Source of the DNA: a virus
Lineage: Duplodnaviria; Heunggongvirae; Uroviricota; Caudoviricetes
IMG/VR virus record: IMGVR_UViG_2740892236_000007
DNA length: 14,507 bases
Reading direction: 5' to 3' (one strand)
Shown here: positions 1 to 14,507 of the stretch, piece after piece
How the letters are laid out: each line of letters begins with the position of its first letter
How positions within the stretch are numbered: the first letter of the stretch is position 1
The notes under the pieces: model-generated
Seen by the model: the letters and a program-made list of their open reading frames with translations, nothing else
Database searches by the model: none
Told to the model about the DNA's origin: nothing
Made by a program: the position numbers and the translations under genes

Positions 1-71
1 ACCAAAGCATGACATCTCTGTTTCGCACCGAAGGTGACACTTCTGCTTTGCGTTGACAGGAGAAGCAGGCT

Positions 72-227
72 ATGAAGCAGCAAAAGGCGATGTTAATCGC
101 CCTGATCGTCATCTGTTTAACCGTCATAGTGACGGCACTGGTAACGAGGAAAGACCTCTGCGAGGTACGAATCCGAACCGGCCAGACGGAGGTCGCTGTC
201 TTCACAGCTTACGAACCTGAGGAGTAA
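72..227 (+). CDS. hokD: Hok-family type I toxin, 51 aa (HokD/RelF-like)
   Basis: ATG 72, TAA 225-227; translation MKQQKAMLIALIVICLTVIVTALVTRKDLCEVRIRTGQTEVAVFTAYEPEE, a hydrophobic helix plus charged tail. Below the ORF-track size cutoff, found by manual reading. A short upstream frame (MTSLFRTEGDTSALR, stop at 55-57) resembles a mok-type leader. Confidence 0.85.
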   Translation: MKQQKAMLIALIVICLTVIVTALVTRKDLCEVRIRTGQTEVAVFTAYEPEE

Positions 228-295
228 GAGACCCGGCGGGGGAGAAATCCCTCGCCACCTCTGATGTGGCAGGCATCCTCAACGCACCCGCACTT

Positions 296-320
296 AACCC
301 GCTTCGGCGGGTTTTTGTTT
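296..320 (+). terminator. Rho-independent terminator after hok-like gene
   Basis: Stem AACCCGC (296-302) / GCGGGTT (307-313) with TTCG loop, followed by a T-run. Confidence 0.6.
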
Positions 321-335
321 TTATTTTCAACGCGT

Positions 336-365
336 TTGAAGTTCTGGACGGTGCCGGAATAGAAT
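336..365 (+). promoter_or_regulatory. Candidate sigma70 promoter upstream of rem
   Basis: TTGAAG (336-341), 18-nt spacer, TAGAAT (360-365); pattern match only. Confidence 0.35.
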
Positions 366-443
366 CAAAAATACTTAAGTAGCGCGCAGGGATAAGAGGG
401 ATGGTCCCTTAAAGGGGAGAGCTAATTATCCGGAAGGATTCTG

Positions 444-695
444 ATGATGAACATCGAAGAACTGCGTAAAATTTTTTGTGAAGATGGCCTCTATGCTGTG
501 TGCGTTGAAAATGGAAATCTTGTTAGTCATTACCGCATTATGTGTTTGCGAAAGAATGGGGCTGCGTTAATTAATTTTGTGGATGCTCGGGTCACGGACG
601 GATTTATCTTGCGCGAAGGTGAGTTTGTCACTTCATTACAGGCATTGAAAGAGATCGGAATAAAAGCTGGCTTTTCTGCTTTTTCAGGAGAATAA
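444..695 (+). CDS. rem: Rem-like small prophage protein, 83 aa
   Basis: ORF with SD GGAAGGA 6 nt upstream; translation MMNIEELRKIFCEDGLYAVC... matches recalled Rem; synteny hok-rem-ydfU as in Qin-type prophages. Confidence 0.8.
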   Translation: MMNIEELRKIFCEDGLYAVCVENGNLVSHYRIMCLRKNGAALINFVDARVTDGFILREGEFVTSLQALKEIGIKAGFSAFSGE

Positions 696-761
696 ACTCA
701 TCTACAATCTTGCGCGGGGCTGAACTCCCGCTGAGTAACACCGTGCCACCGGAGAAAACCG

Positions 762-1040
762 ATGGCACGCAACGCAAAATATTACAATTCTGATAATTCG
801 CCCGTTCTTGCCTGCACGCACGGGCGGTATTCTCACGCATTCAAGTCTGAATGGTTCCAGCACCCTCCATGCACTGCAGAACAGGCCGAATGGCTGATTC
901 ATTCTTACCGCAGGCGCGGGTTCGAGGTTAAGAAAGCTCTCAGTCTCGACTATCGGCACTGGATAATCTCTGTCAGGCTGCCTTATTCCGAACGCCCACC
1001 ACGTGCGTCCCGCACTTTCCAGCAACGGATCTGGAGGTAA
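762..1040 (+). CDS. Hypothetical protein, 92 aa, translationally coupled to the downstream DUF968 gene
   Basis: SD GGAGAAAA before ATG 762; stop TAA 1038-1040 lies between SD GGAGG (1033-1037) and the GTG 1042 start of the next gene; family not recognised. Confidence 0.45.
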   Translation: MARNAKYYNSDNSPVLACTHGRYSHAFKSEWFQHPPCTAEQAEWLIHSYRRRGFEVKKALSLDYRHWIISVRLPYSERPPRASRTFQQRIWR

Positions 1041-1041
1041 C

Positions 1042-2091
1042 GTGCGGGTATTACTTAGACCTGTTCTGGTGCCTGAGCTTGGGCTGGTGGTCCTTAAGCC
1101 GGGCCGTGAATCCATACAGATATTTCATAATCCTCGAGTGCTGGTGGAACCGGAACCAAAAAGCATGCGTAATCTGCCATCCGGAGTCGTTCCTGCCGTT
1201 CGCCAGCCGCTGGCGGAAGACAAAACATTGCTGCCGTTTTTTAGTAACGAACGGGTGATTCGTGCTGCTGGCGGCGTTGGCGCATTGTCCGACTGGCTAT
1301 TACGTCATGTTACATCCTGCCAGTGGCCTAATGGCGATTACCATCACACTGAAACAGTCATTCACCGTTATGGTACCGGCGCAATGGTGTTGTGCTGGCA
1401 CTGCGACAACCAACTGCGTGACCAGACATCGGAATCACTGGAGCTGCTTGCTCAACAAAATCTGACAGCATGGGTGATTGACGTCATCCGTCACGCAATA
1501 AGCGGTACGCAGGAGCGGGAATTATCTTTGGCTGAATTATCCTGGTGGGCGGTCTGCAATCAGGTGGTGGATGCACTACCTGAGGCTGTATCGCGTCGTT
1601 CGCTGGGATTACCAGCGGAAAAAATCTGCTCGGTGTACCGCGAAAGCGACATCGTACCGGGAGAGCAGACCGCCACCAGCATATTGAAACAACGCACAAA
1701 AAATCTTGCACCGTTGCCTTACGCCCACCAGCAACAAAAATCACCACAGGAAAAGACGGTGGTAAGCATCACCGTTGATCCAGAGTCTCCGGAATCTTTC
1801 ATGAAGCTGCCTAAACGTCGCCGCTGGGTTAAGGAGAAATACACACGTTGGGTTAAGACACAGCCGTGTGCTTGCTGCGGTATGCCAGCCGACGATCCGC
1901 ATCATCTGATTGGTCACGGGCAGGGCGGAATGGGAACAAAAGCACATGATCTCTTTGTGTTGCCTTTGTGCAGAAAGCATCACAACGAGCTGCATACGGA
2001 TACAGTGGCATTTGAAGATAAGTATGGCTCCCAACTGGAGCTGATATTTCGTTTTATCGATCGCGAGCTGGCAATTGGCGTACTGGCGTAA
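1042..2091 (+). CDS. ydfU: DUF968-family protein with HNH-like Cys/His motif (YdfU-like), 349 aa from GTG
   Basis: Long ORF (track 1003..2091); preferred start GTG 1042 with SD GGAGG; C-terminal CACCG...HH...C..HHNELH motif; position between rem and Q. Confidence 0.8.
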   Translation: MRVLLRPVLVPELGLVVLKPGRESIQIFHNPRVLVEPEPKSMRNLPSGVVPAVRQPLAEDKTLLPFFSNERVIRAAGGVGALSDWLLRHVTSCQWPNGDYHHTETVIHRYGTGAMVLCWHCDNQLRDQTSESLELLAQQNLTAWVIDVIRHAISGTQERELSLAELSWWAVCNQVVDALPEAVSRRSLGLPAEKICSVYRESDIVPGEQTATSILKQRTKNLAPLPYAHQQQKSPQEKTVVSITVDPESPESFMKLPKRRRWVKEKYTRWVKTQPCACCGMPADDPHHLIGHGQGGMGTKAHDLFVLPLCRKHHNELHTDTVAFEDKYGSQLELIFRFIDRELAIGVLA

Positions 2092-2104
2092 GTGGAGAAC
2101 GAGC

Positions 2105-2857
2105 ATGAACCTTGAAGCCTTACCAAAATATTACTCCCCAAAATCTCCAAAATTGAGCGATGACGCTCCAGCGACAGGCACCGGTTGTTTAACAATTACG
2201 GATGTAATGGCAGCGCAGGGGATGGTGCAGTCGAAAGCACCACTTGGGTTGGCCTTATTTCTGGCAAAAGTTGGTGTTCAGGACCCTCAGTTTGCGATTG
2301 AAGGCCTGCTAAATTACGCGATGGCACTGGATAACCCGACATTGAACAAATTGAGTGAAGAAATCCGGTTACAGATTATTCCTTACCTCGTGAGTTTTGC
2401 CTTTGCTGATTACTCCAGGTCTGCGGCAAGTAAGGCTCGCTGTGAGCATTGTTCAGGTACGGGATTTTATAATGTATTGCGCGAAGTGGTGAAACACTAC
2501 AGACGCGGGGAATCTGTAATCAAGGAAGAATGGGTGAAGGAACTATGTCAGCATTGCCATGGTAAGGGCGAAGCCAGCACAGCGTGCAGAGGGTGTAAGG
2601 GTAAAGGGATTGTTCTGGATGAAAAAAGAACCCGGTTTCATGGCGTACCGGTATATAAGATTTGTGGGCGTTGTAATGGAAACCGGTTTAGTCGTTTACC
2701 GACCACGCTGGCACGACGTCATGTCCAGAAGCTGGTACCAGACCTGACCGATTATCAGTGGTATAAGGGGTATGCGGACGTCATTGGTAAACTGGTAACA
2801 AAGTGCTGGCAGGAAGAAGCATACGCGGAAGCGCAATTGAGGAAGGTGACGAGATAA
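2105..2857 (+). CDS. quuQ: Late-gene antitermination protein Q, 250 aa
   Basis: Repeated CxxC..G zinc-finger-like motifs (CEHCSGTG, CQHCHGKG, CRGCKGKG, CGRCNGNR); SD GGAGA before ATG 2105 (track start 2075 is an in-frame upstream ATG overlapping ydfU); followed by promoter/terminator module. Confidence 0.8.
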   Translation: MNLEALPKYYSPKSPKLSDDAPATGTGCLTITDVMAAQGMVQSKAPLGLALFLAKVGVQDPQFAIEGLLNYAMALDNPTLNKLSEEIRLQIIPYLVSFAFADYSRSAASKARCEHCSGTGFYNVLREVVKHYRRGESVIKEEWVKELCQHCHGKGEASTACRGCKGKGIVLDEKRTRFHGVPVYKICGRCNGNRFSRLPTTLARRHVQKLVPDLTDYQWYKGYADVIGKLVTKCWQEEAYAEAQLRKVTR

Positions 2858-2888
2858 ATGATTTTTGCTGAAGATGGCGACATGATGT

Positions 2889-2917
2889 TTGCATTTTTCA
2901 AAAAATATGGATAAAAT
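2889..2917 (+). promoter_or_regulatory. Candidate late promoter (PR'-like) downstream of Q
   Basis: TTGCAT (2889-2894), 17-nt spacer, TAAAAT (2912-2917), about 30 bp after the Q stop; predicted start near 2924. Confidence 0.45.
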
Positions 2918-2962
2918 TTTTTCAACGATGGGCTTTGTATACCCGACGTTAAGAAAAAGTAG

Positions 2963-2990
2963 AAAACCCGCTGATGAGCGGGTTTTGTGC
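2963..2990. terminator. Bidirectional intrinsic terminator (tR'-like on +, cspF terminator on -)
   Basis: AAAACCCGC / GCGGGTTTT stem with TGATGA loop; A-run upstream and T-run downstream so it can act on both strands. Confidence 0.6.
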
Positions 2991-3278
2991 TTTAAATGGG
3001 GCAATGGTAATGTTGAATCTCATCCCGGGACTCATGTCTGTTAACTTATTATTTAGCTGGTGACTTGGTTATTTGCCTGATGTTTAAAATGTTTTCTTCC
3101 AGTACAATGTCCCTAAACACAATGAGTCTGCTTATTATATTATTAGCAGAGCTATTACGGCCAAAGTACAGCATAAGCTTTTAAAGCCAATCAACCAGTC
3201 ATCAAGACAGACGGGGTTATTCATAAAAACTCTCCATGTGTGATCCGATGGGGCCTGAAATTAAAGCTTTAATATAGC

Positions 3279-3491
3279 TCATGAAAGGTAAACATTGGCA
3301 GCTGAAGGGCCACGCAGACCATTTATCCGGCAAAATTCCACGCGTAATCCGGTGGTAATTTCTTCTGCATCGCGGAGATTGAGCGCTGAAACATGAAGCT
3401 GGACATCGATACGACCATCGGATGGGGTGATAAGACCCTTGCCGCTTTTGCCGTCAAAGGTTTTGACAATTCCTGTCATTTTACGGGACAA
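3279..3491 (-). CDS. cspF: CspA-family cold-shock domain protein, 70 aa (CspF/CspH type)
   Basis: Translation [27 protein letters not shown]...[10 protein letters not shown]; divergent from cspB. Confidence 0.85.
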
Positions 3492-3595
3492 AAAAATTCC
3501 TTAATACTGATAACTTGGCGCACTATACACACGTTCCTGAAGAAAGCTATAGTTTTTTGATGGGGTTGAAGATGGCTGGATGTCTAAAATAAACA

Positions 3596-3624
3596 TTGCT
3601 TCATATGTTCAACTATGCGTTAAT
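3596..3624 (+). promoter_or_regulatory. Candidate cspB promoter (cspA-like)
   Basis: TTGCTT (3596-3601), 17-nt spacer, GTTAAT (3619-3624); predicts a ~160-nt 5' UTR; GCCGAAAGGC upstream-box-like element at ~3761-3770. Confidence 0.45.
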
Positions 3625-3791
3625 GATTGCGTCGGTTTGAAGAACAGACGATATACGAAGTAGTTTACTAAAGCAGTTCTCATTTCAGGTGTTATTCACT
3701 TATTCCTTCTTTGAGTCTCTCCAATTAAGTACGAAGTCGTTTCTGTTATGCAAACCATTTATGCCGAAAGGCTCAAGTTAAGGAATGTAGA

Positions 3792-4007
3792 ATGTCAAAT
3801 AAAATGACTGGTTTAGTAAAATGGTTTAACGCTGATAAAGGTTTCGGCTTTATTTCTCCTGTTGATGGTAGTAAAGATGTGTTTGTGCATTTTTCTGCGA
3901 TTCAGAATGATAATTATCGAACCTTATTTGAAGGTCAAAAGGTTACCTTCTCTATAGAGAGTGGTGCTAAAGGTCCTGCAGCAGCAAATGTCATCATTAC
4001 TGATTAA
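3792..4007 (+). CDS. cspB: Cold-shock protein CspB, 71 aa
   Basis: Translation [71 protein letters not shown] with RNP motifs. Confidence 0.95.
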
Positions 4008-4288
4008 AATTCATCGCTCGTCTGTATACGATAACGAAGAAGGCTGATGCCTGAGTAGAGATACGGACAGAGTAGTGAATATTGGATCTCTTTAATAAAA
4101 AGTAAGGAGGTCCAATACATGAAACAATGGCTAGCATATTTGGCAAAATCTTAATCAGGAAAAGTATGCTAACCATTGTGGTGAAGTGCAGGTTTGCTGC
4201 ATGAATAGTTTTACAGCAGAAGCTAACTGCTGGCATGGCAAAACAAAGTGCGTAAGTGGATGACTCCCACAAAAAGCACCACAATCTC

Positions 4289-4311
4289 AAACCCGCTCAG
4301 GCGGGTTTTTT
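4289..4311 (+). terminator. Rho-independent terminator ending the cspB transcription unit
   Basis: AAACCCGC / GCGGGTTT stem, TCAG loop, T-run. Confidence 0.6.
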
Positions 4312-4370
4312 ATTATCTGCTTTAAATATATTATTAAAATATAAAAAATACTTGTTACTAATAAAATCAA

Positions 4371-4541
4371 TCAGGCTACAGCTTTAAGATTTGTCTGGAA
4401 TACTTTGTTGCAATGAGGGCAGATCAAAAGGGCACCTTTTTGTACTCTTGAAAAACTGTGTTCTGACTCTTGGGTGCAGTTTGGGCAGGAACATTTAACG
4501 AGATAATTACGGCGTGATTTTGAGTTTTTACGTTCTGACAT
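4371..4541 (-). CDS. Small zinc-ribbon-like protein, 56 aa (two CxxC pairs)
   Basis: Preferred internal ATG 4541 with AGGAAAAG SD; MSERKNSKSRRNYLVKCSCPNCTQESEHSFSRVQKGALLICPHCNKVFQTNLKAVA; track ORF 4371..4592. Confidence 0.5.
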   Translation of the reverse strand: MSERKNSKSRRNYLVKCSCPNCTQESEHSFSRVQKGALLICPHCNKVFQTNLKAVA

Positions 4542-4760
4542 AGGCTTTTCCTGTATAAATGGCCGTATACAGTACACTAAATATGAAAACATTTCTCGTA
4601 TTATTATTTTATATATGACTTTCTTTCAAAATAATTACCCACATTTTTAATGTGTATGTTTTTTTAGCGCCGTTGAGAACAACGTGTGCTGTCAAAACTA
4701 CCCCGTAGACTCCGATCTTTTCAAACATATTGCACCATCCGTGTACATCGGGGTGAGGAT

Positions 4761-4976
4761 ATGAAATCAATGGATAAGTTAACAACAGGTGTTGCCTATG
4801 GCACATCGGCGGGTAATGCTGGTTTCTGGGCATTGCAGTTACTCGATAAAGTAACTCCGTCACAGTGGGCTGCAATCGGTGTGCTGGGTAGCCTGGTTTT
4901 TGGCCTGCTGACGTATCTGACAAATCTTTATTTCAAGATTAAAGAAGACAGGCGTAAGGCTGCGAGAGGAGAGTAA
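4761..4976 (+). CDS. essQ: Class II holin (S21-type pinholin), 71 aa, dual-start motif
   Basis: SD GAGGAT before ATG 4761; MKSMDK dual start; two hydrophobic segments and charged C-tail; closely resembles recalled phage 21 S. Track start 4686 is an upstream in-frame ATG. Confidence 0.85.
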
Positions 4977-4980
4977 TCCA

Positions 4981-5288
4981 ATGACTCAAGACTATGAACT
5001 GGTTGTGAAAGGAGTCCGTAATTTTGAGAATAAAGTTACGGTAACTGTAGCCTTACAGGACAAAGAACGCTTTGACGGTGAAATTTTTGACCTGGATGTC
5101 GCCATGGACCGTGTTGAAGGAGCTGCGCTGGAGTTTTATGAGGCAGCAGCCAGAAGGAGCGTCCGGCAAGTCTTCCTGGAAGTAGCAGAAAAATTGTCAG
5201 AAAAAGTTGAGTCTTATCTGCAGCATCAGTACTCCTTTAAGATTGAAAATCCTGCCAATAAGCACGAGCGTCCTCATCATAAATATCT

Positions 5289-5292
<4 letters not shown>
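4981..5292 (+). CDS. ydfR: DUF1327-like protein inserted between holin and endolysin, 103 aa
   Basis: ORF with SD; stop overlaps endolysin start (ATGA at 5289-5292); synteny with Qin ydfR. Confidence 0.8.
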
Positions 5293-6316
<1,024 letters not shown>

Positions 6317-6498
6317 GGTAATATTAAATCGGAACATTTACATCGCGGAATGTAAAATTTAAATAAAAAGGACTCTTCCATGAGCCAAAATTCCTGAAAT
6401 CTTAAGGGTAAGATAAAAGGTCTTAATCAGAATGACACGTTTTATTAATAAATAAAGCCATTCTTTCATTGCTGTGTTTTTCTTTACAAAAGTAATCC

Positions 6499-6527
6499 TT
6501 GCTATGGGTGGTTAATCATGCGTTAAT
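6499..6527 (+). promoter_or_regulatory. Candidate cspI promoter (same architecture as cspB)
   Basis: TTGCTA (6499-6504), 17-nt spacer, GTTAAT (6522-6527); predicts a ~145-nt 5' UTR. Confidence 0.4.
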
Positions 6528-6678
6528 GGTGTTCTGGTTTGTTACAAATTTATCTGAAGCAGTCATTGTTATAATTTTATTATTTGTACCTCTTGAGATT
6601 TCCTTGTTGGTTTTTCTCTCTGATATTTTTTTTCGGACCATTCTGCCCAAGGGCTAATTTCTTCAAAAGGTAATAATT

Positions 6679-6891
6679 ATGTCTAACAAAATGACTGGTT
6701 TAGTGAAATGGTTTAACCCTGAAAAAGGTTTTGGTTTCATCACGCCGAAAGATGGCAGCAAAGATGTGTTTGTCCATTTCTCAGCAATTCAGAGCAACGA
6801 TTTCAAAACATTAACTGAGAATCAGGAAGTTGAATTTGGTATTGAGAACGGACCTAAAGGTCCTGCCGCTGTTCATGTAGTGGCGCTTTGA
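6679..6891 (+). CDS. cspI: Cold-shock protein CspI, 70 aa
   Basis: Translation [70 protein letters not shown]. Confidence 0.95.
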
Positions 6892-7095
6892 GGTAGACAA
6901 TATTACAAACCATATTCACTTTAGATGCCCGTGTTGTCATGGTTCCCAGTATAGAACATCATCTTTTGATGTTTCTGACATGAATCCTTTCGGGGCAAAA
7001 TGTATCTTTTGTAAATCAATGATGATTACATTTGATAATATTTCACAATACTTAAATGCCAGCCGTCTGTCGTTGGATTTAAAAAAGTGAAAATG

Positions 7096-7118
7096 AAGGC
7101 TCCTTCGGGAGCTTTTTT
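7096..7118 (+). terminator. Rho-independent terminator downstream of cspI
   Basis: AAGGCTCC / GGAGCTTT stem with TTCG tetraloop and T-run. Confidence 0.6.
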
Positions 7119-7237
7119 GCTTGGTGTCTATTCGATGGATACTCACATACTACGGTAACATCATGAAAAAAATCATAGTTTTTTTTAACTCTGAACCAGC
7201 AGTGGTAGTGCCAGCGATGACTGGAGTTAACACCATC

Positions 7238-7393
7238 ATGCGTGAATATCCAAATGGCGAAAAAACACACCTTACTGTAATGGCCGCAGGGTTTCCATCT
7301 CTGACCGGAGATCATAAAGTCATTTATGTAGCCGCGGATCGACATGTTACTTCAGAAGAAATTCTGGAAGCAGCAATAAGGCTCTTGAGTTGA
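7238..7393 (+). CDS. ynfN: YnfN-like small protein, 51 aa
   Basis: MREYPNGEKTHLTVMAAGFPSLTGDHKVIYVAADRHVTSEEILEAAIRLLS; in-frame upstream ATGs at 7217 and 7163 are alternative starts. Confidence 0.65.
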   Translation: MREYPNGEKTHLTVMAAGFPSLTGDHKVIYVAADRHVTSEEILEAAIRLLS

Positions 7394-7564
7394 TTTGATG
7401 CTATTGCATTGATAATTCAGGAAAATTCTCTTTGTCTGTTTGTGTAAAATTTAGACTATCGTATGTTGATTATTGCGATGTTTCATCTTATCTTTTACAC
7501 GTTTGCACCATATAATCGACTTACTGTGTAACTGGAAAGTCATAACAGACTAAAAGAGGAAATG

Positions 7565-7738
7565 ATGAATATTGAAAACTTAAAAACAAAAGCAGAAGCA
7601 GATATTTCTGAATATATAACAAAAAAAATTATTGAACTTAAGAAAAAGACCGGGAAAGAAGTTACCAGTATTCAGTTTACCGCACGGGAAAAAATGACGG
7701 GTCTTGAAAGCTATGATGTCAAGATTAATTTAATCTGA
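7565..7738 (+). CDS. gnsB: GnsB-like small protein, 57 aa
   Basis: MNIENLKTKAEADISEYITKKIIELKKKTGKEVTSIQFTAREKMTGLESYDVKINLI; found manually (below track cutoff); an extra in-frame ATG sits at 7562. Confidence 0.8.
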   Translation: MNIENLKTKAEADISEYITKKIIELKKKTGKEVTSIQFTAREKMTGLESYDVKINLI

Positions 7739-7764
7739 TGTATTCAATAATAAAATTTATCCAT

Positions 7765-7790
7765 AAACCTCGTTTTTACGGGGTTTTGTT
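7765..7790 (+). terminator. Putative terminator after gnsB
   Basis: AAACCTCG / CGGGGTTT stem (one G-U pair) followed by TTGTT. Confidence 0.45.
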
Positions 7791-7889
7791 ATATTTGAAT
7801 GGTTCCGAATATCTAAATCACAATTGTTGATGGTTTTTATTAAACCAATGCAGTCCGGCTCAGGAGTGAGAGAAGCCGGACGTTATGGT

Positions 7890-8300
7890 TTAGCGTGGTA
7901 AGATCTGTGTAGTTTTCTGGATGCTTTCAGTAAATAGTAATGAATTATCAAAGGTATAGTAATATCTTTTTTGTTCGTGGATATTTGTAACCCACCGAAA
8001 AACTCCTGCTTTAGCAAGGTTTCTTCTGTATTCCTGAAATGTGATCTCTCTGGATTTCAGCTTATTAGAGGTCGTTTCTATAAGATGCCTATCCTTTGAA
8101 AATTTGACAGACACAATGTTTTTTAGGCCCTTTAATAACACTGTATTATCATTTTTTAATACAATATGAACATTCTCTGTGGCTAAATAGTAAATGTAAT
8201 GTGAGACATTGTGACGTTTTAGCTCAGAATAAAACCATTGATAGTTTAAATCGTTTCGAACTTTATCAAATATTTGTTTAAAAATGACTACCTGATCCAT
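7890..8300 (-). CDS. ydfO: DUF1398-family protein (YdfO/YbcV-like), 136 aa
   Basis: Preferred start is the second ATG (8300) preceded by GGAAGG; track ORF 7890..8315. Confidence 0.8.
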
Positions 8301-8357
8301 AGATAAACCTTCCATGTGATATGAGGGGGCGTAGTCTGCACGATTATCTAAATTGCT

Positions 8358-8591
8358 TCAATCTGGTCTGACCTGTTTTCTGAGCAATTCAGTAATGTCA
8401 CTCTTTTCTTTGTTTGCTTCAGAAGAAACTCTTTTTTCTGAGCACAGTCTCCGGCGGCAGGCTTCAATGACCCAGGCTGAGAAATTCCCGGACCCTTTTT
8501 GCTCAAGAGCGATGTTAATTTGTTCAATCATTTGGTTAGGAAAGCGGATGTTGCGGGTTGTTGTTCTGCGGGTTCTGTTCTTCGTTGACAT
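8358..8591 (-). CDS. ynfO: Small basic protein with RHH-like N-terminus, 77 aa (YnfO-like)
   Basis: MSTKNRTRRTTTRNIRFPNQMIEQINIALEQ... resembles Arc/CopG strand-helix; name from recalled Qin synteny only. Confidence 0.6.
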   Translation of the reverse strand: MSTKNRTRRTTTRNIRFPNQMIEQINIALEQKGSGNFSAWVIEACRRRLCSEKRVSSEANKEKSDITELLRKQVRPD

Positions 8592-8720
8592 GAGGTTGCC
8601 CCGTATTCAGTGTCGCTGATTTGTATTGTCTGAAGTTGTTTTTACGTTAAGTTGATGCAGATCAATTAATACGATACCTGCGTCATAATTGATTATTTGA
8701 CGTGGTTTGATGGCCTCCAC

Positions 8721-8976
8721 GCACGTTGTGATATGTAGATGATAATCATTATCACTTTACGGGTCCTTTCCGGTGATCCGACAGGTTACGGGGCGGCGAC
8801 CTCGCGGGTTTTCGCTATTTATGAAAATTTTCCGGTTTAANNNNNNNNNNGTAGATGCACGTTGTGACATGTAGATGATAATTATTATCATTTTGCGGGT
8901 CCTTTCCGGCGATCCGACAGGTTACGGGGCGGCGACCTCGCGGGTTTTCGCTATTTATGAAAATTTTCCGGTTTAA
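8721..8976. repeat. Two diverged direct copies (~120 bp, about 96 percent identical) of the cos-proximal sequence, separated by N10 (8841-8850)
   Basis: Copy 1 8721-8840 and copy 2 8857-8976 both contain ...CCGACAGGTTACG GGGCGGCGACCTCGCGGGTTTTCGCTATTTATGAAAATTTTCCGGTTTAA with 5 mismatches. Confidence 0.85.
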
Positions 8977-9085
8977 GGTGTTTCCGTTCTTCTTCGTCGT
9001 AACTTAATGTTTTTATTTAAAATACCCCCTGAAAAGAAAGGAAACGACAGGTGCTGAAAGCGGGCTTTTTGGCCTTTGTCGTTTC
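8927..9085 (+). other. Lambda-type cos site: cosN (GGGCGGCGACCT, 8927-8938) plus cosB with Nu1-binding-site-like repeats
   Basis: Near-identity to recalled lambda left end; GTTTCCGTTCTTCTTCG, GAAAGGAAACGACAG and TGTCGTTTCCTTTCTC repeats upstream of nu1. A second cosN copy lies at 8791-8802. Confidence 0.8.
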
Positions 9086-9115
9086 CTTTCTCTGTTTTTG
9101 TCCGTGGAATGAACA

Positions 9116-9373
9116 ATGGAAGTCAACAAAAAGCAGCTGGCTGACATTTTCGGTGCGAGTATCCGTACCATTCAGAACTGGCAGGAACAGGGAATGCCCG
9201 TTCTGCGAGGCGGTGGCAAGGGTAATGAGGTGCTTTATGACTCTGCCGCCGTCATAAAATGGTATGCCGAAAGGGATGCTGAAATTGAGAACGAAAAGCT
9301 GCGCCGGGAAGTTGAAGAACTGCGGCAGGCCAGCGAGACAGATCTCCAGCCACCCGCGCTACGGCATGGGTAA
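9116..9373 (+). pseudogene. Terminase small subunit Nu1 homolog, N-terminal ~77 codons only
   Basis: MEVNKKQLADIFGASIRTIQNWQEQGMPVLRGGGKGNEVLYDSAAVIKWYAERDAEIENEKLRREVEELRQAS matches recalled lambda Nu1 DNA-binding domain; homology ends near 9353, frame closes at 9373. Confidence 0.8.
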
Positions 9374-10603
9374 ACGTCTTGGTGCGGCAGATGTGGATAA
9401 ATGGGCGCTGTATGTCATCGGCCAGTGTTGCGACCAGTCGGTGCCGGACGGTTTTGGCGGCACGGAGCCGCGCATCACCTGTAATGCCTGGCTGACCACA
9501 CAGCGTAAGGCGTGGGATGTTCTCAGTGATTTCTGCTCGGCGATGCGCTGTATGCCGGTATGGAACGGGCAGACGCTGACGTTCGTGCAGGACCGACCAT
9601 CAGATAAGGTGTGGACCTATAACCGCAGTAATGTGGTGATGCCGGATGATGGCGCGCCGTTCCGCTACAGCTTCAGCGCCCTGAAGGACCGCCATAATGC
9701 CGTTGAGGTGAACTGGATTGACCCGGATAACGGCTGGGAGACGGCGACAGAGCTTGTGGAGGACACGCAGGCCATTGCCCGTTACGGTCGTAACGTCACG
9801 AAGATGGATGCCTTTGGCTGTACCAGGCGGGGGCAGGCGCACCGAGCCGGGCTGTGGCTGATTAAAACGGAACTGCTGGAAACGCAGACCGTGGACTTCA
9901 GCGTGGGTGCCGAAGGGCTTCGCCATGTACCAGGTGATGTCATTGAAATCTGTGATGATGACTATGCGGGGATCAGCATCGGCGGGCGCGTGCTGGCGGT
10001 GAACAGCCAGACGCGGACACTGACGCTCGACCGTGAAATCACGCTGCCATCCTCCGGCACCACGCTGATAAGCCTGGTTGACGGGCAGGGTAATCCGGTG
10101 AGCGTGGAGGTCCAGTCCGTCACCGACGGCGTGAAGGTGAAAGTGAGCCGGGTTCCTGACGGCGTTGCCGAGTACAGCGTGTGGGGGCTGAAGCTGCCGA
10201 CGCTGCGTCAGCGCCTGTTCCGCTGTGTGAGTATCCGTGAGAACGATGACGGTACGTATGCCATCACTGCCGTGCAGCATGTACCGGAGAAAGAAGCCAT
10301 CGTGGATAACGGGGCGCACTTTGACGGTGACCAGAGCGGCACGGTGAATGGTGTCACGCCGCCAGCAGTTCAGCACCTGACCGCAGAAGTCACCGCAGAC
10401 AGCGGGGAATACCAGGTGCTGGCGCGCTGGGACACGCCGAAGGTGGTGAAGGGGGTGAGCTTTATGCTTCGCCTGACCGTGGCAGCGGACGACGGCAGTG
10501 AGCGGTTGGTCAGCACGGCCCGGACGACGGAAACCACATATCGCTTCACGCAGCTGGCGCTGGGAAATTACAGGCTGACAGTCCGGGCGGTAAATGCATG
10601 GGG
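9354..10603 (+). pseudogene. Internal fragment of lambda J-like tail tip protein
   Basis: Frame-0 translation (...FRCVSIRENDDGTYAITAVQHVPEKEAIVDNGAHFDG...RAVNAWGQ) matches recalled lambda J; no N- or C-terminus; junctions at ~9353 and ~10604. Confidence 0.8.
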
Positions 10604-10906
10604 ACAGCCGGTGCACATACCCATTCGATGACATTTGTTTCAGGTGGTTCCAGTGGTGCTCCGGGAAGTGGATCACCTGATTATTCTAAATACAGTGTTA
10701 ACACTTCTTCTGCAGGCGCTCATACGCACTCTGTATCGGGTACTGCTGCAAGCGCAGGTGCACACGCATATACTGTCGGTATTGGTGCTCATACGCACTC
10801 CGTTGCGATTGGTTCACATGGACATACCATCACCGTTAACGCTGCTGGTAACGCGGAAAACACCGTCAAAAACATCGCATTTAACTATATTGTGAGGCTT
10901 GCATAA
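10604..10906 (+). pseudogene. Side tail fiber (Stf) C-terminal fragment fused to the J fragment
   Basis: GAHTHS repeats and ...[19 protein letters not shown]-terminus; stop overlaps tfa start (TAATG). Confidence 0.75.
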
Positions 10907-11486
10907 TGGCATTCAGAATGAGTGAACAACCACGGACCATAAAAATTTATAATCTGCTGGCCGGAACTAATGAATTTATTGGTGAAGGTGATGCATATAT
11001 TCCGCCTCATACAGGTCTGCCAGCAAACAGTACCGATATTGCACCGCCAGATATTCCGGCTGGCTTCGTGGCTGTTTTCAACAGTGATGAGTCATCGTGG
11101 CATCTTGTTGAAGACCATCGGGGTAAACAGTTTATGACGTGGCATCAGGGGACGCGTTATTTATTTCTGAACTCGGCTCATTACCGGAAAATGTTACCTG
11201 GTTATCCCCGGAAGGGGAGTTTCAGAAGTGGAACGGCACAGCCTGGGTGAAGGATACGGAAGCAGAAAAACTGTTCCGGATCCGGGAGGTGGAAGAAACA
11301 AAAAACAGCCTGATGCAGGTAGCCAGTGAGCATATAGCGCCGCTTCAGGATGCTGTGGATCTGGAAATCGCAACGGAGGAAGAAACCTTGTTGCTGGAAG
11401 CCTGGAAAAAGTATCGGGTATTGCTGAACCGTGTTGATACGTCAACTGCACAGGATATTGAATGGCCAGTAGCACCTATAGGGTAA
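10906..11486 (+). pseudogene. Tail fiber assembly protein Tfa, disrupted by a 1-nt frameshift near 11128
   Basis: N-terminal part in one frame (10906..11250), C-terminal part [17 protein letters not shown]... in another frame (to 11486). Confidence 0.75.
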
Positions 11487-11570
11487 ATTCGTAATGATTA
11501 CCTAAATACGTTATTCTTTTGTTCAAAAAGTGATTTTGCTATAGATAGGGAGTATGTTCTTGGATTAAGA

Positions 11571-11601
11571 ATAAAAATCGCCATGAAAGAGCTTCATGGC
11601 G
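11571..11601 (-). terminator. Intrinsic-terminator-like hairpin oriented for minus-strand transcripts
   Basis: Perfect 9-bp stem CGCCATGAA / TTCATGGCG with 5-nt loop; on the minus strand it is followed by ATTTTTAT. Confidence 0.4.
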
Positions 11602-12344
11602 AGTACATAAACGTACAAAATGTGATGAAAGTAGAGTGGCGTAAGCCACTATATTAAGATGTGACAATAGCGAAGAAAAGTAAATAACATTTTATGGACG
11701 TTTAATTGTTAATTATAAAAACTAGAGTGCCCGATATTGTTTACCTTGCTTTAAAATAATGTACTCAAACCAAATTTTTGAGCTAAAAGCTCAAATAATA
11801 TAAATGCAATAATAATGTTTAATAAGACAATTAGCTTGCTTTGTATTTTCATTTCGGAATACTGTTAAGTAACTTTGATGACCCTAACAATAGATCGGAA
11901 TTTTCTTAGAGTCAATGGTCACTGTTTTTGCTTGCAAAGCAAATGTTTTGGTGGTTATAAGTTGTCTTAATATAGTCACGCATGCAACTTGTTCCATGCG
12001 GAGATTAAAGATTGGAATATAACGCTAAGATGGAATTAAATTACATTTGCAATAATCAATTTATTATTACTCAATAATTACCGATATTATTATTGTAAAT
12101 TAATCATTAGAGTGCAAAAAGAAATGTAACGGCAAAATAAGAGGACGATAGCTGAGAAAAAAGCGTGCTTTCCCAATCTGGGGCAAATCACGTCTGAATG
12201 ACACCTGAAAACAGGTGGTAGCCTCAAGAAGGCTTGGAATATTCTTCTTTAATGTTATGTAATTCATTGATTTTTCGTGTACGATTTAAAGACATTTATT
12301 CCAAGAAAAATTTTTAACTCTTTGATTTTTCGACTCTGTATCAT

Positions 12345-12406
12345 CGGTCTCGAAAACCGGAGTAGGGGCAACTCTACCGGGGGTTCAAATCCCCCTCTCT
12401 CCGCCA
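12345..12406 (+). tRNA. serU: 3' fragment (~62 nt) of tRNA-Ser(CGA): anticodon arm, long variable arm, T-arm, acceptor 3' strand, CCA; not a complete tRNA
   Basis: CGGTCTCGAAAACCGGAGTAGGGGCAACTCTACCGGGGGTTCAAATCCCCCTCTCTCCGCCA matches the recalled 3' portion of E. coli serU; no 5' half is present upstream. Confidence 0.8.
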
Positions 12407-12990
12407 CTTTATCAATGACTTATCTCCCGACTTCCCGCCTTGCTTTTCCTAAACAGAACAATCGTAGAATATTCTTGAAGGGTTAGATCGTCACTGTTTT
12501 CTGTTCGATACTGTGACATTCAGCACTTGATTCGCTATGGATCTGACAGGAAGGTTTTGAGCGAAAATTTGCAGTTATTCAGTCGTTTTCTTATCGGTCA
12601 CCATTATTCTTTTAGACATTGATCCTACAAAGCTGCCGCAAAGTTGGTGGTGGGAACTGAAGTTGCGTAGAGAAGGGGTCAATACCCGGAGGCAAACATG
12701 GGCTGGCAAAAGTGTAGCGGTATTAGGCGCAGCTATTTAGCCTAGTTATGTTTTATGAAAACTTGATATCATATAAGTGTCTTACTTATTGGCTGTAAAT
12801 AAGTTTTTCCTAAGGAATTGTTTCTTGAGTATCATTTGTAACTGTAACGGAATTTATAATCCTTTGCTTTATTGTTACGGTATTTTTTATCACACCCTAT
12901 TTTTTATATGGTTTTTTATACTGAAGTTTGGCAAAGTGAACTTTATATGCATATACTTCATCCTGGTTTCAGTTAAGTTGGGTGGATGAT

Positions 12991-13734
12991 ATGGCAACTA
13001 CATGTTCAGTTATATTGATTTTGGAGTCCTTTGATGTTTATTTCGGAAAAGAGAGTGTGTTTCTGGAGAGAGGTTCATCTGTACTTGTCGACTCTAGCTC
13101 TAGAGATTTTTTCCTGACATATCCTGAAAGAGTGATAGTGGCGGATTTTGGCGCTGAGTTTATTAGTCGCTATTTGAAAGCTAATAACTTAAGGGATATT
13201 TCTGATTGTAGGGAATATCCATCTTATTTAAAAATAAACTTTGCTGACTTCAGTTTAATTAAAGGATTAATTAGTTGGGCTAATCACTGTGCTGAATACA
13301 TAGAAATTTTTGATGAGTCTATTGCTTTTACATGTCTCTCTGCATTTTCTTCTGAAAAACAATTTGGAGTATTTCTGTTTGAATGTTTGAAAAGCACAGG
13401 GGCTAAAGTTAAAACGATTATTCATACGGATTTATCTGCACCATGGCGTCTTAAGGATATATCATCAAGATTATATCTCAGCGAAAGTTTACTAAAGAGG
13501 AAATTGAAAGAAGAGGGGGTATCATTCAGTAAGATCATACTTGATGAGAGGATGCAAATGGCTGAATATTTACTCAGCACTCGTTGTTATCCTATTAGTA
13601 AAGTAGCTAAGGTCTGTGGTTATGCCAGTGTCTCATACTTTACTTATGTATTTAGACGTTATTTTGGTGTTTCTCCAAGTCAATACTCTCAGAGCAGTTC
13701 AGAAAGTAAAATTCTTACTCACCAGGGAATCTGA
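12991..13734 (+). CDS. AraC/XylS-family transcriptional regulator, AppY/YdeO/GadX-like, 247 aa
   Basis: C-terminal double HTH (WRLKDISSRLYLSESLLKRKLKEEG...CGYASVSYFTYVFRRYFGVSPSQY); N-terminus resembles AppY/YdeO; AT-rich gene; track ORF begins at GTG 12982. Confidence 0.85.
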   Translation: MATTCSVILILESFDVYFGKESVFLERGSSVLVDSSSRDFFLTYPERVIVADFGAEFISRYLKANNLRDISDCREYPSYLKINFADFSLIKGLISWANHCAEYIEIFDESIAFTCLSAFSSEKQFGVFLFECLKSTGAKVKTIIHTDLSAPWRLKDISSRLYLSESLLKRKLKEEGVSFSKIILDERMQMAEYLLSTRCYPISKVAKVCGYASVSYFTYVFRRYFGVSPSQYSQSSSESKILTHQGI

Positions 13735-13740
13735 TCATTG

Positions 13741-14243
13741 TTCTTGCCCCCTTATTTCCAGACAGGGGGTGTATCTTAAGTTAACGTTACCCGCTGACGT
13801 CGATATTCTCGCGGAGAGCGATAACCCAACGCACTGTGCGGATGGTTTTCATTGTAATGTTCGATCGCCACTGCAAGATTATGCAATGCCGTTCTTACAT
13901 TCGGTTTCGGCATGAACGCGATGTAGTCTTCCTTCATCGTTTTCACGAACCTTTCTGCCATTCCATTACTCTGAGGACTGCTGATTGCCGTTGTGCAGGG
14001 CTCCAGATTCAACTCTCTGGCGAACTGCCATGTTTCATGCGCTCTATACGCTGAACCGTTATCTGTCAGCCACTGGATGGACTGTTCCGGTACTTTATCG
14101 CCAAAGCGTTTTTCTATCGCTCCTAACATGACATCCTGCACTGTCGCTTTATCGTAACCTCCCGTGCTTGCGGCCCAGTCTATGGCTTCACGATCGCAAC
14201 AGTCCAGGGCGAACGTAACACGCAGTTTTGAATCGCCACGGGT
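13741..14243 (-). mobile_element. IS3-family (IS2-group-like) remnant: terminal inverted repeat plus transposase OrfB C-terminal half (~155 codons)
   Basis: Minus-strand frame 13776..14243 (...[24 protein letters not shown]...[13 protein letters not shown]...[14 protein letters not shown]) resembles the recalled IS2 InsD C-terminal half; 13741-13765 resembles the recalled IS2 terminal repeat; N-terminal half absent. Confidence 0.75.
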
Positions 14244-14291
14244 TTAACAGACACCTCAGAGTCATTTAAGATGGCTTAAAGAGAGGTGCCC

Positions 14292-14507
14292 ATGAGCGGT
14301 AAGCGTTATCCCGAAGAGTTTAAAACTGAAGCAGTCAAACAGGTTGTTGATCGCGGTTATTCTGTTGCCAGCGTTGCAACACGTCTCGATATCACCACCC
14401 ACAGCCTTTATGCCTGGATAAAGAAGTACGGTCCGGATTACTCCACTTTTTCATCAAGCCAATCCGCCCACCACTGCATCATTTCTCTGCGCTTATCGAG
14501 ATACTGA
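14292..14507 (+). mobile_element. IS3-family OrfA-like N-terminal fragment (HTH), second IS in opposite orientation
   Basis: MSGKRYPEEFKTEAVKQVVDRGYSVASVATRLDITTHSLYAWIKKYGPD fits the IS3-family OrfA N-terminal pattern; downstream part diverges and the window ends at 14507. Confidence 0.6.

Follow-up and report, generated by a model that had tools for sequence, protein, structure and literature searches.

Phage Q antiterminators fall into distinct Pfam families, with PF03589 corresponding to Q-lambda, PF06323 to Q82 and PF06530 to Q21, and the lambda protein binds an element (the QBE) within the spacer of promoter PR' (PMC9388147). Promoter-near pauses associated with sigma70 include a distal class, which the authors who mapped it attributed to a downstream -10-like element (PMC7876045). 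Antitermination-controlled phage promoters can also yield short RNAs by constitutive termination just past the promoter, of which StxS and IsrK are examples (PMC7547250). Here, we analyzed a phage-derived stretch of 14,507 nt (the window) for which the initial annotation had proposed a Q-dependent late promoter and a short terminated transcript following the lambda PR'-qut-tR' logic.

At 100% identity, the window corresponds to Qin, a cryptic prophage of E. coli K-12 MG1655, in reverse-strand orientation, so that the K-12 coordinate equals 1645346 minus the window position. Coordinates in NC_000913.2 and NC_000913.3 differ by 1976 nt, an offset that we verified with the coordinates of cspB. 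Between ydfT and ynfS, RefSeq annotates neither a promoter nor an RNA or terminator. We conclude that this interval, together with the gene preceding it, very probably constitutes a cassette for lambda-type late-gene control, comprising Q, a PR' promoter with an embedded Q-binding element, a sigma70-dependent pause and an intrinsic terminator. The case that the cassette is real is built on an alignment with lambda PR', a full-length lambda-family Q and public genome-wide data.

The antiterminator gene

The gene quuQ (ydfT, b1559; RefSeq), located at 2105-2857 on the + strand, encodes a protein of 250 aa that matches PF03589 with an E-value of 4e-54 (4.2e-54). Residues 1-120 and 160-250 of QuuQ align to residues 1-125 and 117-207 of lambda Q (PDB 7UBM; phmmer E 4.6e-36), and the two proteins are 33% identical. 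Judged by this alignment, QuuQ is a full-length homologue of lambda Q with the same end-to-end architecture, and it retains the N-terminal segment from which lambda Q builds its exit-channel nozzle. It differs in a repeat of the CxxCxGxG zinc-ribbon knuckle that adds about 40 residues, and the Pfam search additionally returned a DnaJ-type CXXCXGXG match. A Q82- or Q21-type cassette is ruled out, as the sole Q-family match of QuuQ is PF03589. Because Pfam places QuuQ in the lambda family, we dropped the comparison with phages 82 and 21 that had been suggested and used lambda itself.

Promoter and sigma70-dependent pause

A promoter of the form TTGCAT-17-TAAAAT had been placed about 30 bp past the Q stop, and it begins 31 bp past it. 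Read directly from the + strand, the -35 hexamer TTGCAT occupies 2889-2894, the 17-nt spacer TTTTCAAAAAATATGGA occupies 2895-2911 and the -10 hexamer TAAAAT occupies 2912-2917. Calling this promoter near-consensus overstated its strength. The -35 hexamer matches TTGACA at 3/6 positions with a 17-nt spacer, or at 4/6 when read as TTTGCA with an 18-nt spacer, and the -10 hexamer matches at 5/6. Sites scoring 9/12 in the promoter scan number 26 in the window versus 26.1 +/- 4.8 in shuffles. The hexamers alone are not above chance and are weak evidence for a promoter.

This chance frequency would suit a promoter-like sequence lying by accident beside an ordinary terminator, but other observations refute that reading and leave it hardly credible. 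The composite motif TAAAWT-N6-AACGATGGG is found at a single place in the window and in none of 200 shuffles. Between the -35 hexamer and +9, an alignment to lambda PR' needs no gaps and shows 32/44 identities, with 20/29 identities across the -35 to -10 hexamers and 12/15 across -6 to +9, while the flanks outside this core match at only 2/16 and 8/30 positions. By this comparison, homology to PR' is confined to the functional core. Both promoters have a 17-nt spacer, 6 nt between the -10 hexamer and +1, and AACGAT-GGG at +1 to +9; the -35 hexamer of PR', TTGACT, aligns with TTGCAT. The putative Q-binding element in the spacer is identical to the lambda spacer at 11/17 positions and differs at 6/17. 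Chance is further countered by the mapped start and pauses described below and by conservation of the module across relatives.

The initial annotation had predicted that transcription starts near 2924, which agrees exactly with published data. A dRNA-seq start at NC_000913.2 1640446(-), which is 1642422 in NC_000913.3, converts to window position 2924, an A located 7 nt after the -10 hexamer and the precise predicted +1. This start is the 'nearest TSS' given in the RNET-seq tables (PMC7876045, Sun et al. 2021). The start table of Kim 2012 includes starts for cspB, cspF and ydfU and none at PR'. The start and the sigma70-bound nascent RNA show that a sigma70 promoter immediately past Q is active.

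The -10-like AACGAT followed by GGG (2924-2932, + strand) corresponds in sequence and spacing to the sigma70 pause element of PR'. RNET-seq places sigma70-associated pauses at 2937-2942 on the + strand (NC_000913.2 1640428, 1640429, 1640430 and 1640433, minus strand), the main ones being 2940 and 2941, with scores of 5783 at 1640430 and 6881 at 1640429. These main pauses lie 16 and 17 nt from the start, matching the 16-17 nt cited for lambda (PMC7876045). The pause ranks 4th among distal pauses in the greAB-deleted strain (sheet sig70-greAB-_G1d). The distal pauses follow AACGAT at +1 to +6 as in a Q-lambda-type cassette, and we infer that this element causes the pause at 2940/2941.

In lambda, a -35-like TTGACT just 5' of AACGAT is used when sigma region 4 repositions. 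Qin instead has TTTTTT at this position, a 3/6 match, and the replacement counts against a lambda-type reading.

Terminator and short RNA

The hairpin reported downstream of the predicted start is present and begins 39 nt past it. Folding and an inverted-repeat scan identify the repeat AAAACCCGCT/AGCGGGTTTT at 2963-2986, with 10 pairs and a 4-nt loop, flanked by a symmetric A-tract and T-tract such that it could act on both strands as the equivalent of tR'; the arms extend to 17 nt (2956-2993). On the + strand the hairpin is followed by TTTTGTGC, with 4 T only, and the terminator scan flagged 2963-2986 on the - strand only. Given this short T-tract, compared with 7 T in SfV-type relatives, termination on the + strand may be leaky.

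Term-seq places an RNA 3' end of class 'orphan' at NC_000913.3 1642356(-), which is window position 2990 on the + strand. The three-condition Term-seq table has three rows beginning with 164235, and two of these underlie the assignment. A terminator, marked by the hairpin and this 3' end, thus separates the promoter from the late genes. A palindrome at 3127-3150 precedes a second + strand 3' end at 3158 (Term-seq 1642188(-)), which adjoins 1642356 in one of the two table blocks consulted and is absent from the other; this end is compatible with some read-through of the first terminator.

Taken together, sigma70 polymerase starts at A2924 and pauses 16-17 nt on, with an RNA 3' end mapped to 2990, past the hairpin. 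The proposed lambda logic is supported by these features along with the homology to PR'. The RNA of about 65 nt that had been expected finds its counterpart in a span of 67 nt (2924-2990; K-12 1642356-1642422, minus strand): each end has been mapped, and the two presumably belong to the same molecule. The 67-nt RNA folds at -26.2 kcal/mol (z = -5.6 versus shuffles).

An alternative is that the hairpin mainly terminates the neighboring transcripts, ydfU-quuQ on the + strand and cspF-ynfS on the - strand, and that the mapped 3' end derives from their mRNAs. The hairpin's symmetry and its score as a terminator on the - strand fit this view, and the class 'orphan' is given to ends with no annotated gene end within about 50 nt and signifies nothing further. 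Yet a start with a very strong nascent-RNA signal lies 66 nt upstream of the 3' end with no stop between them, relatives without a convergent gene keep a terminator in the same place, and the portion of the Term-seq tables examined has no - strand (K-12 +) 3' end near the hairpin. We therefore consider it quite improbable that the hairpin chiefly serves the neighbors.

Some contribution of ydfU-quuQ mRNA to the 3' end at 2990 could still occur, and the 'orphan' label does not tell this mRNA and the short RNA apart. That the convergent cspF transcript ends at the hairpin, as the initial annotation had suggested, is plausible from the sequence, but that same portion of the Term-seq tables has no matching end. 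By virtue of its symmetric A-tract and T-tract, the hairpin may also stop the cspF-ynfS transcript, which would shield PR' and quuQ from antisense transcription.

We also considered whether the functional product of the locus is the 67-nt RNA, made constitutively and serving as a trans-acting regulatory sRNA of K-12 that resembles StxS and IsrK. Short RNAs from antitermination promoters have been proposed as a class of sRNA (PMC7547250). The Qin RNA has a stable 3' end in the Term-seq data consulted, a terminator and a predicted 5' stem-loop (2924-2950, + strand; folding and variant alignment), and its linker at 2952-2966 can be read directly as five A-R-N triplets. Across 13 variants, 98% of cells pair in the 5' stem-loop; however, 6/8 pairs vary on one side only, double compensations are absent and the shuffle control was uninformative, such that the variants offer weak support for this structure. 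Against a regulatory role, the linker and loop are the least conserved parts of the short RNA among relatives, the U-tail is short for Hfq binding and no Rfam family reaches its gathering score in the region. Sub-threshold matches, including isrK, are generic terminators found on both strands. A regulatory sRNA is accordingly an improbable explanation of the locus, although related phages would carry lineage-specific versions if it were true, one of them upstream of stx2c.

Permissive Rfam scans covered 2850-3250 and 2915-2998. Their matches to Trp, Leu and Phe leaders, OrzO-P, P9, isrJ and isrK were rejected, as they fell on both strands and comprised the hairpin and U-tract only; the isrK match scored 16.6 bits versus a gathering score of 50 and covered the terminator alone. 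At gathering score, the whole window matched two cspA thermoregulators and IS009 only, all outside the cassette.

Gene context and conservation

Past the terminator, the first cargo consists of the convergent genes ynfS (3135-3224, - strand; annotation) and cspF (3279-3491, - strand), the latter with a transcription start at 3515 (- strand) that is backed by 3 reads in the Kim 2012 table. Next comes cspB (3792-4007, + strand), which has its own promoter and a cspA-type 5' UTR, making a unit of 3631-4007. Its start at NC_000913.2 1639739(-) converts to 3631, and its leader matches Rfam RF01766 at 3631-4023 with 158.8 bits. The terminator scan located a strong intrinsic terminator behind cspB at 4289-4308, active in both directions by prediction and shared with the convergent ynfU (4371-4541, - strand); the Term-seq 3' end 1641060(+), window position 4286 on the - strand, falls at this terminator. 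The first late genes are the lysis cassette essQ, ydfR, rrrQ and rzpQ/rzoQ (4761-6316, + strand), with Pfam matches to holin PF04971, DUF1327, lysozyme PF00959 and DUF2514. They lie downstream of the promoter and are co-oriented with it. The holin gene essQ is annotated at 4761-4976 (+ strand) and has no separate start in the Kim 2012 table. The placement of cspF, cspB and the holin in the initial annotation was therefore correct.

The initial annotation had asked whether Q still acts across the 1.8-kb gap filled with morons. We find this gap typical of working relatives and no anomaly: the distance from the module to the holin is 0.6-2.3 kb in SfV, mEp460, Ayreon and Stx2c phages, with one comparison of these phages giving 1.7-2.3 kb, and the csp insert is normal on this scale. 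In these phages and in PhiR42_1, Q is 93-100% identical to QuuQ, the promoter-pause-terminator segment is 79-100% identical and the module boundary falls immediately after the terminator, as in Qin. The SfV and Ayreon records annotate a terminator at the equivalent place.

Among relatives, 26 distinct variants keep the -35 hexamer, the spacer and the pause element, and all have a terminator at a distance of 40-65 nt from the start. The -35 TTGCAT is invariant in all 26, relatives have TAAGAT or TAGGAT as the -10 hexamer, and the spacer varies at only 4/17 positions across those with a Q at least 94% identical. The pause element is near-invariant, with one variant having AATGAT and one GACGAT. 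Every variant (26/26) folds into a hairpin followed by T's at the terminator's place, albeit weakly in two. The stem sequence differs in four variants, of which two (L067 and L081) share one non-homologous stem and two (L079 and L084) share another. The terminator stem is otherwise conserved by identity, and no compensatory pairs were found among the variants; the hairpin lacks covariation because the relatives are too close. Past the terminator, the sequence is wholly different between lineages. A 51-aa ORF at 2889-3044, a hypothetical protein in PhiR42_1, was discounted because it crosses the terminator into sequence that is absent from relatives.

Proposed mechanism and state of the circuit

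By analogy with lambda, we propose that region 2 of sigma70 re-binds the -10-like AACGAT at +1 to +6 to bring about the pause. When Q is absent, polymerase would terminate at the hairpin and release the 67-nt RNA. QuuQ, once made, would bind the spacer between the -35 and -10 hexamers and load with NusA onto the paused complex, and the loaded polymerase would be terminator-resistant and pass 2990. Read-through would continue antisense via ynfS and cspF, then via cspB and the terminator at 4289-4308, to reach essQ-ydfR-rrrQ-rzpQ and any remaining late genes. For essQ to be reached from 2924, the polymerase must read through the terminator at 4289-4308.

Qin is a defective prophage from which, according to its annotation, most late genes are gone, and the circuit may for that reason have no phage function left. 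The promoter, pause and terminator could thus work in K-12 as part of a decayed remnant whose switch is never thrown, either because QuuQ is not made or is inactive, or because antiterminated transcription has ceased to reach the lysis genes or to matter for them. The sole present products would then be the 67-nt RNA and occupancy of the pause by sigma70 polymerase. The cryptic state of Qin speaks for such decay, as does the sole start mapped upstream of ydfU-quuQ (716), which is followed 58 nt on by a 3' end at 774. The literature searched yielded no report of QuuQ activity and no functional study of ydfT, quuQ, cspF or essQ.

Several observations weigh against decay. QuuQ is full length and matches lambda Q end to end. 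The 3-kb stretch 2000-5000 is present over at least 80% of its length in 1,608/5,426 complete E. coli genomes, and 1,265 records have a best match of at least 99% identity. Moreover, the same arrangement occurs in PhiR42_1, a Qin-like full-length genome of 48.7 kb, where it is followed by a complete, co-oriented head and tail block. Its Q-PR'-tR'-cspF-cspB-essQ region has the gene order and spacing of Qin, with QuuQ 99.6% identical and the 153-nt promoter-terminator segment, CspF, CspB and EssQ all 100% identical; we found nothing on PhiR42_1 in the literature searched. On balance, a switch that is no longer thrown in K-12 is possible but doubtful.

Assignment to lambda-type control gives one explanation, a Qin PR'-tR', to three orphan public signals: a dRNA-seq start, a strong sigma70-associated pause and a Term-seq 3' end. 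Genome-wide, the pause at Qin PR' ranks with the strongest that depend on sigma70, and Qin is a putative native, chromosomal, single-copy loading site for the Q-lambda family in K-12. Its intact cognate Q, at 33% identity to lambda Q, combined with a diverged putative binding site, would be useful for specificity swaps. In Stx2c-converting phages with Q about 94% identical, the same module is found 2.6 kb upstream of stx2A, so that the behavior of its promoter, pause and terminator is relevant to Stx2c expression.

Comparison with known systems

A literature search with sequence strings returned nothing relevant on the cassette, and such a label has apparently not been met before on Qin's copy, which is an ordinary member of a textbook system and leaves understanding of that system unchanged. 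As in lambda, where the constitutive short RNA is 6S RNA, an intrinsic terminator stands ahead of the late genes and a short RNA is presumably made constitutively. The lambda terminator is about 190 nt from the start, whereas the short RNA of Qin is 67 nt. The Qin terminator is also predicted to be bidirectional, and 1.8 kb of csp cargo, with one gene convergent, precedes the holin.

In SfV, mEp460, Ayreon and Stx2c phages, the place of Qin's csp pair is taken by a DNA methylase, alone or together with tRNAs and stx2, and the whole cargo is co-oriented. With a T-tract of 6-7 T and a short A-tract, compared with the symmetric tracts of Qin, their terminators are predicted to act in one direction only. 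StxS, from PR' of an Stx phage, and IsrK, from Gifsy-1, resemble the Qin RNA in lying behind an antitermination-controlled promoter but have no sequence relationship to it.

Within K-12, a parallel is the promoter upstream of essD in DLP12, another cryptic prophage; the sigma70-associated pauses at this promoter are likewise top-ranked in the RNET-seq data. Transcription from it starts at NC_000913.2 576452, and a hairpin terminator comes no more than about 50 nt later, with 169 nt left to the holin. Its pauses, at distances of 12-13, belong to the proximal class rather than the distal class seen in Qin. Furthermore, nmpC and IS5 separate the DLP12 promoter from quuD, such that the moron of DLP12 sits before the promoter, whereas that of Qin sits after the terminator.

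Locus, promoter and start

Window positions 2000-5000 matched E. coli K-12 MG1655, and numerous further genomes of that species, at 100% identity, and the RefSeq record assigns the window to the reverse strand of the cryptic prophage Qin (K-12 NC_000913.3 coordinate = 1645346 − window position). The ydfT/quuQ reading frame annotated in RefSeq ends at 2857 (+) and is followed by ynfS (3135-3224, −), cspF (3279-3491, −), cspB (3792-4007, +), ynfU (4371-4541, −) and essQ (4761-4976, +), with ydfR, rrrQ and rzpQ/rzoQ (+) located 3' of essQ. RefSeq has zero annotated features from ydfT to ynfS.

Direct reading of the sequence confirmed all element positions proposed in the initial annotation: a −35 TTGCAT (2889-2894, +), a 17-nt spacer (2895-2911, +), a −10 TAAAAT (2912-2917, +), a predicted start at an A (2924, +), and a 10-pair hairpin (2963-2986). 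Its description of the promoter as near-consensus did not hold, as the −35 matches consensus at only 3/6 positions (4/6 in an 18-nt register) and a scan returned 26 promoter sites of equal quality in the window versus 26.1 ± 4.8 in shuffles. Sequence alone is insufficient to make the case for the cassette.

Published transcript data place an active sigma70 promoter directly 3' of Q. In their sigma70 RNET-seq supplement, Sun et al. 2021 (PMC7876045; − strand of NC_000913.2, hereafter.2) report pauses at 1640429 (17 nt from the start, score 6881, window 2941), 1640430 (16 nt, 5783, window 2940), 1640433 (13 nt, 1875, window 2937) and 1640428 (18 nt, 585, window 2942). For all four, the nearest same-strand start is.2 1640446, the starts in that study being derived from a dRNA-seq study. 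Since the shift from.2 to NC_000913.3 (.3) is 1976 nt here (cspB is at 1639363-1639578 in.2 and 1641339-1641554 in.3), this start is.3 1642422, or window 2924, exactly the predicted +1. The pause site ranked fourth in the distal-pause sheet (16-20 nt) for a greAB-deleted strain, a class that Sun et al. ascribed to a downstream −10-like element and likened to the phage lambda late promoter PR' (PMC7876045). The text of that paper mentions neither prophages nor Qin.

Similarity to lambda PR'

We compared Qin with lambda PR' without gaps. The sequence after the −10 reads TTTTTC-AACGAT-GGG in Qin and TGACTC-AACGAT-GGG in lambda, at equal distance from the −10. Identity was 20/29 from the −35 hexamer to the −10 hexamer and 12/15 from −6 to +9, versus 2/16 in the upstream and 8/30 in the downstream flank, so only the functional core is alike. 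A single copy of the composite TAAAWT-N6-AACGATGGG was present in the window, versus 0/200 shuffles. In lambda, AACGAT resembles a −10 element: by retaining sigma70 it makes polymerase pause at a distance of 16-17 nt from the start, enabling Q to load (PMC7876045, PMC9388147). With pauses at the same distance, the lambda PR'-type logic originally suggested for this region is well supported.

A comparable signal exists in the DLP12 prophage (L089 3190-3290; NC_000913.3 ~577190-577290). Pauses at.2 576465 and 576464 are the second and fourth strongest RNET-seq entries, and the start,.2 576452(+) =.3 577229, lies 169 nt upstream of the holin gene essD. It is preceded by a promoter-like TTTACG...TATGCT and followed within ~50 nt by the hairpin AAACCCGCCGTCGAGCGGGTTTTT, with nmpC and IS5 between quuD and the promoter. 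Together, the DLP12 and Qin pauses suggest that cryptic-prophage late promoters seem to be among the strongest K-12 sigma70 pause sites.

Terminator and short RNA

The terminator scan called the hairpin on the − strand only, because its + strand tail is TTTTGTGC. The predicted 67-nt RNA folds at −26.2 kcal/mol (z = −5.6 versus shuffles). Adams et al. 2021 (PMC7815308; excerpted Term-seq tables) have a 3' end of class 'orphan' at NC_000913.3 1642356(−), window 2990, in the context ...AAAACCCGCTGATGAGCGGGTTTTGTGC|TTTAAATGGG; the table for three growth conditions has three rows beginning 164235, two of which are covered here. Public data thus show that transcription initiates here, that polymerase makes a sigma70-dependent pause, and that an RNA 3' end lies just past the hairpin. 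These are candidate ends for the promoter-proximal terminated transcript that had been proposed, and we infer that 2924 and 2990 delimit one 67-nt molecule; a share of the 3' signal at 2990 could derive from the ydfU-quuQ mRNA.

One of two excerpted table blocks places a further 3' end, 1642188(−) = window 3158, beside 1642356 (PMC7815308). It is directly 3' of a palindrome at 3127-3150 and is compatible with some read-through. This perfect-centred palindrome (TCTGCTTATTAT/ATTATTAGCAGA) overlaps the ynfS stop on the − strand. Lacking a T-tract, it may be a site of processing or protection rather than a terminator.

The hairpin was also proposed to end the convergent cspF transcript. Its symmetry agrees with that proposal, as the Qin lineage has a 4-A/4-T arrangement where the SfV type has 6-7 T in the tail and a short A-tract, and we infer an adaptation to two-way use. 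The excerpted Term-seq tables list no K-12 + strand 3' end near the hairpin (PMC7815308), and transcription of cspF is minimal (3 reads at the cspF start; Kim 2012).

The first 27 nt (2924-2950, +) contain a possible stem-loop formed by pairing of the pause-element RNA (AACG, UGGG) to 2942-2950. In an alignment of 13 variants, pairing is kept in 98% of cells and 6/8 pairs vary on one side only (G-C/G-U, U-G/U-A); with zero double compensations, the evidence for it is weak. The lambda transcript likewise begins AACGA, with UCGUU at +19 to +23. It is improbable that the 67-nt RNA acts in trans like StxS, the short RNA of Stx phage PR' (PMC7547250): the stable 3' end would suit such a role, as would the stem-loop at the 5' end and the five A-R-N triplets of 2952-2966, but the RNA had zero family matches, its linker is poorly conserved and its U-tail is short.

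Q protein and its expression

QuuQ matched Pfam PF03589 (E 4e-54), the Q-lambda family, which is separate from Q21 (PF06530) and Q82 (PF06323) (PMC9388147); the phages 82 and 21 recommended for comparison thus represent the wrong families. QuuQ is 33% identical to lambda Q across 97% of its length. Against the solved lambda Q (7UBM), residues 1-120 align to lambda 1-125 and residues 160-250 to lambda 117-207, and these alignments together with the PF03589 match imply that quuQ looks intact. Between them lie ~40 extra residues (~121-160; window 2465-2585, +) without a lambda Q counterpart. This insert repeats the CxxCxGxG zinc-ribbon knuckle, both copies aligning to lambda Q 117-125, and also matches the DnaJ central domain (DnaJ-CXXCXGXG) in Pfam. 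The zinc-ribbon arm of lambda Q touches positions 11-13 of the Q-binding element (QBE), so the duplication may alter DNA recognition.

The sole start mapped upstream of ydfU-quuQ is.2 1642654(-) = window 716 (460 reads, assigned to ydfU; Kim 2012), directly 3' of a scan-predicted promoter at 681-708. At.3 1644572(-) = window 774, the excerpted Term-seq tables have another 3' end of the orphan class (PMC7815308). The two suggest a ~59-nt short RNA or attenuated leader between rem and ydfU-quuQ, which could govern Q expression.

Relatives of the module

The 153-nt promoter-terminator segment matched 35 phage records at 79-100% identity, and scanning viral contigs with QuuQ gave 80 loci (Q identity 94-100%). 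Relative loci collapsed to 26 distinct variants. Across these, the −35 was invariant, 4/17 spacer positions varied, the −10 was TAAAAT, TAAGAT or TAGGAT, and AACGAT was almost invariant (one AATGAT, one GACGAT), while +10 to +35 was variable. The fold of all 26 included a hairpin with T's behind it, at 40-65 nt from the start, although in two it was weak. Relatives that keep this Q and promoter but have a replaced hairpin include L067, L068, L069 and L081 (~45-65 nt after the start), and also L079 and L084. L067 and L081 carry the non-homologous stem CCTCGC-TTCG-GCGGGG in the same place, and L079 and L084 yet another, AACCGC...GCGGTT. Replacement of the stem with retention of the hairpin points to termination itself as what is conserved.

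Directly 3' of the terminator, lineages have nothing in common. The holin is 1.7-2.3 kb from the start in SfV, mEp460 and Ayreon, the interval containing a DNA methylase as well as additional annotated terminators, and start-to-holin distances ranged from 602 to 2346 nt across all loci. The ~1.8 kb with csp genes separating promoter and holin in Qin was noted correctly, and these distances imply that such moron DNA is the normal state of the module. Phage PhiR42_1 (48.7-kb record) has Q-promoter-terminator-cspF-cspB-essQ in the order and spacing of Qin, with QuuQ 99.6% and the 153-nt segment, CspF, CspB and EssQ 100% identical, followed by a complete, co-oriented lambda-like head and tail block. 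Peculiar to the Qin lineage is a convergent first cargo gene. A second Qin-like lineage (contigs L039-L062) has cspF in two fragments 108-330 nt after the start, a start-to-holin distance ~260 nt shorter (1578 versus 1837) and the putative two-way terminator with a 5-T tail.

Stx2c-converting phages share the promoter-pause-terminator module and have a Q 93.8% identical to QuuQ (LC727876). There stx2A/stx2B are found 2.6 kb downstream of the module, separated from it by an ORF, a DNA methylase, tRNA-Met and tRNA-Arg (L087 4501-8448, LC727876), making it a putative control element of stx2c.

Proposed route to the lysis genes

Transcription starts at 2924, pauses with sigma70 16-17 nt downstream, and has a 3' end at 2990. 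By homology with lambda (PMC9388147), QuuQ would bind spacer DNA, contact the paused sigma70-containing complex, form a nozzle with NusA at the RNA exit channel, and travel with polymerase, which would then ignore terminators over kilobases. To reach essQ, such a polymerase would have to clear the terminator at 2990 and the site at 3158, run antisense through ynfS and cspF, cross the leader and gene of cspB, and finally read through a strong terminator at 4289-4308, and it would meet head-on any polymerase on cspF, ynfS or ynfU. The Kim 2012 table has no separate essQ start, and Genomic SELEX found minor-sigma holoenzymes bound in the cspB-essQ interval (PMC5493296).

The largest scores of the region in the excerpted Term-seq tables (604404 to 1233565) are at.3 1641224 and 1641226(-), window 4120-4122 (+), 113-115 nt after the cspB stop at ...GGAGGTCCAATACATGAAACAATGG and ~170 nt before the canonical hairpin at 4289-4308; the predicted terminator thus does not seem to be the site of the main cspB mRNA 3' end. 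Another match to the cspA-type thermoregulator 5' UTR (RF01766, 112.8 bits; 6533-6918, +), the second in the window, lies 5' of cspI. On its late strand, the late region accordingly has two cold-shock genes, each with a leader of its own; a third, cspF, is on the opposite strand. Further along, a full-length IS009 match (RF02111; 11248-11446, +; 218 bits versus a gathering score of 117) corresponds to K-12 1633900-1634098, minus strand, antisense to pinQ.

Comparison with known systems

None of the papers searched described a Qin late promoter or QuuQ activity, and the SfV and Ayreon records annotate the terminator alone of the module. The cassette gives a single explanation for three signals left as orphans in K-12 data sets. 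By every feature examined, the Qin cassette is a Q-lambda-type cassette, with Q action on the spacer and read-through predicted by homology, and the mechanism is textbook. It differs from lambda in its diverged spacer, its duplicated Q zinc knuckle, its putative two-way terminator, and its shorter RNA (67 nt, versus a lambda terminator ~190 nt from the start). Qin has also lost the TTGACT-like element that precedes AACGAT in lambda, where it serves as a −35-like element for repositioned sigma region 4.

Follow-up and report, generated by a model that had tools for sequence, protein, structure and literature searches.

AUU is still stated to start only two genes of E. coli, infC and pcnB (PMC5499595). 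The infC start lies 3 nt past the stop codon of thrS (UAA GGU AUU) and its AUU/AUC pair is kept across bacteria (PMC5499595, PMC3592434), and at pcnB AUU limits translation of a protein wanted at low level (Binns and Masters 2002, as related in PMC5499595). Cold is reported to make translation of mRNAs starting with AUU especially poor (PMC5499595), while cold shock raises IF3 about 3-fold (PMC6511841, PMC6511846). RNA-seq studies report ymcF and ynfQ to be co-regulated with cspG, cspH, and cspI (PMC11728337), and ynfQ to be co-induced with cspI and ynfN (PMC11228462); a recent survey lists ynfQ among the uncharacterized genes of the Qin prophage (PMC11551758). Here we analyze this gene in a 14,507-nucleotide stretch of DNA (IMG/VR record IMGVR_UViG_2740892236_000007), referred to in its full length as the window. 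ynfQ is very probably the second cistron of a cold-inducible cspI transcript and encodes a 62-residue YmcF-like protein from a weak AUU start at position 6902.

The frame following cspI is the annotated gene ynfQ

The window corresponds to the Qin cryptic prophage of E. coli, on the strand opposite to K-12 numbering. Megablast of positions 6600–7450 matched 2148 E. coli records, including 1524 with ≥99% identity, and chromosomes of E. coli in which 6902–7090 is annotated as ynfQ match the window at 100% identity. A preliminary description of this DNA had pointed at an open frame behind cspI whose product resembles a zinc ribbon and which lacks a canonical start codon, rightly so; it missed that the frame is a named gene. 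The flagged frame is ynfQ, a real and not a new gene of the Qin prophage, with a RefSeq coding sequence at window positions 6902–7090 (product “cold shock small protein YmcF”, WP_071524604.1, 62 aa) and the locus tag b4724 in K-12 MG1655 (1638256..1638444, minus strand). The annotated gene order is rzpQ–cspI–ynfQ–ynfR–ynfN–gnsB–ydfO, and ynfQ is placed as a YmcF-like gene (Pfam PF23641; RefSeq name “cold shock small protein YmcF”) should be, with cspI ending 10 nt upstream. The features of the locus are as follows.

6533–6918, plus strand: match to the cspA-type thermoregulator RNA (Rfam RF01766), covering the cspI 5′ UTR and coding region and reaching into the ynfQ start
6679–6891, plus strand: cspI coding sequence, the upstream cistron, 70 aa, stop TGA at 6889–6891 (ORF list; RefSeq annotation)
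6881–6901, plus strand: seven open, non-coding codons in the ynfQ frame (TGG CGC TTT GAG GTA GAC AAT), without a start-like codon
6890–6893, plus strand: predicted Shine-Dalgarno (SD) sequence GAGG, at a distance of 8 nt from the ATT and sharing bases with the cspI stop codon (entropy; SD census)
6902–6904, plus strand: ATT, annotated initiation codon of ynfQ (RefSeq CDS start; aligned codon census)
6902–7090, plus strand: ynfQ coding sequence, 62 aa and TGA stop, Qin-prophage paralog of ymcF (Pfam PF23641, annotation, purifying selection)
6926–6937, plus strand: first cysteine knuckle, C9-P-C11-C12 (44-sequence alignment)
7001–7012, plus strand: second cysteine knuckle, C34-I-F-C37 (C37 invariant, C34 in ≥90% of sequences)
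7095–7118, plus strand: terminator-like hairpin with UUCG loop and U-tract, 5 nt past the ynfQ stop and inside ynfR (RNA fold; annotation)

Translation of 6881–7090 yields 69 residues without internal stop, in a frame that opens after TAG 6878–6880 and contains the CPCC and CIFC motifs. The preliminary description had given this whole interval, which holds as an open frame and fails as a coding extent, since the coding part begins at 6902. As a gene, ynfQ adds nothing new, because both ynfQ and ymcF are already contained in the K-12 reference annotation and in Pfam. There is a name clash in the literature: VanOrsdel et al. 2018 used “ynfQ” for another ORF, of 37 aa, located between ydfJ and ydfK. 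A later Qin gene list starts at the coordinate of this ORF and begins with ynfT, which is probably its present name.

An embedded spanin pair is located directly upstream of the cspI promoter region, comprising the Rz gene rzpQ (165 aa, 5819–6316, plus strand) and the Rz1 gene rzoQ (5994–6266, plus strand), the latter with a lipoprotein signal (...LTSC) and in the +1 frame relative to rzpQ. Further downstream, the annotation of ynfN (window 7163–7393, plus strand) varies between 231 nt (76 aa) in PGAP genomes and 156 nt (51 aa) in K-12 MG1655.

Conservation of the ynfQ reading frame

YnfQ matches the YmcF-like profile PF23641 with 109.9 bits against a cut-off of 27 (E 6.9e-32), residues 1–62 falling on profile positions 1–62. 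A search of 5.8 billion proteins returned 132 homologous protein clusters, all from Enterobacterales; the lengths at which these are called differ, most being 62 aa, others about 70–71 aa or truncated. Cysteines are conserved among them, so that the absence of such homologs, named beforehand as an outcome that would tell against the frame, did not occur. The YnfQ/YmcF core IHFRCPCCHGSQYRTSxFDVSxxNPFGAKCIFCKSxM varies very little. Among 44 aligned sequences, F7, P10, C12, G14, Q16, R18, S20, D23, P29, G31, F36, C37, K38, and M41 are invariant and C9, C11, and C34 are conserved in ≥90%; YnfQ displays the CxCC...CxxC arrangement together with the HGSQYRTS and NPFGAKCIFCK core segments that define the family in this alignment.

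At the DNA level, mean column entropies at codon positions 1, 2, and 3 are 0.34, 0.20, and 1.21 bits among 68 distinct sequences, and the median pN/pS is 0.13 at a median pS of 0.81. This pattern indicates that the ynfQ/ymcF frame is under purifying selection in the Enterobacteriaceae loci compared. ORF length alone cannot rule out a chance frame in the AT-rich 3′ UTR of cspI, and many ORFs of 60–90 codons indeed arise by chance in the window. Conservation rules chance out, however, as do the codon-position pattern and the existence of a curated family, and of all alternatives considered here we regard this one, already raised in the preliminary description, as the least credible. A pseudogene is excluded as well.

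A member of the family is held by 5414 of 5426 complete E. coli genomes, namely the core gene ymcF, and about 2130 of them also contain a Qin-type copy. The cspI–ynfQ module is moreover found after the lysis genes of the intact lambdoid phages Tritos, 2H10, mEp460, and HannyBb. In a profile search for distant relatives among 1.84 billion representatives, only 41 clusters appeared. Almost all of them are short proteins standing alone, and the two large ones, of 549 and 663 aa, reached only E values of about 3e-4. The YmcF-like family is narrow. Counts of its members are probably too low owing to the ATT start, which causes ab initio gene callers to miss the gene. In phage 2H10 (NC_049950.1, locus 1191–1461) the ynfQ homolog is unannotated, likewise in several other phage records, likely because gene callers disallow ATT starts. 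Two metagenome-assembled genomes, labelled Veillonella parvula (L004) and Mucilaginibacter sp. (L058), contain a ynfQ/ymcF region that is, with 40 nt upstream, identical to E. coli; the contigs are probably binning contaminants.

Comparative evidence for an ATT start codon

The preliminary description had observed that no in-frame ATG precedes the first cysteine pair and that the nearby ATG (6925–6927) is out of frame. Both observations are accurate, and GTG and TTG are likewise absent from 6881–6901. It had proposed an alignment of homologous loci in search of an intact start. We compiled a census of 80 loci, one genome per species, anchored on the invariant motif FRCPCCHGSQYR, added six further loci with a relaxed motif, and tallied the codon in 83 loci of Enterobacteriaceae. 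At the column of ATT 6902, 58 loci have ATT, 21 have ATG, and 4 have ATC, the canonical ATG occurring at exactly the same column in Klebsiella, Raoultella, Shimwellia, Leclercia, Silvania, some Enterobacter, and Citrobacter sedlakii. Sequences aligned to 6881–6901 are variable and frequently contain in-frame stops; such stops lie 9–18 nt upstream of the start in Kosakonia, Klebsiella, Raoultella, Pseudescherichia, and some Citrobacter, making upstream starts impossible in these genera. The AGG core of the SD (window 6891–6893, positions −11 to −9) is essentially invariant, with entropies of 0, 0.4, and 0 bits among 68 distinct sequences. GAGG or AAGG is located 7–8 nt upstream of the start in 72 of the 77 loci scanned, and AGGAG at 6 nt in the other 5. 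In csp-linked loci, the core lies within T(A/G)AGG, a csp stop codon fused to the SD.

ynfQ combines several features expected of a gene starting with AUU or AUC: an aligned ATG in orthologs, no alternative start, and an SD at functional spacing. On comparative grounds, ATT 6902 is the start of ynfQ, in line with its annotation and with the earlier suggestion of a protein started at a non-canonical codon. In the literature searched, we found no experimental support for an AUU start of ynfQ or ymcF, be it an N-terminal sequence, a toeprint, or start-site Ribo-seq, nor for a sensitivity to IF3; the TetRP paper considered only NUG codons as starts, and Weaver et al. 2019 cover, of these genes, ynfU only.

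Initiation elsewhere in the frame is improbable. ATG 6980 (M27) is the only canonical in-frame start, from which the ORF list gives a 36-aa ORF, and a second in-frame ATT at 6914 (I5) is also near-cognate. Yet a start at ATG 6980 would produce a 36-residue peptide with only the second cysteine pair, and M27 is not conserved, the consensus being K with other residues occurring too. Residues 5–26, including the first cysteine pair, are the most conserved part of the protein. The ATT at 6914 (+12) marks the only further near-cognate codon that recurs; its counterpart in E. coli ymcF is CTC, and its distance from the SD is 20 nt. The 21 homologs with ATG have it at position 0. Some annotators chose an ATG at −27, giving the 70–71-aa versions in Citrobacter; we rejected it as a general start, as it lies inside conserved csp codons (AAT GTN), is directly followed by TAG in the window (6875–6880), and is missing from E. 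coli ymcF.

The same census bears on whether ynfQ could be a recently frameshifted or decaying gene that lost its original ATG, as the preliminary description had also considered. The frame does lack a canonical start and is located in a cryptic prophage with many decaying genes. Against such decay, no homolog, close relatives included, has a conserved upstream in-frame extension with an ATG, and many have the in-frame stops 9–18 nt upstream. The same architecture is furthermore found in the core paralog ymcF, nearly universal in E. coli, and in at least ten genera, the pN/pS is low, the 62-residue Pfam profile begins exactly at the ATT codon, and intact lambdoid phages carry the gene. A frameshifted or decaying ynfQ is therefore very hard to credit.

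Start codon usage and the state of the upstream csp gene

Loci were then sorted by the state of the upstream csp gene, namely intact, just disrupted, or decayed/absent. An intact csp ends 9–10 nt upstream in 46 of the 83 loci, and most others keep csp remnants. Where an intact csp abuts, all 46 starts are ATT (42) or ATC (4) and none is ATG; these loci comprise Escherichia, Shigella, Salmonella, Citrobacter, Kosakonia, Scandinavium, Yokenella, Trabulsiella, Siccibacter, Intestinirhabdus, and one P. vulneris copy. Two loci in which csp was apparently just disrupted (L073, L078) also have ATT. At all 21 ATG starts, csp is decayed or absent: 15 loci in Klebsiella, Raoultella, and Shimwellia retain a recognizable csp relic (...PAVVNVVA...), 5 in Leclercia, Silvania, and Enterobacter are preceded by unrelated sequence with AGGAG as a stronger SD, and in one, from C. 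sedlakii, a degenerate csp is fused in frame. Together with the three Atlantibacter loci described below, the ATG loci form at least four separate groups, and as the genomes are related, independent gains of ATG number only about four. The restriction of the third base of the start codon to T or C does not stem from low divergence, since the four-fold degenerate third positions of P10 and G14 show all four bases in the csp-linked alignment.

Two groups deviate from a simple exchange of ATT for ATG. In Atlantibacter (3 loci), ATT is followed by ATG as codon 2, with csp decayed or absent; in the Pseudescherichia group (9 loci), ATT is kept despite a decayed csp, an exception indicating that ATT is able to persist without it. 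Seven loci of the Pseudescherichia group (L018, L020, L021, L024, L026, L028, L052, around positions 2480–2510) harbor a mini-ORF, ATG AAA AAA GGA TAC/CAC TAT TAT TAC TAA, encoding MKKG(Y/H)YYY. The SD lies within this mini-ORF, whose end falls 8 nt inside the ymcF frame; L048 lacks it. This mini-ORF could be a substitute for csp as upstream cistron. In C. sedlakii NBRC 105722 (L009, 2240–2690), the csp-like ORF is fused in frame to the ymcF homolog, with ATG at the usual column; its csp part reads KEFN for KWFN and VPSS for VHFS, and the fusion may be either a decaying csp or a real Csp–YmcF fusion.

The linkage of ATT/ATC to an abutting intact csp may be new, as we found no description of it in the literature searched. 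It suggests that the start is weak by design and relies on IF3 or on translation of csp. We tentatively propose, giving the idea somewhat less than even weight, that selection keeps a weak AUU/AUC start only while the gene directly follows a translated csp, and that AUG replaces it once csp is lost, sometimes together with a stronger SD. The strict association of ATT/ATC with an abutting intact csp provides a testable hypothesis on how expression is set in cold-shock operons. If the proposal is true, these loci would be a natural example of how IF3 discrimination and termination-reinitiation behind a very highly translated cold-shock gene jointly determine how much of a downstream zinc-binding protein is made during cold acclimation.

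Transcript context and possible translational coupling

The RF01766 match reaches 112.8 bits (gathering score 78; E 1e-29). The 3′ terminator part of the model is unmatched at cspI, and no terminator is found between cspI and ynfQ. The terminator that the preliminary description had placed at 7096–7118 is a real hairpin with a T-run, at about 7095–7118 (GGCUCC-UUCG-GGAGCU followed by U5, −14.5 kcal/mol, z −2.6). Since this first terminator-like hairpin appears only after ynfQ, cspI and ynfQ form an at least bicistronic unit. Putative cold-shock induction of ynfQ has an indirect basis in its co-regulation with cspI and in the upstream cspA thermoregulator. The hairpin is contained as a whole in ynfR (window 7093–7158, plus strand), an annotated 21-aa ORF (MKAPSGAFLLGVYSMDTHILR) starting 2 nt past the ynfQ stop. 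As YnfR-SPA is reportedly strongly cold-induced (PMC6001520), transcription and translation must pass the hairpin at low temperature. RNA melting or antitermination of the Csp type would be in keeping with this.

The short gap of 10 nt also allows for YnfQ being a C-terminal extension of CspI, made by +1 frameshifting or stop-codon readthrough without independent initiation, all the more as the csp stop is in frame with ymcF in Kosakonia (9-nt gap) and the csp-like ORF of C. sedlakii is fused in frame. TAG 6878–6880, however, lies in the ynfQ frame inside the last cspI codons and would confine any frameshift to about 3 codons. The frame relation varies by genus, with 9-nt and 10-nt gaps, whereas the SD is conserved at fixed spacing, stand-alone ATG versions exist without csp, and the csp part in C. 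sedlakii looks decayed. We consider such an extension highly improbable.

With initiation at ATT 6902, AUU would be read by initiator tRNA, as in infC and pcnB, and would act as an intentionally weak start, disfavored by IF3. Given the position of the SD on the csp stop codon, much of the initiation on ynfQ probably stems from ribosomes that have just terminated on cspI, and YnfQ output would be tied to CspI translation at a low ratio. We also considered whether a conserved hairpin masks the SD and the start codon, as in classical translational coupling. GCUUUGAGGU pairs with ACUUUAGAUGC when the window is folded by itself (z −1.95), and RNAalifold yields no SD-masking helix in 37 csp-linked loci; the candidate was rejected. 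Any coupling would consequently operate via reinitiation or local ribosome delivery rather than via unmasking. Poor translation of AUU mRNAs in the cold, together with the rise in IF3, implies that de novo initiation alone would yield very little YnfQ under these conditions, which argues for either an intentionally low output or reinitiation.

Predicted metal-binding knuckles and fold

C9, C12, C34, and C37 are the probable metal ligands of YnfQ, as C11 is replaced by H or R in the Pseudescherichia group (CPHC and CPRC variants). The four cysteines would bind one metal ion, zinc or possibly iron. An AlphaFold2 model reaches pLDDT values of 80–88 over residues 11–40, and its best structural matches are Cys4 zinc ribbons, although weak ones with scores that are not significant; an AlphaFold3 model has been described as rubredoxin-like, with Fe (PMC13348028). 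A zinc-ribbon fold is plausible and weakly supported. Sequence and the moderate-confidence AlphaFold2 model together point at a small knuckle fold of ribbon or rubredoxin-like type, with a variable helix at the C terminus. Binding of YnfQ to nucleic acid or to the ribosome would be a guess.

Comparison with known systems

Cys4 zinc ribbons such as those of TFIIE-alpha, the MqsA N-domain, eL43, and NrdR resemble YnfQ in having two CxxC knuckles about 21 residues apart, which in YnfQ, too, would lie on short beta-hairpins; they are top but weak structural matches, with non-significant scores and no sequence homology. Within the window, ynfU (4371–4541, minus strand, between cspB and the holin gene) encodes a Cys4 protein (CPNC...CPHC). 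Like YnfQ, YnfU is a small Qin-prophage protein with two CPxC/CxxC knuckles (bioRxiv 10.1101/511675), whereas its gene starts with ATG, is encoded by the opposite strand, and is unlinked to csp. Homology of YnfQ to the YnfU/ECs_2282 CxxC family was rejected, with an NCBIfam E value of 0.002 that fails the cut-off and an hhalign probability of 1.5%; the likeness consists in the shared CxxC pattern only.

The closest relative is ymcF (b4723), the core-genome paralog after cspG. It likewise encodes 62 aa, about 65% identical and with the same four cysteines, and shares the ATT start, the SD overlapping the csp stop, the 10-nt gap, and the succession of a ymcE/ynfN-like gene and gnsA/gnsB. Unlike ynfQ, it is chromosomal and not prophage-borne, follows a csp stop of TAA instead of TGA, encodes L instead of I at residue 5, and overlaps ymcE, whereas ynfQ is followed by ynfR. 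pcnB has an AUU start as ynfQ does and, unlike ynfQ, is not known to be preceded by a closely abutting cistron.

Should functional AUU initiation hold for both paralogs, ymcF and ynfQ would be the third and fourth natural cases in E. coli. The comparative evidence for AUU/AUC initiation in this family is strong, as opposed to the statement that two genes only use AUU (PMC5499595). infC is similar to ynfQ in its selected AUU/AUC start, located a few nucleotides past the stop of the upstream cistron and preceded by an SD (PMC3592434, PMC5499595). The two differ in that the infC AUU is the sensor of the IF3 autoregulatory loop, and their proteins are unrelated.

What the first reader, a model, noticed from the sequence alone, without database searches (positions are those of the whole stretch)
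7890..8591. RHH-like small protein and DUF1398 protein as a two-gene module in the lysis-to-cos moron site
On the minus strand, a 77-aa basic protein with an Arc/CopG-like N-terminus is followed 57 bp downstream by a 136-aa DUF1398 protein. The slot between lysis genes and cos commonly holds accessory cargo. A small DNA-binding protein paired with an uncharacterised effector resembles toxin-antitoxin or exclusion modules, but no function is established, so this is hypothesis only.
Basis: inference. Interest (0 to 1): 0.5.

Follow-up and report, generated by a model that had tools for sequence, protein, structure and literature searches.

The report
Two unlinked Qin prophage accessory genes
These are the already named E. 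coli Qin-prophage genes ynfO (a small, probably ribbon-helix-helix DNA-binding protein) and ydfO (a DUF1398 protein with a solved structure but no known function). They lie side by side only in this phage lineage, and they are not a toxin-antitoxin-like pair.

Summary
On the minus strand, ynfO (8358-8591, 77 aa, net charge +8, Pfam DUF3950) lies 57 bp upstream of ydfO (7890-8300, 136 aa, DUF1398). YdfO matches PDB 2HH8 at 140 of 141 positions. Both lie between the lysis genes and cos of a Qin-type lambdoid prophage.

The RHH call for YnfO is supported, though only by weak signals that agree with each other.
- Phage lambda and DLP12 carry the same two genes 613 bp apart, with an opposite-strand gene (lambdap79/ybcW) between them. 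Qin has 54 bp there, which also gives YnfO a different C-terminal tail.
- DUF3950 occurs in 153 phage records and DUF1398 in 43.
- None of 40 DUF3950 loci in other Enterobacterales has a DUF1398 gene nearby. Most of those loci lie in integrase/primase satellites.
- DUF1398 also stands alone in E. coli, as ycgX.
- Neither protein hits a defence model.

Most likely these are two independent accessory genes: a stand-alone RHH regulator, and an AT-rich cargo gene that keeps its own upstream region with a PdhR-binding palindrome. This is ordinary, already annotated biology. The only unexplored lead is what DUF3950 regulators do in phages and satellites.

The parts
8358..8591 (-). ynfO CDS, 77 aa, YlcI/YnfO family (DUF3950)
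   Evidence: ORF. Pfam DUF3950 E=2.7e-21. NCBIfam NF041551 E=3.3e-9. RefSeq name.
8442..8558 (-). Conserved core of YnfO (aa 12-50): putative ribbon strand T-R-N-I-R-F-P, helix A, the N-F-S cap and the start of helix B
   Evidence: I15, R16, F37 and V41 are invariant, and I25, S38, W40, A44 and C45 nearly so, in 18 divergent members. AF2 helices at 19-32 and 37-73. Arc-register alignment. RHH-dominated Foldseek list.
8375..8428 (.). 54-bp segment specific to the Qin type. It stands where lambda has 613 bp including lambdap79/ybcW, and it encodes part of the lineage-specific YnfO tail.
   Evidence: blastn of window against lambda DE3: 7871-8374 aligns with lambda 3001-3505 (84%) and 8429-8840 with 4119-4530 (98.5%). 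It is flanked by a 14-nt direct repeat at 8373-8386 and 8431-8444.
8361..8377 (-). Palindrome AACAGGTCAGACCAGAT, a PdhR-box-like site 61-77 bp upstream of the ydfO ATG that overlaps the last ynfO codons
   Evidence: Sequence. Reported as a PdhR genomic-SELEX site between ynfO and ydfO; the equivalent ybcV site goes with a 10-fold mRNA drop in a pdhR mutant (PMC7660256). It lies inside the block homologous to lambda's ybcV upstream region.
8301..8357 (-). 57-bp spacer between ynfO and ydfO. It is in frame with both genes and has no stop codon other than the ynfO TGA.
   Evidence: Sequence. No terminator-like site here. Rare TGA-to-TGG variants give a 233-aa fusion, P0122.
7890..8300 (-). ydfO CDS, 136 aa, DUF1398; AT-rich (32-37% GC)
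   Evidence: Pfam E=1.7e-46. PDB 2HH8 E=2e-90. GC profile. RefSeq name.
7765..7786 (.). Stem-loop between the convergent genes gnsB and ydfO; a terminator-like site
   Evidence: Terminator scan, 9-bp stem plus T run on the + strand. Its use by the minus-strand transcript is inferred.
8661..8693 (.). Imperfect inverted repeat ATCAATTAATACG-N7-CGTCATAATTGAT, 70-102 bp upstream of the ynfO ATG; a candidate operator
   Evidence: the repeat finder I7: 13-nt arms, 85% complementary. Function is inferred only.
8735..8753 (.). Fur box (16 of 19 matches to consensus) in the ynfO-nohA divergent region
   Evidence: Own scan: it is the only site at this level apart from its artefactual duplicate, and shuffles give 0.115 sites of 15/19 or better. 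It corresponds to the experimentally shifted 'nohA' Fur site at -233 (PMC2189734).
8791..8802 (+). cosN cohesive-end sequence GGGCGGCGACCT, about 200 bp upstream of the ynfO start. cosQ (GGGTCCT, from memory of the lambda literature) is at 8761-8767.
   Evidence: Sequence. The cos feature of lambda DE3 aligns here.

Best explanation
The region holds two independent prophage accessory genes that are neighbours only in the Qin lineage.

**1. ynfO.** It encodes a stand-alone ribbon-helix-helix DNA-binding protein of the small Enterobacterales family DUF3950 (YlcI/YnfO). Like Arc or CopG, it most likely dimerises through its N-terminal strand (T-R-N-I-R-F-P) to form a two-stranded ribbon. The ribbon reads the major groove, with the basic N-terminal arm and the N-F-S helix cap holding the backbone. 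It would then act as a transcription regulator. The gene is a portable unit: it sits antisense in the late operon, just before the packaging genes of lambdoid phages, and in the regulatory zone of integrase/primase satellites.

**2. ydfO.** It is an AT-rich DUF1398 cargo gene with a solved structure, no known activity and no role in lytic growth. It keeps the first 75 bp or so of the upstream region seen before lambda/DLP12 ybcV, including a palindrome that binds the host regulator PdhR in vitro. It is therefore probably controlled by the host, not by YnfO.

**3. The adjacency.** The 57-bp spacing and the 23-residue YnfO tail reflect a rearrangement in which 54 bp in Qin replace the 613 bp that lambda has. 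I read this as a deletion that removed the ybcW-like gene.

**Shown:** gene identities, family memberships, lack of co-conservation, and the rearrangement.

**Inferred:** the RHH fold and DNA binding, a regulator role, an independent ydfO promoter, and the direction of the rearrangement.
For: **Identity**
- Pfam, NCBIfam, PHROG and PDB matches.
- RefSeq names.

**RHH fold**
- Conserved pattern and invariant I15/R16/F37/V41 in 18 members down to 27% identity.
- AF2 model with coil, helix 19-32 and helix 37-73, pLDDT 70.
- The Foldseek top list is Arc (1myl, 1par, 1baz), ParD2, NikR, MazE6, PrpA and ParD1.
- hhalign against Arc gives E=0.015 in strand/helix-A register.
- A CopG-family chain is the second-best PDB profile hit.

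**Regulator-like setting of the family**
- In 39 loci from different species, 5 have the same 10-nt perfect palindrome at least twice within 150 nt upstream of the DUF3950 start. Only 1 of 1825 control windows does (Fisher 2e-8).
- 11 of 39 have at least one such palindrome, against 10% of controls (p=0.0016).
- One satellite has TGGTACGTACCA twice, flanking a TATAAT and abutting the ATG.

**Independence of the two genes**
- 153 phage records carry DUF3950 and 43 carry DUF1398.
- BP-4795 has Rz-[DUF3950]-HNH-TerS; ev207 has Rz-bor-ylcI-cos.
- 0 of 40 non-E. coli loci have DUF1398 within 5 kb; 22 of 40 have an integrase and 9 a primase.
- The 163-nt ynfO core has 9861 places in 4184 E. coli genomes, up to 12 per genome. 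Full-length ydfO is in 3011 genomes.
- ycgX stands alone between iraM and bluR.

**Mosaic structure**
- The ynfO-cos block is 98.5% identical to lambda, while the ydfO block is 84% identical, with the break at the 3' end of ynfO.
- In Stx phages the similarity starts exactly at the ATG of the DUF3950 ORF.

**ydfO**
- GC is 32-37%, against 45-50% for the lysis genes.
- lambdap78 is non-essential in CRISPRi (PMC10695390).
- PdhR site and ybcV dependence on pdhR (PMC7660256).
Against: - Every RHH signal is individually weak. No PDB sequence hit is significant, Foldseek gives E of 1.2 or more, and a monomer model cannot show the ribbon.
- No promoter passed the consensus scan upstream of either gene on the minus strand. 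ydfO could therefore simply be co-transcribed with ynfO. There is no terminator between them, and they are in the same frame.
- No perfect palindrome lies upstream of this ynfO.
- A rare natural YnfO-YdfO fusion exists, so a physical link between the two proteins is at least tolerated.
- In lambda-type phages all 43 DUF1398 carriers appear also to carry ylcI. A one-way dependence of ydfO on ynfO is therefore not excluded.
- The direction of the rearrangement, deletion in Qin or insertion in lambda, is not proven.
Confidence: 0.7

Rival explanations
1. Regulator-plus-cargo pair. YnfO/YlcI is the dedicated transcription factor of the neighbouring DUF1398 gene (ydfO/ybcV), binding near the GGT-N3-ACC palindrome upstream of it. 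The pair would then be a regulated moron, not a toxin-antitoxin system.
For: - The two genes are neighbours in lambda, DLP12 and Qin.
- Every DUF1398-carrying phage seen also has ylcI.
- A conserved palindrome lies 61-77 bp upstream of ydfO.
- Candidate operators of satellite DUF3950 genes share GGT...ACC outer arms: TGGTACGTACCA and GGTGTACACC.
- The two genes share strand and frame, with no terminator between them.
Against: - Most DUF3950 genes have no DUF1398 nearby: at least 110 of 153 phage records and 0 of 40 loci from other genera.
- The palindrome already has a documented binder, PdhR.
- Its 3-nt centre differs from the 4-nt centres of the satellite palindromes.
- ycgX has no such partner.
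Confidence: 0.12
2. Packaging-boundary function. DUF3950 proteins act at or near the cos/terminase region. They might shield cos, control a promoter reading into the terminase genes in the lysogen, or mediate cross-talk between helper phages and satellites. ydfO would be an unrelated neighbour.
For: - The DUF3950 gene is the last gene before two unrelated packaging modules: lambda cos-Nu1 and HNH-Terminase_2.
- Here its ATG is about 200 bp from cosN, and the region between contains a proven Fur site.
- Satellites encode a DUF3950 domain fused to a TerS DNA-binding domain. That domain is 64% identical to the helper's TerS and matches the SF6 TerS DBD at E=1.6e-4.
- That fusion gene lies next to GTTAAACAC repeats, which resemble the GTTAACA repeats of the helper cos region.
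Against: - Distant Nu1-type phages (Pseudomonas and others; 83 records under 60% identity) show no DUF3950.
- In satellites the gene lies near int/alpA and the replication genes, not near cos.
- The slot is a general cargo site, holding bor, cspI and gnsB.
- From established lambda biology, no such factor is known to be needed for packaging.
Confidence: 0.13
3. Toxin-antitoxin or abortive-infection/exclusion module. YnfO would be an RHH antitoxin and autorepressor, and YdfO the toxin or effector.
For: - A small basic RHH-like gene lies directly upstream of a slightly larger gene of unknown function, on the same strand and in a prophage cargo slot.
- The neighbouring gene gnsB belongs to a family annotated as a toxin, so the slot does hold such genes.
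Against: - The genes are not co-conserved in either direction.
- They are separated by an opposite-strand gene in lambda and DLP12.
- The YnfO C-terminal tail, where RHH antitoxins bind their toxin, differs between lineages, while YdfO is conserved.
- There are no PADLOC hits.
- The DUF1398 gene of lambda is dispensable.
- 2HH8 is a single-chain entry, so YdfO was made without a partner (that this implies low toxicity is an inference).
- The one published 'phenotype' of YdfO is a mix-up with YfdO.
Confidence: 0.04

Closest known systems
ynfO-ydfO of the E. coli K-12 Qin cryptic prophage (RefSeq 'YlcI/YnfO family protein' and 'DUF1398 domain-containing protein'; YdfO structure PDB 2HH8)
   Same: These are the same genes. 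The window is 99.97% identical to a chromosome annotated this way. YdfO is 140/141 identical to 2HH8. The flanks (gnsB, nohA) are the same.
   Different: Nothing of substance. In this window nohA lies across a scaffold gap, and it comes from a slightly different copy (98.8% identity).
Right end of phage lambda and prophage DLP12: ybcV (lambdap78) - ybcW (lambdap79) - ylcI - cos
   Same: Homologous DUF1398 gene (79% aa identity) and DUF3950 gene (first 54 aa 98% identical). Same strand, same position before cos, and the same palindrome upstream of the DUF1398 gene.
   Different: In lambda, 613 bp with an opposite-strand gene separate the two; Qin has 54 bp. YlcI is 64 aa with a different tail. 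The ylcI ORF is not annotated in the classical lambda records.
Arc / Mnt / CopG ribbon-helix-helix repressors
   Same: Size, basic N-terminal arm, strand motif N-I-R-F-P against Arc N-L-R-W-P, two helices, a cap residue at the start of helix B, and phage origin.
   Different: There is no significant sequence or fold score. No operator or dimer has been demonstrated. The long helix B continues into a variable tail.
RHH antitoxins of type II toxin-antitoxin systems (ParD, CcdA, MazE6 N-domain, PrpA)
   Same: Same probable DNA-binding fold; these appear among the Foldseek neighbours. The gene also precedes a second small gene.
   Different: No conserved partner, no conserved C-terminal partner-binding segment, a 57-bp gap, not the few-bp gap or overlap that is usual in my knowledge of these systems, and a partner that matched no defence-system model.
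Rpp (redirecting phage packaging) proteins of Gram-negative PICIs
   Same: This applies only to the satellite relatives. Like Rpp, they combine a TerS-like DNA-binding domain with a dimerising module and are encoded by a satellite (PMC6739421).
   Different: Rpp is a winged helix plus coiled coil that mimics the Nu1 DNA-binding domain. The satellite protein is DUF3950 plus a Terminase_2-type helix-turn-helix. Nothing of this kind is present in the window.

Membership tests
DUF3950 / YlcI-YnfO family | Match to the family profile above the curated cut-off | tested here: met
   Pfam PF13132: 75.6 bits against a cut-off of 25. NCBIfam NF041551: 36.6 bits against 30.
DUF1398 / YdfO-like | Match to the family profile, and identity to the structurally solved member | tested here: met
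   PF07166: 157.5 bits against a cut-off of 22. 2HH8: E=2e-90.
Ribbon-helix-helix (Arc/MetJ/CopG) superfamily | Strand-helix-helix topology with a short loop and an S/T/N cap at the start of helix B | tested here: met
   AF2 model: extended 13-18, helix 19-32, loop 33-36, helix from 37. N-F-S is conserved, with F37 invariant and S38 at 90% or more. Model confidence is only moderate (pLDDT 70).
Ribbon-helix-helix (Arc/MetJ/CopG) superfamily | Significant sequence or structure similarity to established members | tested here: inconclusive
   hhalign against Arc E=0.015 and against CopG E=0.28. PDB profile search: CopG-family chain at E=1.1. Foldseek best hit is Arc at E=1.2, TM 0.64 on the target, in a list dominated by RHH proteins.
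Ribbon-helix-helix (Arc/MetJ/CopG) superfamily | Homodimer with an intermolecular two-stranded sheet that binds repeated DNA half-sites | not testable with these tools
   Only monomer prediction was available. Indirect support: repeated palindromes upstream of family members in satellites. None is perfect upstream of this gene.
Type II toxin-antitoxin module | Antitoxin and toxin genes are co-inherited as a pair | tested here: not met
   153 against 43 phage records. 0 of 40 loci in other genera. Lone ycgX. Up to 12 ylcI copies per E. coli genome.
Type II toxin-antitoxin module | Tightly coupled bicistronic operon in all members | tested here: not met
   57-bp gap here. In lambda and DLP12 there is a 613-bp gap with an opposite-strand gene.
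Type II toxin-antitoxin module | The second gene is toxic and is neutralised by the first | not testable with these tools
   Indirect evidence only: no PADLOC hit, lambdap78 dispensable, and YdfO deposited as a single chain.
Moron / lysogenic-conversion cargo | Variable presence among otherwise related phages at a module boundary, with deviating base composition | tested here: met
   ydfO is present or absent among lambda-like phages. Its GC is 32-37%, against 45-50% for lysis genes and about 60% for tail genes. For ynfO the presence is much more constant and GC is 40-43%.
Moron / lysogenic-conversion cargo | Own promoter and terminator, expressed from the prophage | tested here: inconclusive
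   No consensus promoter on the minus strand. There is a terminator-like stem-loop at 7765-7786. Published induction of ydfO mRNA by an ionic liquid shows that it is expressed (PMC4077768).

The most novel reading that the evidence does not exclude
DUF3950 proteins may be an unrecognised class of ribbon-helix-helix regulators shared by lambdoid phages and their satellites.

- In phages the gene sits antisense at the lysis/packaging boundary. In lambda and Qin it lies next to a Fur-bound site that has been credited to nohA.
- In helper-embedded and PICI-like satellites it sits behind arrays of perfect palindromes in the regulatory zone.
- Some satellite copies are fused to a copy of the helper's TerS DNA-binding domain, beside cos-like GTTAACA repeats.

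On this reading YnfO/YlcI would be part of a helper-satellite or prophage-silencing circuit: control of terminase expression or of cos access, possibly responsive to iron. The ydfO neighbour would be incidental.
Probability: 0.15. Interest if true: 0.55.

Novelty: already known. Interest (0 to 1): 0.2.

Why it matters
As posed, the finding matters little. Both genes are named K-12 genes, one has a solved structure, and the module idea fails. The check has three useful results:

1. **It removes a tempting false lead.** An RHH-like gene followed by an unknown gene does not make a toxin-antitoxin pair.
2. **It gives a structural and functional hypothesis for a DUF.** DUF3950 is proposed to be an RHH DNA binder, and lambda itself carries an unannotated copy 200 bp from cos.
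3. **It corrects the record on YdfO.** The only published 'phenotype' of YdfO belongs to YfdO.

If the satellite observations hold, DUF3950 could become a handle on how lambdoid helpers and their embedded satellites regulate each other.

Tried and rejected
- **Weak sequence hits for YdfO.** Parafibromin in PDB (E=0.014) and an anthranilate synthase model (E=2.7e-4, far below its cut-off) are treated as chance.
- **PDB sequence search for YnfO.** Nothing significant.
- **Defence-system membership.** No PADLOC hit for YnfO or YdfO.
- **Known RNA in the region.** No Rfam match and no tRNA between 7700 and 9100.
- **Promoters.** The consensus scan found none on the minus strand upstream of either gene. 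My hand-picked weak candidates are not evidence and were dropped.
- **Satellite fusion as Rpp.** I considered whether the DUF3950::TerS-domain protein of the satellites is Rpp. It is not: Rpp is a winged helix plus coiled coil.
- **Viral-contig scan.** It returned only near-identical Qin-type loci, so it added nothing on diversity.
- **Literature.** There is no functional study of ynfO, ylcI, ydfO or ybcV. The oxidative-stress claim for YdfO is a gene-name error. One preprint that mentions lambdap79 could not be opened.
- **Strand residues and palindrome types.** Covariation between the DUF3950 strand residues and the palindrome types upstream is suggestive at best, and the sample is too small.
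Full report
**What is there**

The minus strand of the window carries two ORFs at the stated place. One is 77 aa, at 8358-8591. The other runs 7890-8315. Its biologically likely start is the ATG at 8300, which gives 136 aa and is preceded at 8 nt by GGAAGG. The gap between the two genes is 57 bp.

- The first protein has 17 K/R against 9 D/E. It matches Pfam DUF3950 (E=2.7e-21), NCBIfam 'YlcI/YnfO family' and PHROG 949.
- The second matches DUF1398 (E=1.7e-46). It differs at one position in 141 from the NMR structure 2HH8, 'hypothetical protein ydfO'.
- Window 1-8840 is 99.97% identical to an E. coli chromosome whose RefSeq annotation reads essD, ydfR, rrrQ, rzpQ, cspI, ynfQ, ynfR, ynfN, gnsB, ydfO, ynfO, nohA. 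This is the Qin cryptic lambdoid prophage.
- Some part of window 7700-9200 (gnsB to nohA) matches in 4841 of 5426 complete E. coli genomes; 2450 carry most of it.

**Is YnfO ribbon-helix-helix?**

The family is small. A search of 1.84 billion cluster representatives found only 120 at E of 1e-3 or better, and many of these are frameshifted copies of lambda DNA.

- The genuinely divergent members, down to 27% identity, keep a basic N-terminal arm, the strand motif I-R-F-P, an amphipathic helix (L-I-E-x-I), a short loop, and N-F-S-A-W-V-x-E-A-C. I15, R16, F37 and V41 are invariant.
- An AlphaFold model built on this alignment has pLDDT 70. It shows an extended N-terminus, helix 19-32 and helix 37-73. 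This is what an RHH monomer looks like without its partner strand.
- Foldseek against the PDB gives no significant hit; the best E is 1.2. Even so, the list is dominated by RHH proteins: Arc three times, ParD2, NikR, the MazE6 N-domain, PrpA and ParD1.
- A single targeted hhalign against Arc gives E=0.015. It aligns T-R-N-I-R-F-P-N-Q on Q-F-N-L-R-W-P-R-E, which places N14 and R16 on Arc residues 11 and 13. From my memory of the Arc-operator structure, those two residues contact DNA.
- CopG gives E=0.28. A CopG-family chain is second in a PDB profile search at E=1.1.

Each signal is weak, but all point the same way. I put the RHH assignment at about 0.75.

**Are the two genes a unit?**

They are not, for five reasons.

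*1. The adjacency is specific to the Qin lineage.*
- Phage lambda (DE3 record) has lambdap78, a DUF1398 protein that is over-extended to 177 aa in the annotation. It also has lambdap79 (ybcW-like) on the opposite strand, and an unannotated 64-aa YlcI ORF about 200 bp from cos.
- In blastn, window 7871-8374 aligns with lambda at 84% and window 8429-8840 at 98.5%. Between these two blocks, 54 bp in the window stand where lambda has 613 bp.
- The break falls inside the 3' end of ynfO. The last 23 residues of YnfO therefore differ from YlcI's tail, and the last 17 nt of ynfO are homologous to DNA that lies upstream of the DUF1398 gene in lambda.

*2. Counts in the phage collection are very unequal.*
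- DUF3950 is in 153 records and DUF1398 in 43.
- In Stx phages such as BP-4795 the order is Rz, DUF3950 on the opposite strand, HNH, Terminase_2-type TerS, TerL, with no DUF1398.
- In ev207 the order is Rz, bor, ylcI, cos.

*3. Other genera lack the pairing.*
- One genome per species was scanned. In 40 DUF3950 loci from Salmonella, Klebsiella, Serratia, Xenorhabdus, Pectobacterium, Proteus, Tatumella and others, none has a DUF1398 gene within 5 kb.
- 22 of these loci have a P4-type integrase, 9 a D5-type primase and 5 an AlpA.
- The immediate neighbours fall into no dominant family.

*4. DUF3950 is far more abundant within E. coli, and DUF1398 also occurs alone.*
- The 163-nt ynfO core occurs at 9861 places in 4184 genomes, up to 12 per genome. 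Full-length ydfO-like sequence is in 3011 genomes.
- Nearly all genomes carry the lone paralogue ycgX between iraM and bluR.

*5. Nothing else supports a toxin or defence role.*
- Neither protein hits a PADLOC defence model.
- lambdap78 is dispensable in a CRISPRi map of lambda (PMC10695390).
- 2HH8 is a single-chain entry.

**What the pieces most likely do**

*ynfO.* It behaves as a portable unit.
- In Stx phages the similarity to the lambda type starts exactly at the ATG and ends within the ORF. The protein, not the cos-proximal DNA, is therefore what is conserved.
- Its gene is always antisense to the late operon and is the last gene before the packaging genes, in two unrelated packaging systems.
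- In satellites it lies between int/alpA and the replication genes, again on the opposite strand.
- There the gene is preceded by operator-like arrays:
  - TGGTACGTACCA twice, 33 bp apart, around a TATAAT and abutting the start codon.
  - TGTGCGCACA three times in a Klebsiella and a Rahnella locus.
  - TGTTTAAACA twice in Xenorhabdus and Morganella loci.
- The same 10-nt perfect palindrome occurs at least twice within 150 nt upstream in 5 of 39 loci, against 1 of 1825 control windows (Fisher 2e-8).
- This fits a small autoregulating DNA-binding protein. The palindromes could, however, belong to a divergently transcribed partner.
- Upstream of the window's ynfO there is only an imperfect inverted repeat (8661-8693) and a Fur box (see 'Regulation leads' below).

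*ydfO.* It looks like classical cargo.
- GC is 32-37%, and its presence varies among lambda-like phages.
- The first 75 bp of its upstream region are conserved with lambda.
- That region holds the palindrome AACAGGTCAGACCAGAT (8361-8377). A genomic SELEX study lists this as a PdhR site. In the same study the DLP12 paralogue ybcV lost 10-fold mRNA in a pdhR mutant (PMC7660256).
- ydfO mRNA rose about 100-fold after an imidazolium ionic-liquid shock (PMC4077768), and it changed on DicC induction.
- No activity can be assigned to the protein.

**Regulation leads and cautions**

- **Fur.** A 16/19 Fur box lies at 8735-8753. It is the only such site in the window apart from its artefactual duplicate, and shuffles give 0.115 sites of 15/19 or better.
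  - It is the site that was isolated in vivo and gel-shifted as the 'nohA' Fur site, 233 bp upstream of nohA (PMC2189734).
  - It is only about 150 bp from the ynfO start, and ynfO was not discussed in that paper.
- **Promoters.** No consensus promoter was found on the minus strand for either gene. Co-transcription of ydfO with ynfO therefore cannot be excluded.
- **Shared frame.** The two ORFs share a reading frame, with one TGA and 19 sense codons between them.
  - A TGA-to-TGG variant encoding a 233-aa fusion exists on at least six contigs.
  - All 72 junctions in the loci I held keep TGA.
- **Gene-name error.** The statement that YdfO overexpression protects against oxidative stress traces to a paper that studied YfdO of CPS-53 and never mentions ydfO in its main text.

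**A side branch: satellites**

- Two family members are DUF3950 domains fused to a TerS-type helix-turn-helix.
- In one E. coli chromosome the satellite that carries such a gene is inserted in the large-terminase gene of an HK97-like prophage. That prophage has its own DUF3950 gene before HNH-TerS.
- The fused domain is 64% identical to the helper's TerS DNA-binding domain and 53% to the satellite's own. It matches the SF6 TerS DNA-binding domain in PDB at E=1.6e-4.
- Four or five GTTAAACAC/GTTAACAC repeats precede that gene. Five or six GTTAACA repeats mark the helper's cos region.
- This recalls the logic of Rpp, but Rpp has a different fold (PMC6739421).
- All of this lies outside the window and is a lead only.
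- Distant Nu1-type phages lack DUF3950, so the protein is not a general packaging component.

**Verdict**

The proposed two-gene toxin-antitoxin or exclusion module is not supported.

The pair consists of two independent, already annotated prophage genes that lie side by side only in the Qin lineage. I read the cause as a deletion. Interest is low (0.2). What remains worth following is the role of DUF3950 regulators in lambdoid phages and their satellites.

Noticed in passing
window 8721-8976: A run of 10 N (8841-8850) is flanked by an imperfect 120-bp duplication: 8721-8840 against 8857-8976, 96% identical. The left side matches a finished chromosome at 99.97% and the right side at 98.8%. This looks like a scaffold join of two contigs ending in the cos region, possibly from different lambdoid prophage copies. 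cosN and the Fur box therefore appear twice.
   Followed up: partly
window 8735-8753: The experimentally confirmed 'nohA' Fur-binding site lies in the divergent ynfO-nohA region. It is nearer to the ynfO start (about 150 bp) than to nohA (about 233 bp in the real genome). ynfO may be the gene that is regulated by Fur, or may share that regulation.
   Followed up: partly
window 8300-8360: ynfO and ydfO share a reading frame, and only one TGA separates them. A TGA-to-TGG variant encodes a 233-aa YnfO-YdfO fusion (P0122). A second, shorter fusion exists (P0242).
   Followed up: partly
L002 4087-4281 (phage lambda DE3; lambda 48142-48303 region): Phage lambda itself encodes a 64-aa YlcI/DUF3950 protein about 200 bp from cos. 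It is not annotated in J02459, NC_001416 or the DE3 records. lambdap78 is annotated as 177 aa and called 'putative envelope protein' or 'head protein', but the conserved DUF1398 protein is 136 aa, and nothing seen here supports either name.
   Followed up: partly
L004 5545-5589; L051, L052, L060, L081, L085 upstream of position 5001: DUF3950 genes of integrase/primase satellites are preceded by two or three copies of perfect 10-12-nt palindromes: TGGTACGTACCA, TGTGCGCACA and TGTTTAAACA. These look like operator arrays.
   Followed up: partly
L004 5891-6363 and 8957-9078; L168 2879-2994: A satellite protein fuses a DUF3950 domain to a TerS DNA-binding domain. Its gene follows an array of GTTAAACAC repeats that resemble the GTTAACA repeats in the helper prophage's cos region. 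This could be a satellite cos site or an Rpp-like interference device.
   Followed up: partly
L014-L045, L061, L068 (genome-contig hits): Near-identical lambda right-end DNA turns up in assemblies of unrelated organisms, including Cohnella, Pedobacter, Streptomyces, Flavobacterium and an Arcanobacterium 'plasmid'. It is often a contig of about 3.5 kb. This is almost certainly lambda control or spike-in DNA left in the assemblies. It also inflates the protein clusters of both families.
   Followed up: no
literature (PMC4077768, PMC9181523): YdfO is credited with an oxidative-stress phenotype, and listed as an SrsR target, through confusion with yfdO of prophage CPS-53. The cited source never mentions ydfO in its main text.
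   Followed up: yes
window 7562-7738: gnsB is an intact 58-aa ORF here (GnsAB_toxin, E=3e-35). The otherwise 99.97% identical reference chromosome annotates it as frameshifted.
   Followed up: no
window 9116-10631: nohA (Nu1 homologue) is truncated after about 80 residues and runs into a 455-aa ORF with tail-tip J domains (Phage-tail_3, Ig_J). The whole head and most tail genes are deleted. The reference chromosome differs from the window between 9352 and 10305.
   Followed up: no
window 3631-4023, 6533-6918, 11248-11446: Rfam finds two cspA thermoregulator leaders, before cspB and cspI, and an IS009 RNA element inside the tail-fibre assembly gene region.
   Followed up: no
window 12982-14507: Beyond the prophage tail genes lie an AT-rich AraC-family regulator gene (250 aa) and fragments of IS3-family transposase genes (rve domains). 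This differs from the pinQ-ydfK end of Qin in the reference chromosome.
   Followed up: no

Follow-up and report, generated by a model that had tools for sequence, protein, structure and literature searches.

False duplications flanking scaffold gaps have been described as 'duplicated overlapping contigs' (Kelley & Salzberg 2010, PMC2864568). The double cos considered here lies in a window of 14,507 nucleotides, the whole stretch of DNA that was analysed, and it resembles that class in that the neighbouring contig ends align with slight divergence, common sequence lies on the opposite side and merging the ends gives the true sequence. On the other hand, the duplicated versions in the published class are the two haplotypes of a diploid, whereas those found here are paralogous prophage copies in a haploid bacterium, and one of the two arms is not an allele of the Qin locus but belongs approximately 0.8-0.9 Mb away. 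The element itself compares closely with the cos of phage lambda (cosQ-cosN-cosB) as kept in the Escherichia coli prophages Qin and DLP12, since the left copy together with its flank is identical to phage lambda DE3 (EU078592.1) at 161 of 161 positions, and behind the right copy come the cosB repeats and the beginning of nu1; unlike lambda, Qin keeps no more of Nu1 than residues 1-81, and the terminase large subunit (gene A) is absent. A further parallel is offered by the chimeric or collapsed de Bruijn repeat paths of E. coli strains with several prophages, in which a path changes from one version to the other only where the two are identical for k nucleotides or more, and a contig stops at the final k-mer with a base that tells the versions apart, the only special point in the present case being that the exact k (67) is readable from the coordinates.

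We consider the double cos to be an assembly artefact in the short-read draft scaffold CCVS01000116.1, with a probability of roughly 0.95. What Qin has kept is an ordinary cos of the lambda type, its duplication belongs to a known class of assembly errors, and no new biological feature is involved. The relevance of the case is one of quality control only: this scaffold would mislead the delimitation of prophage boundaries, analyses of synteny, the calling of inversions and surveys of cos sites. In this regard, CCVS01000116.1 carries 136 spurious bases at the Qin cos and, very probably, an ungapped chimeric join about 2 kb further on, which falsely places Qin beside ybhB-bio-uvrB. More generally, the coordinates of a duplication on either side of a gap can reveal both the k-mer size of an assembly and the structure of a bubble.

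The duplicated unit and its source scaffold

A cos-containing repeat of about 120 bp, with about five mismatches between its copies, had been proposed to surround a run of 10 N, and this was confirmed both by a repeat search of the window and by a scan for N runs. The repeat search returned a single direct-repeat family near the finding, namely 8721-8840 and 8857-8976 (120 nt, 96% identical, 136 nt from start to start; all features are given on the plus strand, the gap excepted), with mismatches at 8732/8868, 8747/8883, 8755/8891, 8759/8895 and 8774/8910. The copies are interrupted, and the sole junction between them is the N run at 8841-8850, the only one in the 14,507 bases and a scaffold gap placeholder that is also present in the source scaffold. 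Just before the right copy, 8851-8856 aligns to 8715-8720 with four differences, and the true duplicated unit is 126 nt long (8715-8840 and 8851-8976). These facing ends of 126 nt differ at nine sites, with Qin-specific sequence to their left and cosB and nu1 to their right, and since these flanks overlap, the true size of the gap at 8841-8850 is negative. Two 25-nt cosN cores at the observed spacing were matched once in the window and in none of 200 shuffles.

Through its frameshifted tfa product, the window was traced to scaffold CCVS01000116.1 (54,026 bp, assembly GCA_000752955.1), to which it is identical over 13,602 compared bases, N10 included, and it is therefore a draft scaffold in which the Ns stand for a scaffold gap. 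Rightward, this scaffold extends into ybhB, bioABFCD and uvrB. A literature search returned no paper for CCVS01 or GCA_000752955.

The Qin prophage and its cos

The left piece of the window (1-8840) matches the Qin prophage of E. coli MARGA_4 at 99.989% identity, with one mismatch in 8840 nt. Its Qin-specific part (1-8454) comprises, under the names used in the MARGA_4 record, hokD, rem, ydfU, the Q antiterminator gene ydfT, cspF, cspB, the lysis genes, cspI, gnsB, ydfO and ynfO, and Pfam matches in the left part include Q, DUF1398 and DUF3950. Beyond it and a stretch shared with a second remnant (8455-8714) comes the left copy with the 6 nt before it (8715-8840), which contains cosQ, cosN and the first bases towards cosB; this segment is identical to Qin in an aligned complete genome, lies within the 161-nt DE3 match and is Qin's own, true version of the locus.

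The 12-nt 'cos site' annotated in DE3 aligns to two positions of the window, 8791-8802 and 8927-8938, and at both of them the cohesive end (cosN) reads GGGCGGCGACCT. In both copies this lambda-type cohesive end, together with its flanking cosN symmetry, is identical to that of lambda. The cosB region, on the other hand, occurs once (8977-9115), as supported by an inverted repeat and by the alignment to DE3 upstream of nu1. The inverted pair inside it (9035-9049 and 9077-9091) is what we take to be the Nu1-binding repeats R2 and R1 of lambda cosB. Directly behind it lies a truncated nu1 (9116-9373; Pfam Phage_Nu1, E = 1.4e-48, profile positions 1-81 of 164), annotated in the Qin record as a terminase small subunit pseudogene. 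Both cosB and nu1 are found after the right copy only, and the left piece ends 38 nt past the cohesive end, short of cosB; therefore one complete cos is present, and a repaired locus would likewise be expected to hold one. As the nu1 of Qin is truncated and no terminase large subunit accompanies it, this cos would be expected to act only with the terminase of a helper phage, as lambda-qin hybrids would suggest.

The DLP12-like arm and a de Bruijn bubble

The right copy with the 6 nt before it (8851-8976) is foreign to the Qin locus. At the nine diagnostic sites 8851, 8853, 8854, 8856, 8868, 8883, 8891, 8895 and 8910 it carries the allele of a second lambdoid remnant in nine of nine cases and the Qin allele in none, the reference being the ylcI-nohD spacer of that remnant in three complete genomes; it lies within 8851-9110, a segment that matches CM2010-0578/1 at 100%. 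The annotated genes of this second remnant, which adjoins ybhB-bioA, are quuD, essD, rrrD, rzpD, bor, ybcV, ybcW, ylcI and nohD, and it is therefore called DLP12-like. Thus, the origin of the copies from different lambdoid prophages, as had been surmised, can be made specific, the left one being Qin and the right one carrying the alleles of the DLP12-like remnant next to ybhB/bio.

This remnant exists in several deletion forms among strains (compare loci L002 and L003), of which one has a complete nohD and a fragment of the terminase large subunit gene and another a fusion of truncated nohD with a tail gene. Among strains, the haplotype of its cosB region varies as well, at 8979-9076.

Sequence identity between the Qin and DLP12-like loci is complete over 8455-8714 and resumes at 8775, with nine differences concentrated within 8715-8774. 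The upstream identical stretch, 260 nt long, has zero mismatches against L002, L003 and L006, is shared as a run of k-mers for k = 55 to 127 and provides the upstream closure of a bubble, because a cluster of variants over 60 nt that is flanked by identical sequence on either side forms a closed bubble in a de Bruijn graph. The piece ends agree with such a structure to the base. The last base of the left piece, 8840, equals 8774 + 66 and closes the last 67-mer that still holds a Qin-specific base, and the right piece starts at 8851, which is the first variant site (equivalent to 8715). Each arm is 126 nt long, that is, 60 + 66, and k is therefore 67. Other values were rejected: a k of 77 would move the end of the left piece to 8850 and a k of 127 to 8900, and neither would leave the shared stretches of 68 nt discussed below. 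The original prediction had spoken of two contig ends that each terminate in cos repeats; a scaffold join it is, but the joined pieces are better understood as the two arms of one bubble, since the loci are identical on both sides of the 60-nt cluster.

Very probably, the duplication arose in a strain with two lambdoid remnants, Qin and a DLP12-like one next to ybhB/bio, for which the assembly graph contained a bubble with a Qin version and a DLP12-like version as its arms, differing at nine positions just upstream of cosN. The scaffolder then set both arms in series, in the order shared stretch, Qin arm, N10, DLP12-like arm, shared stretch, with a minimal gap of 10 N written between the arms. 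From the coordinates alone we infer an assembler of the Velvet type, k = 67 and why the gap has exactly 10 N. In this respect we assume that Velvet keeps a node minus its leading k-1 bases, so that these are dropped after a gap, that no fewer than 10 N are written when a gap is zero or negative, and that bubbles of more than 100 k-mers are not popped. A literature search for the 10-N convention of Velvet or other scaffolders returned nothing usable. A widely used Velvet pipeline chooses k at 66-90% of the read length and comes with a warning of false joins (PMC5320598).

A single cos in other assemblies

In a complete genome, which has one cos, the left copy runs directly into the sequence that the window shows from 8977. 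Among the best 30 complete genomes the matching region covers 11,333-11,334 nt, as against 11,469 in the window, barring IS and other insertions, and the excess of the window is due to the 136 extra nucleotides. When 8841-8976 are removed, the repaired junction of 1,085 nt is recovered as one uninterrupted piece at 99.9% in 11 of the 12 genomes listed, the sole difference being position 9241, and its coverage reaches 80% or more in 1,923 genomes. The nu1'::J' form of Qin is present in 69 complete genomes, and the junction is one piece in every best-matching one listed. Nine further single-cos Qin assemblies, drafts included, were traced through the 92-aa ORF at 10628-10906, and in six of these nine, where both ynfO and nu1 were called, the spacing between the two genes is 389 nt as against 525 nt in the source. 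That tail-fibre fragment ORF is not specific to a Qin/DLP hybrid, being identical in ordinary Qin loci. Phage records arranged in prophage order likewise contain one copy, with 753 nt of query falling onto 617 nt. Taken as a comparison with other assemblies rather than with the source isolate itself, these data indicate that the real Qin locus has one cos, the left copy, and that removal of the 136 nt at 8841-8976 restores it.

A pattern of two cosN cores at a spacing of 121-151 nt, which matches across literal Ns, was found in none of 185,579 species-representative genomes, a scan that did not return the source record either, and in none of 2.9 million viral contigs. This result bears on the view that Qin carries a genuine tandem of two heteroallelic cos copies, for instance after unequal recombination with the other prophage, in which case N10 would be an unsequenced junction. 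If this were so, CCGGTTTAAGGTG (and GGTGTTTCC, right of 8840) would link back to GATGGCGTAGATGCACG in one molecule, and a double cos with copies about 136 nt apart would bear on the choice of cos by terminase and on termination at cos. The window alone excludes nothing that might be hidden behind the Ns, yet all nine differences of the right copy are alleles of a paralogous locus that is present in the same scaffold, both piece ends fall exactly on the bubble boundaries for one k, no such pair occurs in any independent assembly, phage record or public contig examined, and the left copy stops before cosB, so that there is only one complete cos. A genuine tandem is therefore regarded as extremely improbable, and the idea of a scaffold join, which the original prediction had favoured over a tandem cos, agrees with the single cos of complete genomes, drafts and phage records.

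The mosaic right piece and the join across the gap

Beyond the gap, the right piece (8851-14507) is a mosaic, being of DLP type at 8851-8910, common to both loci at 8911-9240, Qin-specific at 9310-10825 and of DLP type again from 10903 to its end. The possibility that it represents a plain Qin contig was considered and rejected, given that DLP-type sequence makes up its opening 60 nt and the whole of it from 10903. Its Qin-specific middle (9353-10714) consists of the nu1'::J' deletion fusion and a tail-fibre fragment, aligns to none of the three DLP12-like loci examined, L002 and L003 among them, and is perfectly identical to Qin; Pfam matches within it are Phage-tail_3 and Ig_J. Pfam also supports the J fragments, Caudo_TAP, AraC and a fragment of rve. 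The DLP12-like right end (10903-14507) was annotated from matching loci in other genomes and from Pfam and contains a frameshifted tfa, an AT-rich spacer with a tRNA 3' fragment, a gene of the AraC family and IS fragments; over 11300-14507 it is 100% identical to the DLP12-like locus in at least 15 complete genomes, these being the ones listed.

If the DLP12-like locus of the source resembles that of JNQH497 and 23CRST021, two strains that rank among the best matches at both loci (the source haplotype being taken from other strains), then the alleles run DLP at 8851-8910, Qin at 8979-9076, DLP at 9241, Qin at 9310-10825 and DLP from 10903. The four allele switches cross identical stretches of 68, 164, 68 and 77 nt, all of them at least 67 nt long, and two of these four stretches vanish for k of 69 or more.

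The C at 9241 is the DLP12-like allele of JNQH497 and 23CRST021 and was seen in no Qin locus; placed amid Qin-type stretches, it looks like the product of a popped single-SNP bubble.

One could instead read the right piece as a faithful DLP12-like locus whose nu1'::J' middle had been gene-converted to the Qin type, wrongly joined to Qin at N10. Such a reading would account for a piece that opens with DLP-type sequence, carries the DLP-type C at 9241 and ends in DLP-type flank, and both the natural mosaicism of tfa between the loci, as in the Qin of LD39-1, and the occurrence of several deletion variants of the DLP12-like locus among strains are in its favour. It would nevertheless require at least two, and probably four, conversion boundaries within 2 kb; the right piece is found at 80% or more contiguous coverage in none of 5,426 complete genomes, all best matches to 8851-10902 are Qin loci without the DLP-type start, and the join across N10 reproduces the Qin gene order of all assemblies examined. 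This reading is therefore very unlikely. Qin left part, cos, nu1', J' is the usual order of Qin, and the join across N10 is therefore correct in order and orientation and merely unmerged. The concern that linkage between the left and right parts of the window is unverified can be set aside for the stretch across N10 up to about 10.8 kb, which is adjacent Qin sequence in the complete genomes and drafts that have the nu1'::J' form, and was justified for what lies beyond 10826-10902, where tfa, the tRNA fragment, the AraC gene and the IS are part of the DLP12-like remnant.

The ungapped switch at 10826-10902

The second irregularity of the scaffold is a switch from Qin-type to DLP12-like sequence that takes place without a gap. 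It coincides with a 77-nt stretch (10826-10902) that is identical in both loci and forms a shared k-mer run at k of 77 or less, and it is delimited by diagnostic sites on either side, 13 of Qin type before it (10717-10825) and 23 of DLP type after it (10903-11452). The first base of this stretch, 10826, is exactly where an unrelated metagenome contig begins. Neither the window nor the right piece was found at 80% or more contiguous coverage in any of the 5,426 complete genomes, and 10715-11000 had a 100% match in none of them. In JNQH497 and 23CRST021, the two complete genomes in which both loci were located and from which their distance was taken, Qin and the DLP12-like remnant lie approximately 0.8-0.9 Mb apart in opposite orientation.

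With respect to natural exchange in this region, the tfaQ of the E. coli LD39-1 Qin (locus L007, 4391-5256) is a natural mosaic, of DLP type at the equivalents of 10903-11092 and of Qin type from 11106, and recombination of tfa between both remnants therefore occurs in nature.

The existence of such mosaics also lends some support to the idea that the switch reflects a real chromosomal inversion of about 0.8-0.9 Mb, brought about by recombination between the inverted remnants. Given the opposite orientation of the loci in JNQH497 and 23CRST021, a crossover would invert rather than delete, the change from 13 Qin-type to 23 DLP-type sites is that of a single clean crossover, and the scaffold shows no gap at 10826-10902. 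On the other hand, the junction is present in 0 of 5,426 complete genomes and 10715-11000 is without a 100% match, a 77-nt identical stretch is exactly what a graph with k = 67 fails to resolve, an independent metagenome contig is broken at precisely 10826, and the same scaffold contains another repeat-induced error 2 kb away. It also counts against an inversion that it would displace the terminus region, as Qin is close to dif. An inversion is thus unlikely, and a chimeric path through 10826-10902 is, very probably, the much likelier explanation.

Other features of the right part

At about 11124, a deletion of 1 nt reduces an A run from four to three relative to all six reference loci and splits the tail-fibre assembly gene into two ORFs, 10906-11250 and 11139-11486. 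The frameshifted tfa product of 114 aa is also encoded on two unrelated metagenome scaffolds (L009 and L010), and the frameshift is therefore a real allele rather than a sequencing error.

A tRNA 3' fragment ending in CCA is located at about 12343-12405. In the window, neither ARAGORN nor Rfam at gathering thresholds reported a tRNA, and a relaxed scan gave weak tRNA-like matches at 12352-12403. The fragment is presumably the 3' part of serU, the gene for tRNA-Ser(CGA), which would make it the att-site remnant of an integrated element. Rfam matches above the gathering score were the IS009 sRNA at 11248-11446, inside tfa, and, in the Qin part of the window, leaders of the cspA thermoregulator type at 3631-4023, before cspB, and at 6533-6918, before cspI.

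Follow-up and report, generated by a model that had tools for sequence, protein, structure and literature searches.

The stretch of DNA analysed here, a virus record of 14,507 nucleotides referred to below as the window, carries a lambda-type cos site followed by a shortened homologue of the small terminase gene Nu1, an internal fragment of the tail-tip gene J, a scrap of the side tail fibre gene stf and the tail fibre assembly gene tfa (Table 1). Positions 1-11469 are 99.7% identical to, and syntenic with, prophage Qin in closed Escherichia coli chromosomes, and the locus is the late, or right, arm of this cryptic prophage. In NCTC10973 the order is relB-relE-hokD-rem-ydfU-ydfT-cspF-cspB-essD-ydfR-rrrQ-rzpQ-cspI-gnsB-ydfO-ynfO, then the cos region, where RefSeq lists a "terminase small subunit, missing C-terminus" and a "host specificity protein J, missing N- and C-terminus"; both genes, Nu1' and J', are annotated as pseudogenes. 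Further right lie a tail-fibre scrap, tfaQ, pinQ and ydfK, then chromosomal ydfJ and ydfI. The gene order agrees with that of Qin in K-12 MG1655; one listing of the order in closed genomes gives essQ after cspF/B. The location beside ydfJ-ydfI is seen in closed relatives, and the window itself leaves Qin at ~10900. Among 5,426 complete E. coli genomes, 68 (~1%) have the same cos-Nu1'-J' arrangement. With good confidence, we identify the feature as the cos and the 5' stump of the Nu1 homologue nohA/nohQ from a more decayed, lineage-specific allele of Qin, a defective lambdoid prophage. Loci of this kind have been described before, and RefSeq genomes already carry an annotation of this particular allele. 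For Qin/nohA cos function and lambda qin hybrids, our literature search returned only a reference to Espion et al. 1983. The original prediction for this DNA, made from the letters alone, did not recognize the long-known prophage Qin.

TABLE 1. Features of the cos region and its surroundings, with positions counted from the first letter of the window
Feature	Position	Strand	Basis or remark
Left-of-gap partial cos: cosQ GGGTCCT 8761-8767, cosN 8791-8802, to lambda bp 50	8761..8840	+	
Run of 10 N, scaffold gap	8841..8850	.	Closed genomes continuous here, with one cos
Upstream flank of the studied cos, including cosQ GGGTCCT 8897-8903	8851..8926	+	Non-Qin sequence; matches the second remnant and phage 2H10
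cosN cohesive-end 12-mer (lambda bp 1-12)	8927..8938	+	Lambda alignment, motif count
cosN-cosB spacer, I2 region (lambda bp 13-49)	8939..8975	+	Lambda-identical, spacing unchanged
R3 (lambda bp 50-65)	8976..8991	+	C53T at 8979; contact core bp 55-63 unchanged
R3-R2 interval with IHF site I1	8992..9034	+	A73G at 8999, T102C at 9028; lambda bp 74-101 unchanged
R2	9035..9050	-	Identical to lambda
Deletion of lambda A137, R2-R1 spacer	between 9062 and 9063		Lambda alignment
R1	9076..9091	+	C151T at first base 9076
Nu1/nohA stub, small-terminase gene remnant	9116..9373	+	Pfam and PDB matches; RefSeq pseudogene missing C-terminus
Deletion junction, 3-bp microhomology CCA	9350..9352	+	Alignment with Qin of strain 1332KP
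Tail-tip gene J internal fragment, pseudogene (lambda J residues 283-700)	9354..10607	+	95% identical
Side tail fibre gene stf, C-terminal scrap	10700..10906	+	
tfa, tail fibre assembly gene, split by 1-bp deletion	10906..11486	+	Second-remnant type from ~10900, not Qin tfaQ

Aligned over lambda bp 1-190, window positions 8927-9115 show five differences (C53T, A73G, T102C, delA137, and C151T). When lambda bp 1-480 are aligned, the window is colinear over 8927-9353, and all five differences fall within the 190 bp before Nu1. The cosN 12-mer, GGGCGGCGACCT, matches the lambda cohesive-end sequence exactly, and two exact copies are present in the window (8791 and 8927), against 0.03 expected by chance. 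To place cosQ, we take the lambda element to be 7 bp long and to lie 30-24 bp upstream of the left end. The cosB subsite R3, which extends over bp 50-65 and has critical base pairs at 56, 58, and 59 (PMC9026076, Murialdo and Feiss; PMC4669245, Feiss et al.), matches lambda at 15 of 16 bases, with bp 55-63 intact and the three critical positions unaltered. R2 matches lambda at 16/16 bases and R1 at 15/16, the sole difference being at its first base, and R2 (9035-9050, minus strand) and R1 (9077-9091) are exact inverted 15-mers. The IHF site I1 lies between R3 and R2 (PMC4669245). Spacing between cosN and cosB matters (PMC9026076); the distance from cosN to R3 is the same as in lambda, with no indels from cosN to R2 and one 1-bp deletion, that of lambda A137, between R2 and R1. 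This deletion, which moves the R2-R1 spacing by 1 bp, is also found in phage 2H10, as is C53T, which alters a base conserved in all three lambda R sites. All sequence elements of a lambda-type cos (cosN, cosQ, and cosB with R3, the IHF site, inverted R2, and R1) are present.

The 85-codon open reading frame that follows encodes Nu1 residues 1-79 with an A75T substitution (codons 1-79 occupy 9116-9352), then six out-of-frame codons (PALRHG) and a stop. It matches the Pfam family Phage_Nu1 (PF07471) with an E value of 1.4e-48 over profile positions 1-81 of 164, as well as PDB entries 1J9I (residues 1-68) and 6HN7 (1-98) with E values of 1e-41 or better. The N-terminal winged-HTH DNA-binding and dimerization domain is complete, and its recognition helix (residues 17-24) and wing (31-39) are lambda-identical, whereas the central oligomerization domain and the C-terminal TerL-binding domain (residues ~100-181) are missing; binding of TerL needs TerS residues 100-181 (PMC6739421, PMC9026076). 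Only two substitutions separate the stub from lambda, one synonymous and one nonsynonymous. The reading frame is open, and the native Shine-Dalgarno region and start codon are kept.

Beyond the stub lie lambda J residues 283-700 (95% identity), a C-terminal scrap of Stf (the last ~70 residues), and tfa; no large terminase gene A is present after the stub in the window. The original prediction had described an intact cosN with cosB-like repeats next to a Nu1 gene cut after ~77 residues, roughly the HTH domain, with no large terminase gene following. This description stands: a lambda-type cos, with the five differences listed above, does begin at 8927, the complete winged-HTH domain is retained as judged from the 1J9I and 6HN7 matches, and the gene is truncated and followed by a J fragment instead of gene A. 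The length needs correction, to 79 Nu1 residues in an ORF of 85 aa.

A less decayed Qin in strain 1332KP reveals how this arrangement arose. There, nohA is intact (181 aa) and is followed by a 246-bp piece of gene A, by L, K, and I, and then by a J fragment of 2.1 kb, the stf scrap also seen in the window, and tfaQ. The window cos is that of 1332KP base for base over bp 1-190. Set against both flanks in 1332KP, nohA on one side and J on the other, the window junction is a simple ~3.4-kb deletion, with only CCA common to both sides. Illegitimate recombination at this microhomology joined Nu1 codon 79 to J codon 283. A lambda-like ancestor lost its head and tail genes stepwise, and the 1332KP allele is a surviving intermediate. 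In K-12, Qin retains ~175 Nu1 residues plus a 14-residue tail, followed by stfQ, and the window and K-12 alleles are independent deletions from a fuller ancestor. The K-12-type nohA-stfQ junction occurs in 376 genomes, and the 1332KP-type nohA-A'-L junction in 7.

The original prediction had attached meaning to a cut near the DNA-binding domain, and this is not borne out. A second prophage remnant in the window's own lineage keeps ~119 Nu1 residues, so that the endpoints among remnants are 79, ~119, ~175, and 181 aa, the last being an intact gene. Because these endpoints are scattered, the cut near the domain boundary reads as an accident, and an endpoint shortly past the DNA-binding domain looks accidental, with chance its best explanation.

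The cos itself was untouched by the deletion and, by sequence, appears to be of lambda specificity and competent. Competence is predicted because the window cos is identical to that of Qin alleles with intact nohA and near-identical to that of the viable Escherichia phage 2H10, an isolated, classified phage whose cos is directly followed by intact genes for both terminase subunits. The two differ by 1 nt in 190, and all five differences from lambda are also in 2H10. This cos is found at ≥95% identity in 87 phage records, and a full-length lambda-type Nu1-A pair in 3,260 of the 5,426 complete E. coli genomes (60%); terminases able to recognize the Qin cos would appear to be common. Recognition in trans by a helper terminase, as originally proposed, is very likely on the basis of sequence, and the Qin cos is probably cleavable in trans by a lambda-type terminase. 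We would expect it to work as any single-copy chromosomal lambda cos does.

Whether such recognition could move DNA is a separate matter. The locus was predicted to be unable to package itself, and this is the case, as it lacks the gpA-binding part of Nu1, gene A, and the head genes. It was further suggested that the orphan cos could serve as a handle by which a helper packages and transfers the flanking chromosome, which would amount to cos-driven lateral transduction. The intact cos of lambda specificity, the frequency of lambda-type terminases given above, and the in-situ packaging known for unexcised lambda prophages (cited in PMC8008629) all speak for such a role, which we nevertheless consider improbable. 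Although cosN and cosB are enough for initiation, termination requires a downstream cosQ-cosN (PMC4669245); terminases of the cos type depend on a further cos to make the terminal cut, and DNA left uncut prevents tail joining (PMC6687093). The second site must be in the same orientation and within a head-full (PMC6687093, PMC4669245), which for lambda packaging means 38-51 kb downstream.

Packaging from the Qin cos would run rightward, in the direction of Nu1. In the closed relative JNQH497, the 50 kb to the right of cos contain tfaQ, pinQ, ydfJ, dcp, marRAB, lsr, and hipBA, and no second exact cosN is found there. When up to 2 mismatches are allowed over the same 50 kb, four sites including the true one are recovered, versus 3.2 expected from shuffled sequence, which is chance level. 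The other orphan cos of the lineage is 0.88 Mb distant and inverted. Neither form of helper-packageable unit, two same-orientation cos sites ~38-51 kb apart or an excised replicating circle, was found in JNQH497. K-12 Qin is not known to have replication and excision functions with which to amplify a substrate, and intQ is a pseudogene in the K-12 Qin annotation. As there is no second cos 38-51 kb downstream, proper termination would be impossible and mature transducing particles are not expected; cos-mediated mobilization of flanking DNA is, in sum, not supported.

What we envisage instead is modest. Alone, the Qin locus would be inert. A lambda-type terminase supplied by an infecting phage or a resident prophage would bind cosB and nick cosN, and at most packaging would start rightward into J'-tfaQ-pinQ-ydfJ. 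Without termination, only immature, tail-less heads would result, and no transducing particles. For excision-defective lambda prophages, immature heads and in-situ packaging are described by Sternberg and Weisberg 1975, as cited in PMC8008629, and the same citation provides a lambda precedent for low-frequency transfer of adjacent markers by defective particles. By analogy, low-frequency transfer of adjacent markers from the Qin cos may occur. The locus is an ordinary prophage relic, not a new mobilization device.

Could the stub itself have a function? As a TerS reduced to its DNA-binding domain, it might occupy cosB or form dead-end heterodimers and so hinder packaging by incoming lambda-type phages, or serve as a decoy for satellite Rpp proteins. 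The open frame, the native ribosome-binding region and start codon, and the lambda-like recognition helix and wing are compatible with this idea, as is the second stub of ~119 aa in the same lineage. TerS fragments 1-68 and 1-98 form dimers that are stable and soluble, and the longer one binds RppC, a satellite protein (PMC6739421). If made, the stub could thus bind cosB or Rpp, but it could not recruit gpA. Against a function, each remnant ends elsewhere, as random deletions would, the two changes from lambda, one of each kind, carry no signal of selection, and RefSeq calls the gene a pseudogene. A scan of 8300-9500 for promoters and terminators found none above shuffled background; two promoter-like sites versus 1.2 expected were seen, both inside the non-native flank. 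The isolated Nu1 DNA-binding domain is also reported to bind cos DNA weakly (Yang et al. 1999; de Beer et al. 2002). On balance, we regard a functional stub as very improbable.

More far-reaching is the proposal that the 85-aa and ~119-aa stubs are made during late transcription or helper infection, have been domesticated as anti-phage factors or Rpp decoys, and belong to cos-plus-stub modules retained for a reason; we judge it highly improbable. A stub product may exist if Q-dependent late transcription of Qin occurs, but most likely the stub is a pseudogene product that is either not expressed or of no consequence. Should the stub prove to be an expressed packaging inhibitor, it would make a modestly interesting example of prophage domestication.

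The window is a scaffold, and its assembly bears on how the surroundings of cos are to be read. A 10-N gap at 8841-8850 lies 76 bp upstream of cosN. To its left, the native Qin upstream flank extends from ynfO across cosQ and cosN as far as lambda bp 50, and its cos segment is identical to lambda and to Qin of NCTC10973, 1332KP, and MG1655. Closed genomes have a single cos, which combines the left-of-gap flank with the right-of-gap cosB. Because they carry only one, the partial cos at 8761-8840 is a contig-overlap artefact. Neither the N gap nor this partial duplicate was mentioned in the original prediction. To the right of the gap, the 76 bases at 8851-8926 have six differences from every Qin allele compared and are identical to the sequence upstream of cos both in phage 2H10 and in a second defective prophage of JNQH497. 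This second remnant adjoins ybhB-bioA, on the att-lambda side, and comprises ybcW, ylcI, a cos, a Nu1 fragment, an stf fragment, tfa, an AraC-family gene, and IS scraps.

A second switch is found downstream, where the window departs from Qin inside a 78-bp stretch common to both remnants (~10835 to 10903). Positions 11300-14507 are 100% identical to the second remnant, which JNQH497 carries in inverted orientation at a distance of 0.88 Mb. That both switches fall in short identical stretches suggests graph-assembly chimeras, although gene conversion or inversion may be an alternative source. As the window changes locus at ~10900, the downstream context in the source strain is uncertain. The cosB-Nu1'-J' segment is unaffected by either switch, as closed genomes confirm. 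That the orphan cos and the Nu1-J junction themselves arose from mis-joined contigs is scarcely credible and was rejected: although the gap lies close to cosN, a cos segment is duplicated, the 76-bp flank derives from another locus, and the window later changes to that same locus, the stretch cosB-Nu1'-J'-stf' (~8904-10835) is colinear and essentially identical in the 68 closed genomes that have the junction, several of them NCTC or long-read assemblies, and the suspect parts are confined to the duplicate cos, the 76-bp flank, and the right-hand continuation.

For the Qin relic, then, the better-supported consequence of an intact cos would be recombination rather than mobilization of flanking DNA, by analogy with DLP12. 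Half of the lambda-DLP12 crossovers map beside cos, terminase breaks at the DLP12 cos have been proposed as their cause, and the rescued DLP12 nu1 is functional (PMC3945230, De Paepe et al.). Cutting of the Qin cos by terminase would likewise make a double-strand break, with recombination between relic and phage as a likely consequence. The Qin cos region is mosaic, with an upstream flank identical to lambda, a 2H10-like cosB, and a third set of variants in K-12 Qin. Such a mosaic fits repeated exchange at cos, although it does not prove it.

Comparison with known systems helps to place the locus. The closest is the cos-nohA (nohQ) region of K-12 Qin, which shares the prophage, the site next to ydfJ, the upstream genes gnsB, ydfO, and ynfO, and a lambda-type cos with a Nu1 homologue and remnants of tail-fibre genes after it. 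It differs in that ~175 Nu1 residues are fused to stfQ, whereas in the window 79 are fused to an internal part of J, and in carrying cosB variants at several bases relative to the window allele. The cos-nohD region of DLP12 is likewise part of a defective lambdoid prophage with lysis genes, a cos, and a Nu1 homologue. Infecting lambda recombines with DLP12 DNA close to cos, and the DLP12 nu1 is functional in lambda hybrids (PMC3945230). In DLP12, however, an A fragment follows a full-length nohD, whereas the Nu1 gene of the window is broken; because of this, only the window cos and the late genes upstream could be rescued into a phage.

With lambda itself, the window shares the order cosQ-cosN-spacer-R3-I1-R2-R1 and Nu1 residues 1-79, identical except for A75T. 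It differs from lambda in lacking the oligomerization domain, the gpA-binding C-terminus, gene A, and the head genes, and its cos is chromosomal, single, and outside any concatemer. Lambda doc particles (Sternberg and Weisberg 1975) offer a parallel for a chromosomal cos with no downstream partner cos, in which packaging would enter host DNA from cos by way of the tail-gene side; the likeness draws on the citation in PMC8008629. There, the prophage gives its own terminase and replicates in situ, whereas the Qin relic is non-replicating and would receive terminase in trans.

PICIs such as EcCICFT073, and cosmids, are also terminase-less DNA with a cos that is used by a helper terminase. Unlike the Qin relic, PICIs excise, replicate, encode Rpp, and have another type of cosB (PMC6739421, PMC9026076), and in both PICIs and cosmids the cos sites stand at packageable spacing on concatemers, which is not so for Qin. 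We also considered the locus as a satellite of this kind and rejected this reading, as the neighbourhood is plainly that of Qin and the cosB is of the helper's own type, not divergent. None of the satellite hallmark genes (integrase, alpA, primase/replication, or rpp) is annotated within the 25 kb surrounding the locus in NCTC10973.

Beyond bookkeeping, the significance of the allele is small. It marks one clean and datable event in Qin decay, a microhomology deletion of 3.4 kb that ~1% of complete E. coli genomes carry, and by present cos packaging rules its relic cos is not a vehicle for neighbouring genes. Decayed prophages can also retain a sequence-perfect cos, and such relic sites are plausible targets of lambda-type terminases, which most E. 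coli strains carry, and hence plausible hotspots of recombination between phages and prophage relics.

The Qin prophage exists as an allelic decay series. Rare alleles retain an intact nohA, the Nu1 homologue of Qin, together with A', L, K, I and J', while nohA (175+14 aa) is joined to stfQ in the K-12 type and a 79-aa stub is joined to J' in the window type. The K-12 and window alleles arose by independent deletions. In some closed relatives, IS3 or another IS is inserted in Qin between ynfN and gnsB; on comparison with NCTC10973, no IS is found between these genes in the window (~7400-7560).

A segment of ~118 bp spanning cosQ-cosN occurs on both sides of a scaffold gap, the left and right copies differing at six positions, all upstream of cosN. 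As this segment is single-copy at Qin in closed genomes, the duplicate is a contig overlap over a repeat common to two prophage remnants. Further right (window ~10835-14507), the Qin order tfaQ-pinQ-ydfK is abandoned from about 10900, and the sequence past this point matches a second defective lambdoid remnant, with tfa, an AraC-family regulator and IS fragments. In closed relatives, this remnant adjoins ybhB-bioA, 0.88 Mb distant and inverted. The switch sits inside a 78-bp identical stretch and reflects either chimeric assembly or a genuine inversion or gene conversion. Relative to Qin tfaQ, which is intact (576 bp) in closed relatives, the window tfa is broken by a 1-bp deletion in an A-run, and the aligned base just upstream of the deletion also differs; in the second remnant, too, tfa is annotated as an intact gene, of 582 bp. 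Either a sequencing error in the homopolymer or a true frameshift could account for the deletion.

Besides the cos in Qin, the lineage of the window, represented by the closed relative JNQH497, has another orphan lambda-type cos, in the second remnant. The accompanying Nu1 stub differs from that in Qin, being ~119 residues long and joined to a tail-fibre fragment, and the cosB repeat R2 of this cos carries one substitution (GGAAGCGAC).

Features of Qin, the window and the second remnant
Feature	Location	Remark
Qin allele, intact nohA	L004 (Qin of strain 1332KP) 11980-17761	junction in 7 genomes
Qin allele, K-12 type	L003 (Qin of MG1655) 7799-8368	376 genomes
Qin allele, window type		68 genomes
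IS-bearing stretch of Qin	L002 (NCTC10973) 9556-10718	counterpart, window ~7400-7560
cosQ-cosN repeat, left copy	window 8723-8840	left of gap
Scaffold gap	window 8841-8850	10 N
cosQ-cosN repeat, right copy	window 8851-8969	right of gap
Split tfa	window ORFs 10906-11250 and 11139-11486	break at ~11125
Second lambdoid remnant	L008 (JNQH497 3157253-3168460)	
Second orphan cos and Nu1 stub	L008 ~530-1162	

The lambda-type Nu1-A pair is a well-conserved packaging module of very wide distribution, the full-length genes being present at ≥95% identity in 3,260 of the 5,426 complete E. coli genomes. Comparison of window 8700-9115 with lambda, K-12 Qin and the viable Escherichia phage 2H10 shows a mosaic of polymorphisms around cos: upstream of cosN, the Qin flank has no differences from lambda, the window cosB has the variant set of 2H10, and K-12 Qin has a third set (A54, A134, G145, G176). 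This mosaic pattern suggests that recombination has recurred at or near cos.

Follow-up and report, generated by a model that had tools for sequence, protein, structure and literature searches.

Williams is said to have distinguished, in a classification from 2002, an anticodon-loop class of tRNA integration sites, in which the identity block opens within the 5′ anticodon-stem strand and extends to the 3′ end of the tRNA; this is also so at the locus described here, where the original integration would not depart from the class. In phage lambda the arm-type sites of attP are P1 and P2 and P′1 to P′3, and in lambda bio-type transducing phages imprecise excision makes attR and the host DNA next to it part of the phage genome, where they come to lie between b-region and early genes; a phage arm, a hybrid att site and contiguous host DNA following each other in a phage genome are the signature of such an excision.

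With respect to serU, prophages integrated at this gene are found in the strains LR14 and AR_0118, where gpJ, lom, stf and tfa are followed by about 860 bp, a 62-nt partial tRNA-Ser, the flank and yodB-zinT-msrQP. At the opposite end of the LR14 prophage the order is mtfA, intact serU, a tyrosine integrase gene and a small DUF4224 gene; this prophage is lambdoid, measures 40.3 kb between its ends, and has exactly the 62 nt as its sole long direct repeat. Since GenBank KU052038 ('phage SerU-LTIIb') annotates a 62-nt pseudo-tRNA-Ser beside yodB, this form of a true attR is already known. A further point of comparison is prophage DLP12 of K-12, in which an AraC-family regulator gene (appY) lies between a tail-fibre assembly gene and the right end of the prophage, as does the regulator gene described below.

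In the window, i.e., the whole stretch of 14,507 nt that was analysed (IMG/VR record IMGVR_UViG_2740892236_000007), positions 12345-12406 (+) read CGGTCTCGAAAACCGGAGTAGGGGCAACTCTACCGGGGGTTCAAATCCCCCTCTCTCCGCCA, beginning with CGGTCTCGAAAACCGG and ending with CTCTCCGCCA. By alignment as well as by exact-pattern search, all 62 of these nucleotides are identical to nucleotides 29-90 of serU of E. coli K-12 (tRNA-Ser, anticodon CGA; NC_000913 2043468-2043557), a match that cannot be due to chance. In terms of tRNA structure, the fragment begins at base two of the anticodon stem's 5′ strand, comprises the anticodon loop, a long variable arm, T arm and 3′ acceptor strand, and ends with CCA, so that the preliminary description, which had recognised here the 3′ part of a tRNA-Ser(CGA) without its 5′ half and had proposed a comparison with an intact serU, was correct on this point. 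The 5′ 28 nt of serU are missing from the window and have been replaced by DNA that is unrelated to serU in alignments. In line with this, no complete tRNA is present: ARAGORN reported 0 tRNA genes in the whole window, Rfam made no tRNA call in the window at its gathering threshold and none on 12250-12500 at E ≤ 1, and the fragment does not have the complete cloverleaf, with acceptor 5′ strand and D arm, of a functional tRNA-Ser gene. Nor is it recognisable as a terminator or promoter, with no terminator-like site on its + strand and promoter-like matches at background level.

The antisense of the fragment, at 12352-12403 (-), matches the Rfam family RF04351 ('Plastid-psbl-rps4 3′UTR') with 40.9 bits and E = 1e-7, i.e., below the gathering threshold; this plastid family appears to model the complement of the 3′ half of tRNA-Ser.

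The homology to serU continues past the CCA for another 278 bp, which the preliminary description had overlooked, and the 340 bp from 12345 to 12684 (serU nucleotides 29-90 and 278 bp towards yodB) are 97.4% identical to the serU locus of K-12. It ends sharply at 12684, where the window reads ...TCAATA followed by CCCGGAGG and K-12 reads ...TCAATA followed by ATTGAG. Beyond this point lie a gene for an AraC-family regulator and remnants of IS3-family transposase genes; the serU 3′ piece, the 278-bp flank, the AraC gene and the IS3 remnant will be referred to as the module, which was found in about 490-520 genomes (524 with the chimeric query described below), or about 10% of the complete E. 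coli genomes. The features around the fragment are the following:

10906-11487 (+): tfa (tail fibre assembly), annotated in the NCTC9041 locus (L001), in L011 and in phage ev099; the last phage structural gene left of the relic.
11488-12149 (no strand assigned): distal phage DNA from tfa to the att arm, common to serU prophages of the LR14/AR_0118 type.
12100-12267 (-): small ORF that starts in the distal phage DNA and extends into the P arm; 'hypothetical' in ev099 and without a match to any NCBIfam family.
12150-12344 (+): P arm of a serU-specific attP, about 195 bp kept among different serU-integrating prophages.
12233-12241 (+): putative integrase arm-type site CTTGGAATA, direct copy, -112 from the core.
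12297-12305 (-): putative integrase arm-type site CTTGGAATA, inverted copy, -48 from the core, from a k-mer analysis of the rebuilt attP.
12345-12406 (+): 62-nt identity block (core), equal to serU nucleotides 29-90.
12407-12684 (+): 278 bp of chromosomal DNA native 3′ of serU (B′ side of attR and captured host flank).
12685-12990 (+): novel joint and AraC upstream region, found only in module-bearing genomes.
12991-13734 (+): AraC-family regulator gene (247 aa; YdeO/GadX/AppY-like).
13776-14507 (no strand assigned): remnants of IS3-family transposase genes at the end of the module, as annotated in L001 and L011 and as seen from matches to IS3/ISEc48.

The left arm, the 62 nt and the flank (window 11700-12684) can be found in 220 of 5,426 complete E. 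coli genomes at a coverage of at least 80%. The attR of LR14 and AR_0118 agrees with the window in its left arm, in the 62-nt partial tRNA-Ser and in the initial 278 bp of flank, and KU052038 has the same 62 nt; over 10715-12684 the window is 97.2% identical to LR14 (L009 47357-49328), and only 3 of 260 positions differ between the window and the LR14 attR arm. The two repeat copies of LR14 (attL, L009 8714-8775; attR, 48989-49050) differ from each other at two positions, which form a compensatory pair in the variable arm. While the phage-supplied attL copy inside the intact tRNA reads GTGGGGGCAACTCCAC, with G-C instead of A-T, the displaced attR copy reads GTAGGGGCAACTCTAC, as do native K-12 and the window. 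As the fragment thus carries the native chromosomal variable arm, GTAGGGGCAACTCTAC, just as at attR, it is the displaced chromosomal 3′ end of serU and not a phage attP copy.

This bears on the idea that the fragment might be the attP of the resident phage, i.e., a copy of the tRNA 3′ end that restores serU upon integration. Copies of this kind are indeed present in the attP of phages that target tRNA genes, and the fragment does occur in phage genome records (see below); however, apart from its variable arm not being of the phage type, it is followed by 278 bp of host flank where a P′ arm and int would be expected, it lacks the three putative arm-type sites that the P′ arm has in tandem, and the adjacent functional module consists of a lambda attP and a lambda-type int, which makes this explanation highly improbable.

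In LR14 itself, the phage-supplied 3′ part at attL differs from the native one by the compensatory pair, and lysogens therefore express a chimeric tRNA-Ser(CGA).

When the attP was rebuilt from the LR14 attR and attL, two copies of the 9-mer CTTGGAATA were found in the P arm and a tandem array of three beside int in the LR14 P′ arm, and the 10-mer CTTGGAATAT occurs once in the window as compared to an expected 0.06. Judged from these motifs, the layout of the putative arm-type sites would resemble that of P1/P2 and P′1-P′3 in lambda. Because the left arms of other serU prophages agree with that of the window only from position 12150 (E. coli 042 class) or 12294 (O157:H7 class) onward, the P arm can be delimited to about 195 bp. 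With a partial tRNA 3′ copy identical to the 3′ part of the intact gene, and with a phage-side arm whose putative arm-type sites recur in the int-side P′ arm, the fragment is a genuine serU attR by descent. The far flank is native for 278 bp only and does not continue into the native neighbours, and an intact tRNA and a cognate integrase gene at the other end of one contiguous element are found in LR14 only and not here. In contrast to the attR of serU prophages, whose flank reaches yodB, the flank in the window breaks off after 278 bp, where AraC and IS3 remnants are joined to it; and while a serU prophage is contiguous with intact serU and integrase at its other end (as seen in LR14), the prophage of the window sits at another site.

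The continuation of the junction into the AraC region (window 11900-12900) is present in only 89 complete genomes, and the ybhB neighbourhood was checked individually in 10 of these 89. In all ten, the block resides just inside the attR of a cryptic lambdoid prophage at ybhC/ybhB. The cryptic prophage that contains it in NCTC9041 and 23CRST021 resembles DLP12 and occupies the lambda attachment site; its left end consists of ybhC, the lambda core GCTTTTTTATACTAA and int-xis, leading to nohD, tail remnants and tfa, and the right end of the 62 nt with the flank, AraC, the IS3 remnants, the lambda core with one mismatch, and ybhB-bioA (cores in NCTC9041 at L001 2555-2569 and 22833-22847). In eight further genomes, among the 100%-coverage matches listed, tfa, the module and ybhB form one 100%-identical piece; these matches were used because a long query with an 80% threshold let in other arrangements as well (160 genomes). 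As the window stops 225 bp before the expected lambda attR core, which together with ybhB lies about 225 bp beyond the position of the window's end in the complete genomes, its own chromosomal location is taken from these near-identical genomes; over 10903-14507 only two positions differ from the att-lambda prophage of 23CRST021. The real serU of this strain is intact and unoccupied (mtfA, tRNA-Ser at 1,820,445-1,820,534, yodB) and lies 1.22 Mb from the relic.

The same block can also be found in phages, with window 11500-13800 being 99.2-99.4% identical to the phage records ev099, mEp332 and PhiR70_1. In ev099 the order is stf-tfa, the serU 62 nt, AraC, IS3 remnants, the lambda attP core, int and xis, so that 2.3 kb separate the junction from the lambda attP core and int downstream; the integrase of ev099 is 99.7% identical to that of NCTC9041 and only 23% to the serU integrase of LR14. 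The block thus lies where b-region cargo (a moron) is expected, i.e., between the tail-fibre genes and attP/int in ev099 and inside the prophage att repeats in NCTC9041 and H10407. Taken together, the att-lambda prophage setting, the phage records and the empty serU show that the fragment, the P arm and 278 bp of host DNA are carried as b-region cargo of lambda-type phages.

The preliminary description had proposed that the fragment marks the distal boundary of an island at serU, with the intact tRNA outside the window. In form the junction is indeed a bona fide serU attR, which bounds the serU prophages of LR14 and AR_0118, and no other att site is reached before the window ends. Yet after 12684 AraC and IS3 remnants take the place of further host flank and yodB, the stretch 10903-14507 has its near-identical counterpart in an att-lambda prophage of a strain with an empty serU, and in none of the ten inspected genomes is the block bounded by anything but the lambda att core and ybhC/ybhB. 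In addition, a chimeric query consisting of K-12 upstream sequence, intact serU and flank joined to the AraC upstream region did not reveal an intact serU joined to the AraC block in any of the 524 module-bearing genomes among 5,426 E. coli genomes. A live attR of an element now integrated at serU is therefore largely refuted already and retains very little probability. Accordingly, the proposed integration scar holds for the kind of structure, i.e., a partial tRNA copy of the tyrosine-integrase type that is a true attR in LR14 and AR_0118, and not for its present role; and of the integrase and intact serU that were to be sought in one element, LR14 has both and the window neither. On the whole the earlier reading is partly supported, the observation having been confirmed and the type of scar rightly named, while what it bounds now was misjudged. 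The fragment is a relocated and apparently inert attR fossil in a cryptic descendant of an att-lambda phage and not the boundary of the resident element.

As the best explanation, to which we would assign a probability of about 0.85, the fragment is a relic attR of a serU phage that was captured with its host flank and is now b-region cargo of att-lambda phages. In this course of events, a lambdoid phage with a serU-specific tyrosine integrase would have entered serU by a crossover at the anticodon stem-loop. The resulting junction would have comprised phage tfa, the P arm with its putative arm-type sites, the displaced native 62-nt 3′ end of serU and the downstream host DNA, and might later have been taken into phage DNA together with 278 bp of host flank. 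Imprecise excision of the lambda bio type or inter-prophage recombination would be the most likely route of capture, with IS3-mediated recombination, or homologous recombination between prophages, as alternative routes. The attP/int module may then have been swapped for a lambda-type integrase of different specificity; the junction now travels fused to the AraC gene and the IS3 remnants, between tfa and attP of lambda-like phages. Both the capture route and this order of events are what we infer from the present arrangement. The cognate integrase and the attL partner are absent beside the relic.

In favour of imprecise excision, a hybrid att site contiguous with host DNA is present within the phage genomes ev099, mEp332 and PhiR70_1. 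As in lambda bio-type phages, tail genes, a hybrid attR and contiguous host DNA follow each other in this order, with the cognate integrase likewise missing alongside; in contrast to those phages, the event here is ancient and fixed, an attP/int of new specificity follows, AraC and IS3 remnants are found at the joint, and the excision itself is presumed. An ancestral arrangement of intact serU, flank and AraC was found in none of the 5,426 E. coli genomes, and a search for a close AraC relative beside serU in representative genomes of other species, by a method that reaches close relatives only, returned only spurious Paenibacillus matches with 24% identity. With no such ancestral locus in E. 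coli and no close relative elsewhere, the AraC gene may not be derived from the host. A further point against the preferred explanation of a captured attR relic is that two unrelated P arms on the same module (see below) require an extra event.

The AraC protein (247 aa) is most similar to YdeO and GadX, below the family cutoffs (148.7 bits for the NCBIfam YdeO family), and is a distant relative of AppY with 29% identity; its protein cluster, with 1788 members, bears just the name 'AraC family', and its public names are generic. The best promoter-like site in its upstream region lies at 12928-12957. PatE is a prophage-encoded, AraC-like activator of acid resistance (z0321) located on O-island 8 of EDL933 (PMC10877973). 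In the O157:H7 strain TR01 the module is found at about 313 kb, and since position and family agree, the gene at 12991-13734 is probably PatE. K-12 DLP12 was considered as a source and rejected, as its tfaX-appY gap is devoid of a serU fragment and AppY is only 29% identical; the regulator of the window is a different gene from appY, probably PatE.

All 524 matches to the module start inside the tRNA, at serU nucleotide 20, 25 or 29, which corresponds to fragments of 71, 66 and 62 nt, respectively, with two unrelated arms joined within 4-9 nt in the anticodon stem. Most copies have the other left arm, which carries a LEM-3-like GIY-YIG gene and pinE and stems from a phage with a contractile Mu-like tail; in these copies the identity to serU reaches 4-9 nt further than in the window. 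In ETEC H10407 (L006), thrW is the site of a prophage with the GIY-YIG arm, whose own integrase gene adjoins the intact tRNA-Thr; the module is located immediately inside attR, and a 52-nt thrW repeat is found at 8343-8394 and 48130-48181. MB06233 has the GIY-YIG arm with the full module at att-lambda, and in MB15 and RMDEC332 this arm is a true attR arm at the real serU. One and the same module, found at att-lambda and at thrW, is therefore joined to either of two authentic serU attR arms, and the phages that carry it have at least two further integration specificities.

Directly after the thrW attR of H10407 (L006 48130-48181) the next tyrosine integrase gene follows at 48341, which indicates that thrW is occupied in tandem in this strain.

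The two arms raise the question whether the relic is still a working site, at which the serU-type Int of a phage that infects the cell or already resides in it, alone or together with Xis, swaps arms or rearranges the chromosome; this would be compatible with the preferred explanation of a captured attR relic and would add present-day activity to it. In support, two unrelated P arms meet one module within 4-9 nt (the 62-, 66- and 71-nt fragments), both arms are also true attR arms at the real serU, MB06233 has the other arm at att-lambda, and the core and putative arm-type sites are intact. However, homologous recombination within the 340 bp shared with a real serU attR explains the arm swaps equally well, and the cognate integrase was not found nearby. 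The flank of the window has the SNP haplotype of the module from 12554 on, and not that of the real serU attR, and 12345-12553 holds no informative SNP by which the crossover of the arm swap could be placed; the exchange therefore occurred at the core, i.e., site-specifically, or by a homologous crossover in the first ~200 bp, and both fit alike. That homologous exchange with the real serU flank occurs follows from Z1322 (L013, Z1322HEC0009), in which a native, K-12-type flank haplotype extends up to 12632 with the AraC continuation being kept, which indicates that the relic and the flank of the real serU have undergone gene conversion. A still active site thus appears rather unlikely.

It is similarly doubtful whether the relic, with its complete P arm and core, serves as a decoy or secondary site for serU-type integrases that docks serU phages onto the PatE-like AraC module. 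If so, the module could be carried between phage lineages and between the sites att-lambda, thrW and serU, and rearrangements on the megabase scale would be possible when a serU prophage is co-resident; a live relic would also account for the two arms, for which, as outlined, homologous recombination offers an equally good explanation.

A 66-nt serU piece with the AraC module is also found at 28146-29103 of NZ_CP146678.1, a 64-kb 'plasmid' record of E. coli MS 69-1, the chromosome of which carries a module too. Such a record might stem from a phage genome that was excised or circular, or from a phage-plasmid.

While the fragment is an ordinary feature of a known kind, its history is unusually legible. 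A tRNA 3′ fragment beside phage tail genes need neither mark the edge of the resident element nor point to the locus of the tRNA, and the relic is a built-in false positive for callers of island or prophage boundaries that make use of tRNA direct repeats. In turn, it is a clean and datable trace of how a regulator gene, probably that of the EHEC acid-resistance activator PatE, came to ride in temperate phages, in a module that has 340 bp of serU-locus DNA attached to it and is disseminated by phages whose integrases are of at least two unrelated kinds.

The window as a whole is a mosaic. Positions 1-11469 are 99.7% identical to the Qin prophage (hokD ... cspF, cspB, rrrQ, cspI ... tfaQ) of strains such as 23CRST021, where the counterpart of 11900-12900 is part of the att-lambda prophage, a separate element that lies at a distance of about 0.8 Mb in opposite orientation. 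The window follows Qin up to 10825 and the att-lambda copy from 10903, and the switch falls in an identical stretch of about 77 bp (10826-10902) at the start of tfa, the Qin and att-lambda copies of which are about 94% identical. A join of Qin to att-lambda was found in none of the complete genomes; it is either a real recombinant between prophages, which would imply an inversion of about 0.8 Mb, or an assembly chimera. The ends of the contigs on both sides of the 10-N gap at 8841-8850 (8715-8840 and 8851-8976) overlap by about 126 bp on reference loci, with 8429-8840 mapping to L001 15688-16099 and 8851-9352 to 15974-16475; therefore the gap represents a scaffolding join typical of k=127 assemblies and not missing sequence. 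From this it might be suspected that the junction of the fragment is itself an artefact of the draft genome, the more so as the whole window matches no complete genome over at least 80% of its length. Yet the stretch that contains the fragment's junctions (11700-14507) is unbroken in each of 89 complete genomes as well as in three phage genome records; only the join of Qin to tfa at 10826-10902 is unsupported elsewhere. For the fragment itself, an artefact has thus already been refuted and can be regarded as most improbable; the Qin join and the N gap are without effect on its own junctions, so that the gap does not have the relevance that it had been given at the outset.

Relative to the att-lambda prophage of 23CRST021, tfa is frameshifted in the window by a 1-nt deletion at 11124, which splits it into the ORFs 10906-11250 and 11139-11486 and is either the mark of a pseudogene or a sequencing error. 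An Rfam match to IS009 (218 bits) at 11248-11446 lies wholly within the 3′ half of the tfa coding sequence and corresponds to tfaD/tfaX of K-12 DLP12; this 'sRNA' family may simply model a conserved coding fragment. In the Qin part of the window cspF is located at 3279-3491 (-), and the cspA-thermoregulator matches of Rfam at 3631-4023 and 6533-6918 are the 5′ leaders and coding regions of the Qin genes cspB and cspI.

Follow-up and report, generated by a model that had tools for sequence, protein, structure and literature searches.

Identity of the regulator

The window analysed here (a stretch of 14,507 nucleotides of viral DNA, IMG/VR record IMGVR_UViG_2740892236_000007) carries near its right end a gene for an AraC-type regulator lying between the remains of a tRNA gene and those of an insertion sequence. 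The question that this locus raises is which regulator it encodes, how it came to lie there, and what it would do for a host. A first-pass annotation, made from the sequence alone, had described a 247-aa protein of the AppY/YdeO kind, carried as isolated cargo in an AT-rich island and with targets unknown; its range, 12410-13740, corresponds to the gene plus ~580 nt upstream. The features of the region are collected in Table 1.

Table 1. Features of the right end of the window
Feature	Coordinates	Strand	Remarks
tfa, tail-fibre assembly, last structural gene of the prophage arm	10906..11486	+	frameshifted
AT-rich b-region spacer, 30.9% GC	11487..12344	.	contains a 55-aa ORF, 12100-12267 (-)
tRNA-Ser serU 3′ fragment, 62/90 nt from the anticodon stem onward	12345..12406	+	K-12 serU match; attR-type scar
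captured host flank, natively after serU toward yodB, 278 nt	12407..12684	+	97.4% to K-12
joint, 62 nt, 53% GC	12685..12746	.	without match outside patE modules among the fetched loci
patE upstream region	12747..12990	+	blastn 82-85% to Q-holin intergenic DNA of the P0007/P0008 prophages
patE CDS	12991..13734	+	ATG 12991, TGA 13732-13734, 247 aa; N-terminal regulatory domain ~1-135; AraC double-HTH DNA-binding domain ~140-235
truncated ISEc48 (IS3 family, IS2-like): terminal inverted repeat and 3′ transposase (integrase-core)	13739..14212	-	Sakai repeat_region
second IS fragment, start of IS3-family transposase orfA, ATG 14292	14213..14507	+	RefSeq 'transposase, incomplete' at the matching RM10410 position

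The exact protein is recorded on at least 1000 contigs, so that the gene is real and no chance ORF, and its database label is just 'AraC family transcriptional regulator'. An in-frame GTG at 12982 is an alternative start that would give 250 aa. As had been noted by eye, the gene is AT-rich, with 35.1% GC compared with 28.7% in the 244-nt upstream region and 44.1% in the whole window. The hallmark of the AraC/XylS family is a C-terminal domain of ~100 aa with two helix-turn-helix motifs. The double HTH read from the letters was confirmed here by the Pfam models HTH_AraC, at 60.7 bits over two stretches against a cut-off of 26.6, and HTH_18, at 57.9 bits against 33.6, both at residues 158-234, and the modelled DNA-binding domain superposes on that of GadX (3mkl) with a target-normalised TM of 0.88 and an rmsd of 1.8 Å at 43% identity, which places the protein in the AraC/XylS family. 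The structure model as a whole is moderate (pLDDT 68.6; residues 71-79 and 101-118 below 50). The first recognition helix, SESLLKRKL, is about the same in YdeO, GadW, GadX and AppY (common pattern SESL(L/I)K(K/R)(K/R)L), and its K169 is the equivalent of AppY K170, a residue whose replacement (K170E) abolishes DNA binding in AppY (PMC10057817).

The protein is identical in 245 of 247 residues to the product of Sakai ECs_0287, the differences being G131E and R235S. ECs_0287, 744 nt long, lies at the right end of the thrW-integrated prophage Sp1. In EDL933 the thrW prophage CP-933H (O-island 8) has the same coordinates as Sp1, and its only AraC-family gene encodes the very protein found in Sakai. 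Z0321 is listed as 'putative regulator (prophage CP-933H)' of OI-8 (PMC2907692), and PatE is encoded by z0321 on OI-8 according to a review (PMC10877973). Since the window protein matches the product of the sole AraC gene of CP-933H, and PatE is z0321, the window gene can very safely be taken as patE. At the DNA level the window and Sakai are ~99% identical over a 1.87-kb module (12344-14212) that includes the serU fragment and the ISEc48 end, and beyond this module their flanks are unrelated. The gene is thus an already characterised regulator in a known kind of location, and the observation made at first pass is correct but ordinary.

The targets, then, are not unknown, because PatE has published target and acid-survival data. 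Functional statements on PatE come from one review and from citing papers, all of them for the O157 allele. In the review (PMC10877973), a patE-null mutant is reported to show lowered expression of gadB, gadC, gadE and hdeAB, the site of PatE activation in the hdeA promoter is placed at -132..-45, PatE down-regulates genes of LEE (the type III secretion island), and survival at low pH is raised by PatE, all for the O157 allele. A role of PatE is also mentioned in the citing papers PMC10057817 and PMC8147483, and AppY, PsrB and PatE are treated together as prophage regulators feeding into the glutamate-dependent acid-resistance (AR2) system (PMC10057817). Hence, the link to acid resistance predicted from the sequence was right, judging by the literature on the 99% identical O157 allele.

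PatE belongs to a separate clade of prophage-borne regulators

The best NCBIfam model for PatE is YdeO (NF007407; residues 1-234, E 2e-43), at 148.8 bits against an equivalog cut-off of 348, followed by GadX (NF007432), which covers the C-terminal half only, at 109.2 bits against an equivalog cut-off of 500. The identity of PatE to the K-12 proteins is 33% for YdeO, 33% for GadW, 27% for AppY (29% by BLASTP), 26% for EnvY and 24% for GadX. In a neighbour-joining tree (100 bootstraps, rooted on YbcM), the PatE-like proteins and their 46-55% identical relatives formed one clade in 100/100 replicates. This clade joins AppY+GadW at 57/100, YdeO is then added at 81/100, and GadX+EnvY fall outside. 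AppY pairs with GadW at 98/100, and AppY with the PatE clade alone was recovered in 0/100 replicates, so that PatE is not an orthologue of AppY. The phylogeny proposed at first pass therefore supports the AppY/YdeO-like description at the level of the group (YdeO/GadW/AppY, 81/100, excluding the GadX that had been named with them), but not at the level of orthologues, where identities of 27-33% and a separate clade speak against it. On these alignments PatE is a member of a distinct prophage-borne clade of regulators and the orthologue of none of YdeO, GadW and AppY.

The closest relatives, P0007 (84%) and P0008 (79%), are located between the Q antiterminator and holin genes of prophages, and the relatives P0011-P0021 (46-55%) likewise occupy the Q-holin slot. 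As to the naming of the latter, PsrA and PsrB of O157 are presumably Z1789 or Z2104, and a DNA search with the 52% relatives gave no O157 record among the matches listed. The Psr group (PsrA/PsrB) of Tree et al. 2011 is the probable identity of P0011-P0021.

Anatomy of the patE module

The tRNA scar that had been suspected upstream of the gene is real, and consists of the last 62 nt of serU. ARAGORN reported no tRNA in the window, because serU is present merely as a fragment. The DNA that follows it adjoins tRNA-Ser in nearly all E. coli genomes. A search of 12200-13900 against Rfam gave no match, and tblastn upstream of patE detected nothing left of a Q gene. A stretch of the upstream region, TTTGGCAAAGTGA.CTTT..ATG.ATATACTTCATCC, is kept in all three aligned sequences (those of patE and of the P0007 and P0008 loci). 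This conserved stretch contains the only promoter-like match on the + strand found by a consensus scan (TTGGCA-18-TATACT, 12928-12957), and the region has two promoter-like matches where 5.0 were expected from shuffled sequence, i.e., fewer than by chance. Its conservation makes 12928-12957 a candidate promoter of patE.

Downstream, an inverted-repeat-like IS end, TGTTCTTGCCCCCTTATTTCCAGACAGGGGG, begins at 13739, 4 nt past the patE stop. The same stretch is annotated in Sakai as 'ISEc48 Family: IS3 partial', the IS end is 96.6% identical to the ISEc48 copy on plasmid pO111_3, and RefSeq labels the ISEc48 part 'integrase core domain-containing protein, incomplete'. Given this annotation and match, 'IS2-like', as the abutting element had been called, is a fair description. 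The identity between the window and Sakai modules stops at 14212, where the second IS fragment abuts the truncated ISEc48. This second fragment, which ev099, PhiR70_1 and RM10410 also have, is part of the module in its lambda-att version and is lacking in O157 Sp1; in ev099 and PhiR70_1 it is followed by attP.

It had also been asked whether the IS altered the native C-terminus of the regulator. The IS-free relative P0008 (79%) is also 247 residues long and stops at the same codon (...THEEI compared with ...THQGI), so that the C-terminus has been left unaltered by the IS. What the IS did replace, from 4 nt past the stop, is the native 3′ flank. IS-free relatives have a conserved hairpin with a T-run (CCAGCATTATTGCTGG TTTTTT) ahead of the holin gene (L007 8735-8840, L008 1575-1680), and this terminator-like hairpin is missing from the patE module.

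Variants of the locus were also recorded. P0001, P0002, P0004 and P0006 are frameshift or read-through forms of patE of 306-308 aa that run into the ISEc48 remnant, and P0006 is present on 16 contigs, the longest of 1.34 Mb. In strain Z1323CEC0003 (L014, 8288-9207) a copy of IS1A lies directly upstream of patE, and the DNA from the porin gene to patE is gone, including the lysis genes, the tail genes and the serU fragment, with patE itself spared. This locus shows further IS-driven erosion that has spared patE.

Phage context and distribution

Strain RM10410 carries a defective prophage at the lambda attB site, between ybhC and ybhB, with a lambda-type int-xis at its left end. The segment 10715-14507 of the window matches the right end of this prophage at 99.6% identity, and the b region in phage record ev099 at 98.5%. 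The segment 11344-14507 is 98.9% identical to phage PhiR70_1. The phage records run in the order stf, tfa, spacer, serU fragment, patE, IS remnants, attP (core GCTTTTTTATACTAA) and int, which makes patE an accessory gene ('moron') in the b region of lambda-att lambdoid phages. The module adjoins attP in the b region of ev099, PhiR70_1 and mEp332, and in ev099 the gene is ~1 kb from attP. Thus, patE was indeed acquired horizontally, as had been proposed, but the 'isolated cargo' of an island is in fact a phage moron. The records of PhiR70_1 and mEp332 give laboratory strains as hosts, E. coli C and K-12 MG1655, and this metadata suggests that the two are propagated phages.

The tfa gene of the window is 99.6% identical to tfa of RM10410 and 98.5% to tfa of ev099. 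A 1-nt deletion near 11124, seen in the window alone, splits it into the ORFs 10906-11250 and 11139-11486, and this could be a real frameshift or a sequencing error. The 3′ half of tfa contains a full-length match to Rfam IS009 (11248-11446; 218 bits, gathering score 117). The 55-aa ORF of the spacer is annotated as hypothetical in ev099.

Among 5426 complete E. coli genomes, 520 contain at least 80% of the patE module. A 61-nt patE probe was found in 654 complete E. coli genomes, and the lambda-att version of the module with its right flank in 414. Overall, patE is carried by ~10-12% of complete E. coli genomes and is not EHEC-specific; its thrW/Sp1-type context also occurs outside O157, e.g., in the urine isolate CDF6.

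The window joins two prophages

The window is a recombinant of two prophages with a crossover at 10826-10902. Positions 1 to ~10825 are of the Qin type (99.7% to JNQH497; genes hokD, rem, ydfU, ydfT, cspF, cspB, rrrQ, cspI, gnsB, ydfO and stfQ′), and 10903-14507 is the right arm of a lambda-att prophage. The whole window was found at a single location in none of the 5426 complete genomes, and in JNQH497 its two parts sit 0.87 Mb apart on opposite strands, which points either to a large inversion between prophages or to an assembly chimera across the tfa repeat. A DLP12-like left part, as the annotation of RM10410 would have it, was considered and rejected, since just 10715-14507 matches RM10410 and the left part is Qin. 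Two matches to the Rfam cspA thermoregulator, at 3631-4023 and 6533-6918 (158.8 and 112.8 bits, gathering score 78), correspond to the leaders of cspB and cspI, cold-shock genes of Qin.

Origin of the module

The 195 nt to the left of the serU fragment (12150-12344) match, at 99% identity, the right end of a lambdoid prophage that strain 10035776-3 carries at its native serU. The left flank in O157 Sp1 is different and carries a LEM-3-like GIY-YIG gene, and strains MB15 and RMDEC332 likewise have this Sp1-type flank at native serU, with yodB following, as a genuine attR junction. The right ends of two unrelated prophages, one of the ev099 type and one of the Sp1 type, therefore meet the serU fragment at the same nucleotide, the start of the tRNA core. 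Since both left flanks are known from attR junctions at the native tRNA gene, the duplicated host DNA formed by the serU fragment and the 278-nt flank (12345-12684; L016 7001-7341) would have been captured at the attR side of serU-integrated phages. From the homology of the upstream region to Q-holin DNA and the position of the IS, we infer that patE moved from a Q-holin slot to the captured serU flank and was then capped by ISEc48.

A chimeric query for a complete serU beside patE found 0/5426 complete genomes. That the module is a cassette which moves between unrelated lambdoid prophages through integrase-mediated recombination at its serU att core is a tentative idea, which we think rather unlikely. 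If true, such a cassette would, via ev099-like phages, spread an activator of acid resistance among commensal E. coli far beyond EHEC.

Proposed role of the window allele and alternative readings

Taken together, the best explanation of the locus, to which we give a probability of roughly 80% as a whole, is that it is a phage-borne patE activator with an intact C-terminus that provides an acid-resistance input from its own promoter. In the proposed mechanism the promoter-like site at 12928-12957 would drive patE of the window, whose expression would then not depend on phage late transcription. Z0321 was 6-fold RpoS-dependent in a transcriptome study (PMC2907692), and expression of ECs0287 goes up at the transition to stationary phase (PMC2241611). 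The window gene would thus be on in stationary phase and would act as a phage-borne input to gadE and hdeAB. With patE under its own promoter, the glutamate-dependent acid-resistance circuit of a lysogen would receive one more input in stationary phase, and with ev099, PhiR70_1 and mEp332 as carriers, lysogeny could convert ordinary strains to a higher stationary-phase acid resistance.

The allele itself has to be weighed here, because both nucleotide differences between it and the O157 gene are non-synonymous, and G131E puts a charge at a glycine that is nearly invariant in the clade (G131 is present in 11 of 12 aligned sequences, i.e., in every relative aligned, and the window allele alone differs). 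Together with the native 3′ flank lost to the IS, the frameshifted tfa next to the gene and the database variants of patE frameshifted into the IS (e.g., P0001 and P0006), these changes could mean that the gene no longer functions and is a remnant in decay, within a prophage that is itself defective and rearranged. We judge this improbable, because the reading frame of patE is intact, the exact protein recurs on its many contigs, and 72 complete-genome records contain an exact match to the 61-nt stretch that includes the E131 codon. At least half of six aligned alleles, a set to which the ev099 and PhiR70_1 copies belong, read E at 131 (consensus FLFECL). Furthermore, the residue is T, N, Y or similar in AppY, YdeO, GadW, EnvY and GadX, and this variability indicates that it is not essential to the fold.

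Two other readings accept a functional protein but give it a different task, and both seem to us very improbable. PatE might mainly regulate phage genes (late genes or lysogeny control), the effect on host acid resistance being a side effect of overexpression; its nearest relatives do lie within the late operon, and much of the evidence summarised in the review relies on raised expression. However, patE is set apart from Q and the late operon, in the b region where lambda has accessory genes, the patE-null mutant described in the review (PMC10877973) has lower expression of acid-resistance genes, and prophages that have undergone heavy deletion, such as Sp1/CP-933H, still have the module. The slot after tfa that appY occupies in K-12 DLP12, and the fact that the best NCBIfam model is YdeO, would instead suit a PatE that is the functional equivalent of AppY or YdeO, e.g., acting on the hya and app (cbd) operons under anaerobiosis or in the EvgA response. 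This is hardly compatible with the low identity to both proteins (27-29% and 33%), with a YdeO score below half of the equivalog cut-off, or with the separate clade in the tree and the DNA homology that ends at tfa.

The practical value of this identification lies mainly in annotation, since the generic 'AraC family' label conceals an experimentally studied PatE, and the understanding of the regulator family is unchanged by it. What is mildly new is limited to three points: about one tenth of E. coli genomes have patE, lambda-att phage records carry it, and its module has a mosaic history.

Comparison with known systems

AppY, YdeO, GadW and GadX of K-12 are, like PatE, AraC/XylS regulators of ~250 aa that feed gadE and the acid fitness island. 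AppY shares with PatE a prophage location (DLP12) and a position after tfa, and no DNA homology beyond tfa was found between the patE locus and the DLP12 appY locus. A more distant likeness is that to CsvR, whose sequence match spans PatE residues 69-232 (E 4.5e-16) and thus extends past the DNA-binding domain into the N-terminal domain. CsvR, Rns and ToxT, AraC-type virulence regulators of solved structure, also match the PatE model weakly over the full length in Foldseek (E 4.5e-10 to 1e-6), with a TM of ~0.4 and an rmsd of 13-16 Å, for a model of pLDDT 68.6.

The Q-holin regulators are closer, and resemble PatE in their length (237-247 aa), an N-terminal CS(V/I)I motif, near-identical DNA-binding helices and their residence in lambdoid prophages. 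Their genes are placed in the late operon and followed by a terminator-like hairpin, whereas patE lies outside this slot, is joined to the serU flank and is capped by an IS. The closest counterpart of all is PatE of CP-933H/Sp1, which has, like the window, the serU 3′ fragment, the serU flank, the upstream region, the gene and the ISEc48 end 4 nt past the stop. The two differ in the second IS fragment after the truncated ISEc48, which the window has and O157 Sp1 lacks, and in the host prophage, which in the window is a lambda-att (ybhC/ybhB) ev099-like arm recombined with Qin and in O157 is the prophage at thrW.
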